Of a stretch of 64,000 nucleotides of DNA, positions 1-64,000 are shown in pieces. The notes under the pieces were generated by a model. It saw nothing but the letters and a program-made list of their open reading frames with translations, did no database searches and was not told the DNA's origin. The first letter of the stretch is position 1; every line of letters begins with the position of its first letter. This DNA comes from Octopus sinensis (lineage: Eukaryota): contig NC_043017.1 in the NCBI RefSeq assembly GCF_006345805.1, positions 2,914,001 to 2,978,000 on the forward strand. The letters run 5' to 3'. The translations under genes were made by a program, and so were the position numbers.

Positions 1-108
1 ATATATATATTTATACACATGTATATACATTTATATATATATCTTATCTGAATGTATGCATGCATATATATATATATATATATTCAGAGACATATACTAT
101 TTATATAT

Positions 109-171
<63 letters not shown>

Positions 172-224
172 AATACATATATACATATATATATTTATAC
201 AAATATATTTGTATGCGGATATCT

Positions 225-260
<36 letters not shown>

Positions 261-417
261 GTACATATGCATAAATATATATATGAGATATATATTCAAA
301 GAGACACACGCACAACATATGTATAATTACGTAGGTTTCTTCTTTCGTCGCATATACACACTTCTGCCTGCGTGTTTGTGAGTAAATGTGTTTGAGAGGA
401 AGAGTAAGCGAGCGAAT

Positions 418-467
<50 letters not shown>

Positions 468-988
468 TGGAGGAAGACAATGGGTGGGAAAGACACACAG
501 AAAAGAAGAACAGTAAAAGAGATGGAAAGATAGTTGGAAGAGAAAAAGAGAAGATGAAATGCTGCTCTCGAAAAGCCCTCCAATTTCACTTGACATTGAA
601 TCATTAATTAATTTCTGACACCTTTAGTCTTGAGAAGAGGATGAATCTTAGCATAATAATGCATTAATAGTCTTGAAAGTAATTTCCAACGCACCAATTA
701 ATTAAGAAAAATGAGTAAATGAAATTAATTTATCAGAGGAACATTTCACGGCATGTATGAGAAGGCAACATCTTCCTTGGAATATAATCGATAAATAAAT
801 ACAACGAGACGAAGAATTACTACAAAAAGCAGTAACAAAATTGAAGGAAATTAAAAACAACCTATGGTTATGTTCTTTTATAGCTTTTATTTATTCTTAT
901 TTTTATTTCTTCACACTTCTTTTACGCTTTCGTTTATAGATACATATAGACATACGTTCACACCGACGCAAGCGCACACACAAATATC

Positions 989-1082
<94 letters not shown>

Positions 1083-1934
1083 CAAGTGTGTATGTGCGTG
1101 TATGTATGTGTATATGTGTTTAAAGATGCATGTAAGACGCGTGTAAACTTCGCAAAATTGAGCAAATTAAAGCTAATTCTAATGTAGATAATACAACGTA
1201 ATTTAAACACCATTAATTATATATTCTTCACAGCAATTTCGAATTCAATTTCAGTTATTCTGTTCGCTCTTATTAAGACGCTGACTTCATTAAACATCTT
1301 GGCAGCGTTCGGTTAAGGACAAGTCATGACACCCACACATACAATAAATTAATTTTGATATTAGGCTAAAATTAAATTATTAAAAACTAAAATTATAAGA
1401 TGGTCGTTTTTATACTTTCTTTCATTTTTGTTTAGAGTATTTTTTTTCTTTTTCGTTTTATTTTTCTTTTATTTAATTTTACATCTAGATTAAATTTTTC
1501 TCCTTTGTCGTCTTTAGCATTTTAATACGATTAGCTTCGAGAAAAATCTTCAAATATAGAAGAATGAAATTTCCTTTCGTTATAAGAAGAGGGTCGTATC
1601 ATGAAAAGATTGATTATTTTTTTTTAATATTCTGTATTTAAATTTGGAAGAACGTTAGTTGAGTCATAATTCGTTCGAGTCACATTATGAGTCTGTGGAT
1701 AAGGAATGACTCAGAATAACAGTAGATGGTTTCGTTCTAAGTCGTCAGCGACATCACGGTAATCTACTTCTGGATAACACACGGAACCTCCACGTTGCCG
1801 CTAGACCTGAAAGACAGAACAGCTAAATATTCCTCTTTCATTTTGCTAAATAATACATTAAATAATCAAGTCTGTAGTAGAAACACTATGACTGAAAGAC
1901 TAGGAAGTGATGGCCGTAAATGGAATAACTCTGA

Positions 1935-2440
1935 TCACTAATGTGTTCCTTCAGGACAGACCTTGTGCTAACCAAATCAACATCAAGAACAGCATCGGAT
2001 TGTGGAACAACTAAAAGATTCTGTAAGGTATTTGTTTTCCTAAAAGAAACAGCCAAATGTCCCTCAAATTCATTGTTTAGCAGGTTAAACCAGAACACAT
2101 TTCATATTGTAAATTCAGTCCACTATATCTGGGGGAATAACTCAAGGTATGGTCGTAATAGATACGCCTTTGACAACTGGCCTTCTCGCTTTCTGCTGAC
2201 CTAAACACAGGTGAAATCTGAATGATATCAACATGCAATGCTCAGGATATGGTCATGGCCGGAGTACCTTTCATTATAGATCAGATTTGTCAGTGTTACA
2301 TGTAGATAAACAACAACATGAAGAAGAAAACCAGACTATACAGGAATTCTCCACCATACGGTGCTGTGTACAGTAACTAAACGGAACCTGGTGTATGTAA
2401 AACCATAGACCTGTACATTGTTTGGATAACAGCATGAATA
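1935..2440 (+). mobile_element. Highly decayed non-LTR retrotransposon (RTE/CR1-like) reverse transcriptase fragment
   Basis: Frame-broken translations SFRTDLVLTKST, HIVNSVHYIWG and KKTRLYRN loosely follow the order of the LINE RT C-terminal motifs FADDLVL, EIVDxFKYLG and KTKxRLY. Similarity judged by eye only. Confidence 0.3.
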
Positions 2441-2499
2441 CAACTCCCTTTTCTCTATCTCTCTCCATCCCCCCTCTCTCTCTCTCTCTTTCTCTCTCT

Positions 2500-2682
2500 C
2501 AGGAATGGAGGTAAGTTGATTACATCGATCCCAATGCTCAAATGATGCTTTTTTTTTAACGACCTCGTAAAGTAAAATGCAAAGTCCATTTCAGCAGAAT
2601 TTGAACTCAGAACACAAAGATGCACGAAATGCAGAAAATAATTCTACCTGACATGCTACCGATTCTGCCAGTTTGCAGTCTT
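2500..2682 (-). mobile_element. Degenerate SINE, family B
   Basis: Contains gaatttgaactcagaac and gattctgccag, diverged versions of the family B minus-strand motifs. Confidence 0.6.
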
Positions 2683-2687
2683 CGCTG

Positions 2688-2849
2688 TTACTTTTTGTTT
2701 CAGTCATTTGACAGCGGCGATGCTGAAACACCGCCTTTGGTCGGCCCGAGGCTATTGTAGAAAACACTTGCCCAGGTGCCACGCAGTGGGACTGAACCTG
2801 GAACTATGTGGTTTGTAAGCAAGCTACTTACCACACAGCAACTCCTACG

Positions 2850-2853
<4 letters not shown>
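2688..2853 (-). mobile_element. tRNA-derived SINE, family A, internally deleted copy
   Basis: The reverse complement has the family A head (taggcgtaggagttgctgtgtggtaag) joined directly to the tail (gcggtg...gcatcgccgc...aaatgactgaaac). The middle seen in the full copies at 4556 and 49625 is missing. Confidence 0.8.
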
Positions 2854-2902
<49 letters not shown>

Positions 2903-4555
2903 ATAATTATGTATAGCTATATGCTTGAATGCAATTCATGCATATAATTTATTCACGTGTACGTACAATGTGCGTATATATTTAGTATTTAATAATAGTA
3001 AGCAAAATACTCCGTGTAACAAGCATGCGGAATCAATGAAAGTACAATGTATTCAATAATTTTCACCAAACTGCTTCCTCTCCACACAAACATCTAACAC
3101 GTTTGTGCTTAAGACGTAGCAAGATTTGGATCTCAGCCTATGCCAATTAAATGTTATAGATTTTCTTGTATATACACACACACACTCATTTGAATAAGAA
3201 AGTGAAAGTAAATGATGGAGATTTAACGTTTCTATCTTTATTAGCTATTATAGAGAAACGTAATGAAAGAAGAAATAGGTGGAAGGACGAAAACTTCAGG
3301 ATTGCAAACGGACAGGTATATGTGAAGACTGACATTAAGGAAGATTGGAAGTGAAGCAATCATATAGGTAGATGTAGGAGACAGCCGGATAAATTGGCAA
3401 GAAATATTTGGTCTAAGCTAATTGTAACATAGACTTAGGGAATTCATAATTTCAAGTTGGAGGATGATTGGATCTTGAAGATAGTAGGGATTATTCCTTA
3501 GAGATAAGGGAATTAGCTTTTAGCGGTATTGTGTTATTATTTTTCGTGGTAAAGAAATAAAGTGTGCACATATGTGTTTGTGTGTTCGTGTGTGAATATG
3601 TATGTATATATGTATGTGTTTGATATTTGTCATATGATGATGTCGATCAGCAGCTAATTTCGTGTAATATTTCCAGTGAAATATTTCTATAAAATAACAA
3701 GAAATGAATTATAAAGAACCTTTTCAACAGGGACAATTTGGCAACACTATTTTCTATATTACATATGAACATTTCAGTTAATAGTTTTCTGTTTTACTGC
3801 GTTAAAGAGATAATTTAAGGTAAGAAAGAAAGAATGTATCTTCCACTTATTTGCTCTTGGTTATTAGAAAACATACAAATCCTAGAAATGAAAATATCTA
3901 ACCGCTGGATGTAATTACACAGCGCAAGTTGTCATTAATAACTTACTAGATAATATCAAATTTGTTGTATTTAATTAGCTTCAGGTGAAGCCTGATCGAC
4001 CAGACACACGATCAAACGCATTCCAAATATAATCGTTCTTTCTCTTTAGACAAAGTCAAAAGTGTTAAGATATTCAATGTAGCGATCATCAAGTACCTTA
4101 ATACACATGCAATAAGGTACGTACACCACGAGATCAATGAATCATATTATCATAAGGCTTTCAGTAAGTATGTGACAGAACTCTGTACGTACGTACTTTG
4201 TCATACTTGCAAAGGGTAAAAGAATATTAGCTCAAAAAAATTCATTAGCTTAATTGCTTCGGATGTAATTTAGCTCACTCTACATATTTCCTCTTTCTTG
4301 TATCTCGACTCTGATTGGAGACAGATTCGGTTGCTTATTCTTCCTTGTGCAATACCGTCTCCACTTTTTAACTCACAAGGGGGCGTTGTGTGTGATATTT
4401 GACACTTCTTTATAACTCAAGCAATGTTTTTTTTTCTGCTCAACCAATAATTTCAGCGTGGTCATACGTGAACTTGACCTGCTAGAAATAATAGACAATT
4501 TTCCATCAAATCGCTCTCCCATCATCGGCAAGTATAAAGAAAAATACAACAGATA

Positions 4556-4960
4556 TAAGTGCAGGTGTTGCTGTGTGGTAAGTAGCTTGCTTACCAACCA
4601 CATGGTTCCGGGTTCAGTCCCGTTGCGTGGCACCTTGGGCAAGTGTCTTCTACTATAGCGTCGGGCCGACCAAAGAATTGTGAGTGGCTTTGGTAGACGG
4701 AAACTGAAAAAAGCCCGTCGTATATATGTATATATATGTATGTATATGTTTATGTGCCTGTGTTTTCCCCCCCAACATCGCTTGACAAGCGCTGTTAGTG
4801 TATTTACGTCCCCGTAACTTAGCGGTTCGCAAAAAAAGAACCCGATAGAATAAGTACAAGGCTTCCAAAGAATAAGTCCTGTGGTCGATTTGCTCAACTC
4901 AAGGCGGTGCTCCAGCATGGCTGTAGTCAAATGACTGAAACAAGTAAAAGAGGAAAAGAG
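4556..4960 (+). mobile_element. tRNA-derived SINE, family A, near full length
   Basis: A/B-box-like head (gctgtgtggtaag...ggttcagtccc), internal (TA)/(TG) tract and tail gactgaaacaagtaaaagag. Collinear with the copies at 41905 and 49625. Confidence 0.9.
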
Positions 4961-5514
4961 TAGATTAAGTAGTTTCTGAACTACAAACATATAAGATGAT
5001 CATGAGATGATACCTTTAACCAAATGTTTGTTCGATCAGTTATGAAAGTAAACGTTACATGACTTGTCTGAGAGATCTTTCAAAGTATTTGAAGAAATTT
5101 AATCTGAAAATATACAGCAGGGAGGTATGGTAATGTACGTAACACCTAAACCTAAGTAAGGTCGCATCTATACGGAAAGGAAGTTGGCCTATTTATATCC
5201 CGCTGTGTTCCAGGTTCGCTCTCATTTCACGGTTTCCTATGAAAGCGCTTTCGGTGATAGTCCCAGATTTTACCAAGTTTTGTCATTGTAATTAGCCAGA
5301 TGTCTAACAGGGAGAATGTAATGATGTCCAGTAGACTGCGGTTTTAATTGTAATCGAGTGGTCACCATGGTACGTCTCCCAGCTTAGCACAATCCCCTAT
5401 CCCTGTGTTGCCAGACGTTGGGCCAGATATCCGATACTGTAGTAGTCCATAGATATAAGGGACCCTGTATAAAATAAAATCTAGATTTATTCCTCTGAAG
5501 ATACATTGTGTAGA

Positions 5515-5590
5515 CCTGTGGTTCCCAAAGTGGGCGATATTGCCCACTTAGGGGTATGATATTGGGGGTAGCCACAATGGGGTGATAGAT
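5515..5590. mobile_element. Possible hAT-type DNA transposon end
   Basis: ctgtggttcccaaagtgggcg resembles the CAGTGGTTCCCAAA termini of hAT/Charlie elements. No partner TIR was found. Confidence 0.3.
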
Positions 5591-5667
5591 GTAAAACAAA
5601 TACCTACATACATACATAATACATACATACATACATACATACATACATACATACATACATACATACA

Positions 5668-6058
5668 TACAAGAGGCAGTGTGTCGAGTTTTTACTTCAC
5701 AAATTGTTCAGTTTATGTCTATGTGATCAGTCGTATGCTGTAGTCTGGGCTTTCGTCATCGACAGGAAGTTGGGACAAAGAGCCAACGTAAAATTTTGTG
5801 TTAAACGTCGGAAATCTGCTACAGAGACATTGAACATGCGTCGACGAGTCAATGCGTCGTACGCAATGTTTCGGTTAGAATGGACGCTCCAAAAGGAGAA
5901 GAACGTCCCTTAAAGGCGATGGGTGATCAGGAAGACCTGCCATGACCGTCACCCCCGGAGATGTGGAGAATATCTATCAGCTTTTGGATGGTGATCGTCA
6001 GAGGACAATCAACAATATTTCTGATGTTGTTGGTCAGTCGTATGGGTCCGTGCATATC
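5668..6058 (+). mobile_element. Mariner transposase 5' fragment (HTH region), pseudogenised
   Basis: Frameshifted translations QRANVKFCVKRRKSATETLNM, GDQEDLP/SGRP-like, and QLLDGDRQRTINNISDVVGQSYGSVH match the mariner N-terminal DNA-binding domain. Confidence 0.8.
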
Positions 6059-6638
6059 GGACCAGTATCTTCCAGTGGAAAACTGGATAATAGCAACAAG
6101 TTGTTTTAGGCCATAGGTGAGAATAAAGATCTCTTACTGCGAATAAGAAGTTCGTTTTATAAGATCATGATGCCGGATTCGATCACCTTACAAATAATCT
6201 TGGAGGGTGTAGTTTGCATACACTTCAGACCAACCCAAGCGTGTGTGTGAAATACAGCTCATCAGCCGAATTATGGTTGAAAGTCAAAGATACAGACTTG
6301 TTATACAGCGTCGCAAGGATCGTGTCCACCGAATGATCGGTCAACTACACGGTCATTGAACTAGTTTCGTATTTCTGTTGATCAGACCATTGAGTAGTGA
6401 TCGTAGAAACCAACGTATATTCCAAAACTTTACACACACCCTACACACACAATCACACATACACACACACAAACACACACAAAACACACGCACGCACGCA
6501 GGCAGATGCACCCAGAGGCATACTCAACTACATATTTACTGAAAGTTCCACATCTCTTCATTCAAGGAAGCATATGTTTGTGTGTGTGTGTCTGCGTGTG
6601 ACAGTGTATGCGTGTTTGTGTGTGTATGTGTGTGTATC

Positions 6639-6684
<46 letters not shown>

Positions 6685-6939
6685 TGCGTGTGTACAATTC
6701 TAAAGGGAAGAAACTATTGAATTAAAACGTCTACTGGCCATATATAACATTTGAAATAAAATGAGTGGAGAATATGTTAAGTGAAACAGAAAATAAAAAT
6801 AAAAGAAAATTAAAAAAAAAACAGTGATAGGTGGGTGGATGGGAAAAAATTATTATATAAGAAGATATAATTTGAATGGAAAGGAAACAAGAAAATAACA
6901 TCAGCATCGACACAAGTATTGTATATTCCCAAAGATGAA

Positions 6940-7264
6940 GGTGACGACGATAACGACCACCACGGCGAACGCGACAACGACTGCAACCACGATCGCGACG
7001 ACGGTGATGATGATGATGATGATGATGATGGTGGTGGTAGTGGTGGTGGTAGCATTGGTGGTGGTGATGATGATGATGATGATCATCATGATCATGATGT
7101 TGATGATGATGGTGGTGGTGGTGCTGATGTTGATGTTGATGATGATGATGTTGATGATGATGGTGATGACGACGACGACGAGGACAGCATCACGACCACC
7201 ACACCACTACTACCACAACTACTACTACCACCACCACCACCACCTCCACCGCCATCACCACTAC

Positions 7265-7341
<77 letters not shown>

Positions 7342-7390
7342 GCCATAACAGCAACAGCAACAACATCAACACTAGCCATCATAAATCTTG
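6940..7390. repeat. Compound trinucleotide microsatellite (GAT/GGT/GAC/ACC/AAT)
   Basis: Seen directly. It explains the poly-D/G/P/N ORFs in the track. Confidence 0.95.
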
Positions 7391-8290
7391 TAGAATCAAG
7401 AATAATTTTGTAAAAACGAAAGCCAAAATAAGTAAATAAATACGAAAGAAACAACAAGGAAGAAAAAAAGAAAGGAAAATGAAAAGATAGACGTTTACAA
7501 TTATATTAAACTAAAAACAAATTGATGGGAAATTAAAATTGGCCAATATTTTAAATGAAATATGATCGATGGTGTCCAAATAGAATATAAGATATAAAGT
7601 CAGGAAGTGGAGAAGAAGCTCAAATTTGAGCGTCAGTTGCGTTTGACGTGATCCATCTGGGATTAGCAAGAGATGATTGCAATCGCAACAGAAGTAGAGG
7701 AAATACGTTATAGCCTTTCCAATTATATTGCACACTTTGTTAGAAGAAGTAAGGGAAAACGACGGGAGAGAGGCGAGATGGATAGAAGCGATTGTCGGCC
7801 ATTTTTGAGAAAGCAGAAATTATGATTAAAATCACGTGGAAGAAGAATCAATTTGAAAGAAACGAACCATTGTTACACAAATCGAAATGTCGGAATGGTG
7901 CTGTGTTTGTAGGTGTGTGTTTGGTGCGTGTGTGAGTTTATGTGTAAGTGCGTGTGCGGCCGCGTAAGTGCGTGTGCGGCCGTGTAAGTGTGTGTGTGTG
8001 TGTAAGTTCGAACGGTTGCACAAGAAGGAATAGTGAACACTTCCTTCGTCATACAGTTACATGTACACAGACACACACGCAATACATAGTGTTATATAAG
8101 TACATTGATATTTATAGTGACTAGTCTATATATATACATACACAAAACAACACACGCATGTGAGAGTGTTTGTGTGTGCGTACATGTGTGTATGTATGTA
8201 TGTTTAGAGATGTCGGGAGAATAATATATAGAGAGATCGATATTAGCTGTCAGGTTTCTTTGACTACTGTAGAGAAAGATAAAGTATACA

Positions 8291-8324
<34 letters not shown>

Positions 8325-8468
8325 CACAGATATACATGTATATATATGCATGCATAAATATGTATATGTATCTATGTATCTATCTACATCTCTATTATAT
8401 CTATATATCTATATGTGTGTGTGTGTATGTGTGTGTATGTGTGTGTCTGTGTGTGTGTGTAAAGTTTC

Positions 8469-8834
8469 TTTGCCACTTAAATGTGGCTAACCACTATGGG
8501 TGGATGCTACTGTAGCTTGTAGCCCCAGGAGAACATCTTCTCCAGCTGGCTATTGACACACTTTCTGTGCCCTATCAGTATTTGGACTCCTTCACTGATT
8601 AGGACCCCTTCGCATCGAAGACCGGTGATTGTCGTGCGCGGATGACGGGTAAATACCCAGAAACCCGGGTCCGTGCGTATCACATCATTTCGACAATGAG
8701 AAGGATGGCTTCCCTTTGCAAATACTGATAGGACACAGAAAGTGTGTCAATAGCCAGCTGGAGAAGATGTTCTCCTGGGGCTACAAGCTACAGTAGCGTC
8801 CGCCCTTAGTGGTTAGCCACATTTAAGTGGCAAA
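8469..8834. mobile_element. Foldback/MITE-like element with 116-bp inverted arms
   Basis: Arm 8469-8584 (tttgccacttaaatgtggct...cctatcagtatttg) is the reverse complement of 8719-8834, with 4 mismatches counted by eye. No clear TSD. Confidence 0.85.
8633..8677 (+). ncRNA. Minimal type I hammerhead ribozyme motif, core variant CGGAUGA
   Basis: cgtgcg-CGGATGA-c-gggt(aaat)accc-a-GAAAC-ccgg-GTC-cgtgcg. Stems I and II pair, stem III has a palindromic CCGG loop and a GUC cleavage triplet, and U4 is replaced by G. Confidence 0.6.
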
Positions 8835-8890
8835 TATACTCCACATCGTCTTGCAGCTACTGTCTATACCTCGTTCAGAGATTCATATAA

Positions 8891-8925
<35 letters not shown>

Positions 8926-8949
8926 AGCATCTATACGTACATACATACA

Positions 8950-9014
<65 letters not shown>

Positions 9015-9017
<3 letters not shown>

Positions 9018-9098
9018 CGATGATGATGTTGATGATAATGATGACGACGACGATGATGACGGTGACGGTGATGCTAATGCGAAAGTTGTAGTTGTTAT

Positions 9099-9136
<38 letters not shown>

Positions 9137-9280
9137 GTGGTGATGATGATGACGACGAGGATGATGATGGTGGAGGTGGTGGTGGTGGTGGTGGTGGTGG
9201 CGGTGGAGGTGGTGGTGGTGGTGGTGGTGGTGGTGGTGGTGGTGGTGGTGGTGGAGGTGGTGGTGCTGCTGCTGCTGAGA
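9015..9280. repeat. (GAT)n/(GGT)n microsatellite
   Basis: Seen directly. Confidence 0.95.
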
Positions 9281-9421
9281 AGCAGATTCCCATTATTCTG
9301 AGTGAAGAGTTGCAACTCTGGTGGCCCAGTAGGTGAGGGTATTTAGAAGTAGTAACATAACACACAGGCAAAGGTTTCCAATTTCTGCCAGGAATCACAG
9401 AGTGGTCTTACTAAATATATA

Positions 9422-9625
9422 AGGCGTTGAGCTGGCAGAATCCTTTAGCATGCCGGGCGAAATGCTTTGTGGCATTTCATCCGCCGCTGCGTTCTGAGTT
9501 CAAATTCCGCCGCAGTCGACTTTGCCTTTCATCATTTCGGAGTCGATAAATTAAGCACCAGTGAAACCCCGGGATCGATATAATCGACTAGTACCCTTCC
9601 ACTAAAATTCAGGCATTTTCCCTTT
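9422..9625 (+). mobile_element. SINE family B
   Basis: Head gagctggcagaatc, B-box-like gagttcaaattcc and core gactttgcctttcatc...gtcgataaattaag. Confidence 0.85.
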
Positions 9626-10074
9626 ACTAAAAAGGATTATTTTGAGCGAAGAGACAAAGACAAGGATGAGAATGATGGTGGCAGTGAATTCCTTGGTTTG
9701 AGAGAACAATGCCGAGTAAGCATTCAGTCATTTGATCCGAACTGAAGGTATTACTGGGACCTAACATAATATCTCCGATAATCCTCCTCAGATTTCCTGA
9801 ATAAGAATTCAATAGCATCAGAATTATTATCATTATTCTTATTACGTTTAAGCCTGTGTTTTTCTCAGTAATTGAAGTTCTGTCTTTCTATTATCATCTT
9901 TGCTAAACCAATTCTCTACAGATAATTCCTCGGGTATTTTACATTTCGTTTCGAATCAATAATTAAATAAATAAAGAATGCTATGAATGAAAAGTAAGAA
10001 AATTTAATTTCAAGCATGATTTGCAAAGACTCAAATTAATGCAAAGAGTTAATTCTGTGTGATGTCGTTGCTGA

Positions 10075-10145
10075 GGTTATTGTTGTTGTTGTGGTTGTCA
10101 TTATTGTAGTTGTTGCTGTTGTTGTAGTTAGTATTATTATTGTTG

Positions 10146-10209
<64 letters not shown>

Positions 10210-10460
10210 AAGTTGTTGTTGTTATTATTAGTATTATTATTGTTGTTGTTCTTGTTAGTATTATTATTATTATTATTATTATATTATTATTATTACTATT
10301 AGTATTATTATTGTTATTATTATTGCTGTTGATATTATTGTTATTATTATTATTATTATTGTTATTATAATTATTATGATTATTATTTTTATTGTTATTA
10401 TTTTTTTTGTTATTATTGTTGTTGTTGTTGTTATTATGATTATTATTATTATTATTATTT
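10075..10460. repeat. (ATT)n/(GTT)n microsatellite
   Basis: Seen directly. Confidence 0.95.
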
Positions 10461-11031
10461 GGTATTTTGTTTCTCCTTCTGAATAATCATTATCCGAACT
10501 AACCACGAGGTGAGATGAGAGAACATTTCTGATAAACACAGGAGTTTGAATTAAACTTTAATAAAAAGAAAGAAGAAAAATAGCTTGTAAGTTATAAGAT
10601 GAAACGAAATAACGAGTTTGACGACACCGAGGGAAAGAGGGAGAAGAAAAAATACCATAAAACTCTAATGGTAAAGAAAAAAAACCATATACACACATAT
10701 ACACACACGTATGCATACACACATAGACTTACATACACATACACACATATATAAATCTTTACACAAAAGCACATAGACACAGACACACACATATATATAT
10801 GTATATGTGTGTGTCTGCGCGTATATGTATGTACATGTATGTATGTATATGTACAAGAAATTAACACGAATCATTTTGAAATGTCAATGAAAAACGAAAA
10901 ACATAAAAAACTAAAGAAATGTATTTAATTAATTAAATTAATTAAATTACTAATTTTCTAATGGCATTTACTTCAAATTATTATTTGAGTGTCTTCTTTT
11001 ATGTTTGTTTGTTTGTTTATTATTATTATTA

Positions 11032-11087
<56 letters not shown>

Positions 11088-11544
11088 TTCTGTCATGATA
11101 TAAATACGATGAGTTGCGAGGCAAGAAAATATCAAAGAAAGAAAATATAAAAAAGAAAAACAAAATGGCATCATACAGAAAATGATTATTTGTTGTTGAG
11201 CTTCAAATCAGCCCTTACCAATGTAGCCTATGATTAGAGGCCTTCTAGCCATGGCTCTCCTGTCTACTCAGACATTTTGTAACAATCAGACTAGGAATTA
11301 CATGAAAATTTACTGATCATTGTATCCGTTCATGTTTCGAAATACATTCCAATTTCAATATGGCAACGATACGAATCGAACCGATGTTGTCTGGATATGA
11401 ACAGTGTTTCTCCACCTTTGGTCTGCGTCCGAAGATATGAGGAATTATACATCTTAAGGGATTATACATCTTAACGGGACTATTAATGTCAAGATGCAGC
11501 CCGTTTAATAGTTATTCTTTTCTGCTCTAGGCTCAAGGTTCGAA

Positions 11545-11702
11545 ATTTTTTGGAAGGAGGCTAGTCGATTAGATGGGCTTCAGTACACAACTGGTACTTA
11601 ATTTTACGATCCAGAAAGAATAAAAGGCAAAGTCGACCTTGGCGGAATTTGAACTCAGAAAATAAATATCAGACGAAATACTGCTGAGCATTTCGACCGG
11701 CG
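11545..11702 (-). mobile_element. SINE family B, older partial copy
   Basis: aaaggcaaagtcgaccttggcggaatttgaactcag. Confidence 0.75.
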
Positions 11703-11775
11703 AACCATTGTTTGTTGATCATAGGCAGGCAATTTAATCTGGTCGTGTGCATACGTGCAGATATATGTATGTAGA

Positions 11776-12006
11776 GGCGGCGAGCTGGCAGAAACGTTAG
11801 CACGCCGGGCGAAATGCTTAGCGGTATTTCGTCTGCCGTTACGTTGTGAGTTCAAATTCCGCCGAGGTCGACTTTGCCTTTCATCCTTTCGGGGTCGATA
11901 AATTAAGTACCAGTTACGCACTGGGGTCGATGTAATCGACTTAATAGCTATGTCTGTCCTTGTTTGTCCTCTCTGTGTTTAGCCCCTTGTGGGTAATAAA
12001 GAAATA
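11776..12006 (+). mobile_element. SINE family B, full length
   Basis: Runs from ggcggcgagctggcagaaacg to gccccttgtgggtaataaagaaata and is near-identical to the copies at 20255, 24063 and 40143. Confidence 0.92.
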
Positions 12007-12088
12007 GATATATGTATGTATACATTCGTATATGTAAGTATTCGTATATCATATATATATATCTGTATTTATGTGCTCTCTGAGTATA

Positions 12089-12143
12089 TTCCACTGATGA
12101 AAACAGCATTTCTTATGCAGAGTCAGAAATCCGGGATCTGAAG
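12089..12143 (+). ncRNA. Decayed type I hammerhead motif
   Basis: ttcca-CTGATGA-(gcat/atgc hairpin)-a-GAAAT-ccggg-ATC-tgaag. The core is intact, but stem II is offset and stem I has a mismatch. Confidence 0.4.
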
Positions 12144-13632
12144 TTATCCAGTAATTTTTTGCTAGTTTATTTTGTCTCTTTGTCTTCTCTCCTGGTGCTG
12201 TAAGAACATTTTATGTGTTTTAGAGTCAAGTTTTGGCTGCTACTTCCAGCGTGGTGGTATCTCTTAGATACCATAAATTATGATTTTAATAATAATTATT
12301 ACATTTGAAGGTTTTTGTTCCCATGCTGGCCACCTGATAAGATCGGTATTTAAATAATGATCTTATCCTCATTTATATATTAGAGAGAAAATGACAGGGA
12401 AACTGTATACTTGTATCAATGGATCGTGACGCAGCTTTTTTAAACTGGTTGGTGTGACGTATAACCACTTCTTGATCTATAAACGAGCAATGATCACTGA
12501 CGGATTATAATTTCGAACGTTTAATGCAAACTAAAACGATTACCCTTCATTCCAAAATGTCTTCATCTATTTAACCTAATTTCGTTTTTTTTTATTTATA
12601 CGCGATGTGAAAATTGCATATGAAATAGAGGGAGATTACCAGCATTAGGAATTTTATATCAAAAGCGTATGAAGTGATACATGACAATATCTGTGTAGGC
12701 AAACTGATTAGAAACCAACGCCAGAAGATCTAAAATACGAAAAAATATAAATAAATATATAATACTTGGCACAAACTTAATGAGAAAAATAAATAAAAAT
12801 TATATCGCAAAATCATGACAGTTAAGTAAGCGAGTTAAAGATAAACAAACCATTATTTATATGTTAGCTTCAATAAAACATTGTTTAACATGTCTTAAGA
12901 GATTTGGAGGCGAAGAAAATATAATTGCTTCAAACGATTTTCTCGGTATGATTAAAGAAATTACAGAGGAGGGAGACTGAGAAGATGGATACACTGTAGA
13001 CAAAAATGCCTCGTGGTATTTAATAAGTCCTAAATTCAGAGCGACAGCAGGGTTGTTTCTGCTCTTTTATCCTTACGGAGCCGATGAAAATAAATGTTTT
13101 TCAAATAGTGGAGTCGATTAAATGGACAAGATGCCATGCCCTTGTCAGAAATCATTAATTTGAATTACCAGCAATTTATTATTATAATTAACGTAGGGGG
13201 TTGAGAACACACCCAAGAGGCTAATAGGTTACGCTTTTTTACCTACTAAGTCAAAATATCATTCAGAACATATTTACTTTCATCCTTTCGATGTCAATAA
13301 AGCAACAAATGTGACGTACAGCAAGTAGTCCTATCTTCTCACCACTTCGCGTCTAGGTTAAGAAACTTGCTCAAGAGCAACTCTAAATGGATTATAAATA
13401 TATCCATGGTTTCACCGATTACTAATCCGGTCTTGGTTGGTAAAACTGATGCATATATCAAACTGTATTATCGAATTCAAGTCGAATATTCTTAACAGGA
13501 GAACCTATAGACTGTTTTCAATATGATTCCATATTTCAGCAATTCCATTTCAGGTCTTTCACAAGATCATATCGTATTTTACGAATAAATTACTAATATA
13601 TGTATGTCTGTATATATATAAGTATATATATA

Positions 13633-13666
<34 letters not shown>

Positions 13667-13668
13667 CA

Positions 13669-13709
<41 letters not shown>

Positions 13710-13850
13710 ATATATATATATATATATATATGTATTTGTGTGTGTGTGTGTGTGTGTATTTGTATACACACATATATATACATGCAAGTATATATGTGTA
13801 TGTATATGTATGTATGTATATATATAAGTATACGTACATATATACATAAA

Positions 13851-13882
<32 letters not shown>

Positions 13883-14332
13883 AATATATATATATATGTA
13901 TATATGTATGTATGTATGTATGTATGCATGCATGTATGTATATAGATATGTGCGGTTTAATAAGGCGTACATAATTTTAGATTATTCAGAATATTTGTTC
14001 AAATTCTTTGCAGCCTTTTTCTTTATGTTTGCCAATTTAATTATTTCACTGAGAAATATTTCTACATACAATTATTTTTGGTGACCTCAATATTCGATAT
14101 AATTAAAAACTTAATTATTAATTAATAATCTTGTCATACAGCAGCCATTAAAATATTTCAAAAATCAACTGCGGACGTGTTCTAATGCGTGTATAAAACA
14201 CGTACAAACACACATGCACACTGACATAAAATATACACATACGTGTGTAGATATACATCCATGTATCAACACATACATACTTATATACATGTACATACAT
14301 GCATGCACTTACACACGCATATACATACATGC

Positions 14333-14369
<37 letters not shown>

Positions 14370-14388
14370 CATATATATGTATATATAC

Positions 14389-14423
<35 letters not shown>

Positions 14424-14532
14424 ATATATATATATATATAATGTGGATAAATTAAAAGATAGAGTCAAACGCAGGTGCTATACATACACATTGAAAAAAT
14501 ATACATACATTTATATATACATGCATATATAT

Positions 14533-14566
<34 letters not shown>

Positions 14567-14619
14567 GTTTGTTTGTGTGTGTGTATGTAACTGTGTTTGT
14601 GTGTGCGCGCATGTGTGCA

Positions 14620-14825
14620 TGTGTGTCCCCCCACCAACGCATGACAACCGGTGTTGGCTTGTTTACATCTTCGTAACTTAGCGGTTCGACAAAAGACACC
14701 GATAGCATAAGTACCAAGCTATAAAATCGATTTCAAAAATCTACTGCAATCAATACGTTCTATTTTGTACTTCTGCACGATAGTGCCCCAGCCTGGCCGC
14801 AGTCTAATGACTGAAACATGCAAAA
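14620..14825 (+). mobile_element. SINE family A, 3' half, diverged
   Basis: gacaaccggtgttgg...cgtaacttagcggttcgacaaaagacaccgatag...ggccgcagtctaatgactgaaac. Confidence 0.75.
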
Positions 14826-15105
14826 ACAATTAAAAAAACACACAAAATCTAACAGTCATCTGCAAATACATATGTAATAGACTGAAAATTGTAGCTGCAG
14901 TTAATCTAGCGGTGATGTTGTCATCGGCGAAAGAACCAAGATGGCGGTGTTCTTGCAGCATCTGAACGGCAAACAGAATGGTCTTCTATTCACCGAGTTT
15001 GTATTCCACTTAACAAGTATTTTACGCATGCGATTTGGTACTAATGAGTGTCGACTGATTCATATTTGCTTATCTATATTCATATACTGCTTCCACCTAT
15101 ATATG

Positions 15106-15138
<33 letters not shown>

Positions 15139-15295
15139 TGCGTGTGTGTGTATGTGTGCGTGCGTGAGTATGTGTGTGTATGTGTGTGTGTGTGTGTGTG
15201 TGATGGTCTATTAGAGAAAACTACTGAAGACATAACATTTAAATTATTCGTTAGACAATTGACTGATAAACAATATTAGAAGTATGTTAATATAC

Positions 15296-15328
<33 letters not shown>

Positions 15329-15468
15329 TGTACGTATATATATATATACATGTATATATGTATATATATCTATATATATATATATATATAAATACATACA
15401 TTATATATATATAGAGATTTATATATATATTTATAAATACATAAATTATATATAAATATATATATATA

Positions 15469-15855
15469 TATATATACCAATTAAGGACTGAACACGAAAA
15501 GTGGACAGTCAACATGCTAGATATAGACGTCAAATCGCCATTCACCACAAAAGATTATGTTCTCAGATCAAACTCAACACAAAACCATAGCAATAAACAA
15601 GTGAAAAATATACGAAATAAAATAATTACCCATGCTGATGATGGCTGCAGTTTTCCTTGCGGAAAATAACAGCTGAAACTAATTTAGTACATGGGTAATT
15701 ATTTTATTTCGTATATTTTTCACTTGTTTATTGCTATGGTTTTGTGTTGAGTTTGATCTGAGAACATAATCTTTTGTGGTGAATGGCGATTTGATGTCTA
15801 TATCTAGCATGTTGACTGTCCACTTTTCGTGTTCAGTCCTTAATTGGTATATATA
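15469..15855. repeat. Near-perfect inverted repeat with 166-bp arms, embedded in (TA)n
   Basis: 15469-15634 is the reverse complement of 15690-15855 with one difference (gacgtc vs gatgtc, a G-U pair in a + strand transcript). The outer limits are blurred by the (TA)n flanks. Confidence 0.95.
15631..15693 (+). ncRNA. Type I hammerhead ribozyme with complete core
   Basis: catg-CTGATGA(15635-41)-t-ggctg/cagct stem II with inner gttttcc(ttgc)ggaaaat hairpin-GAAAC-ta(att)ta-GTA(15687-89)-catg. Predicted cleavage is 3' of 15689. Confidence 0.85.
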
Positions 15856-15932
15856 AATATTTTAATCTTCGGATTCTTTTTTAATATGCTAGACCACTGG
15901 TCTTAATTGATAAATATCAATTTCTACCCTTA

Positions 15933-15973
<41 letters not shown>

Positions 15974-16365
15974 TATATAAATATAAATATATATATATAA
16001 TGTTAATATAGCACAAGCTATCAGAAATAATACATTTACAATAATTATACTATTCGTTTTTATATAGAAACAAAATAATTTATAATACGTATGCAAATAT
16101 GTGACAAATTGGATATGAGTATGAGAGTGTGTGTATGTGTGTGTGGGGAGGATTGTGTGTCTCGGTGTATATGTGTGAGGGCGCCTTTCTGTCGATTGAG
16201 TGTGTATTAATAAACATACAACCTAAATTGGCTGTCGTATTTATAACGCCGTAGACTGCGGTAAACGTTTCCAAAAATCATTTTGTTTGGGCGACAAAGG
16301 TTAAGAAGTATGGAACTGGATGCTGACGATATACACATACATATATAGCAGCGGACGAAATACCT

Positions 16366-16593
16366 GTTTCTTTACTACTCACAAGGGGATAAACACAGAG
16401 GGGACAAACAAGGACAGACAAACGGATTAAGTCGATTATATCGACCCCAGTGCGTAGCTGGTACTTAATTTATCGATCCCGAATGGATGAAAGGCAAAAT
16501 CGACCTCGGCGGAATTTGAACTCAGAACGTAACGACAGACGAAATACGGCTACGCATTTCGCCCGGCGTGCTAACGTTTCTGCCAGCTCGCCT
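16366..16593 (-). mobile_element. SINE family B, full length
   Basis: Reverse complement of the 11776 copy. Confidence 0.92.
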
Positions 16594-17159
16594 CCTTTAC
16601 AAGCTTCTTACCACACGACAACTCCTACGCCTAGATACACATATGGTCAATCTCATGTTTTTAGAAACTTTTCTTTAATATTCTACAGAGATAACTATAA
16701 AACGCCAAAGTAACATTTTGTAATAAATAGATTCTAGTTTGGATAAGGATGATTATAATTCTGTTAATATGCGTTGGAAATCTCTCAAATGTTCTTTCTT
16801 ATAAATATATTTGTTGGACCTTGTGCAATAAGTACTATATGCTGCTGGTTTGATCAAAGCGCAACTGGAGACATTTTAATGAGAGTCTCCTGTAGTTGTC
16901 CCCCATAGCATCTGACCGTACATTTGCTTAAATAAAAAATAATTGGCGATGAGAATTTCTCTTATAATTGAAATTTACGGAAGATTTAGAAAAAAAAAAT
17001 TCTGTTTAAGTATCTCTGTTCACCAAGATGAAACACTTGTTGCCATGAATATCAACTCAAGGAAATTAGTCCGTTGGACACAGATAGGCTTAGAAGATCA
17101 CGTGGTGTATGTGTTACATTTACTCTCACACTAAAGCCTATGCAAATGTACATACATAC

Positions 17160-17850
17160 GCGTGTGCGCGTCGGAGTGTCAACATATGTGTGCGTGTGCG
17201 TGATTGAGTATTTTTGAGTGCGTCAACCCTTGGATGTGTGTGTGTGTGTGTGTGTGTCAACGCGTGTGTGTGCCCTCATCTACGCACGCACATGTCTGTG
17301 TGCGTGAATGTGTGTGTGTGTGTGTTAACATGTGTGTCCTCATCTACGCACACGCGTGTTTGTGTGCGTGGATGTGTGTGAGCGAGAGAGAATGTATGTG
17401 TGTGTGTGTGTGTGTGTGTGCTTGTCAGTGTGTTCCTCGCGTCGACGAATGTTTCTCTGTGTGTGCCAAAGAAACGTGTGTCTGTTTGCGTCAAGATGTG
17501 TGTGTATCCGTGTGTGCGCGTAAACGTGTGCATGAGTGCGTATGCGTGCGTGTGTGTGCGCGCGCGCGTGTGTACATCAACGTGTGTATGGATGTGCATG
17601 TGTATGTGTGTGTATATGTGTGTCCGCGTCAGCGTGTGTATAAGTGTGTGTGTATGTGTTTGTGTTAGTGTGCGCGCGTCAACGTGTGTATGAATGTGTA
17701 TGTGTGTGATGTGTGTGTTGTGTGTATGTGCATGTGTGTGAGTGCGTATGTGCACGTCAACGTGTCTATGTGTATCCGCGTGTTCGCATCAGCGTACGTT
17801 TGACTGCGTGTGCGTGTGTGTGTGTGTGTGTGAATGTGTGTGAGTTTGTC
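17160..17850. repeat. Degenerate (GT)n-based satellite with recurring GTCAAC-like spacer
   Basis: (gt)n blocks are punctuated by gcgtcaac/gtgtcaac/catcaac/gcgtcagc. Confidence 0.7.
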
Positions 17851-18520
17851 GATTGCTGGCAAAAACTTTGGCAATAATTCTTCTGAATCGACTCAATTAT
17901 TATCTAACAAAACAAAATCTGCTGCCAGAAAGCCAAGGTTGCATTCCTTGTGAAAAGGACACTCCGGATGTGAACTACACGGGGAAACTGATTCAGAAAA
18001 ATGTGTAAGGAACAAAATCAGGTTCTGTGTAAAACCTCTGTTGAACTCACAAAAGCGTTTAACAAAATGAGTTGTGATGGTTTAAAGAGAGTCCTCGCTA
18101 AATATAATCGTCAACCCATGTTCGTGCATATGGTGCATTCAATTTCATATTGGTGCGCTAGTGGCTGTTGGGAGCAACGGAAATGTCTGTAGCATTTGCT
18201 GTTACAAATGGTGAGCAACAGGGTTTTGTCTTAGGGCCTATTTTCCTTAGCAGCGTATTCTCAGCCAACTTATAAGAGGCCTTTAGAACACCTACACATA
18301 GAATTCCTGTTAGATACAGATACCATGGCTTGCATGAACCAAAGATAAGTGTCTAAGTGTCTACGGTTCGATGAAATGATGTCTGCAATCGGTTGTGGGT
18401 TACATGAGTCGGATAATTTCAGGTTGCAAGCATATACTGATCAATACACAGGCCTCACATCAACTCTTCTCTCACTATCGTCACACCGAAAATCAGAAGT
18501 GCCGTATCAATCTTTTAGGC
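17851..18520 (+). mobile_element. RTE-clade LINE reverse transcriptase fragment, pseudogenised
   Basis: Translations ...LAIILLNRLNYYLTKQNLLPESQG, KMCKEQNQVL...ELTKAFNKMS, FAVTNGEQQGFVLGPIFLS and KSEVPYQ follow the RTE motifs LPESQCGFR, EKCREQN...DLTKAFD, VTNGVKQGCVLAP and KTEVMxQ in order. Confidence 0.85.
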
Positions 18521-18673
18521 ATGTGTTTAATGTGAAACATCTGGGATTAAAATTACAAGCATTATAATTTGTTTGAAAACTCTTGAAACACGTAGGCGGG
18601 AAATCTGTACATAGTAACTTTAAGCCGACGAGTCGGCAGAATGGGTTTACCCGGCGGGTAAACTGCTTAGCGG

Positions 18674-18986
18674 GGGCGCAATGGCCCAGTGGTTAGGGCA
18701 GCGGACTCGCGGTCGGAGGATCGCGGTTTTTATTCCCAGACCGGGCGTTGTGTGTGTTTATTGAGCGAAAACACCTAAAGCTCCACGAGGCTCCGGCAGG
18801 GGCTGGTAACGACCCCTGTTGTACTCTTTCGCCCCAACATTCTCTCACTCTTTCTTCCTGTTTCTTGAGTAACGCTGCGATGGACTGGCGTCCTGTCCAG
18901 CTGGAGGTAACACATACGCCATAGAAACTGGGAAACCGGGCCCATGAGCCTGGCTAGCCTTGAAAAGGGCGCATAAAATATAAAAA
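18674..18986 (+). mobile_element. tRNA-derived SINE family C (V-SINE-like core) with 15-bp TSD, nested in a family B copy
   Basis: tRNA-like head ggcgcaatggcccagtggttag...ttcccag and core gtaacgctgcgatggactggcgtcctgtccag. Direct repeat taaactgcttagcgg at 18659-18673 and 18987-19001. Confidence 0.9.
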
Positions 18987-20254
18987 TAAACTGCTTAGCG
19001 GTAATTAGTCCGCCTCTACTTTCTGAGTTAAAATTCCGCCGAGGTCGATTTGAGAGGCAAAGTTTTAAACATCTCTAAAAATTGTTACAAGTTGAAACAA
19101 TTTATTTAAGTTTTAGAATTTATATTAAAGAACATTGTGAGAAATTGTAGATCAAATGCAAAACTATGATTATGAACTATTTTGGGAAGACAACGTTGAT
19201 CTCATTGTGTATTTAAATTTTAAATTTTCCCAAAGTAATTCAATGTTAGACGTTGTATATTTTTTTTATGTATAAGCATAAAGCGGGGAGTTAAAAGTAG
19301 AAGAGAATTCTTGAATTAAATCACTTTTCTCCTTTATTTTATTCACTATCCTTTTACTTACCACATTAAATATTTTATAACCATTGTTGTCTTGTACATT
19401 CTACAATTATTCTATCACACCCATTGTAGGAAAGTACTTTAAACATCATTCTTATATCGGAATTATGCAAAACCGCCACCTCGATCTTGCTACAAAAATA
19501 TTTCAGAGACCTATAAGAATTTTATTTAAATTATCTTCTTCAAAAGACTGCACAGCTCATAAAAAATTGAAATGGTGAGCTATGTTTTTTAATACAGACG
19601 TTACAGACGAAGAATAGTTTCAACATTTTGGATTTAAATTTGATATGTCTCTGCGACCACCAAACATTTTATTATAAACATTCGCGAAAGATCTGTTGAA
19701 AATTATGAAGAACATTAAGTTTTAAGTAAGAGCTGAACCAATTGTAGGAGGGCGTCAAGTTGGAATTGAAAAGATTTAATGGTAGTAATAATGTTTTTGC
19801 TCCTTCAGATAAATCTAAAAACTTATATCAAATCAATAATCGCAAATACCATATATTCTTATCTTATGCAATTAAGATCGATTTACAAAAAAGAAACAAA
19901 ACCAAAACAGATCAAATTTTCTAATCTTATCAGACTAACAATACAGAAAACAAAAAAGTACTAAATATTGAAGATAGAGCGTATGGATTTAGAAAACCCA
20001 CATTTTACATAAAAATATTATAAAACTAATTCCTTACTCTGCGACCAACCTTTTAATCTCACATACACTAATATTGTTATCATTGGTCGCAAATTTTGGC
20101 ACATGGGCAGCCATTTCGGAGAAGGAGGTAAGTCGATGACATCGATTCCAATGTTTAATAAGTATTTCTTTTATCGACCCTGAAATGATTAAAATAAAGT
20201 CAACCTTAGCGGAACTTGAACGCAGAACATACAGTCGGCGCAGAACGTATAGTC

Positions 20255-20482
20255 AGCGAGCTGTCAGAAACGTTAGCACGCCGAGCGAAATGCCTAGCGG
20301 TATTTCGTTTGCGTTACGTTGAGAGTTCAAATTCCGCCGAGGTCGACTTTGCCTTTCATCCTTTCGGGGTCGATAAATTAAGTACCAGTTACGCACTGGG
20401 GTCGATATAATCGACTTAATCCGTATGTCTGTCCTTGTTTGTCCTCTCTGTGTTTAGTCCCTTGTGGGTAGTAAAGAAATAA
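20255..20482 (+). mobile_element. SINE family B, full length, flanked by older minus-strand fragments
   Basis: Near-identical to the 11776 copy. Minus-strand remnants lie at ~20095-20230 and ~20485-20595. Confidence 0.9.
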
Positions 20483-20719
20483 ATATTTACTTCATCGAAC
20501 TTGCGGGAATTTGAACTCAGAAAGTAAAGACGGACGAAATGCTGCTAAGCATTTTGTCCGGCGTGCTAAAGAAATTCTGGCTGCTCACCGCCGTGGCACG
20601 AGTGAATTAATGTATATAACCCATTGTTGACCAATTAACAAGAATCAATGTAATGTCAGACAAAGCGGTAGAATCTTTACACGAAGTGTTTAATGCTTGG
20701 ATGTAGGAATTCGACTCAC

Positions 20720-20817
20720 GGCGGAATGACGTCGATTTTGCAGTTATCATCTTTGCAGAATTGATCAAATATGTGCCAGTCGTGTTCGGGTATCGATATC
20801 ATTAACTACTTCTTACA
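20720..20817 (-). CDS. Unproven exon candidate (MISIPEHDWHIFDQFCKDDNCKIDVIP...)
   Basis: ttttttag acceptor-like site, ATG at 20802, open frame to a GTGAGT donor at 20719. No homology recognised. Confidence 0.2.
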
Positions 20818-21914
20818 CTAAAAAACCGATAGGGCTGCTAACCCGTTGATCGATACCACTGAACACTGAACTGTTAAGCAATTAAATCTATTTATTCATA
20901 GTTCTATGTATAATAAAGAAATAAATAAATTGTGGTAATAGTCTCATTGAAATCAGTCTATTTTCACGGCATTTCACTTCATTGCACCATTCTTGTCATT
21001 TCATTTTCCAATTTGAATTCATTTATTTTATTCCATTACCAAATATATTGCATTGCAAAATTATAATTTACACTAATAGTTGTCCGCTACAATTAGTAGA
21101 TATTCAAGTATTGTATGGGACTAATTATTGAAGAAGACAACCAATTTAGCAGTGAAAGCTGGACAAACGGTTTTTATCAAAAGAGTGCTGACGACTTGAA
21201 GTTATTCAGATGATCAATAGGTCACGTTATTGTTGTTGTTTTAGAATGTATGGTTGTTGTTGCAGCAGTTGTTGTTGTTGTTGTGCGTAGGTGCGGGTCG
21301 GGCCTGCTTGAAGAAGACTTATGATCAAATAGCATCCAACTGTGCCCACCTCATCTTTTTGTGTATCTAAAACTGTAACGGAGTGCGTGTTTGTGTGTGT
21401 AATATTTTCGAAGAAGATAAAGGTTTGATATTAGGGAGATGGATGGAGTTGCTATGTCTAGCAGGTCGAACGGGAGGGCAGAAATTTGCCTTACGTTAGT
21501 TGTCTATTTCTTCATCGTCCATATTAAACAGAAAATAGAATGTATATTCAGGTGTCACAAAAATTCGTTCGTTTGTTTTTTCTACTTTGGTACTTCATCG
21601 TAAAATGTCAGAATAAAGGTAAAATTGATTTTAAATTTCACAAACGACAAAGAAAAGTTGTTGAGAGGAAGAATAAAGCTATCAAAAACAAAAGAGAAAA
21701 GAAACACAATAAAACACAACGATAACGTTTTCTTTTTCAATTTAATTCAAATTAAAATATTAAGAAAGGAGTTGAAAAATAATTCCCCTAAAAGCGAATG
21801 AATTTATCTCACAATCCCATCGATGGCTGTTCCAGCTGAGATCTTAACAAAACTACGTTCAAAAGCTCTTCAACTGCAAACACCCCGGATATTTGTCCTC
21901 ATCTTGTTTCTTGC

Positions 21915-21960
21915 TAACACAACATTTCGATTGATACACCCTCCAGCCTTCTTCAGGTGT
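21915..21960 (-). ncRNA. Decayed minimal hammerhead in a Penelope-like terminal repeat
   Basis: Minus strand reads acac-CTGAAGA-a-ggctg...caatc-GAAAT-GTT-gtgt. Stem I ACAC/GUGU is intact and stem II is partly mismatched. Confidence 0.5.
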
Positions 21961-22224
21961 CCTGGGGAAATTTCGAACCTGGGTTCTCATTCCTAAGGTA
22001 TTTTTCTGTTGTTGTTGTTATTATTAATATTATTATTATTATTATTATTATATTATTATTATTATTATTATTATTGTTATTATTATTATTATTATCATTA
22101 TTGTTATTGTTCAGGTCACTGCTTGGAATACACCCACGACATATGGCGTAGTGGTTAAGAGCGTGGGCTACTAACCTCAAGATTTTGAGATCGATTCCAA
22201 GCAGTGACCTGAATAACAACAATA

Positions 22225-22529
22225 CCTTTTGCAGGGGGCCGAAGTGATGATAGTCTGAAGATGCTAAATTACAGTAGTGAAAAAATACAGTAGTGAAAAC
22301 AGTAGTGAAGAAGTGGCTCAAATAACAGTCAATAGAATTTTACGGGGTAGGGATACATGCCCTCATTCGAATGTGGAACATTGCTATTGGTAGAAACGGT
22401 GACTATGTTGGGAAGTAGGGATGTGGTCCACAGAGGACCAGCTTCATTTTGATGTATAATACATTTTACTGTGTTGGTAAATATACCTGTCTTGAACAAA
22501 ATGACATTACTTTTTTAATCATCCTCGTA
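22225..22529 (+). mobile_element. Mariner 3' end (transposase C-terminus plus TIR)
   Basis: Translation VKTVVKKWLK*QSIEFYGVGIHALIRMWNIAIGRNGDYVGK matches the mariner C-terminus. It ends in ttacttttttaatcatcctcgTA. Confidence 0.8.
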
Positions 22530-22663
22530 TATACATATACACATACATACATACATACATACATACATAAATACATACATACATACATACATACATACAT
22601 ACACACATACATACATACACACATGCATACATACATACATACATACATATATACATACATACA

Positions 22664-22697
<34 letters not shown>

Positions 22698-23603
22698 AGA
22701 TCCTAAAAGGACGAACTGAATAATCAACCAAATTATGGATATACAATAATATTAGGTGGTCCAGCTGGGAAGTTTTTATAGATTTGCGTGGTGGCCACAT
22801 CCTGCTCTGGAAGTGAACGAGAGGAATCTCATATATGTAGGTCTCATTCGACCTCTAATTAGATTTTATTTATATATATATAAACATAGCTATGGAATAA
22901 TTGAGCAAATATTTCAGACGAAAATGTGTCGAGGGAAACAATAAATAAAAAAAAAATATTAAAAATAATAAGAATAATTTTAAAAAAAGACCTCACTATA
23001 CTAAAGCAAAATCTTAATGCTTATGTATAATTACGTATAACATTGATGTTGAAAGTATTTTAATTAGAATATGTAACAAGAGAGAAAAGAAAATATAGAA
23101 TCAAATCTCTTCCAAAAATATTAAAAACTAAGCGAAGAAAATCGTATGAAAATGTCTATACGAGTAACGAAAGAAACCTGATATTTGATATTTAAAAATA
23201 TGAAAGAAATTCCAACAAAAAAACTATATTTCAAATATGAAATAATTTCGCTGTTTAATTCGGTAAAAAACACGATTCAGCTGAAATGTTTTTCAGTGTA
23301 ACTCTGAAGCCTAATTTTCAAGTCTCGAGTTAGCGTAATTTACGTAGTCACGTGTTTGTATTTCAATACTTTTCTCATGGCTTTTTCATTGCAAAACATA
23401 CTTTTCATCGTGATCTTTTGCAGGATCACAGACACCGAAAAAAAAAAGAGAGAAAGAAAATAGGGGGAAGATCTTACTATTTGATGTTATAAAGCTGGGA
23501 TGAAATGAGGAAGACGATGTGATTTTAACGTTACTTTACCGCAAAGGAAAGCAAAAAACATCCGGTTATTATCAGAGTAAAGATTTGTTTCATTACATTT
23601 CAG

Positions 23604-23639
23604 AACTGTGGAGCGCTACGGGCCTCTGCGGGCGACAAG
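23604..23639 (+). CDS. Unproven 36-bp micro-exon candidate
   Basis: ttgtttcattacatttcag|aactgtggagcgctacgggcctctgcgggcgacaag|gtatcg. It is a GC-rich island, a multiple of 3, and open in all three frames. Confidence 0.25.
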
Positions 23640-24062
23640 GTATCGGGATGTGGTTTTGAACAAAGTGAAATTTGAAATCCATATTTGAAGAACAGGTGAA
23701 GATCATCGAATGAGCTTAGCTGAATATTGTTTCTACTAGATGTCAAACACAAATCGTACGCAGACATTATTTAGCCAATGCTCAGTACAATTATGAAGCG
23801 CAGGCAATAGATTAGACACGGATGCTGGCTCACAGATTAATCTACGGTTTTATAAACTTTGCGATTTTCCTAACTTTTGTTCTGCATCGAAATATTAGGA
23901 TTAAGAAATATATATTTAAATAGAGACAACATTTAAATATTTCACATTCATAGCTAGTAGTGTGGTGTCATTCGAAAGATGAAACGATGTCCAGAGCATT
24001 GTGATTAGCGGTGTATAACAACATGCGATCGTTTGGTTGATTGTAGCGGCAGGCGAAACACC

Positions 24063-24290
24063 TATTTACTACCCACAAGGGGCTAAACACAGAGGAGACG
24101 AACGAGGACAGACAAACAGATTAAGTCGATTGTATTGAGCTCCAGTGCGTAACTGGTACTTATTTAATCGACCACGAAAGGATAAAAGGCAAAGTCGTCC
24201 TCGACAAAATTTGAACTTAGAACGCAGCGGCGGACGAAATACCACAAAGCATTTCGCCCGGCGTGCTAACGTTTCTGCCAGCTCGTCGCC
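24063..24290 (-). mobile_element. SINE family B, full length
   Basis: Reverse complement of the 11776 copy. Confidence 0.9.
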
Positions 24291-24713
24291 CTATATATAT
24301 ATTGGGGGGGGGGGTGTGTGTGTGTGTGTGTGTGTATGTTTACAAGGTAAACCTTGTTTTTGTGCAAGCATACAAGGCGGAGATAGGATAAAACTCTCTC
24401 AAAAAAAAAGAAAAAGTTAAGAGGAGAAATCTTTTTAGGAGAGACAGGGTAATACGGTAAGATTTCTGTAAATACACATATATGGAGTCCATAAAAGAGA
24501 CACGAGTTCAAGTCTCATTTATGTCACAGTTTTTTCCTTTATTATTCAGCTGTTTCTTTTTCTATTTCTTTTGTTACCTTTGTATAATTTTACACGAAAA
24601 CAGTATGATTAAATATACAAACACACACACACACTACACATATATATATATATATATGTATACACACACACATACATACATACATACATATATATATATG
24701 TATACACACACAC

Positions 24714-24759
<46 letters not shown>

Positions 24760-25839
24760 TGCATTGCAATTAAGTACCTACATAACATATATTCTAATTA
24801 ATAGTGCAATTTGACAGTTTAGTAGTTATTCCATTTCATATGTTCAGCATCCTATCACTCGTTTGTTTTGCATCCAATTTACTTGGTAGCAAACGAGTTG
24901 ATTTTATTATAATTTATATTTATTTATTTATTTTCCTTTATTTTTTGATATGTTTTGTGATGTTTGATTTCATGGAAAGAAAGGCAAGCGAAGCAAAAGC
25001 ATAGCAAAGCATGGCAAATTATATGAAACACAATTTCCTTTGCAGACATAATAAATTATTGCATTGCATCTGTGTTTACTGTTATTTTGTTTTCTGTTTT
25101 AATTTCATCATATTCACAAAGAAGTATCAGTCGTGTGACATGAACAGTATTTGTTTCGAGATCTCTCTAAAGATTTCATTGTTTCAGCAAAAATATTTCC
25201 AACATTTCAGTGCTTTTCCCCTTTCTCTTTTCTTTCTGTGTGTTATGCGTGTAATTCTTGGTGAATTCTATGAAAAACAAAGAAAACACACAACAAATAA
25301 AATATATGTATTAAAATAGTAAGAAATAAAAAATAATATATAAATTATAGTAAAGTGTATTCTAATGTAGTCCGCTGTGTTGTGCACAGAATGAAACTAC
25401 TTGCTAAACAATGGCGAATTTATTTGCCTTTCAACCTAATGTTTCAATTAATACCAAGCTAAGTAAGTATCGCAGTTGTTTACTGCTTTCCAGCAGTGTA
25501 GTTTAATGTTATTTATCACTGAGCTTACAATAACATGGAAGTGCAGTTTTGTTGTTCCATATGAAACTCCACACAGACGCATAATCACATAAACGGATGG
25601 CTGTAAAGTTTAATCAATCAAATATTTCGTTACGCATACGCTCACACACAGACGCATATACAGACACACACACAGACGCATGCACAAAGGCACACATAAT
25701 TACATTAGGAATATGGCAAATACGTGTTTACAGTTTCAACCAAGGCTACATGCCTTACATACACAATGTACTCAGCATAAAGTTTAAAATGATGTTGACT
25801 CAAATGAATTTGAATTCCCAACTCCAAATAAATATATAG

Positions 25840-25935
25840 GTACAATGGGGAGGTGCTGAAAGGTTCCTGGGTTTAAGGGTACCACGAAAGGCTTGGTTAG
25901 AGGTCCAACCTTCCAGGTTCTTTTACAGGGCTTGG
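25840..25935. mobile_element. Possible mariner-type terminal fragment
   Basis: tacaatggggaggtgctgaaaggttcctgg resembles TACGAGGGGGTGCTGAAAAGTTCC-type termini. No partner TIR was found. Confidence 0.35.
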
Positions 25936-26589
25936 TAAAAATGAAATAAAGTGCTTCTTAAGAAAAGATTATATCTTTTTACGAAGAACCAGATCTATAA
26001 TCTATGTTGTTCCATCGGTGGCCATCTCTTCACAGACGACAGATCTCATGCTACCCGGCTCATTCATCTCTCCCTTTTAGGTCACCTGTAATGTTCCCAG
26101 ACCACAGGGCAAGGCCCTTACTACGAACTGTATCCATACTTCCAAGATCATTTATCTTTTAGAACTTGCTTTCAGTGTTACGAGAAAGAAGTCGGAAGTA
26201 AGACGCTCTCCCCATTTCAGAGAGTGGTGCTCCTCATCGTAACCGACGGAGTACCAGTGGGATTAGGGGAAATATTTGTGATCGATTACTGTTGAAGTCA
26301 TCAAAACACACATTGCAAACTGTCAGATTTGTTAATGCAGTGAATGAATTACTTCTGGTAATATCGTAATTTTAGTTTGAAATTCTTGTGTGAAAGACTT
26401 AATTACTTTCAAAATAAAGAGAGAATTGTTACGTCCTTAGAGTAATGGTTCATGTGTCTGAAGCAATGGAAATCGTGTTTTCAAATGGAGGAGTAGTGGA
26501 GCGGAAAGGAATTCGCAATGTCTCCTTCCGCAAATTTCTATCAGTGTCCACTGAAGACGCGGCGATTTGTATCTAAGGTATCTAGTTGA

Positions 26590-26750
26590 AGTTCGTAAGC
26601 TCAGTTGATTGATTCCGGGTAGAACGTTGTGGTCTTGAGCAAGACACTTAATTTTACAAGCTTCCATCCACTCAGTTAGCAAAAGTGAGAGGTAAATGTA
26701 TTTCAAACAGCCATCCTGAGAACGCGTGTCTGTGGAGTGCTTAGCCACTT
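26590..26750 (+). mobile_element. SINE family D fragment
   Basis: cttgagcaagacactta...gcgtgtctgtggagtgcttagccact. A related inverted copy is at 42330-42480. Confidence 0.55.
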
Positions 26751-26754
26751 ACTC

Positions 26755-26930
26755 TTTTCTCTTTTACTCTTTTAGTTGTTTCAGTCATTTGACTGCGGCC
26801 ATGCTGGAGCACCGCTATTAGTCGAAGAAATCTACCCCAGGACTTATTCTTTGTAAGCCTAGTACTTATTCTATCGGTCTCTTTTGCGGAACAGCTAAGT
26901 GACGGGGACGTAAACTCACCAGCATCGGTT
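26755..26930 (-). mobile_element. SINE family A, 3' half
   Basis: gtttcagtcatttgactgcggccatgctggagcaccgc...ggggacgtaaac. Confidence 0.85.
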
Positions 26931-27084
26931 TCCCGAAAGGGAATTTAGATTGCTCTTTTCCAAAAAAGGGTTTTCCTTCAGTTCTGCCAAATATCACTGT
27001 TAGCACGGCCGAAGATTCATCTTATTTATTTATTTCAGTCTTAGATTTTTCGAATGTACTTCATTTTTGCCTTTTTATTCCTTA

Positions 27085-27472
27085 CTAGCAGTATCACCCG
27101 GCGTTGCTCGGGTTTGTTTCGACCCTTGAGAATTGGAATTTTTGAAAAGTAAAAATTGTGCGTTAAGTAGTTTCTTATTCTCTTTAAGTGAACATTTTTC
27201 TGGCTGAAATACACCGAAAAATGGCGACACAGCAGTCAAAACATCGTAAAAAACAGGGATATTCATAGAAAAAAAGCACCTTTTGTGATGTAAATAATTT
27301 TTGGTGTTAACATGGACCGATTTGAATTTTTTCTTCTATGGAATGAAGAGCAAGCTTTCTTCTATCATATTCTCAATTTTGGTCAACTTGAACCGCAGGA
27401 TCTCGGAGGAGATAGTGTTAGTTGAAGGCTACCAAACCTGCCACACAGACAACTTCAGCTTTATATATATAA
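27085..27472 (-). mobile_element. Non-autonomous Helitron-like element
   Basis: On the minus strand it ends cccgagcaacgccggg (hairpin)-tgatactg-CTAG|T and begins tatatatataaagctgaagttgtctgtg. It is homologous to 43376-43580. Confidence 0.7.
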
Positions 27473-27888
27473 TTTCTTTTTGTTTCTCCTTTATCTCTTA
27501 CTTACCATAGAGGCCAAACATATACAAACACACATATATACATAAATATATATATAAAATATAAGAGTGTATAAAACATTTATACACAGAGAGGAGACCC
27601 TTGATAGGACTCATTACATGCTAAAAAGCTCAGTTAAAACTCAAACCACAAAAGAAAAACAATTCACGAGGCACGATGTTATAACATTAGAACGAACAAA
27701 ATAAACTAATTCGGAGCCTGTCGACCATCAGCCCGATCGCTAATTGATGAATAAGTATGTAATTGAAAATTCGCACCGAATACACGCATACATGACAGCT
27801 ACATCATAAAAATATGTTATGTCTTATGACTTTTATTTATGCATGCTAATCACTGGTATAATTTATTACCCTCATATTTATGATAGAG

Positions 27889-27928
<40 letters not shown>

Positions 27929-27947
27929 TATATACTATCATATATTG

Positions 27948-28879
27948 TATTAGGTCATCCCATGAATAATGCAGTTGTTTTTATATGTCTTTTATTTTTC
28001 AAAATTAAGAAAACAAAGTTCTTTCTTAATCTAAAACATACTCTCCTTCCTTTTCTACAATGCTACTTCATCATATATTGTAGAAGTGCAAGGACCCTCT
28101 TCCAAAATTCCCTAGTCTGTGACGAAAAATACTCTTCCAGTACTATTCTGACCTCATCTACAGAGTTCATATTTTTTCCATCCAAATGATTTTCAAGACT
28201 ACGGAATAAATGATAATTAGATGGGGCAAAGTCCGGCGAATATAGTGGCTGGTGCATCGTTTCCCATTCAAACTGCTCCAACCTTTGGAATGTCATCCTC
28301 ACTGTATGTGGCCGAGCATTATCCTGATGGAAGAATACCTATCTTTTGAAACCAAAGACGACCATTCTTCTTCTACTACCACAGGTATCGATGAATGGTT
28401 GAATGACCAAATTCAAGCTTCTCTGCTAGTTCCTCAACAGTTACGATGGCATTTGTTCCATCAGAGTTTGCAGGACGTCCTCATCGAGCCCTACAAATCT
28501 TCCAGGACGAGACTCATATTCTAGGCTGTAGTTTCCGGCTAGGAATTTCTGGAATCACCGTTGACACTGGTTTACGCTTATTGTTCGATCCACATATACT
28601 GCATTAATATTCCTTGCACTTTTCGTCGCGTTGTTGCCTTTATTGAACCCATGAAGCAAAATGTGCTGAATATGCTCCTTTGTCACTTCTATTATAAGTT
28701 TACAGAGATAATTGTTAAAATCGAACTGCACTCTTCAAAACTTACACTAAGAATAACTAGAAGGTAAAATTAATACCTGCAATTATAGCAACTTGATGCA
28801 AGCTGTTTATTTCGTCGACCTCCAAATTTCAGTTCATGCTATTGAAAAAAACCCGTATTATTTATGGGATGACCCAATA
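27948..28879 (-). mobile_element. Mariner transposon with both TIRs and TA sites, internally deleted transposase
   Basis: TA-ttaggtcatcccatgaataat ... attatttatgggatgacccaa-TA (19/21 TIR match). The minus strand encodes EHIQHILL...FLAGNYSLEYESRPGR...TVEELAEKL joined to FHQDNARPHT...YSPDFAPSNYHLFRSL. Confidence 0.92.
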
Positions 28880-29812
28880 TATTTCCTTTGCTTGAATTAC
28901 GAGTTTATCTCTGCAGACAACAATGAAAGATTTACGTGGTTAGTATCGATAAAGATACTAAGTGTTAGTGGTGCTTTTTCTAATTCCATGATCGTATCGC
29001 CCGTCTGTTATTTTGTCGTGCTACTCAGCGAACCCGTTAAATGTAAATTTATCGGAGAGTTTATTCGTCTGTCTTTTTGTTAATTCTTATATTTTACACA
29101 GTTGAAGATGTTCGCTGGGTGTATGAACAGCATCAAACGCATGACCATAATTTGGTGTTAAAATGCGGCCGATTAAATCTACGCCAGTCATCGATCAAGG
29201 TTAACTGTATCGATTATCAAACAAATGTCAATCTGTTACATTCGTTTTAATATATTGGCTAAAGACTCTACCAACTGCACATCATGATCAGAGATAAATC
29301 GAACCGCAATATGAAAGAAAAATAATAAACGAGGATAATGATAAAAAAGAGTATAACTCTTTGATATTTAAAGAATATGGCTATAATAATTATCAGGAAC
29401 GAATTGGTCGTACATTTAGATATTATTTGAATAATAGTTGTTGGACAATAAATGTTAGAGAACTCAAAGAAAGAAATACAAAATGGCATATAACGCATAT
29501 CTGGTAATCGAATGATAATTATCCAAACACATACTTATAAATTTTTCTTATGTATAAAGCTGTAAAAGTGCATAGATATACATACATACATACCTACATA
29601 CATACATATATACATATATATGTATATATTTATATATGTGTGTGTATGCATATGAATATATATCTATATGTAAATGGGTATATATATAAATGTGTATGTG
29701 TGAGTGAGTATAAATTCATATATAAATATACATACATACATACATACATATATATGTATGTATATATTTATATATATGTTTGTATGTGTATAAATATATA
29801 TATATGTGTGTG

Positions 29813-29851
<39 letters not shown>

Positions 29852-30406
29852 TTGTGAGTATAAATACATATATAAATATACATGTTTGTATGTAGAAATA
29901 GTTGCATACATGTACGTAAGTACGTATGTATGTATGTATGTACGTACGTACGTACGTACGTATGTATGTATGCATGCTTGTAGGTTTTTATGTAAATATA
30001 TATACATACATAGTGGCACAGAGTAAGTGCAGGATAGAGAGTAAGAGGAGCATGGAGAGGAAGTGAGAATAATTGATAGCCATAAGGGATGAGAAAAAAA
30101 TTACGAGAGAATTTCTACGACTAAAAGAGAAAGAGAGAAAACGAAAGAATGAGAGAGTTACAAAATATGGAAGACGAGAAAAGAACGGTAGAACAACAAA
30201 GCATAAAGACATAAAGCGCAGTAAATTAATAGTAATGTTGCAACATGTTATACGGCGGGACAGATAATGTCATATAATTTGATAATAAAGTCATTTAACC
30301 CAATAGTTGTGCGTAGTTAGCAAGGAAACGTTCAGAATCTAACACGATTATTTTCACTTGACTTACAAAACCGAACAGGGGGAATAAATAATGCACACAT
30401 ACATAA

Positions 30407-30484
<78 letters not shown>

Positions 30485-30490
30485 ATATAG

Positions 30491-30523
<33 letters not shown>

Positions 30524-30548
30524 ATATATGTATATATATACATAAGAC

Positions 30549-30594
<46 letters not shown>

Positions 30595-30965
30595 ACATAT
30601 ATATGTACATATATATGTATATATATATGTATATGTGTGTGTATATATACATATAGACATATATACATGCATATACATAAAGTATATATATACTCACATA
30701 CACATATATAAATATATATATGCATATATATATGTATATATGTATGCATACATGTATGTATATATATATATATGAATATATATATGCATGTATATGTATA
30801 TATATATGCATGTATGTATATGTATGAGTGTGTATATACATGTATGTGTATATATATAAATATATGTATATATATATACATATATACAAGCATATATTTA
30901 TATATAAGTACGTATAAATGTATGTATGTACAAATATATGTATGTATAAATTTATGTATGTATGC

Positions 30966-31011
<46 letters not shown>

Positions 31012-33139
31012 GTATGTATGTATGTATGTATGTATGTATGTATGTATGTATGTATGTATGTATGTATGTATAGGTGTGTGTTGAGCACAGGAGACGACTT
31101 CTTGCGTGAGTTTTGTTATGCCATTAACGAGGCGATATATTCTCCATATTCGGTAAACCTTTAAACTCATATGTTGCAGAAATATATGAAAGAATTCATT
31201 GCGAAGAATAAGTCTGTATCGAGAGTAACTATTGGATACTCTTTCAAGTATTAACTTTACAGTTACAGACGCAGGAACCCGCACGCGTGTCTTTAGTGTC
31301 TTTCTTCTCTGCTGTTCGAGTTGACATTACCAAGTCACATGTAGCCTGTGTAATTAGATAAAGCTTGAAAGATATTTCATCTGTGACCATTTCTTTTTTT
31401 AATGCCGAGCCCAACGCTTTACAATATGAATTTCGTTTTCTTTGGAAATGCAGGGTAAAATATTTCTTTCGCCACGATAGCTAACAAGTCCCTTCATTTG
31501 AATGAGAATTAGCTTTTGTCTTGTGAAGGTGGAGTATTCTTTCAGAGGCGCCGTTATAGTTAACAGATTAACAGTATGCAAGCGTTATTTAATTTTCGAT
31601 GCATTTAAATCGCCTGAGTTGATAAGAAAGCTGGTTCTTACAATTAGATAGTGCAGAGCTAAGCATATAAATTTCTTTCTATAATCCTGAAGATTTACTT
31701 TTGATTAGAGCTCTGCATTACATTTATCTGTACTTTTATAAATTGCATAATGTATACCAGTTTAATTCATATCTATATTACTTCTTTCACAGACTGTGAA
31801 GCAATGAAGCTCGCTAAATATGTATTTCTCATTCAATGGAAACGGTACTGCCAAAAATAAAGGCAATTCCGATAATTCCAATATAAACCGTGAATATATA
31901 CTATTTCAACGCAATAATAATCTACCCAGGATTTAGATGAAATTGAACCAGAACGTCTTTCAAATCCATGGGTATTAACATATATACGCGTTTTAGAAAC
32001 AGCTGTAGAATCATTTGTGAGCATATGTAGTTCTAGTTCTTAAAATTAAGTTTTTATTTTAGATCAACTGGTCAAAACCTGTCCATGACAATGAATGTTG
32101 CAATTCCTGGTAGTTTGCTTTCAAATTTACGCTGCAAACTATGATTAGTCACGTCATTTGAAGACAATATTAACAGAAGAAATTAATCGGTTATTATTCA
32201 ATTAAAAGAAAACTCCAGACATAAGGTTTCCGAATACATACCCAGAAATAAAATAATTCTGAAGTAAAATGCATTCTACAATGTTTCCTTGGAAATATTT
32301 TACAGATTCTAATCAACTGCATATGTGGGAATTTCTGTGTGTGTGTCTGTTTGCGGAGTTGTTAGCTAACTCATTCTACATCGTTTTATCGATTTTGAGG
32401 AAACCTGACACGTGAGTAGGACTCACATCTGGAAACTTCATAGCTTTCTCAGATTATTGGAGAGAACCTTATATAATCTAATATAATTTCTGTTAACAGC
32501 CAAGGGAAATAACCCATTCCCCCTGGAAGGGATTCTTATATATAGCTAAGAGAAATATCCTATTCATTTTCCTAAATTATCTGGTATGAATAATTGAGTA
32601 TGCTTATTTCTTAGTATTTGAACTGCTAGAGTTAGTTTCGCAATTTATCGACTACAACCCTTAAACAAGTAAATCGTATTTTCCAAAACAAAAGATCCAA
32701 TAATTTCGCTTAATGAATTATTCACGAATATACCAACACTAGCACCGCTGAGTGTAATATTCTCTGGGAACACACTAAAGCATTTTTCAGAGTTTTTTAC
32801 TTTGATTGGTATTATCTCGTATCTGATTCGCCTGTTATTACGTAAGATGATTCACGATTTTAGTATACATAACTTATAAGCAAATTTCTCTTAAGTTTTA
32901 TATACTCTGGGAACGCATTAAAGCCCTTTTTGGCTCTACTTTCTTTGAATCTTACTATCGAGTAACCAACTCGATATTATTACACAACTGACTTCCCAGT
33001 TTTGGTGTTCATAACTTATTGGGAATTTCTAAAAACAAGATCCTGTGTAAGACAGTTCGATATTCTCTGTAAATGCACAAAAACTGTTTTAATGGCTACA
33101 TAGTTTGTATTGTTATTGGATTAGCGAAAGAATTATGAG

Positions 33140-33195
33140 AACAGAACCAAGGGATAATCCCCGCTTTCTCGGGAATTACCGGGTACGTCAGCTAG
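33140..33195 (+). mobile_element. Possible Helitron-like 3' terminus
   Basis: ctcgggaattaccggg hairpin followed by tacgtcag-CTAG. Upstream internal direct repeats ctctgggaac...taaagc at ~32762 and ~32906. Confidence 0.35.
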
Positions 33196-34211
33196 CGCCA
33201 TCTAAGTACCTCCTGTAATTACTTTCCCACTACTGTAATTCATAATATCTTATTGTCACATTTTCTTTTCTTTTAGAATATATCCACAATATTCTGAAAC
33301 ACATTTCTATGTTCTGATATTTTATCGCTATTTCATTGTTTCTTGATATTTCAATAATAAATTTTTCGTTATTTTCTGAAGATCGGCAACGAGAGACACA
33401 GCGCGATAACGTATTAGGTCTAACTCTCTACAATTTATATAACTACATTTCCAGAATGGAATATTTATTCCTTTCAGAAGTTGCACTTAAAAGCTCATAT
33501 ATATATATATAATATATATATATATTGTCTTATAATACATATATATATTGTCATATAATATATGAAGAAATAATTGCACACACGCACAGACACATATGAA
33601 ATTACCGTTATATCTGGTACATCTAGGTCGGTCAGTCAACTCAAGAAGAGCTAAATTAGTTGTATTGATTATAATTCAATTCATACATTCACATCAAAGC
33701 AATGTGCCGAGTTTTTTTGTGTAAATATTTTAATATTTCCGTCGCAACTTATAGACAGACATAAAACACTATGGTTTAGATTATTGGCAATTAAGTTGAG
33801 CTGATGGACACAGTTTGTTTGTAAGCCAGTGTGACTGTATCAACAGTTTTAATATACAAAGCACTTGCAATCATTTATATATAACAGTAATTGAAGTTGT
33901 ATTAATCATCTAAATATATGTATGATCGTAGGCAAAAACACATTTGCAGGACTTTTATACACAAAAGAATGAATACATATTTTCGTTAAAATTATACATG
34001 CCTGCGTGTGTTTCTACGTGTGTGTATACACGTGTATGTGTGTATGTGTTGTGACTGTTTGGTGTGGTGTGTGAATGGGCATGTGAACATGCAAACATAT
34101 AAAGCTTTCGATATATGTAGATATCAGATATGCATATATACATTTTATCTAAATTTGCATTAATCTGTCTATCTATTTATCTTTCTATCTTTGTATCTAT
34201 CTCAATATATG

Positions 34212-34314
<103 letters not shown>

Positions 34315-35064
34315 TTATGTATGTATGTATATGTGTCTGTATTGTATGTGTGGCTGTATTGTATGTGTGTGTTTGTGTGTGTGAATGTAAGTATGTATGT
34401 AGATTTCTTTTGTCTGAATACATTATTTCTACGACGTCAATTTGAGATGTTTTAATGAGGTGTGACGAAGATAAAACATTCAAACGATTTTTATGCACAT
34501 ACACACACACGCACACACACAAACACACACATGCACACACATAAAACTATATATAATTATATACATGTATATGCATATAGAGATATATACATAGAGAGAG
34601 TTATACTTTTTATACACGTAACACATACGATAGATAAGTAGATATATAGATAGATAGATATATATATAGATAGATACATACACACATGCCTACATACATG
34701 CATACATACATACATGAAAGGTGTACACTCGCTAGATGTGTACGAACGTCGCCGTCAGGTGTTCAGAGTTAGCAACCCCAATGCAAGATTTTTATGTCGG
34801 GTGCATTTTGCACACGCACCACACCGACTCTCACTATCAAGGAAATTGCAAGATCAGGCTCAGAAGAGCAGCGGGTTTATATAGTTAGCTTGAAAAACAC
34901 CAAGGGTCCCTGGTTCCTGTTGAGCTTTCTGCAGTCTAGAACACCAACCTTGTTATGTCTACTTTCTGGCTTAATACATACGTCCGCATATACATACATA
35001 CACATACATAGAATACTTACATATAAAATACAGAGCAATGTATAGGTAAATAATCAATATCTTT

Positions 35065-35190
35065 TTCTACTCTTGGAACAAAACCCGGAATTTTTGGAGA
35101 GGGTGCCAGTCGATTAGATCGTAAGTAGTACTTTATTTATCGACCCCAAAAGCATGAAAGGAAAAGTCGACCTCGGCGGAATTTGAACTC
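35065..35190 (-). mobile_element. SINE family B, partial
   Basis: ttatcgaccccaaaagcatgaaaggaaaagtcgacctcggcggaatttgaactc. Confidence 0.8.
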
Positions 35191-35322
35191 AAGTAAATAA
35201 CCAATATTATATCGACATTATGTATTAAAAGTGCATGTCTACAGAACCTCACAAAACAAGCGACTACCCACACCTAAACACACATACATGCATGCTGTGC
35301 GTACATATGTTCGTGTATCTGT

Positions 35323-35366
<44 letters not shown>

Positions 35367-35528
35367 TGTGATTGTTTGTGCGTGCTTTTAAGTGTGTATA
35401 AACGGAAGTGATATGCAATTTGACGCTAAATATAGACCCAACGACTAAATCTGAGTATCTTTAAAAACTGCAAGTTAAGATGCATCCTTTATTTGTGTGT
35501 GTATGGTGCGTGTTTGTGTATGTGTGAG

Positions 35529-35570
<42 letters not shown>

Positions 35571-36104
35571 AATGCCATAAAAATTCAGATGGTATGAAAA
35601 GTGGATTTATTTAACTATTTCATATTCCTTGTGTTACCGCCGTTTCGATCCCTTCCCCATCTAATGAGTCCATTAGAACGCCTCTCTCTGAGAGCTACAC
35701 GGTTCTATAAATACATACACTACACTACAAATACACGCACACGCACACACGCCCCCCCCCCACAAATAAACACATATATGTGGGGGAGGTGTGCGCGTGT
35801 ATGTCGTATGTAAGTATGTGTGTGTTTGAGATTAATAAACAAAACAATAATGACTTGATAAATCCGATAGATTTTTATCAATTCATTTGAAACAAAAGTT
35901 CTAATTTTTCGCCACTCCATGCTTTCAGTTTTTCGACTATTTATGAATGTCAACTAGTGCAAAATTTTAAGTTTCGGTGTTAGCACTTAGTGTGAGAATA
36001 AATCGAAGTGTAATTATGCATTACTGTAATTTGGGGATGTTGTATCAATTATTTCATTGATAAGAGATTGGAAAGCCATCATCAAAGAATTTATATTGGC
36101 TTCG

Positions 36105-37100
36105 AAAGTTTCGTTCAGAGCCAGCTATTTCGGGGGAGGGACTAAATCGATTACATCCTTCCCAGTTACCAAACGGTACTTATTTTATCGACCCCGAAAT
36201 GATGAGAATCTAAATCGACCTCGGTGGAATTTGAACTCATAACGTAAGGACGGAAAACTTGCTAAGCATTTTGTTGGGCGTGATGCCAGTTCACCGCCTA
36301 ACGAATTATTATTTTTTCTCATTGAAAGGAGATGAGCTGGCAGAACCGTTAGCACGCCGGGCGAAATGCTTACCGCTATTTCGTCTGTTTTTACGTTCTG
36401 AGTTCAAATTCCACTGAGGTCGATTTTGCCTTTCATCCTTTCGGAGTCGATAAATTAAGTACCAGATGCGTACTGGGGTCGCTCCAATCGACTGGCTCCT
36501 TCCGCCAGAATTTCAGGCCTTGAGTCTAGAGTAGAAAGGAATATTTTCTCGTTTATTAGGCGGCAAGCTGGTAGAAGATTTACCACGCCGGCAAAATGAG
36601 TTCAAAGTGTATTTCATCTTTTGGGGGTTGATAAACAATAGAGTCGATATAATCGACTAATACCTTACCCAGACATTTCTGGCCCTGTGCTAAACTTTAA
36701 AATTTATATTTTCTCGTAGATTAAGTCGGCGAAGTGGCAGAATCGTTAACATGCTGGGTAAAATGAGTTCAAACTTTTCCTTTCATACTTTCGGGGTCAA
36801 TAAAACACGAACCAGTCAAACACTAGGGCCGATATAATCGATATAGCACCCCCACGGAAATTCCTGCTAAAAATCAATATTTTCTCGTAGAATATGGCTG
36901 CGAACTGAGAGAATCGTTTAACACGCCGGGCAAAATGCTTAGTGACATTTTGTCCGTCCTTGCGGTCTAACCTCAAATTCCGCCGAGCTCTACTTTGATA
37001 TTCATTCTTTCGGGGTCGATAAAATAAAGTACTTGTTGAACACTGGTGCGGGTATACATTTCTCCTCTTCAAAGAAATGCCGGCCTTGTGCCAAATGAAT
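36105..37100. mobile_element. Cluster of about five family B SINE copies (one minus, then four plus)
   Basis: Family B motifs recur at ~36105-36300 (-), 36328-36545 (+), 36560-36700 (+), 36725-36850 (+) and 36895-37100 (+). Confidence 0.8.
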
Positions 37101-37839
37101 ATTAAACTGTGAACGGTATTTCCTCTTTCTCTCTTTATCTCCCTTTCTCTTTCACACAAACACTGTGTCTCTCCCAGTCTTACTCACACACAATCTTGCA
37201 CACGCATATACGTATACAGTGGCAATCTCTTGTCCTGCCTCCTTCCCTCTTTCCTCCTCTCCCTTTCTCTCTCTCTCTCACTCATTCACTCACCATGTAC
37301 CTTCATATAATTTCCATCGAGAAACACCCAGCACAGTCATGACTATAAACAAAAGACTCCTGATAATGAGCCGTCCAGTTGGATCCCATCCGGAAGCGCG
37401 TAGTTGCCAAGCGATGTTCTTAACTACGGAGCTATGCAAGAGTGTAAGAATCGCGAGCAAACGTCTCCAAAACAGATACCACAAAAGATTGATGCAGTTA
37501 AATCAGTTTTTGTTTTAGGCCCATCTCAATTTATATTTGATCAAAAACGTTTCATCTAAGACTAATTCCTTTTTGTAGACAATATCGCAGCTATGAGTAC
37601 GATCTCTAATATGTCCTTCCATTTTTTGAGTCACTGGTATGTGTTATGAGATGTGGTTTATTTCTAGTTCTTCGAGCTGTCCATTAAATACGCTTTCGTT
37701 GTCCAATATTTCGCCGTATTTCTCTTGCTGTTTATCTATGTGTATACATTCATGTATGAGTTTGTATCATCTCCTTCGTACACACACATCTGTACATGTT
37801 GTACATAACTACTTACATATTTGAGTGCATACATACATA

Positions 37840-38265
<426 letters not shown>

Positions 38266-39913
38266 ATATATATATACAAATAAATACATATAAAATAGAT
38301 ACATACACCTATATATATATTCAGATATATAGAAATATATACATATATATACGTGTGTGTATACATATATATGCATATGTGTGTATGAGTGTATGTGTAT
38401 GAGAGTAAATACACTGCATCTGTGTATTTATATATGTGTGAGCGGATGTAAATATTCTCTTATGCGTGCGGTTTTTATCGAGTCAGTGTTGTCTTGTATC
38501 TGAATGCATGCTTGTTAGTGAATCTGTATATCTGTATCTGCGTGTGTAAGTGTAAGTATATTTGTGATTGCGTGTGTGTGTGTATGTATGTACGTCTGTG
38601 TTGTCCATATATGCGTGCGTGTACATACACACATATGTGTCTGTATATTTTCGTGTATGCACGTGTTGTGGTGTACGTTCGTATGTAACCAGTTTCCATG
38701 CAGTGATTTATGAAAGAAGACAAATGGAAACGAGGCTGAGATTGAGAAAGTAAAGTGGTTGAAAGCAAACAGCGTTAAGGTCTGCAGTGAAAGATGAAAG
38801 GGAATCAAATGCAGGAAATGAAGACAGGATGACTACCATTGAAAGAAATGTTTGCTGGGCACTAAACACAACCATTAGCACTTCGATGTCATTTCACCAG
38901 TCGTGGCTTATGTTTGCAAATCATATTGTTTACCTCCATTTAATGTACGCAATTTCTTCAAACAGATAAATTACAATTGTGTCAAACAGTATATGTTTTT
39001 TTCTGTATATCTTATTCTTCGGAGTGCGAATAACATTCTGCCGTTGGTATTGGTAGCGTAGAATAAACGGTGATGCTGGTGCTGTTGGTGGTTGTGTAAG
39101 GTTATTGTGTCGGGGTGTTGTGATTTAGGTTGATGACGTGAGTGTCAGAGTTGGGGGGGGCGCGATGTTGGGGGTAGTCTAAGTGATAATGACTGTTATG
39201 ATATTACCATAATGGTCTGGTGAGGTCTGTACTCTTGTTATGGTGTTCAAGTAATTGCTTTTGTTATTTTTACCTTCGTCGTCGCCTTCGGTGTTGTTCT
39301 TTTTGTAGATGTTGTTTAGTCCCAGACAAGTTGTAACGAAGCAGATCTAAGAGATCTTTGATGAAAGACATTCCAGCCTACCGTGGCCGTCCCTACTTCT
39401 TAGGATTTTCTAAGACTAACTTATCCAATATGTCCGCTCATCATTCAATAGTCAATAAGCGGTTAGCAGGCAGAATTGTTACGGCGCCGGGCTAAATGCG
39501 TAGCGGCTTTTTTCCTGATATTACGCTCTGATTTCAAAGTTAAGCACTTGGGTGTATGTACTTCACTTCCAGCCGAGGTCAGCAATTCATAATTGCTGAC
39601 CTTGTGCAAAGATTTGAAGCCATTATTCTGAACTCAACGTATTACAGAATATAACTTATAAATGGTTAGTTAACAATGTATGAGGTTCATTGTTCTTTAT
39701 CCGTTGTGCAAAATTCTGCTTCAAGCAGAATAGACACATACATACATACATACATACATACATACACACATACATACATACATACATACATGCATGCATA
39801 CATGATGATTGTGATAGATGTCCACACGTGACTGAGGAGACCGTAACTGATCATTGCCCATGCAATTCTCGTACATGAGGTTATTGCACCCACAGTGACC
39901 TAGAACCCGGTTC

Positions 39914-39997
39914 GGGCCTGTGGCTTCCATGCTCGTCGCGGTGCCTTCCTACTCGGCCGGGCTCGGATACTCGGATATTAGCCTCATGTCGATTGCG
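39914..39997 (+). ncRNA. Candidate HDV-like ribozyme fold (imperfect)
   Basis: P1 GGGCCUG/CGGGCUC, P2 CGCGGU/AUUGCG, P3 GCC/GGC, L3 UUCCUACUC, GG after P1', C at 39990. J4/2 is short and P4 is weak. Confidence 0.3.
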
Positions 39998-40142
39998 CAA
40001 ACTGAAATCTTAGGTCCGAAAAGTCTTGCACCACACCTCACAGTCCCTCTCCACCTTGCGGACAGGATTCAGAGACAACCCAACTCAAAGTTTCCAGTTT
40101 CGTAATAGGTCGCAGACTTAGGAAAGCAGAACCTAATTCTAT

Positions 40143-40363
40143 ACTACCCACAAGGGGCTAAACACAGAGAGGACAAATAAGGACATAAAAACGGATTAAG
40201 TCGATTATATCGACTCCAGTGCGTAACAAGTACTTATTTAATCGACCCCGAAAGGATGAAAGGCAAAGTCGACCTCGGCGTAATTTGAACTCAGAACGTA
40301 GCGGCAGACGAACTACCGCTAGTCATTTCGCCCGGCGTGCTACCGTTTCTGCCAGCTCGCCGC
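40143..40363 (-). mobile_element. SINE family B, full length
   Basis: Reverse complement of the 11776 copy. Confidence 0.92.
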
Positions 40364-41904
40364 TTTGTTCTAGTTATTTATATCAACAATTATACACATT
40401 AGCTAAAAATTTCAAGTAAGTCACTTCCAGGAAGTCAATTAATTTCAAAATTTGACATTTAGTTCTCCGCACCCATCATGTTTCATTGCGATAATTCTTC
40501 ATATTTTTGTTTTCAAAACAACCTTGATTGCTGCTGCAGAAACATTTTCTTTTGTTATTGATACCATTTTTTTCGTTCTTCGTTTTTTTTTCTTTGATAT
40601 TTACCATTGTTGCTCTTCTTATTTGTATTGTTGTTTTTGTTACGGTTAAGTATGTATGGAATTTCCTAAGTGTGTTGGAAGCTATTTGGCATATATGCCT
40701 TACTAATGACATATCTGCTGCGTAAAAGGTGTTTCGCCCCTCCCCGGCACTCGGCTCTCATTGCCGTCTCCACCCTGCAGCCATACACTCCTAACATCAT
40801 ACAGCTCAATGTCTGTGCAACGCTATCAACATCGTATATTGATTTGACTTGAAAGTTATTACATACATTTATCTCACATCACTTCTTCTGTTAAATATCA
40901 TTTCCACTTAATTTTATCGCTCCTCTACAAATATACATACACATATAAACATACATAGATACATATATATATATACATACACACATATATATATATACAC
41001 ACACATATATATATATATGCATATATATATATATATATGAATGAATATATGTATGTATATGAATATATAAACGAATGTGTATGTATATATATATGTATGT
41101 GTGTGTGTGTGTGTATGTATATTATGAAATATTTATATATACACACATATATATATATGCATACATATATATGTATGTATATATATATAATGCACATACA
41201 CACACACACGCACACATATGTATATATTCACACACATGAAAACAACTACAAGCACGTTTGTTGTGTTTATGAATATGTATACACACTTGTATTCAGTGTG
41301 TATATATCCCGTTGCTCCGTTCTCTCTCTCTCTGTCTCTCTCGTGCTTTCTTGGTAGCTCTTTCTCTTTCTTTGAGACTGTCTGTCTATTTCTATGTCTC
41401 TCTCTTCCTCTCTATCTCTCTCCCTTTCCCTCTCACCCTCTCTGTTCTACTTTCTCTTCATCTCTCTCTCTCTCTCCTTTTGCCGCTCCACTCAGATTCT
41501 CTCCCATCGATCTCTTTACAGCTTTCCCCATCAATGCCCTTCACTCTATTGTTCTTTCTGTTTCTTTAAGTACACACATGTAAGAATGTGAAATACAAAA
41601 GTAAATGGCATACCATTACACACATTCGCAGACGAGCACACGCTTAGACAGGAGAGAGAGAGAGAGAGAGAGAGAAAGACACACACACACACACACTTTC
41701 GAATATGCATCTAAATGCATACATTTACCAGTCACGACACAGCATTTGTGTGTTAGCGTTTTACATCGGAGCGCGCTCACACACACATAGAATCAAGCGT
41801 AGAAACACACGCACAAACATAAACACACACACACACACGCATATATAACATATGTGTGCGTATGTGTATATGCACAAATGCACACATACAGACGCATTCA
41901 TATA

Positions 41905-42321
41905 TACTCTTTTACTCTCTTACTTGTTTCAGTCATTTGCCTGTGGCCATGCTGGAGCACCGGCCTTTAGCCGAACAAATCGATCCCAGGACTTATTCTT
42001 TGTCAGCCTAGTACTTATTCTATCAGTCTATTTTGCCGAACGGCTAAGTTACGGGGACGTAAACACAACAGCATCTGTTTTCAAGCGATGTTGTGGGGAC
42101 AGACACAGACACATAAACGTATACACACACATATATATTACATATATACATATATACGACGAGCTTCTTTCAGGTTCCGTCTACGAAATCCACTCACAAG
42201 GCTATGGTCAGCCCGAGGCTATAGTAGAAGACACTTGCCCAAGGTGCCACGCAGTGGGACTGAACCCGGAACTATGTGGTTGGTAAGCAAGCTACTTACC
42301 ACACAGCCACTCCTACGCCTA
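41905..42321 (-). mobile_element. SINE family A, full length
   Basis: Reverse complement of the 49625 copy, from tail to head. Confidence 0.92.
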
Positions 42322-42329
42322 TATATATA

Positions 42330-42480
42330 TAAAGGAACACTCCGTCTGTGACGACGACGAGGGCCCCAGCTGATACGATCAAAGGAACTGTTGGCTTGTG
42401 AAAGTAACGTGCAAGTGGCTCCGCACTTCACAGAGAAGTATACCTTGTGGACCTTGCGCTCGTGAACGGAACGCCCACAC
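42330..42480 (-). mobile_element. SINE family D fragment
   Basis: aacgtgcaagtggctccgcacttcacagag is the diverged reverse complement of the 26700-26750 motif. Confidence 0.5.
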
Positions 42481-42914
42481 CATTAAGCCACGCGCCTTCA
42501 CTAATATATATATATATATATAATGTATATATATTAATGTGTGTGCGTGTGTCCATGTGTGTAGAAACAAAGAGATGACACTGGAAAACGAAATGTTATA
42601 TAATGAACATCTCTTTGTGTCTATAACAATTCTATTCTCATATAACAATGTGTTCAGGACTATACGTACGTTGAATTTTAACCAGGTTATTAGTCTGTTT
42701 ATATAATAACCAGGTTATTATATTCCCTTATATAACCAGGTTATATAAGCAAAATATCAAAATGTAAGTACATATATGCGTGTGTGTGCGTGTGTGCGTG
42801 TGGCGAGAAATGTGGGGGGAGAGAGAACCATTTTGGTGTTCGATGATATGGGACAATGAAAGTACATACTATTATTCCGAGTTTCTCAAAATTAAATGTC
42901 ATTTATGTTTGTTT

Positions 42915-43122
42915 CAAATTTCGGCACAAGGCTAGCAGGTTTGGCTGATGAGCTAAGTCGATTACATGGGCCCCAATGTTTAACTGTTACTTAGTTTATG
43001 GAAATCGAAATAATTAAAGCCAAAGTCGACTCCAGCGCCATTTTAACTCAGGACGTACTGACAGTCAAAAGGATGCTAAGCGTTTTTACCGACGTTGCAA
43101 CGCTTCTGCCAGCTCACCGCTA
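42915..43122 (-). mobile_element. SINE family B, diverged
   Basis: aagtcgactccagcgccattttaactcagg...cttctgccagctcaccgc. Confidence 0.7.
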
Positions 43123-43339
43123 CGAGTGGCATTTATATTACTAACAGTAACAAATATTGTTAAATTCAAGGATCTCCATGCAAAAAACTCTATATCAGTC
43201 GACCGGATGACTTTTTTTTTTACTGCTTAATTCTTTTCTTTTCAAATAAGTTGCTATTAATTATTGCTATAAGCAGAAATTGTATTTAATCAAATCGGTG
43301 CAGAAGTAACGCGATCTGCGACAATTTTTACTCAGACAA

Positions 43340-43578
43340 TCTACAGATATATAAAGCTGAAGTTTACTCTGACAATCTACAGATATATAAAGCTGAAATT
43401 GTCTGTGTGTGTGTGGCAGGTTTGATGCCTTCAACTAACACTATCCCCTCCGAGACCCTGCGACGCAAGCTGACCAAAATTGAGAGTATGATAGAAGGCT
43501 TGTTCCTCATTCCGTAGAAGAAAAAATTCAAATCGGACTATGTTAACACCAAAAATTATTTACATCAAAAAAGTGATT

Positions 43579-43580
<2 letters not shown>
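43340..43580 (+). mobile_element. Helitron-like element 5' part with duplicated start
   Basis: A|TCtacagatatataaagctgaa occurs at 43340 and 43376. The body matches the reverse complement of 27290-27470 and is truncated by (TA)n. Confidence 0.7.
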
Positions 43581-43645
<65 letters not shown>

Positions 43646-43989
43646 GTATATGTAGGCCTCGGCGGCATTTGAACCCAAAAAGTACAAACAGAGGAAATGC
43701 CGCTAAGCATTTTTCACAGGGCACTAACGATTCTGCCAGCTTCATCCCCCCATCTGCTTTTTCTCGAAACTACCTTTTCATGTGGCAGAGCCATTTTATT
43801 AGTTTATTAATCTAAAGCGGATTTATATACCTGCCAGTTCTCACAAACCCAAGACAATAAGGTTCATTTTCGCGATCCAGAATCTGGCAAAACCTCCGAT
43901 GCAAAACAGAAACGATTTTCTCTGATTCTTGTTTTTGCCATCTGTTTGTAATGAGATGAAAGAGCTTTTTTTCTTCCTTTCTCTCGGTG

Positions 43990-44142
43990 AAAGTTGTTTC
44001 TTTGTTTTCGTATTTCCTCTTATATCTTTTTGTTGAAGAGCGTAGGCTCGAAACGTAAAAGACTTTTACAGTTTTCCCGAGCGTCAAAATAATACACTTG
44101 CGTGTTTTTCCGACGTCTTTTGTTTTTCTATAAATTCCAACT
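43990..44142 (+). mobile_element. Penelope-like terminal repeat (HHR-bearing family), copy 1
   Basis: ttgttgaagagcgtaggctcgaaacgtaaaagac...ccgagcgtcaaaataatac...aaattccaactata, abutting (TA)n. Homologous to 54615 and 60700. Confidence 0.65.
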
Positions 44143-44184
44143 ATATATACATACACACACACACAACACAACACACACACACAA

Positions 44185-44251
<67 letters not shown>

Positions 44252-44399
44252 CCCTTCTTGTAATTTCTCCCATATAACGACACACGTACTTTTCTTGTGC
44301 TATGTTTTCCTTCCCTCTGGACCTTTCGTCTTTCTGACAAAGAGCCATGCTCGGAACATTACACACACGCTCTTTATTCCATCTTAAACTGAGCATATA

Positions 44400-44640
44400 T
44401 ATATAGTGAAAGTTTACGAAAAAAAAAACCAAAAGACGAAGGCAGGTGGTGTACAAAACAAACAGATGTATTAGTATAGCGCTCAGGAATAGAAAGTCTT
44501 TTACGATTCGAACCTACGCTCTTCTACAGATAGGTACACAGAAAAAACAAAGAGAGAAACAAGGAGAGAAAAAAATGTGTGTAGTGCTAACGATCTATCG
44601 GAGTGGAGACAGTATGATCTTTGTCTATCTCCTTAACTTC
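44400..44640 (-). mobile_element. Penelope-like terminal repeat, inverted copy
   Basis: agtcttttacgattcgaacctacgctcttctacag is the reverse complement of the same family motif. Confidence 0.65.
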
Positions 44641-44944
44641 TTGGAGATTTTAGGTAAAATTATACAAATGTGTCCATCTGTTTTAATTTAATTAAATTCT
44701 ATGTCTTTGTGTGGCTGAAGATTGTTCTACAGTTTAAATTGATGTAATGATGCATTATTCAATTAAATGCATAAAACGATCGTACTGCATTAGCTCTGCA
44801 TATCCTGTGTTGCTTATATATATATATATAATATATATATATTATATATATATTATATATATATAATAAGTATTAGGGAATAAGTCTTTCATTGTTTGAT
44901 TTGCCTAATAGTGGTTTTGTCTCTAATTTAATATAATATATATA

Positions 44945-45303
44945 TACTACTACTACTATGACAATCCCTCAAGGTCGAGGATGATGGTCTTCGCGCAAAT
45001 TTATTGGTGAGTCCGCAGGTGACTGATAAGACCAATTCTTGCTCGAAAAGACCGGTCACAGTGCGGACATCTAATGCCGGAAGGGAGAGTCGCACGAGGT
45101 TGTTGTTGGCGCTCCTTCCGTCGTCGTCTTTTCTCCTCCAGCTCTGCAGACCTTTTCGACTCGAAAGTCGCCGTTCCCTCATGGATGGTGGTTTTCCAGA
45201 GTGGTCTGTTTTTTGCCGTTTCCTCCCAGTTGGTGAAGTCAATGTCACACTTTTTGGGGTTCAATTTCAGTGAGTCCTTGTAGCGTTTCTTCTGGCCTCC
45301 TTT
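44945..45303 (-). mobile_element. RTE (BovB-like) LINE 3' end: ORF C-terminus, 3' UTR and (TAG)n tail
   Basis: GGQKKRYKDSLK...WEETAKNRPLWKTTIHEG...CPHCDRSFRARIGLISHLRTH* is the typical RTE C-terminus with a C2H2 finger. It is followed by a short UTR and tagtagtagtag. Confidence 0.92.
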
Positions 45304-45935
45304 TGTGCATGTATGTAAGTATATATGAATGTGTATATATATATACACGTTCATATATACTTACATGTATGCATATATATACATTCAAACACTTACATAC
45401 ACACATACACTGATACACACACATATAACCAACACATCACTCCACATTCTTAGACCTTGTCTTTGAGCAGCCATTACATTAGTGGTATACACTGTCTCTG
45501 ATCTAAGAAGAGGTGTGATATCATCGAAAAAACAAAAATTTCTTAAATTTCGTACACGGACTCTGATCTCCATAACTAACGTTAAGAATATCATATTTAT
45601 TTGCCTGTTTCCATTAAATATTTCCATGTTCCACTTCGATCTTCACCAATGGATTTGTAGATCGCAAACTTTTCTAACATTATCATCCACCCCAAACTCT
45701 CTCTCTCCCCCTCTCTCCCCCTCTATCTTTCTCTCTTTTTAATAGACTCTCCCGTCGTTAGACGACGTATGATGATTAGGCAATTTCTTGCCGAACAACC
45801 ACAAAGTTGATTTGTTTAAAGGAATTAAATGTTTGTGCTCACTCAAATCGATGTTACTGGTACCGATACAAAGCGGCAACGGTAAATGATTTACTTTGCT
45901 CAGAAACAAGATACGTAGAAAGATAGATAGATAAT

Positions 45936-46225
45936 GCTTTGTGAGTGGATTTGGTAGACGGAAACGGAAAGAAGCCCGTCGTATATATGTATATATATAT
46001 GTGTGTGCGTGTATGTTTTTTTGTGTCTGTGTTTGTCCCCCTAGCATTGCTTGACAACCGATGCTGGTGTGTTTACGTCCCCGTTACTGAGCGGTTCGGC
46101 AAAAGAGACCGATAGGATAAGTACTAGGCTTACAAAAGAATAAGTTCCGGGGTCGAGTTGCTCGATTAAAAGGCGGTGCTCCAGCATGGCCACAGTCAAA
46201 TGACTGAAACGAGTAAAAATGTAAA
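45936..46225 (+). mobile_element. SINE family A, 5'-truncated
   Basis: gtgagtggatttggtagacggaaac...gactgaaacgagtaaaa, followed by (GATA)n. Confidence 0.88.
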
Positions 46226-46266
46226 AGAGAGATAGATAGATAGATAGATCGATAGATAGATAGATC

Positions 46267-46321
<55 letters not shown>

Positions 46322-46907
46322 TGATAGACAGATAGTTAGAAAAAAATATTAATATATTTCTGTACACAAACACTCATACACACACACACACATACATGCT
46401 TGTACATACATATGGATGCGTGCGTGTGTACATTTGTCGAAAACCGTGCGCCATCCTTTCCGTCAGACTCTCTCTCTCTCTCTCTCTGTCTTATGGAAAG
46501 CCTTTATTACTTACATACATCTTACTCACGACATATGAAAACATAAACATCTCTGAAAGTCATTCTCAAACAGTTTTATTTCAACTTGATTTTCACCAAA
46601 TTGTAACGCACAAAACCCCTCCCCACACACCATTCCGCCATCTTTCTGTCTCACTTATATACATACTTACAAACATACATACTTACAGATATATATATAT
46701 ATACATACATACAGTGTACATATATACATATGTTTATCTATATATATGTATATATATATATATATGTATATATACGTATGTATATACATATATATATATA
46801 TATATATATGTATGTATATATGTGAATATATATGCGTGTGTGTATATATAACTATATATATATATATATATATACATATATACGTACATATATATGTATG
46901 TATATAC

Positions 46908-46939
<32 letters not shown>

Positions 46940-47139
46940 GTATATATATGTATATATACGTATGTATATACATATATATATATAGATAGATATATATATA
47001 TACACACACATACTTTTTGCATCTCTTACATATACGCTCTCCATGTTTTCCATTCTGTTTCTCTTTTATACACTCTGTTTGCTAATGGACACTTCTCGCA
47101 ATGCTATTGATTACGAATCGTCTATATATCTGCCTAGGA

Positions 47140-47690
47140 TTGTTGTTACTGCTGTTGTTGTTTTTGTAATTGTTGTTGTTGTTGTTTTGGCTACTGCTGC
47201 TGCTGCTGCTGCTTCTGCAGTCTTGCTATCAGCTGCGTCTGCCTCTTTACTTACTGGCTTAATATGTGTTGCTTGCTCTTATTACTGATTCCTCTTCTTC
47301 TTCTTCTTCTTCTTCTTCGTCTTTTCTTCCTCCCCTCCTCCTCCTCCTCTTCTTCTTCTTCTTCTTCCTATCTTCCTTCTTCTTCTTCTTCTTCTTCTTT
47401 TCCTTCTTCTTTTTTATCTTCCTCCTCCTTTTTCTTCTTCTTCTTCTTCTTCTTCTTCTTCTTTTCTTCGTTGTTGCCGTAGTAGTAGTAGTTGTGTTGT
47501 TGTTGTTGTTGTTCTTCTTCTTCTTCTTCTTCTTCTTTTCTTCTTCTTCTTCTTCTTCTTTTCTTCGTTGTTGTCGTAGTTGATGTTGTTGTTGTTGTTG
47601 TTCTTCTTCTTCTTCTTCCTCTTCTTCTTCTTCTTCTGCTTCTTCTTCTCTTTCTTCTTCTTCTTCTTCTTCTTCCTTCTTCTGTTGGCC
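47140..47690. repeat. (CTT)n/(GTT)n/(GCT)n compound microsatellite
   Basis: Seen directly. It explains the poly-E/K/S/L ORFs. Confidence 0.95.
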
Positions 47691-49000
47691 TAAGTGCTTC
47701 CGCCGATCACATCCGACGTGCAATAAATGTGACCTGTGAGGCTAAAGCGAAATGCAAAGTCGGCTGAAAGTTTAACATCAAGCCCATTAAGGCTGCCATT
47801 ATTGGTACATGCTGCAACTAAGTGCTTAAGTTGAATCAGATGAAAATGGAGGCATGAAGGGGGGGGGGGGGTCGTTGTGGAAAGCCGGCGGGGGGAATGC
47901 GAAAACATAAGAAAAGAAAACAAAAAGACAACAAAGAAAGAAGCGATAAATAGTAAAACAAAATTAGATAATGAAAGTGAAAGCAGAATTGAACGCTCAG
48001 GGACAAAAATAAAACTGTCAAAAAAAAAAGAAGAAGAAAAAAGGAGGTGAATAAAGGGAAAATTGTCAGTATAAGAAGACAGAGCAAGGGATAAGAACGG
48101 GAGAGAGGGAGAGAGAGAGAACTTGAAGAAGAATAACGAGGGAAGAAAGAATTTGTGAGTGCGATTAGGGATTAGGTTACGGAAGAAGAGAACAAAATAT
48201 GAATAAAGTGTTAGAAAGAGAATAACAGAGATTATGTGATGGGAGAGAGAGAAGGAATCAAGGAGAGGTGGAGAGTGAATGAGACAAGCTTGGAAAGAAA
48301 AAAGAAAAGAAAAGTGAAGAATACCTATAAAAATGACAAATCTACTTTTAGCTAAAACCTTATCTAAGCCTAAATACATGAAATCTAATCTGAGCTGCAC
48401 CAATATATGGATTATTGTCAGAACTGAGTGAAATATTGTGCATGTGAAGAAAGAAATAGTCAAATATTTAAGTGGAGCGAAGTCACTTGGAAAAAATAGA
48501 CCAGTCGTTTGGAATGAAATGTCAAATATAAGTTATGGAGTGAACAACATAACAGTGTCATTGTAGCAAACAGTGCCAAAGAAAATGATTAAAATCCTTC
48601 AATGATGAAATATGTCATTGAACCGATGTGCTTTATAACTAATTGAAATGGTCTGTAGTTTCGACTTAGATTTTCTGATTTGGTAAAATACCAAACTCCA
48701 CTTCCTTCATTAGTTCTCTGTAAATGAATTGATGTGTTTTTCCGTTTATAGTTGGTTTTCGTCCATGTTGTCGGCCACTTTGGTGTAGAATCAAATTTGA
48801 TCAATTATATTAATTTCGTAAGATCTCCATAATGGCTTATATCTTCTTGAATGACTCAGAATAATTCTAGCTACTTCATCATCTCTTTTTTTTTATTCCT
48901 TTTGGTATGCTAGGATATTCATATTTATATTAATCTAAGTATTTACATATGTGTGTATGTATGCGTGCATGTATGAATCTAATTATGTGTATATATAAAT

Positions 49001-49042
<42 letters not shown>

Positions 49043-49206
49043 ATATATATATATATTATATATATTCACATACGCACATACAAGAAACACACACATACAC
49101 ATACACACAGATATAGCATATTTGTAATGAACAGAACTTACAAAGTGACTTAACGGTCGAAAGACACGGGCAGTAGCCCTTTGGAATTGTATACATATAT
49201 ATATAT

Positions 49207-49276
<70 letters not shown>

Positions 49277-49300
49277 GTATATGTATATGTATCTGTGTAT

Positions 49301-49440
<140 letters not shown>

Positions 49441-49578
49441 AGTTCAAACTTACAGAAAACAAAAGAGGAAGACAGGTGTGGGAACAGCAAAACTGAGCAG
49501 ATTTATACGCACGCACACACACGCACACACTTAACACACATTTATACATATATATGTGCACACACATAACTATGTATG

Positions 49579-49624
<46 letters not shown>

Positions 49625-49625
<1 letters not shown>

Positions 49626-50025
49626 AGGCGCAGGAGTGGCTGTGTGGTAAGTAGCTTGCTAACCAACCACATGGTTCCGGGTTCAGTCCCACTGCGTGGC
49701 ATCTTGGGCAAGTGTCTTCTGCTATAGCCCCGGGCCGACCAATGCCCTCTGAGTGGATTTGGCAGACGGAAACTGAAAGAAGCCTGTCGTATATATGTAT
49801 ATATATGTATATATGTGCATGTGTGTGTGTTTTTCCCCCTAGCATTGCTTGACAACCGATGCTGGTGTGTTTACGTCCCCGTCACTTAGCGGTTCGGCAA
49901 AAGAGACAGATAGAATAAGTACTGGGCTTACAAAGACTAAGTCCCGGGGTCGATTTGCTCGACTAAAGGCGGTGCTCCAGCATGGCCGCAGTTAAATGAC
50001 TGAAACAAGTAAAATAGTAAAAGAG
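49625..50025 (+). mobile_element. SINE family A, full length
   Basis: taggcgcaggagtggctgtgtggtaag...gactgaaacaagtaaaatagtaaaagag. Confidence 0.93.
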
Positions 50026-52444
50026 TATATATACACACACATATATGTATATATATGTATGTATGTGTATATATATGTAGAGTTGAAATTTATAGAAAAT
50101 CAGTTTATGATCGGAATCCTCTATCGGTATACATTACTGTTACATTGTCCAACGTCTCGCTTTACAGAATGAAGTGTGTGAGTTGAGGAGATCTAACTGC
50201 TATGTCTGGCAGCTGGAAAAACAGATTAAAACCGCCATTGTTAATTAATTTTCAGTTATTTAAGATGTTGACAAGCCATACTGATGGCGGCATTCTATTG
50301 CAATCTCTGATAATGTATCTTATTAAAGAAACATCTGTTTTATGACTTTCAACTGCGATTACTGAATGAATACATAGAAATGAATTAACAGGAATATTTT
50401 ATTTGCACCAAATATGCGGCACAATAGAATCCGAAGGTCTAGCATTCGGTAATGTAAAAGAGATAATCTTAAAATCATACATTTAGATTTGAAATGTTGA
50501 TAAACACATTGTTTTGTAAGAAATATACATCAATCTGGCATTTTGGTTTGAAAAGATGCGAAAATCCATGCTTCTAATTAAATTTTAATTTCAAATTATG
50601 AATTGAAATTTCTGTTCATTTTAATCTTTATCTTTTAATTTCTTTTGATTCGATTTCATATTTTTTCGAAACTATTTTTGCTTCAATGTTTGAGCAATTT
50701 CACTGCTAAAAACAGAATTAAGTTCTATGAACATAGCTGCAGTATCAAAAGCTGCTAGGGTTTCTATTGACTGACGGGTTCTGAGGAGGGTATTTAGTGC
50801 AATTTCGTCGATGCCAACAGCATTATTGCTAATGTTTATATTTTTCAGCTTTCTATAATTTCAGGGCCAAAAGTTTAACAGTACAATATTAATTATAAAA
50901 TTCCTGCTGTTACTGCTGTTTTGTCGCTACTGCTACTACTACTACTACTCTGCTTGTCATTATTTTGGTTGCTGTAGCTCTTTTTGTAGTTGTTATTGTG
51001 ATATTTTATATATTTTTATTTTTGTTGTTGTTGATGTAGTTATTTAATTTGAAACAAAAAAAAAATGAAGAGAAAATCTGAATATATTGCTTCAGCTTAT
51101 AATTATTTCACACGGTGAAAATTTTTGCCTTTGTTTTCTATTCTATGTTTAATTATTTTAATATCGTTATTATTTTTTATCATTATAAATTAGATCGTAA
51201 GTTTTGCTGCACATGTTGATTAATATCTTTGTGTCTGTGTGCAGTTTTGTCCAACTTTCTTCTGAAACATTCAATTTTCATCAACGGTATTCTCTTCTCT
51301 CTCTTCCAATCACAATGAACATTTCTTTCATATCAAATCAATGAAAACATTTGTAATTACTGCAACATTGAACATATTTTGTTTCTGTTTTGTTGAATTT
51401 TTTATTCTTCCTTTTCACATATTAATTGCATTAGAGTTTTTAAAGTTAATTACTAACCACTGTGTTTAGAGATAATTAAATGTTTTATTCATTACCCTAA
51501 TTTGACATTTTTGCATAATAATGATAACACAGATATGTTTCCCTGATTAATTATAAAAGTTTTCAATCGATATTATTATATTTTGTCCTTGCTGTGTTTT
51601 CTGGTCGCTATTTTTGAATCTTATTCCATTAACCACGGCGATGACACGTCTATTACTTTACACAACTTTCTTTACAATTTCTCTTTCTTTTGTAAATTTT
51701 ATTTTTACATTTGTGAAAATCTTAATTATTTTATTAATAAATTCACTTCTTTTGCTCTCAATGTTAGGTTATTACGTAAATCGCCTTACTGGCAAACTAA
51801 TTAGAATTTTCAGCAATGCGATATGTTATATGCTGTACAAAAAGTATGGAGAACTTTGAAAGAAGTTGTTAAATTGGTAAATTTGATATTTCATGTTTCA
51901 ATTCCTAACTGAAACTAATTTAGAGAACAACATACGAACGTCAGTAGTTAAAAGCTTCAATCCCAATATGCGGAGTAAATGACACAAAATGGTTGCCATT
52001 TGTTTATAACTGAAACGAACAATAATGGGTGAGATATTTAATATGTGAAATGAAGAAAAGTGCACAAATGCTTGACGCTGTTGTTTAATCTGAATCAATC
52101 TTCATTGAGCGAAAGCCTCATCAAAGAGTCCCAAACTCATCAAAGGGTCTCAAAGGGTTTTTGGAATACATCATGCAACTTGTCCTTCAGTTTTGTTAAG
52201 GTGGTAAGAGAGTGACTTATTTGTAGAAGGTCATTAGTCCAATTTTTCTATTGTAACATACTTAAACTGATTAAGGAAACGGTAACAGAAGGTGTTCTAT
52301 ATAGTTAGACATACTTGCAGGATTCTAAGTTGTCACATTCAGACGCTAAATACAACTATAATGTTTAGATAGAGCTGTCAGTCTACGCTGTTATTGCAGT
52401 GAAAATATTGATGAATATTGTCCACGTAACTACATATAATTGTG

Positions 52445-52695
52445 GAGGCGCGTGGCTTAGTGGTTAGGGTGTCAGTATCATAATCGTAAGATTGTGGTTT
52501 CGATTCCTGAATCGGGCGACGCGTTGTGTTCTTGAGCAAACCTCTTCATTTCACGTTGCTCCAGTCCACTCAGCTGGCAAAAATGAGTAACGCTGCGATG
52601 GACTGGCGTCCCGTCCAGCTGGGGAACACATACGCCATAGAAACCAGGCCCACAGCCTGGCTAGGCTTTAAAAAGGGCGCATTTATTATTTATTT
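52445..52695 (+). mobile_element. SINE family C variant (V-SINE-like core)
   Basis: tRNA-like head ggcgcgtggcttagtggttag and core gtaacgctgcgatggactggcgtcccgtccag. Flanking taactacat(a/g)taa looks like a TSD. Confidence 0.85.
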
Positions 52696-52739
52696 GTTTA
52701 ACTACATGTAAACTATCTCACAAGAATTATGTACGTCCC

Positions 52740-52882
52740 GTAGCATTTTATCATTTTATCAGCTCCGACAGGATAAAGAGCAAAGTCAACCTCGGTGGAA
52801 TTTGAACTTAGAACGTAGCGACGAGTGAAATAACACTAACCATTCCGTCCAGCGTGCTAAATATTCTGCTAGCTCACCGCCT
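52740..52882 (-). mobile_element. SINE family B, partial
   Basis: aaagtcaacctcggtggaatttgaacttagaacgtag...gctagctcaccgcc. Confidence 0.75.
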
Positions 52883-54346
52883 TACGACTTTGTTAAGTAT
52901 AATAGATTGTTAATCATTTGTAAAAGACCTGTATCACAATTTGAACACGGTTACCGATATACGATATTGCATCGTGTGTGAATTATTAAATAAAAATGAA
53001 ACTGAACGGTTCCATTACAATGTCGGCGGAATTTGAACACAGGACTTAAAGACTAACGAAATACAAATAAGTATTTTCTGCGTCCTGCTAGCGATAATTT
53101 TAGCTCGCAGAATCCAACGCATATTCTTAGAAAAACATTAGAAAAGCGGGAACACTAAAAATTGATACTTCAGACAGTGGAATTCTGGTGATGATCTCTT
53201 AACTCCTGGTCACACGACCCATTCTGGACATATTCAAAATTGTATAGATTATACTTTAGCCAGATCTGAGTAAAATAGATTATTTTTTAGAGAGAAGAGG
53301 TGTATGTCAAAGAAAGAGAGAGAAGGAAGCAAGGAAACTGGTATTTTGCTAGATGCTTTTAATTCTGAAGCTAGAAGGAACGAGAACAGGGATCATGTGG
53401 AATTTGAACACAGGGTGTTGGAACAAATAACGTCCGACATTAATATATCGAATACTACATTACCATTGCATTCATTATATTAACATCAAAAACATTAGCA
53501 TTTAATTTGCATACATAATTATTCTTATTCTTCTTATTATTATTATTAGTATTATTTCCTTTATATTTAATCTTGTTCTATTGCATGTAAATTTAGTCTT
53601 GAATCCTCAAATTCATAGATATACATGTGTGTATATGTGTATGTATATCTGTATGTATATATATATATATAAATATGTATGTATGCATGTATGTGTGTCT
53701 ATGAGCGTGAGAGTGTGTGTAAATACATATAAGCATATATATATATATAGATATGTGTGTGTGTGTGTGTGTGTGTGTTTATATGTATTTATATATATGA
53801 GTATACATATGCGTTTGTGTGTGCATATATTTATATATCATTGCATGTATGTATAACTGCGTGTATGTAGGTGTGTGTACGTAAGTCTGTGTGTGTGTTT
53901 GTGTGCCTGCTTGTATGTATATATGAGTTTGCGTAGACAGATATACAGCTAGTTACATGCATCGAAGTGCTATAATTTCCTTCAACCGCGCGGTTTATTT
54001 TCCGGCATCCAAACCTCTTACCAACCATTCCTGTCATCTTCAATCCAACGCAACGCGTCTTACATTTCCCATAAATTCACGTCTCTACACATAATAAGTG
54101 ACTTGTTTGTAACCTTTTTTTTTCCCCTTCATTCTAAATGTCAGATATCTTTCTTATTTGCGTTGCCGCCTTCATTCTCTTCATAATCCACGTATTACAA
54201 AAATATGAAAAGCGGCGAATTGGTGGAAAGTGTTGAGCAGCGGGGCGAAATGTCAAAAAGAATGTTACGTCAGCTTTAAGTTCTTCTGTAAGCTCAAATA
54301 GCTAAATTACGGGGACGTAAACACGCCAACAGCGGTTGTGTCGTGC

Positions 54347-54406
<60 letters not shown>

Positions 54407-54500
54407 TTGTTTTATTTATATTCTGAGCGCCATACTAATACAATTGTTTGTTTGTACTCCACCTGCCTTCGTCTTTTGTTTATTTTCATAAAGCTTCCCG

Positions 54501-54610
<110 letters not shown>

Positions 54611-54614
54611 TATG

Positions 54615-54805
54615 ACAGCTGAACCTTACAAGTTTTTTTTTCATTCTCTCTCTGCTTATTTCTTTTTATTCCCTTCTGCTGAAGAGCGTTGGATCGAAAT
54701 ATAAAAGACCTTTTTATTTTTCTCGAGCGTCAAACTAATACGTTTTCTTGTTGTTTGATCTTACACCTGTTTTCGTCTTTTGCTTTTCTATAAATTTCAA
54801 CTATA
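54615..54805 (+). mobile_element. Penelope-like terminal repeat (HHR-bearing family), decayed
   Basis: ctgctgaagagcgttggatcgaaatataaaagac...gagcgtcaaactaatac...aaatttcaactata. Confidence 0.6.
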
Positions 54806-55155
54806 TATATGTGTGTGTGTATGTGTATAGGTACGTATATATGTATGTAACTGTGTGTGTGTTTTGTGTTTGTGTTTGTCCCATCACCACCGCTTGAATA
54901 CCCCGTAAGTTAGTGGTTGGTCTATAGAGAACTATACAACGAAAACAAACATTCATTGTAGATATGATATTCTACTTCAATAAAATTACTCTCGTAGCAC
55001 TTACGCCAATTATTATACCCTATACCACAGTGCATTTTCATATCGGAAAGTTGTGCATGTGCACTGTATACAAATTGTCAGATAAAGAGTAAAAAAGTTG
55101 CCCTTCAAAAAACATAGATAAAAAAATTATATTTCGACTTACATCCATACTTACA

Positions 55156-55360
55156 TAGGGGAAGGCGTGGCTGTGTAGCAAGAAGTTTGCTTCCCAACCA
55201 TATGGTTCTGGTTCCAATCCCACTGCGTCGACCCTTGGGCAAGTGTCCTCTACTATAGCCTTGGGCCGACCAAAGCCGTTTGAGTGGGTTTGGTAGATGA
55301 AAATTAGAAGAAACCCGTCGTATACATCGCTCGACAACCGATTTTGATGCGTTAACGTGT
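55156..55360 (+). mobile_element. SINE family A, diverged 5' half
   Basis: ggcgtggctgtgtagcaag...cttgggcaagtgtcctctactatagcc. Confidence 0.75.
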
Positions 55361-55583
55361 CCTCTTGTATATCTCGTCCATTGTCATCGTTGGCTCTTAT
55401 AGTTAAATATATATCTAATAGTTAATGTACTTGAATCAGGATTTAATGATCCAAGCTGTGACTTACTCTGTTCTTTCCCAATATAACTGAGATCATACTT
55501 TAGCACCATTGGTAATATAAATTCTGATTGTTTACATTACATGATATAATCATATTATCTAATACTCATGAATATATACATAC

Positions 55584-55659
<76 letters not shown>

Positions 55660-55676
55660 GTATGTATCTATATGGA

Positions 55677-55995
55677 GACGCAATGGCCCAGTGGTCAGGG
55701 CAGCGGACTCGCGGTCGGAGGATTGCGGCTTCGGTTTCCCAGACCGGAGCCTTGTGTGTGTTTATTCAGCGAAAACACCTAAAAGCTCCGCGAGGCTCCG
55801 ACAGGGGGTGGTGGCGAGCCCTGTTGTGCTCTTTCGCTACAACTTGCTCTCACTCTCTCTCTCTCTCTCTCTCTCGTCCTGTTTCTTAAGTAACGCTGCG
55901 ATGGACTGGCATCCCGTCCAGCTAGGGGGAACACATACGCCACAGAGACCGGGAAACCGGGCCCATGAGCCTAGCTAGCCTTGAAAAGAGCGACG
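55677..55995 (+). mobile_element. SINE family C (V-SINE-like core)
   Basis: Collinear with the 18674 copy. Confidence 0.88.
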
Positions 55996-58035
55996 TTCAT
56001 CGTTTTATATATCTATATCTATATCTATATATATATGTATATACATATATATATGTATGTATATATATATAAATTCATATAATGTGTACTTTATATATTG
56101 AAATGTATATATTATATAAAAAAGTTATTTCTGTTGATGGTTACAAACTCGTACAAACACCACATTTACACACACTAAATACATGCATTTATAAGTATGT
56201 ATATATGCGGCATATTTATGAGTAAATTTATATTCATACATACACACACATAACCATATAAACACATACACATGCACAGAGAAAATACTAGATCATGTTA
56301 CACATTGGTGTGATTGCTAACTGAGGGAGAAGTGTGTATTGTAGGGCGGCTACGCAAACATCTGAGAAAAACAAATGAAGCTGAAAGTTAACAAGACCTG
56401 GTCTTGCAAACCGAAAAGCATTAGCAATGATTTCGCAGCAGTTGTTTTGAATTTATTGTTTTCACGTTCAATTTAGAAGTGAAAACATCATTGTCGCGCT
56501 GTTGTGTTGTTGTTTTTCCTTCTCCTGCTGTTTATTTGCTTAGAGCACTTACAGAGGCATGTCCTGTCAATTTTAATAGCTTACGTTTTACGCCTGTACA
56601 TATTTAGATAAAATATACGAGTATTAGGAAGTCCACGACATGGTTTTTTACTTACTGATCCTCCCGTTTCTCATTCCAAATATTAATTATATCCCTTTTA
56701 AAAATTATTTCATCAGAACAATATTATGTGCAATCATACATGCATATACTAATATACACATATCTATGCATATATGTGAGTATGTGTGTAGGCAAGTATG
56801 TATGTACGCATGTATGTATGAGTGTATGTATATGTCTATGCATGCGTCTAAGCATGTATTTATGTCTATATATATATATATATGTGTGTGTGCGTGTGTG
56901 TGTATGAATACATACCCATGTATATATACACACGTATATAATATGCATACTGCTCGATAGATACATAGCAACATATACATGTATATATATATACATATAT
57001 ATGTGTGTGTGCATGTGTGTGTGTATGTATGTATATATATATTTATAAAAAGAGAGAGGGATACATAAACAAATATATTATATAACTATATATATATATA
57101 TATACATATATTAATATGTATGTGTATGTGGACATATATGTATGCTTAAATATGTGCATGTGTAGATATGCGTATGCACATGTACATATATATGCACTTT
57201 GGTATATATATTTACATATGATTATATGTATATGCATATATATATATATATATATTGCACATAATATGTATATATACGCATAAGTTTATGCTTATGTACA
57301 CACACGCACGCGATTAATATATACATGCATATAACTGTCTGGTGTGTGTGCATCGTATATATATATACGCACATGCGAGTCTATATAGACATGTACAGAT
57401 ATGAATTTCTATATACACAATATTTATACGCATATACTTACATTCAAACAACCACACACCTTCACACAAACACAAACGCGAACATACACACACACTGGAA
57501 ACTTACACACACACGCAGGCACATTCACGGAGAAACATGTATGCATACACGTATACAAAGTCACACATATACACACTTATTTGCAATTTGCATCGATATA
57601 CTTATAGATTTATTGCAACTTGCTCAGATTTACATTATGAAAAAAGGAAAAAAAAAAACAGTGAATATAGGCCTCTTTTCACAAAAGTCCATTTGTTAGG
57701 CATCAATACACACCATTAAAGAAGTAGCATGTATAAATGTTACTGCCACAGACACCATTTACAACTCATCGATTACGGCTCCGACAAACAATAGATGCAA
57801 AAATTAATGCACATCGTAGACCTATTGGAAGCCTTTCAGATTGAGTTTAATTAAAGGCTACTTTGTAAGTGTGTGCGTGTGTTTATGTATGTGTGTGTGT
57901 GTTTATGTATTTGTATACGTATATTTATACGCATACACACGTACACACGCATATATATGCATATCTGTAACTAGGAATGATTGGATGCATGGAACTATGC
58001 ATGTAATTATATATATATATATATATAATATATAT

Positions 58036-58088
<53 letters not shown>

Positions 58089-58809
58089 TGAGAAAGTATT
58101 AATACACATTAATACTATATTCAAGCATATATATATATATATACATAGATACATACATATATGTATGTGTGTGTATATATGTATATATATATTAGCATAC
58201 ATACATATATATATATGTATATATATGTATATGTATGTATATATATGAATGTATGTATGTGTATATAAACACACATCTGTAAGGGAGATTTAACTTAAGT
58301 GATTTAGTAAGTTACACTATATCCTTTTTAGTCGCTGTTACTATATATGGTTACATAAACAAGATTACAAACACAAACACACATACGCATTTACATATGT
58401 GCATATATATATACATATGCATATATATACACATATATGCATAAACACAGTAGTGAGTTTTTCTGCATGAGCTTTTGTGATTGCAGGTCTACATAAAAGT
58501 TGCTATTAACTTCTGTGCATTAAAATATTATGAGAAGCTAATAGTGTGAGAAGAACTCAGGCATTCCTACACGACCGTGCTGCTACATATATATTGTATA
58601 CTCACACATAGTCACGCATATAGTCATGCAGATGCACACACACACATACATACATATCGTACAATCCTTGACATATGCAAGTACATTAACATTCCCCCCC
58701 ATTACACAATATAGAAGCTGAAATTACTAAACGGCTTCTAGATCCAAACATAGAATTATAATGTGGAAAGTTTAGTAAATGTAAGCTTCAATATAGGAAG
58801 AGAAATTAA

Positions 58810-59640
58810 GGTTGTTAGCAGGAAGAATTTTGATCGTGCTTTGATTTTACGTTCTGTGAGTCCAAATGACGCCGGGGTCAACTTTTCACTCCCTCGAGGT
58901 CGATTACATGAGCGGCAGTTGAACATAGTGTTAGATGAAACATGCTGGACTCGTGCAAAGATTTGAAGCCAAAGTTTTCGCCAAAGTGCTTTCTTTAGTT
59001 ACTGTCGTTTTTGTTCTGAGTTCAAATCCAGAATCAACTCACATTATCTCTTATAATTTGAAGTGTGATAAAAGTGGCGAGCTGGCAGAAACGTTAGCAC
59101 GCCGGGTGGTATTTCGTCTGGCGTTACGTTGTGAGTTCAATTTCCGCCGAGGTCGATTTTGCCTTTCATCCTTTCGAGGTGAGATTAAATAAGGACCAGT
59201 TACGCAATGGGGTCGATATATTCGACTTAATCCGTTTGTCTGTCCTTGTTTGTCCCCTCTGTGTTTAGCCCCTTGTGGGTAGTAAAGAAATAGGTATTTC
59301 GTTTACCACTACGTTCTGAGGTCAAATTCCGCCGAGGTCGACTTGGCTTTTTATCCTTTCGGGGTCGATTAAGTACCAGTTATGCACTAGGTTCCCGCAA
59401 ATCTCAGGCCTATAATAATTATTATTATAGGCGTCGACCTAGCAGAATCATTAGCACGCCAAGCAAAATGCTTAGCGACATTTCCTCCGTCGTTACGTCT
59501 TGAGTTCACATCCCTACCCAGGTTGACTTTGTCATTCATCCTTTCTGGGTCCATGAAATAATTACCAGTTACGTACTGGTGTTGATGTAATAGACTAACC
59601 CTTTTCACCCAAAATTTCAGGCATTGTGCTTACAGCTGAA
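58810..59640 (+). mobile_element. Cluster of family B SINE copies
   Basis: A full copy at ~59076-59292 plus fragments at ~58810-58975, 59293-59390 and 59430-59640. Confidence 0.8.
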
Positions 59641-60242
59641 AGAATTTTAAGTTCGACATGATAAAAAAAATACAAGAAATGCCCAAATACTGGAGATCAA
59701 TATGATCGATTCACCGATTTCTCTCACAATGGCTGCTCTTGTGCTTAGTTTACATTCTGCGTATTGCTTATATGTGTGTGTTTGTATGTGCATGCGTGCG
59801 AACGTGTTTTTCTTTTGGGTCATTTTCAGAGGGCACTGTCTCTGTTTTACAGTATTCTTTATTTGTTGTTAATTCATCTAGGTCACCAATTAAGCAATTA
59901 AATAATCGATTGTTAGACAAATCGTTTGATCAATATACTAATCAATCAGTTAGTGTGTCAGAGATTATTTGTTGCCATACAAGACCGAGACAACATTGTG
60001 CCTTCCTCGTTCCAGACTTGTCACGCATTATATTGACATAAAACGTGCGCATGCACACACATTCACACATACACACGCACACAAGAACAAACACACATAA
60101 CAACACGAGTACAATACAAAAATGTATGCACATCAAATACTCATTTGTATATAAGCACATGCAGTATATGTTCAAATGGACGAATGAAAGTTATAATTAT
60201 CTATAAGTAGCTAGTTATTATCAGGAACAATCCATTGGTGTA

Positions 60243-60306
<64 letters not shown>

Positions 60307-60437
60307 GGGTATTGGTATCTAGAAGTCCCAAAGAGTGGCAGATTACGCTAAGCAAATCCTATGGACAGACCGTAGTTAAACTCTTGGTTCGATAGTGGTA
60401 CGTGTGAAGAGTCTAATGTGGGTTTTGCATAAGCATG

Positions 60438-60472
<35 letters not shown>

Positions 60473-60633
60473 CACAAAATGAAAGAACAAAGTCAAGGCT
60501 TTGAGGAGTTTTCACGACTTTTATGAAGAAAAAGATATAGATTGAGTTATAGAAACACCTGTAAGACTATATATCTTTATCGTTGTAAATGTCCTGAAAA
60601 CTCCTCACACTCTTCGCTGTGTTATCTCATTTG

Positions 60634-60669
<36 letters not shown>

Positions 60670-60699
60670 TCAGCCAGTTGCACGTAAATTTTACGAACA

Positions 60700-60912
60700 A
60701 ACTATTCCGATGATCGTATTAGCCATGATAGACCGTTAGCCCCTAAACCGTTTTCTATTTTCTCTCCCTGTTTATTTCTGTGTTCCTTTCTGACGAAGAG
60801 CGTAGGCTCGAAACGTAAAAACTTTCTCACTTCCCGAGCGTTAAGGTAATACATCTGTTTGTTGTTTACACACCTGTCATCGTTATTCGTTTTTTTTTGT
60901 AAATTCTAACTA
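60700..60912 (+). mobile_element. Penelope-like terminal repeat (HHR-bearing family)
   Basis: Same family as 43990 and 54615, flanked by microsatellites. Confidence 0.65.
60787..60820 (+). ncRNA. Minimal type I hammerhead with canonical core
   Basis: ttt-CTGACGA-a-gagc(gtag)gctc-GAAAC-GTA-aaa. Stem III is reduced to the palindrome ACGT. Predicted cleavage is 3' of 60817. Confidence 0.65.
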
Positions 60913-61162
60913 CATACATACTTACATATGCATACATACATATATATATATGTGTGTGTGTGTGTGTGTTGGTTTAGAGTTAAGTGTATGTGCGTTACAC
61001 AAAATATAATATATTGAAATGTTCTATATAAATACATATAATGTGTATATGTATACCCAGACGCATACATACCTGTATCGCTCTCTCTCTCTCTCTCTTT
61101 CTTTCTTTACATATATATCTATTTCTCTTTCTCTCTCTCCCCCCTCTCTCACACAATATATA

Positions 61163-61236
61163 TGGCCAGATAACTGAAGAGGTGGCGGCACGGTTTTCGA
61201 CCCCGGCATCAGAAACTCAGAGTTTTATCATGGCTA
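61163..61236 (+). ncRNA. Type I hammerhead ribozyme, near intact
   Basis: tggcca-gataa-CTGAAGA-ggtg.cgg/ccg.catc stem II-a-GAAAC-t(cag)a-GTT-ttatc-a-tggcta. Stem I has 11 bp with one bulge. Predicted cleavage is 3' of 61224. Confidence 0.75.
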
Positions 61237-61273
61237 CCGAATAATTGCCACATATTACATGTACATATACATG

Positions 61274-61380
<107 letters not shown>

Positions 61381-61654
61381 CATACATAGACAGACAAACA
61401 GATATGGATATAGCACACATACACTCACTCACTCAAATCCACAAACACAATTGTATGTATATATATATGCGTTTATGAACGAGTATGTAGTATAATACAA
61501 TATAGATTTAAGCCAGAAATTATTATCAGTTTTTTTTATAAATCTACAACTATTACTGAATACGAAACTGAGAAGGATATTGATGGATTATATGCCAAAC
61601 AGTACGTAAACACTTACCTATGTATGTATGCATGTATGTAAGTAGTATCGTACG

Positions 61655-61704
<50 letters not shown>

Positions 61705-62264
61705 ATATATATGTATAAGAACTTACAACCCAAATTAGTGATTTAGATGGAATATGAGAACCTACCCATAATTACTTACAAAAGTATGGCAATCATCGAG
61801 AAATATGTTCATACGTGCGAATGTATATACCTAAACGTATACGCACTTGCTGTCACACACCGACATAAAAATATATATGTTTGTGTCTGTGTGTGTGCGT
61901 GTGTATGTGGGTGTGTGGATGAGCGTGTGTGTGTGTGTGTCTATGTGCGGTGTATGTATATCTGCGCGAATGTTTGTATGTATACATATATTTCAGTATA
62001 CACGCATAGACGCTTATTCATGCATACATGCATAGATGCTTAAATACATACTGTTGTAGCCACACGCTTACACATGTACATACACAGACGCGTGCACACA
62101 CGCGCGCACACACTCATACACAAACACACATACAAACACGCACACGCACATATATGTATGTATGTTTACTGGCATAGTTAAAAGCAAAAATGAACTTATG
62201 TAGAACCTTGCTTTAAAAATACACCCTACGTAAATATATATATAATATATATATATATTATATA

Positions 62265-62325
<61 letters not shown>

Positions 62326-62850
62326 TATGAATATATACGTGTGACAGCGCGTGCGAGCGTGTGTATGTGTATCTACGTGAGTGTGTGTTTATTACATTCA
62401 CTTTTTCACTTACATATATGTGTATATATATATATATACATGTACATATGTGTGTGTATATATATATATATATATACATATATATACATATATGTAAGTG
62501 TGGCTGTCTCTGTGAGTTAGTGTGTATCTCTATGTTGGTGCCTATGTAATTCTGAGTAAATTCTTAGGTAATTTTCCTTATATCAAATTAATTAGAGAAT
62601 ATTTTGGTAATGCGAAAAGATTTGAAGAGAAGTCAATAAAAAATAAAGAAAACATACATTTATATAAATAAGTAAAAATCAAATTGAATTCAACGTAACT
62701 AAATTTAATTAAGCGATTCGAAAAAATATATAAAAAATATATTATCCTTTAGTTTCTATTAATTAATGTGTTCTTATAATTCGATTATATGTCATTTACA
62801 AAGACGAATAAGAACAATCACTGCTACACAGATAAATATTCCTCACTCAC

Positions 62851-63005
62851 TACAGAAATAACAAGAACCACGACTGCAACACGAGTCAATAACGGAGACG
62901 CTATGTGGTAGGTTGCCATGATTAAACTGGTAGTTCGTTCTCTTCCTTGAAAGCTCTATCTTGAAAATGAAGAAGGCCACATCTGTCGATGTAGTCGTTG
63001 AAAAT
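62851..63005 (-). CDS. Candidate start-codon exon encoding a signal-peptide-like N-terminus (MATYHIASPLLTRVAVVVLVISV)
   Basis: Acceptor ttatttcaaatacag| at 63006, aatcATGg at 62919, 23 codons ending in a hydrophobic run, then a phase-0 GTGAGT donor at 62850. Confidence 0.35.
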
Positions 63006-63246
63006 CTGTATTTGAAATAATGAAGGTTGGAACTGATCTACGATAGTAACTTACTTAAACGTTTAGCAGTGAAACCAGACACAACTCACCAAAATATTCT
63101 ATATCTTTTATGTTCAACCTGCGAAGGGCCTTTCATACCTACCATACAATGTCATTTTAAAGCTAAACAATGACATCTTCAAAATCTGGAAGCTACAACT
63201 TAATGTATAATTCAGAACAACGTAAATGTTCTGATTACTACATCTG

Positions 63247-63375
63247 ACCAGTGGTTTTCAACCGGGGTCTTTCAATGCCTAGATAAGCTTTTGCTGTTAA
63301 AATTTATGAGCAATAAATTGACTACATTACTACAATACACAAAACACTTTAACATTTTTAATGGGACTCCTAATA
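63247..63375. mobile_element. Possible hAT-type MITE fragment
   Basis: cagtggttttcaaccggggtc resembles CAGTGGTTCTCAACC termini. Confidence 0.35.
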
Positions 63376-63387
63376 ATATTTAATTGT

Positions 63388-63715
63388 AGAGGCGCAATTA
63401 ATATTTAATGGTTAGGGCAGCGGACTCGCGGTTGGAGGATTGCGGTTTCGATTCCCATACCGGGCGTTGTGTGTTTATTGAGCGAAAACACCTAAAGCTC
63501 CACAAGGCTCCGGCATGGGGTGGTGGCGACCCCTGTCGTACTCTTACTTTCTCTCACTCTTTCTTCCTGTTTCTTGAGTAATGCTACGATGGACTCGCGT
63601 CCCGTCCAGCTGGGGGGAGCACATACGCCATAGCAACCGGGAAACCGGGCCCATGAGCCTGGCTAGGTTTGAGATAGGCGCATAAATAAATAAATAAATA
63701 AATAGATAAATAAAA
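63388..63715 (+). mobile_element. SINE family C (V-SINE-like core)
   Basis: Collinear with the 18674 copy, with an (AAAT)n tail. atatttaatt on both sides looks like a TSD. Confidence 0.88.
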
Positions 63716-63734
63716 TGATATTTAATTAGATGAC

Positions 63735-63885
63735 AATAATAACATGAACTAGAACAACAACACGAGCTAATAACGGAGTCTCTATTTGGTAGATTGTCGA
63801 TGTCAAACTGGTCGCTCGTTCTTTCTCTCTTGAAAACTCTATGTTGTGTTAAAAACGACGAAGACCAAAACTGACAATGTGCACG
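63735..63885 (-). pseudogene. Diverged direct duplicate of the 62851-63005 segment
   Basis: caacacgagctaataacggagtctctatttggtag...aaactggtcgctcgttc aligns to caacacgagtcaataacggagacgctatgtggtag...aaactggtagttcgttc. The ATG and GTGAGT donor are absent. Confidence 0.45.
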
Positions 63886-64000
63886 AAGGTCCATGCAGAA
63901 AGTCTAAACTAGTGTTGACTTTGAGTTGATCACCATCAGCCGCCAAGACACAATGAGATCATACAGGATGTTGGAATTAATTCCGGCCATATCACATACT

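What the first reader, a model, noticed from the sequence alone, without database searches (positions are those of the whole stretch)
15469..15855. Complete hammerhead ribozyme at the apex of a 166-bp near-perfect inverted repeat
Seen: the whole 55-nt spacer (15635-15689) is a type I hammerhead core: CUGAUGA, a two-part stem II, GAAA, a 4-bp stem III and a GUA cleavage triplet. The two 166-bp arms start at the first base on each side of the core, so stem I is the entire inverted repeat. The arms differ at one position, which is a G-U wobble on the ribozyme strand, and both ends run into (TA)n. Established: Penelope-like elements and metazoan retrozymes carry type I HHRs, normally with short stem I; coleoid cephalopods edit dsRNA extensively with ADAR. 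Inference: this is a young foldback element, possibly made by snap-back synthesis primed at the natural short stem I. A + strand transcript would be a long dsRNA that cuts its own loop, while the - strand gives the same hairpin without catalysis. I do not know of a described family with this architecture, but cannot check.
Basis: partly seen in the sequence, partly recalled or inferred. Interest (0 to 1): 0.9.

Follow-up and report, generated by a model that had tools for sequence, protein, structure and literature searches.

The report
Hammerhead retroelement inserted as a foldback
The hammerhead ribozyme at the tip of a long hairpin is real, but it is one accidental insertion of a high-copy, ribozyme-carrying tandem-repeat retroelement whose copies nearly all land in (TA)n microsatellites as two inverted arms, the pattern already described for Penelope-like retroelements.

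Summary
Arms 15455-15634 and 15690-15869 are 97% complementary, and the 55-nt spacer reads as a full type I hammerhead. The arms have one mismatch inside the 166-bp core. No Rfam model detects the ribozyme.

It is not a new architecture. The ribozyme belongs to a 504-507-bp tandem-repeat family with 33.5% GC and a highly self-paired predicted circle, which fits a non-LTR retrozyme. The genome (2.72 Gb) holds 257 near-exact cores and at least 753 insertion termini.

In every locus where both ends could be judged, the insertion has two inverted arms. Both arms start at a UA tract of the unit and run a variable distance towards its 5' side. One arm always starts at unit position 168 and the other at 263, leaving a 95-nt one-sided tail. 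The outer ends abut TA repeats, and the head-to-head junctions differ between loci. This matches published Penelope-like element insertions. The unpaired base after CUGAUGA and the long helix II are also Penelope-type traits.

In the window the junction fell on the 5-nt CCATG of native helix I, so the arms extend helix I. That junction occurs only once in the genome. The most likely mechanism is two-ended target-primed reverse transcription. Snap-back synthesis is not excluded for this copy.

The parts
15330..15463 (.). Left flank: TA-rich microsatellite, the presumed target site. A (GT)n tract lies further left.
   Evidence: The same kind of flank is seen at most other insertions.
15464..15634 (-). 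Left arm. It is the reverse complement of unit positions 168 to 1, so the sense strand is the - strand with its 3' end at the outer TA tract. This is the short arm without a tail.
   Evidence: blastn against the unit: 97.7% over 171 nt.
15630..15634 (+). CCATG, the head-to-head junction. These 5 nt of microhomology belong both to the reverse complement of unit 1-5 and to native unit 445-449, the 5' strand of native helix I.
   Evidence: Overlapping HSPs. Native context ACGGACCATG|CTGATGA. The junction is unique in the genome.
15635..15689 (+). Hammerhead core (unit 450-504): CUGAUGA 15635-15641; unpaired U 15642; helix II 15643-15674 with loop UUGC 15657-15660; G12A13A14 15675-15677; helix III 15678-15688; A17 15689. 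The predicted cleavage is between 15689 and 15690.
   Evidence: Direct reading. Fold energies. Descriptor scan. The genome holds 257 copies with at most 2 mismatches. Compensatory changes occur in subfamily B.
15690..15860 (+). Right arm, paired part (unit 1-168). It carries the single arm difference at 15795 (T; the master has C).
15861..15955 (+). One-sided tail (unit 169-263). It is present only on this arm and ends in the unit's second UA tract.
   Evidence: unit 1-263 aligns to 15690-15955. The same one-sided extension appears in all judged loci. It is analogous to the tail described for Penelope-like elements.
15956..16005 (.). Right flank: (TA)n microsatellite.

Best explanation
Window ~15464-15955 is a young, 5'-truncated insertion of a hammerhead-bearing tandem-repeat retroelement. 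The unit is 504-507 bp and resembles a non-LTR retrozyme with a Penelope-type hammerhead.

The family inserts at TA repeats as two inverted arms. Each arm is an antisense copy of the sense RNA. Each starts at one of two similar 3' modules, CCUUAAUU-N-(UA)n, ending at unit 168 and unit 263. Each runs a variable distance, from 0.1 to more than 5 units, towards the 5' side.

Inferred mechanism: both 3' ends of a break in (TA)n anneal to the two UA tracts of the template RNA, which may be multimeric or circular. A Penelope-like reverse transcriptase/endonuclease extends both ends. The two cDNA ends are then joined head to head by 0-5 nt of microhomology or a short filler. This is a twin-priming-like process.

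In the window the joint used CCATG, the 5' strand of native helix I. As a result the 55-nt core became the hairpin loop and the arms became a 166-bp helix I. This is an accident of one junction, not a design.

If the + strand is transcribed, the ribozyme could cut after 15689. However, this copy has lost the native 12-nt helix I bulge and the unit segment 264-444. It is most likely a dead-on-arrival copy.

Shown: the anatomy, the family, the copy numbers, the end rule and the junction diversity. Inferred: the RNA template, the enzyme, the priming order and any cleavage.
For: Family and copy numbers:
- Native tandem arrays of period about 506 bp have a short helix I: CCATG/CATGG, a 12-nt bulge and AATTAC/GTAATT.
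- The genome holds 257 cores with at most 2 mismatches.
- There are 753 exact matches to (TA)6 plus the 168 terminus and 281 to the 263 terminus plus (TA)5, with 0 in the reversed controls.

Architecture:
- All arms read inward in descending unit coordinates.
- The ends are one 168 and one 263 in 11/11 loci found with the window query, in 4/4 array loci, and in 3 of 4 loci picked from unpaired 168 termini (the fourth was unclear).
- No same-type end pair was seen among the listed termini on the two largest contigs.
- Junctions differ between independent loci, with 0-5 nt overlap or short fillers.
- Only one orientation combination occurs, which argues for a single-stranded sense template.

Match to published Penelope-like element features:
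- Inverted 5'-truncated copy, partial tandems, one-sided tail and (TA)n targets (PMC8557442).
- Unpaired base at the 5' end of a long helix II, short helix I, and paired hammerheads on opposite strands (PMC4209133).

Supporting context in this genome:
- It has intact RVT_1 + GIY-YIG open frames of 780-883 aa, and two of these elements end at (TA)n.
- An unrelated hammerhead family shows the same foldback, TA flanks and one-sided tail.
- The unit is 33.5% GC, and its predicted circle is strongly self-paired (z = -4.5), as reported for retrozymes (PMC7229834).
Against: - No autonomous partner sharing sequence with the unit was found in the 20 Penelope-like loci I could read.
- The tail is 95 nt, against 30-40 bp in the literature.
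- No Rfam model recognises the ribozyme.
- No RNA data, no empty site and no target-site duplication could be obtained, because the flanks are TA repeats.
- Covariation rests on few diverged copies and was read by hand.
- Sixteen of the loci were chosen as 168/263 pairs, so they do not test the end rule.
- One locus (L012) has a single arm only.
- Twin priming does not by itself explain why the two ends never use the same tract. I have to assume both ends pair with one RNA at the same time.
Confidence: 0.7

Rival explanations
1. Intramolecular snap-back. A single cDNA primed at unit 263 was copied through the core. Its 3' end (CATGG) folded back onto its own CCATG and was extended along itself to the TA tract at 168.
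For: The window copy is geometrically compatible. The 263 arm (323 nt) is longer than the 168 arm, and the junction is the 5-nt self-complementary helix I. The arms were probably identical at birth, since the single difference is a CpG transition. Other junctions sit on helix I distal (L002) or in helix II (L006, L007, L010).
Against: It does not explain why the copied-back strand always stops at the other type of TA tract and never runs to the end of its template. In many loci the arm with the 168 end is far longer than the 263 arm, and in others the reverse holds (L024, L040, L042 versus L030, L032). Two different snap-back variants would therefore be needed. In the loci picked by their termini, most junctions are not at hairpin-forming sites.
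Confidence: 0.2
2. A DNA-level origin. Either it is a Foldback/MITE-type cut-and-paste transposon with fixed left and right ends and internal deletions, or a palindrome formed by replication template switching after an ordinary insertion.
For: The two termini are constant and distinct, and share the motif AATTAAGG in inverted orientation. The flanks are TA-rich, as for elements that target TA. The arms are long and inverted and are built of tandem repeats, as in Drosophila FB elements (the FB comparison is from memory).
Against: Junctions differ between independent insertions, whereas deletion derivatives of DNA transposons usually amplify as homogeneous subfamilies. Arms always keep the 3' end and lose variable 5' parts, which is the pattern of reverse transcription. 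Only the sense strand is ever copied outward-in. Arms contain more-than-unit tandems. The unit carries a conserved ribozyme with compensatory changes. No transposase was seen. A post-insertion palindrome would not give the same end rule at hundreds of sites.
Confidence: 0.05
3. An assembly or chimeric-read artefact.
For: Near-perfect palindromes are a known artefact class. The window copy has only one arm difference.
Against: The same architecture appears at every locus examined on many contigs, with different junctions. Older copies have diverged arms, with 79-92% identity to the query. The window copy obeys the family's 168/263 rule, carries the tail, and has an arm mismatch.
Confidence: 0.02
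4. A selected host gene for a self-cleaving long hairpin RNA, for example a source of dsRNA for RNAi or ADAR.
For: A + strand transcript would form about 166 bp of dsRNA with a ribozyme loop.
Against: The junction is unique. The copy is young. There is no sign of conservation or of its own promoter. The native tertiary-contact bulge is lost. Sibling insertions have arbitrary junctions.
Confidence: 0.03

Closest known systems
Non-LTR retrozymes of metazoans (Cervera and de la Pena 2020, PMC7229834)
   Same: [quoted passage not shown] The monomer is predicted to be highly self-paired. The element is non-coding.
   Different: The unit is 504-507 bp, above the 150-450 bp range quoted. The hammerhead has the Penelope-type unpaired base and a long two-part helix II. 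That paper does not mention inverted arms, defined TA-tract ends or microsatellite targets, all of which are the rule here. circRNA expression was not tested.
Penelope-like element insertion architecture (Craig et al. 2021, PMC8557442; Arkhipova 2006 as cited there)
   Same: 5' truncation, partial tandems, an adjacent inverted 5'-truncated copy forming inverted repeats, an extension (tail) at only one end, and a preference for (TA)n microsatellites. Cephalopods, including Octopus spp., are reported there to carry such elements.
   Different: The element here has no ORF. The tail is 95 nt rather than 30-40 bp. In my sample the one-sided tail is strict rather than 'often'. No autonomous relative sharing sequence was found.
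Penelope-type hammerheads (Cervera and de la Pena 2014, PMC4209133)
   Same: [quoted passage not shown]
   Different: Helix III here is 4 bp with a 3-nt loop. It is not the minimal or palindromic helix III of min-HHRs, so cleavage as a monomer is plausible (inference).
Twin priming inversions of human L1 (Ostertag and Kazazian 2001; from memory, not read here)
   Same: Both ends of the target prime reverse transcription on the element RNA. The result is an inverted 5' part joined to a direct 3' part by microhomology.
   Different: In L1 the two arms copy different parts of one linear RNA. Here both arms copy the same region, often more than one unit, and start at two fixed internal tracts.
Drosophila Foldback (FB) elements (from memory)
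   Same: Long inverted arms made of tandem repeats, of variable length.
   Different: FB elements are DNA transposons. Here the 5'-truncation pattern, the strand rule and the ribozyme point to an RNA intermediate.

Membership tests
Hammerhead ribozyme, type I | Conserved core: C3U4G5A6N7G8A9, G12A13A14, A15.1-U16.1 pair, H17 not G | tested here: met
   Read directly at 15635-15689. There is one extra unpaired U between A9 and helix II. This is a variant reported as usual for Penelope-like element hammerheads.
Hammerhead ribozyme, type I | Three helices around the core, with helix I open | tested here: met
   The constrained fold equals or nearly equals the minimum free energy structure in the foldback and native contexts. 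The descriptor scan gave 0 hits in 60 shuffles.
Hammerhead ribozyme, type I | Match to the curated Rfam model RF00163 (or another hammerhead model) | tested here: not met
   No hit at gathering score or at E<=10. RF00163 does find 8 other sites over its cut-off in this genome.
Hammerhead ribozyme, type I | Helices supported by compensatory changes | tested here: inconclusive
   Read by hand. The fourth pair of helix III is A-U in subfamily A, G.U in L005, and G-C in L009, L006 and L010. One helix II pair is G-C in subfamily A and A-U in L009. Too few diverged copies were available for a formal count, and MAFFT misaligned helix II.
Hammerhead ribozyme, type I | Self-cleavage 3' of H17 | not testable with these tools
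   This needs in vitro transcription or sequencing of RNA ends.
Non-LTR retrozyme | Type I hammerhead in every unit of a head-to-tail tandem repeat, low GC, no ORF | tested here: met
   Arrays of period about 506 bp, with 12 exact core matches in the 10-kb locus L023. GC is 33.5%. The unit is slightly longer than the published size range.
Non-LTR retrozyme | Expressed as self-cleaved linear and circular RNA | not testable with these tools
   No RNA data were available. Only the predicted self-pairing of the circle could be computed (z = -4.5).
Penelope-like element-type insertion (non-autonomous) | Adjacent inverted 5'-truncated copy, with or without partial tandems | tested here: met
   Seen in 34 loci with both ends visible. 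One locus (L012) has a single arm.
Penelope-like element-type insertion (non-autonomous) | Extension (tail) at only one end | tested here: met
   Unit 169-263 is present on exactly one arm in all loci that could be judged, including 18 not selected for it. The length is 95 nt against the published 30-40 bp.
Penelope-like element-type insertion (non-autonomous) | Microsatellite, (TA)n, target | tested here: met
   The flanks of the loci examined begin with TA repeats on at least one side, and usually on both. Pre-insertion sites were not seen.
Penelope-like element-type insertion (non-autonomous) | Sequence shared with an autonomous RT + GIY-YIG element of the same genome | tested here: inconclusive
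   blastn found no similarity to 20 loci with GIY-YIG hits. Intact Penelope-like ORFs exist, and two of these elements end at (TA)n.
Foldback/MITE DNA transposon | Homogeneous copies with fixed termini, a target-site duplication, and a transposase-encoding relative | tested here: not met
   The termini are fixed, but inner junctions differ between independent insertions. No target-site duplication can be discerned in TA repeats. No transposase was found, though the search for one was not exhaustive.

The most novel reading that the evidence does not exclude
This family may be a natural record of how Penelope-like reverse transcription integrates. The unit carries two near-duplicate 3' modules, CCUUAAUU-N-(UA)n, 95 nt apart. 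Every insertion uses one module for each side of the (TA)n break. If so, the one-sided tail and the inverted partner of Penelope-like elements would be explained by obligatory two-ended priming on one RNA. It would also give direct structural evidence that invertebrate retrozymes are mobilised by Penelope-like elements. A less likely novel reading is that the window locus itself is used as a self-cleaving long-hairpin RNA.
Probability: 0.35. Interest if true: 0.55.

Novelty: new member of a known kind. Interest (0 to 1): 0.38.

Why it matters
The finding itself is not an unknown ribozyme architecture. It is a chance product of a known style of retroelement insertion.

The family behind it is more useful than the single locus. 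It provides hundreds of young insertions with exactly defined outer ends, a strict one-sided tail, and inner junctions that differ from locus to locus. These could be mined to work out the still undefined integration mechanism of Penelope-like elements. They could also test, from insertion anatomy rather than phylogeny, the recent proposal that animal retrozymes are non-autonomous Penelope derivatives.

The case also shows that Rfam's hammerhead models miss this Penelope-type variant, which has an unpaired base after A9 and a long two-part helix II.

Tried and rejected
- Rfam scans of the window, the locus and a native copy found no hammerhead. RF00163 run on the genome finds only other families.
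- Tandem Repeats Finder missed the array because its period limit is 500.
- I looked for ORFs near RF00163 hits to find a Penelope protein. Only LINE-like fragments turned up.
- Pfam scans of 20 long ORFs in the window gave nothing useful. The gene context therefore remains unknown.
- blastn of the unit against 20 GIY-YIG loci found no autonomous partner.
I did not try to get those letters by another route.
- The MAFFT alignment of hammerhead variants misaligned helix II of the one subfamily B copy. No formal covariation count was made.
- A repeat scan of window 53.5-62.5 kb for pseudo-LTRs around the min-HHR-like motifs was swamped by microsatellites.
- One literature search was too broad and returned nothing relevant.
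- Considered and rejected: later loss of one tail by slippage between TA tracts. This would also produce 168/168 and 263/263 copies, and none were seen.
- The organism was not verified.

Full report
**1. Observation**

The sequence at 15300-16050 and the repeat finder confirm an inverted repeat. Its arms are 15455-15634 and 15690-15869 (180 nt, 97% complementary), with a 55-nt spacer. Inside the 166-bp core the arms differ at one position: 15529 G versus 15795 T. This gives a G.U wobble in the + strand RNA. It is a CpG-to-TpG change in the right arm, because 159 of 161 family copies carry C there. Both ends run into TA-rich microsatellite.

The spacer reads CUGAUGA-U-GGCUG-CA-GUUUUCC-UUGC-GGAAAAU-AA-CAGCU-GAA-ACUA-AUU-UAGU-A. 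That is a complete type I hammerhead core with a two-part helix II, a 4-bp helix III and a GUA triplet. The predicted cut lies between 15689 and 15690.

The hammerhead fold is as good as the minimum free energy structure. A simple descriptor finds it in the real window and never in 60 shuffled windows. No Rfam model detects it, even at E<=10.

**2. What it belongs to**

A search of the window's own genome (2.72 Gb, 13,516 contigs) with the foldback returned two kinds of match. One kind was at least 10 other full-length foldbacks at 79-96% identity. The other was many copies, reported at 99-100% identity, that cover only the core plus the right arm, spaced about 506 or 1011 bp apart.

Reading such an array defines a unit of 504-507 bp. 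In it the ribozyme has a short native helix I: CCATG/CATGG, a 12-nt bulge, then AATTAC/GTAATT. The unit is 33.5% GC, and its predicted circular form is strongly self-paired (z = -4.5).

Genome-wide there are 257 cores with at most 2 mismatches. There are 753 exact matches to (TA)6 plus the 168 terminus, and 281 to the 263 terminus plus (TA)5. The reversed-pattern controls gave none. A diverged subfamily B has at least 40 native copies.

**3. Architecture of the insertions**

I mapped the unit onto 38 loci. With one single-arm exception (L012) and one unclear case (L048), every locus whose ends could be seen is a head-to-head pair of arms.

- Read from the outside in, both arms run in descending unit coordinates. 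The sense strand of each arm therefore has its 3' end at the outer edge.
- One outer end is always at unit ~168 (CCTTAATTGG-TATATATA). The other is at unit ~263 (CCTTAATTAATTT-TATATA). One arm therefore carries 95 extra nt.
- Both ends abut TA repeats.
- Arms range from about 60 nt to more than 5 tandem units.
- The inner junction differs between independent loci. It has 0-5 nt of overlap, or a short filler that is duplicated or TA-rich.

Sixteen of these loci (L030-L045) were picked as 168/263 pairs and so do not test the rule. The remaining loci do test it:

- 11/11 loci found with the window query obey it.
- 4/4 array loci obey it.
- 3 of 4 loci chosen from unpaired 168 termini obey it; the fourth was unclear.

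No 168/168 or 263/263 pair occurs among the listed termini of the two largest contigs. Many insertions are too short to contain the ribozyme, for example L031 and L033. In L006, L007 and L010 the junction lies inside helix II and destroys it.

**4. The window copy in this light**

The window element is rc(168..1) + 445..504 + 1..263, spanning about 15464-15955. Its junction is the 5-nt CCATG, which is shared by the reverse complement of unit 1-5 and by native unit 445-449. The junction therefore fell exactly on the 5' strand of native helix I. That is why the arms begin flush with the core.

The junction sequence AATTACCCATG|CTGATGATGG occurs once in the genome, allowing one mismatch. The nearest analogue, L009 in subfamily B, has its junction about 5 nt further upstream and is also unique. 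The ribozyme-at-the-apex layout is therefore a one-off outcome of a general process.

This copy lacks unit 264-444 and the helix I bulge. In type I hammerheads that bulge usually makes the tertiary contact with helix II. I therefore expect weaker cleavage at physiological magnesium (inference).

**5. Mechanism**

Only one of the four possible orientation combinations is seen: both ends copy the sense strand inward. This argues for a single-stranded sense template, meaning RNA. Variable 5' truncation with constant 3' ends is the signature of target-primed reverse transcription. More-than-unit arms fit a multimeric or circular template.

I therefore favour two-ended priming. The two 3' ends of a break in (TA)n pair with the two UA tracts of the template and are both extended. 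The two cDNA ends are then joined by microhomology. The strict pairing of one 168 end with one 263 end suggests that both ends engage the same RNA at its two adjacent, similar modules. This last step is inference.

It does not explain the end rule, nor loci where either arm can be much the longer.

A cut-and-paste Foldback or MITE element is unlikely. Junctions differ between insertions, and the truncation pattern is retro-like.

An assembly artefact is excluded at the family level, because the architecture recurs at every locus examined, including old copies with diverged arms.

**6. Comparison with the literature**

Craig et al. 2021 (PMC8557442) describe Penelope-like insertions as follows:

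- They are 5'-truncated.
- They are often in partial tandems.
- They often have an inverted 5'-truncated copy alongside, forming inverted repeats.
- They have a 30-40-bp tail, often at only one end.
- (TA)n is a preferred target for the Naiad clade.
- Octopus spp. are listed among the hosts.

[quoted passage not shown] They also noted pairs of motifs on opposite strands 100-700 bp apart. All of these features are met here. They also explain why RF00163 misses the motif.

The retrozyme paper (PMC7229834) describes tandem repeats with type I hammerheads expressed as circular RNAs. It does not mention inverted arms, targets or defined ends. Neither does a 2026 preprint proposing that vertebrate retrozymes derive from Penelope-like elements.

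This genome holds many GIY-YIG hits with intact frames of 780-883 aa. One of them (L070) has RVT_1 plus GIY-YIG. Its 3' end, and that of L079, abuts (TA)n. I found no sequence similarity between the unit and the 20 Penelope-like loci I could read, so the autonomous partner is not identified.

A second, unrelated hammerhead family in L071 shows the same anatomy: 204-nt arms at 99% complementarity, a 19-nt spacer, TA repeats on both sides, and a one-sided tail of about 75 nt.

**7. Evidence that the ribozyme is maintained**

- Between subfamilies the core is invariant.
- The fourth pair of helix III is A-U in subfamily A, G.U in L005, and G-C in L009, L006 and L010.
- One helix II pair changes from G-C to A-U.
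- The unpaired base is U in subfamily A, and A in subfamily B and in the L071 family.

This is suggestive. It rests on few sequences and on manual alignment.

**8. Verdict**

The feature is a real, young, probably inert insertion of a high-copy hammerhead retroelement. It is best filed as a new member of the retrozyme / non-autonomous Penelope-like kind.

The single locus is of low interest. The family's strict insertion anatomy is of moderate interest for working out how Penelope-like elements integrate.

Noticed in passing
L071:747-1250 (G000:C6, next to a GIY-YIG hit): A second, unrelated hammerhead-bearing family forms the same kind of foldback. Its 204-nt arms are 99% complementary with a 19-nt spacer. 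It has (TA)n on both sides and a tail of about 75 nt on one arm only. Its hammerhead, CUGAUGA-A-UGACUGC...GCAGGCA-C-GAAAC-GAUCGU-A, has the unpaired A and a palindromic helix III.
   Followed up: partly
window 44814-44952: A fragment 81% identical to the arm of that second family (L071 type).
   Followed up: no
window 60780-60830 (+), with a diverged copy near 54679 (+): The motif CTGACGA-A-GAGC-GTAG-GCTC-GAAAC-GTA looks like a Penelope-type minimal hammerhead, with an unpaired A, a 4-bp helix II and a palindromic ACGU in place of helix III. It was found by regular expression only. Rfam did not report it, and nearby ORFs gave no Pfam match.
   Followed up: partly
window 61174-61224 (+): A weak second hit of my hammerhead descriptor, with a CTGAAGA core and a 5-bp helix I. 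The helices are poor, and it may be chance.
   Followed up: no
L026:1142-2480 (G000:C5:52670141-52671479): A whole foldback insertion, rc(172..1, 504..326) + 461..504 + 1..263, is present twice in tandem with a spacing of 676-677 bp. The complete inverted unit was therefore duplicated after, or during, insertion.
   Followed up: no
L039:155-531: An insertion with three orientation switches: rc 168..90, then 67..98, then rc 159..89, then 65..263. This suggests repeated template switching within one event.
   Followed up: no
G000 places listed, e.g. C18:49304140(-)/49304234(+), C13:23787518(-)/23788041(+), C16:25146363/25146794: Canonical RF00163 hammerheads of other families also occur as close inverted pairs or as short tandems in this genome.
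   Followed up: no
G000 places listed; L070:1-1791: Many GIY-YIG hits have identical scores and intact frames of about 781 aa. This points to a very recently active Penelope-like family. L070 has RVT_1 plus GIY-YIG, and its 3' end meets (TA)n.
   Followed up: partly
window 47259-49870 (-): Three consecutive long stop-free frames (160, 280 and 295 aa) with no Pfam match. They may be a decayed mobile element or exons.
   Followed up: partly
whole window, e.g. 14500-16200 and 53500-62500: The density of (TA)n and (GT)n microsatellites is extremely high. Such tracts are the apparent landing sites of these elements.
   Followed up: no
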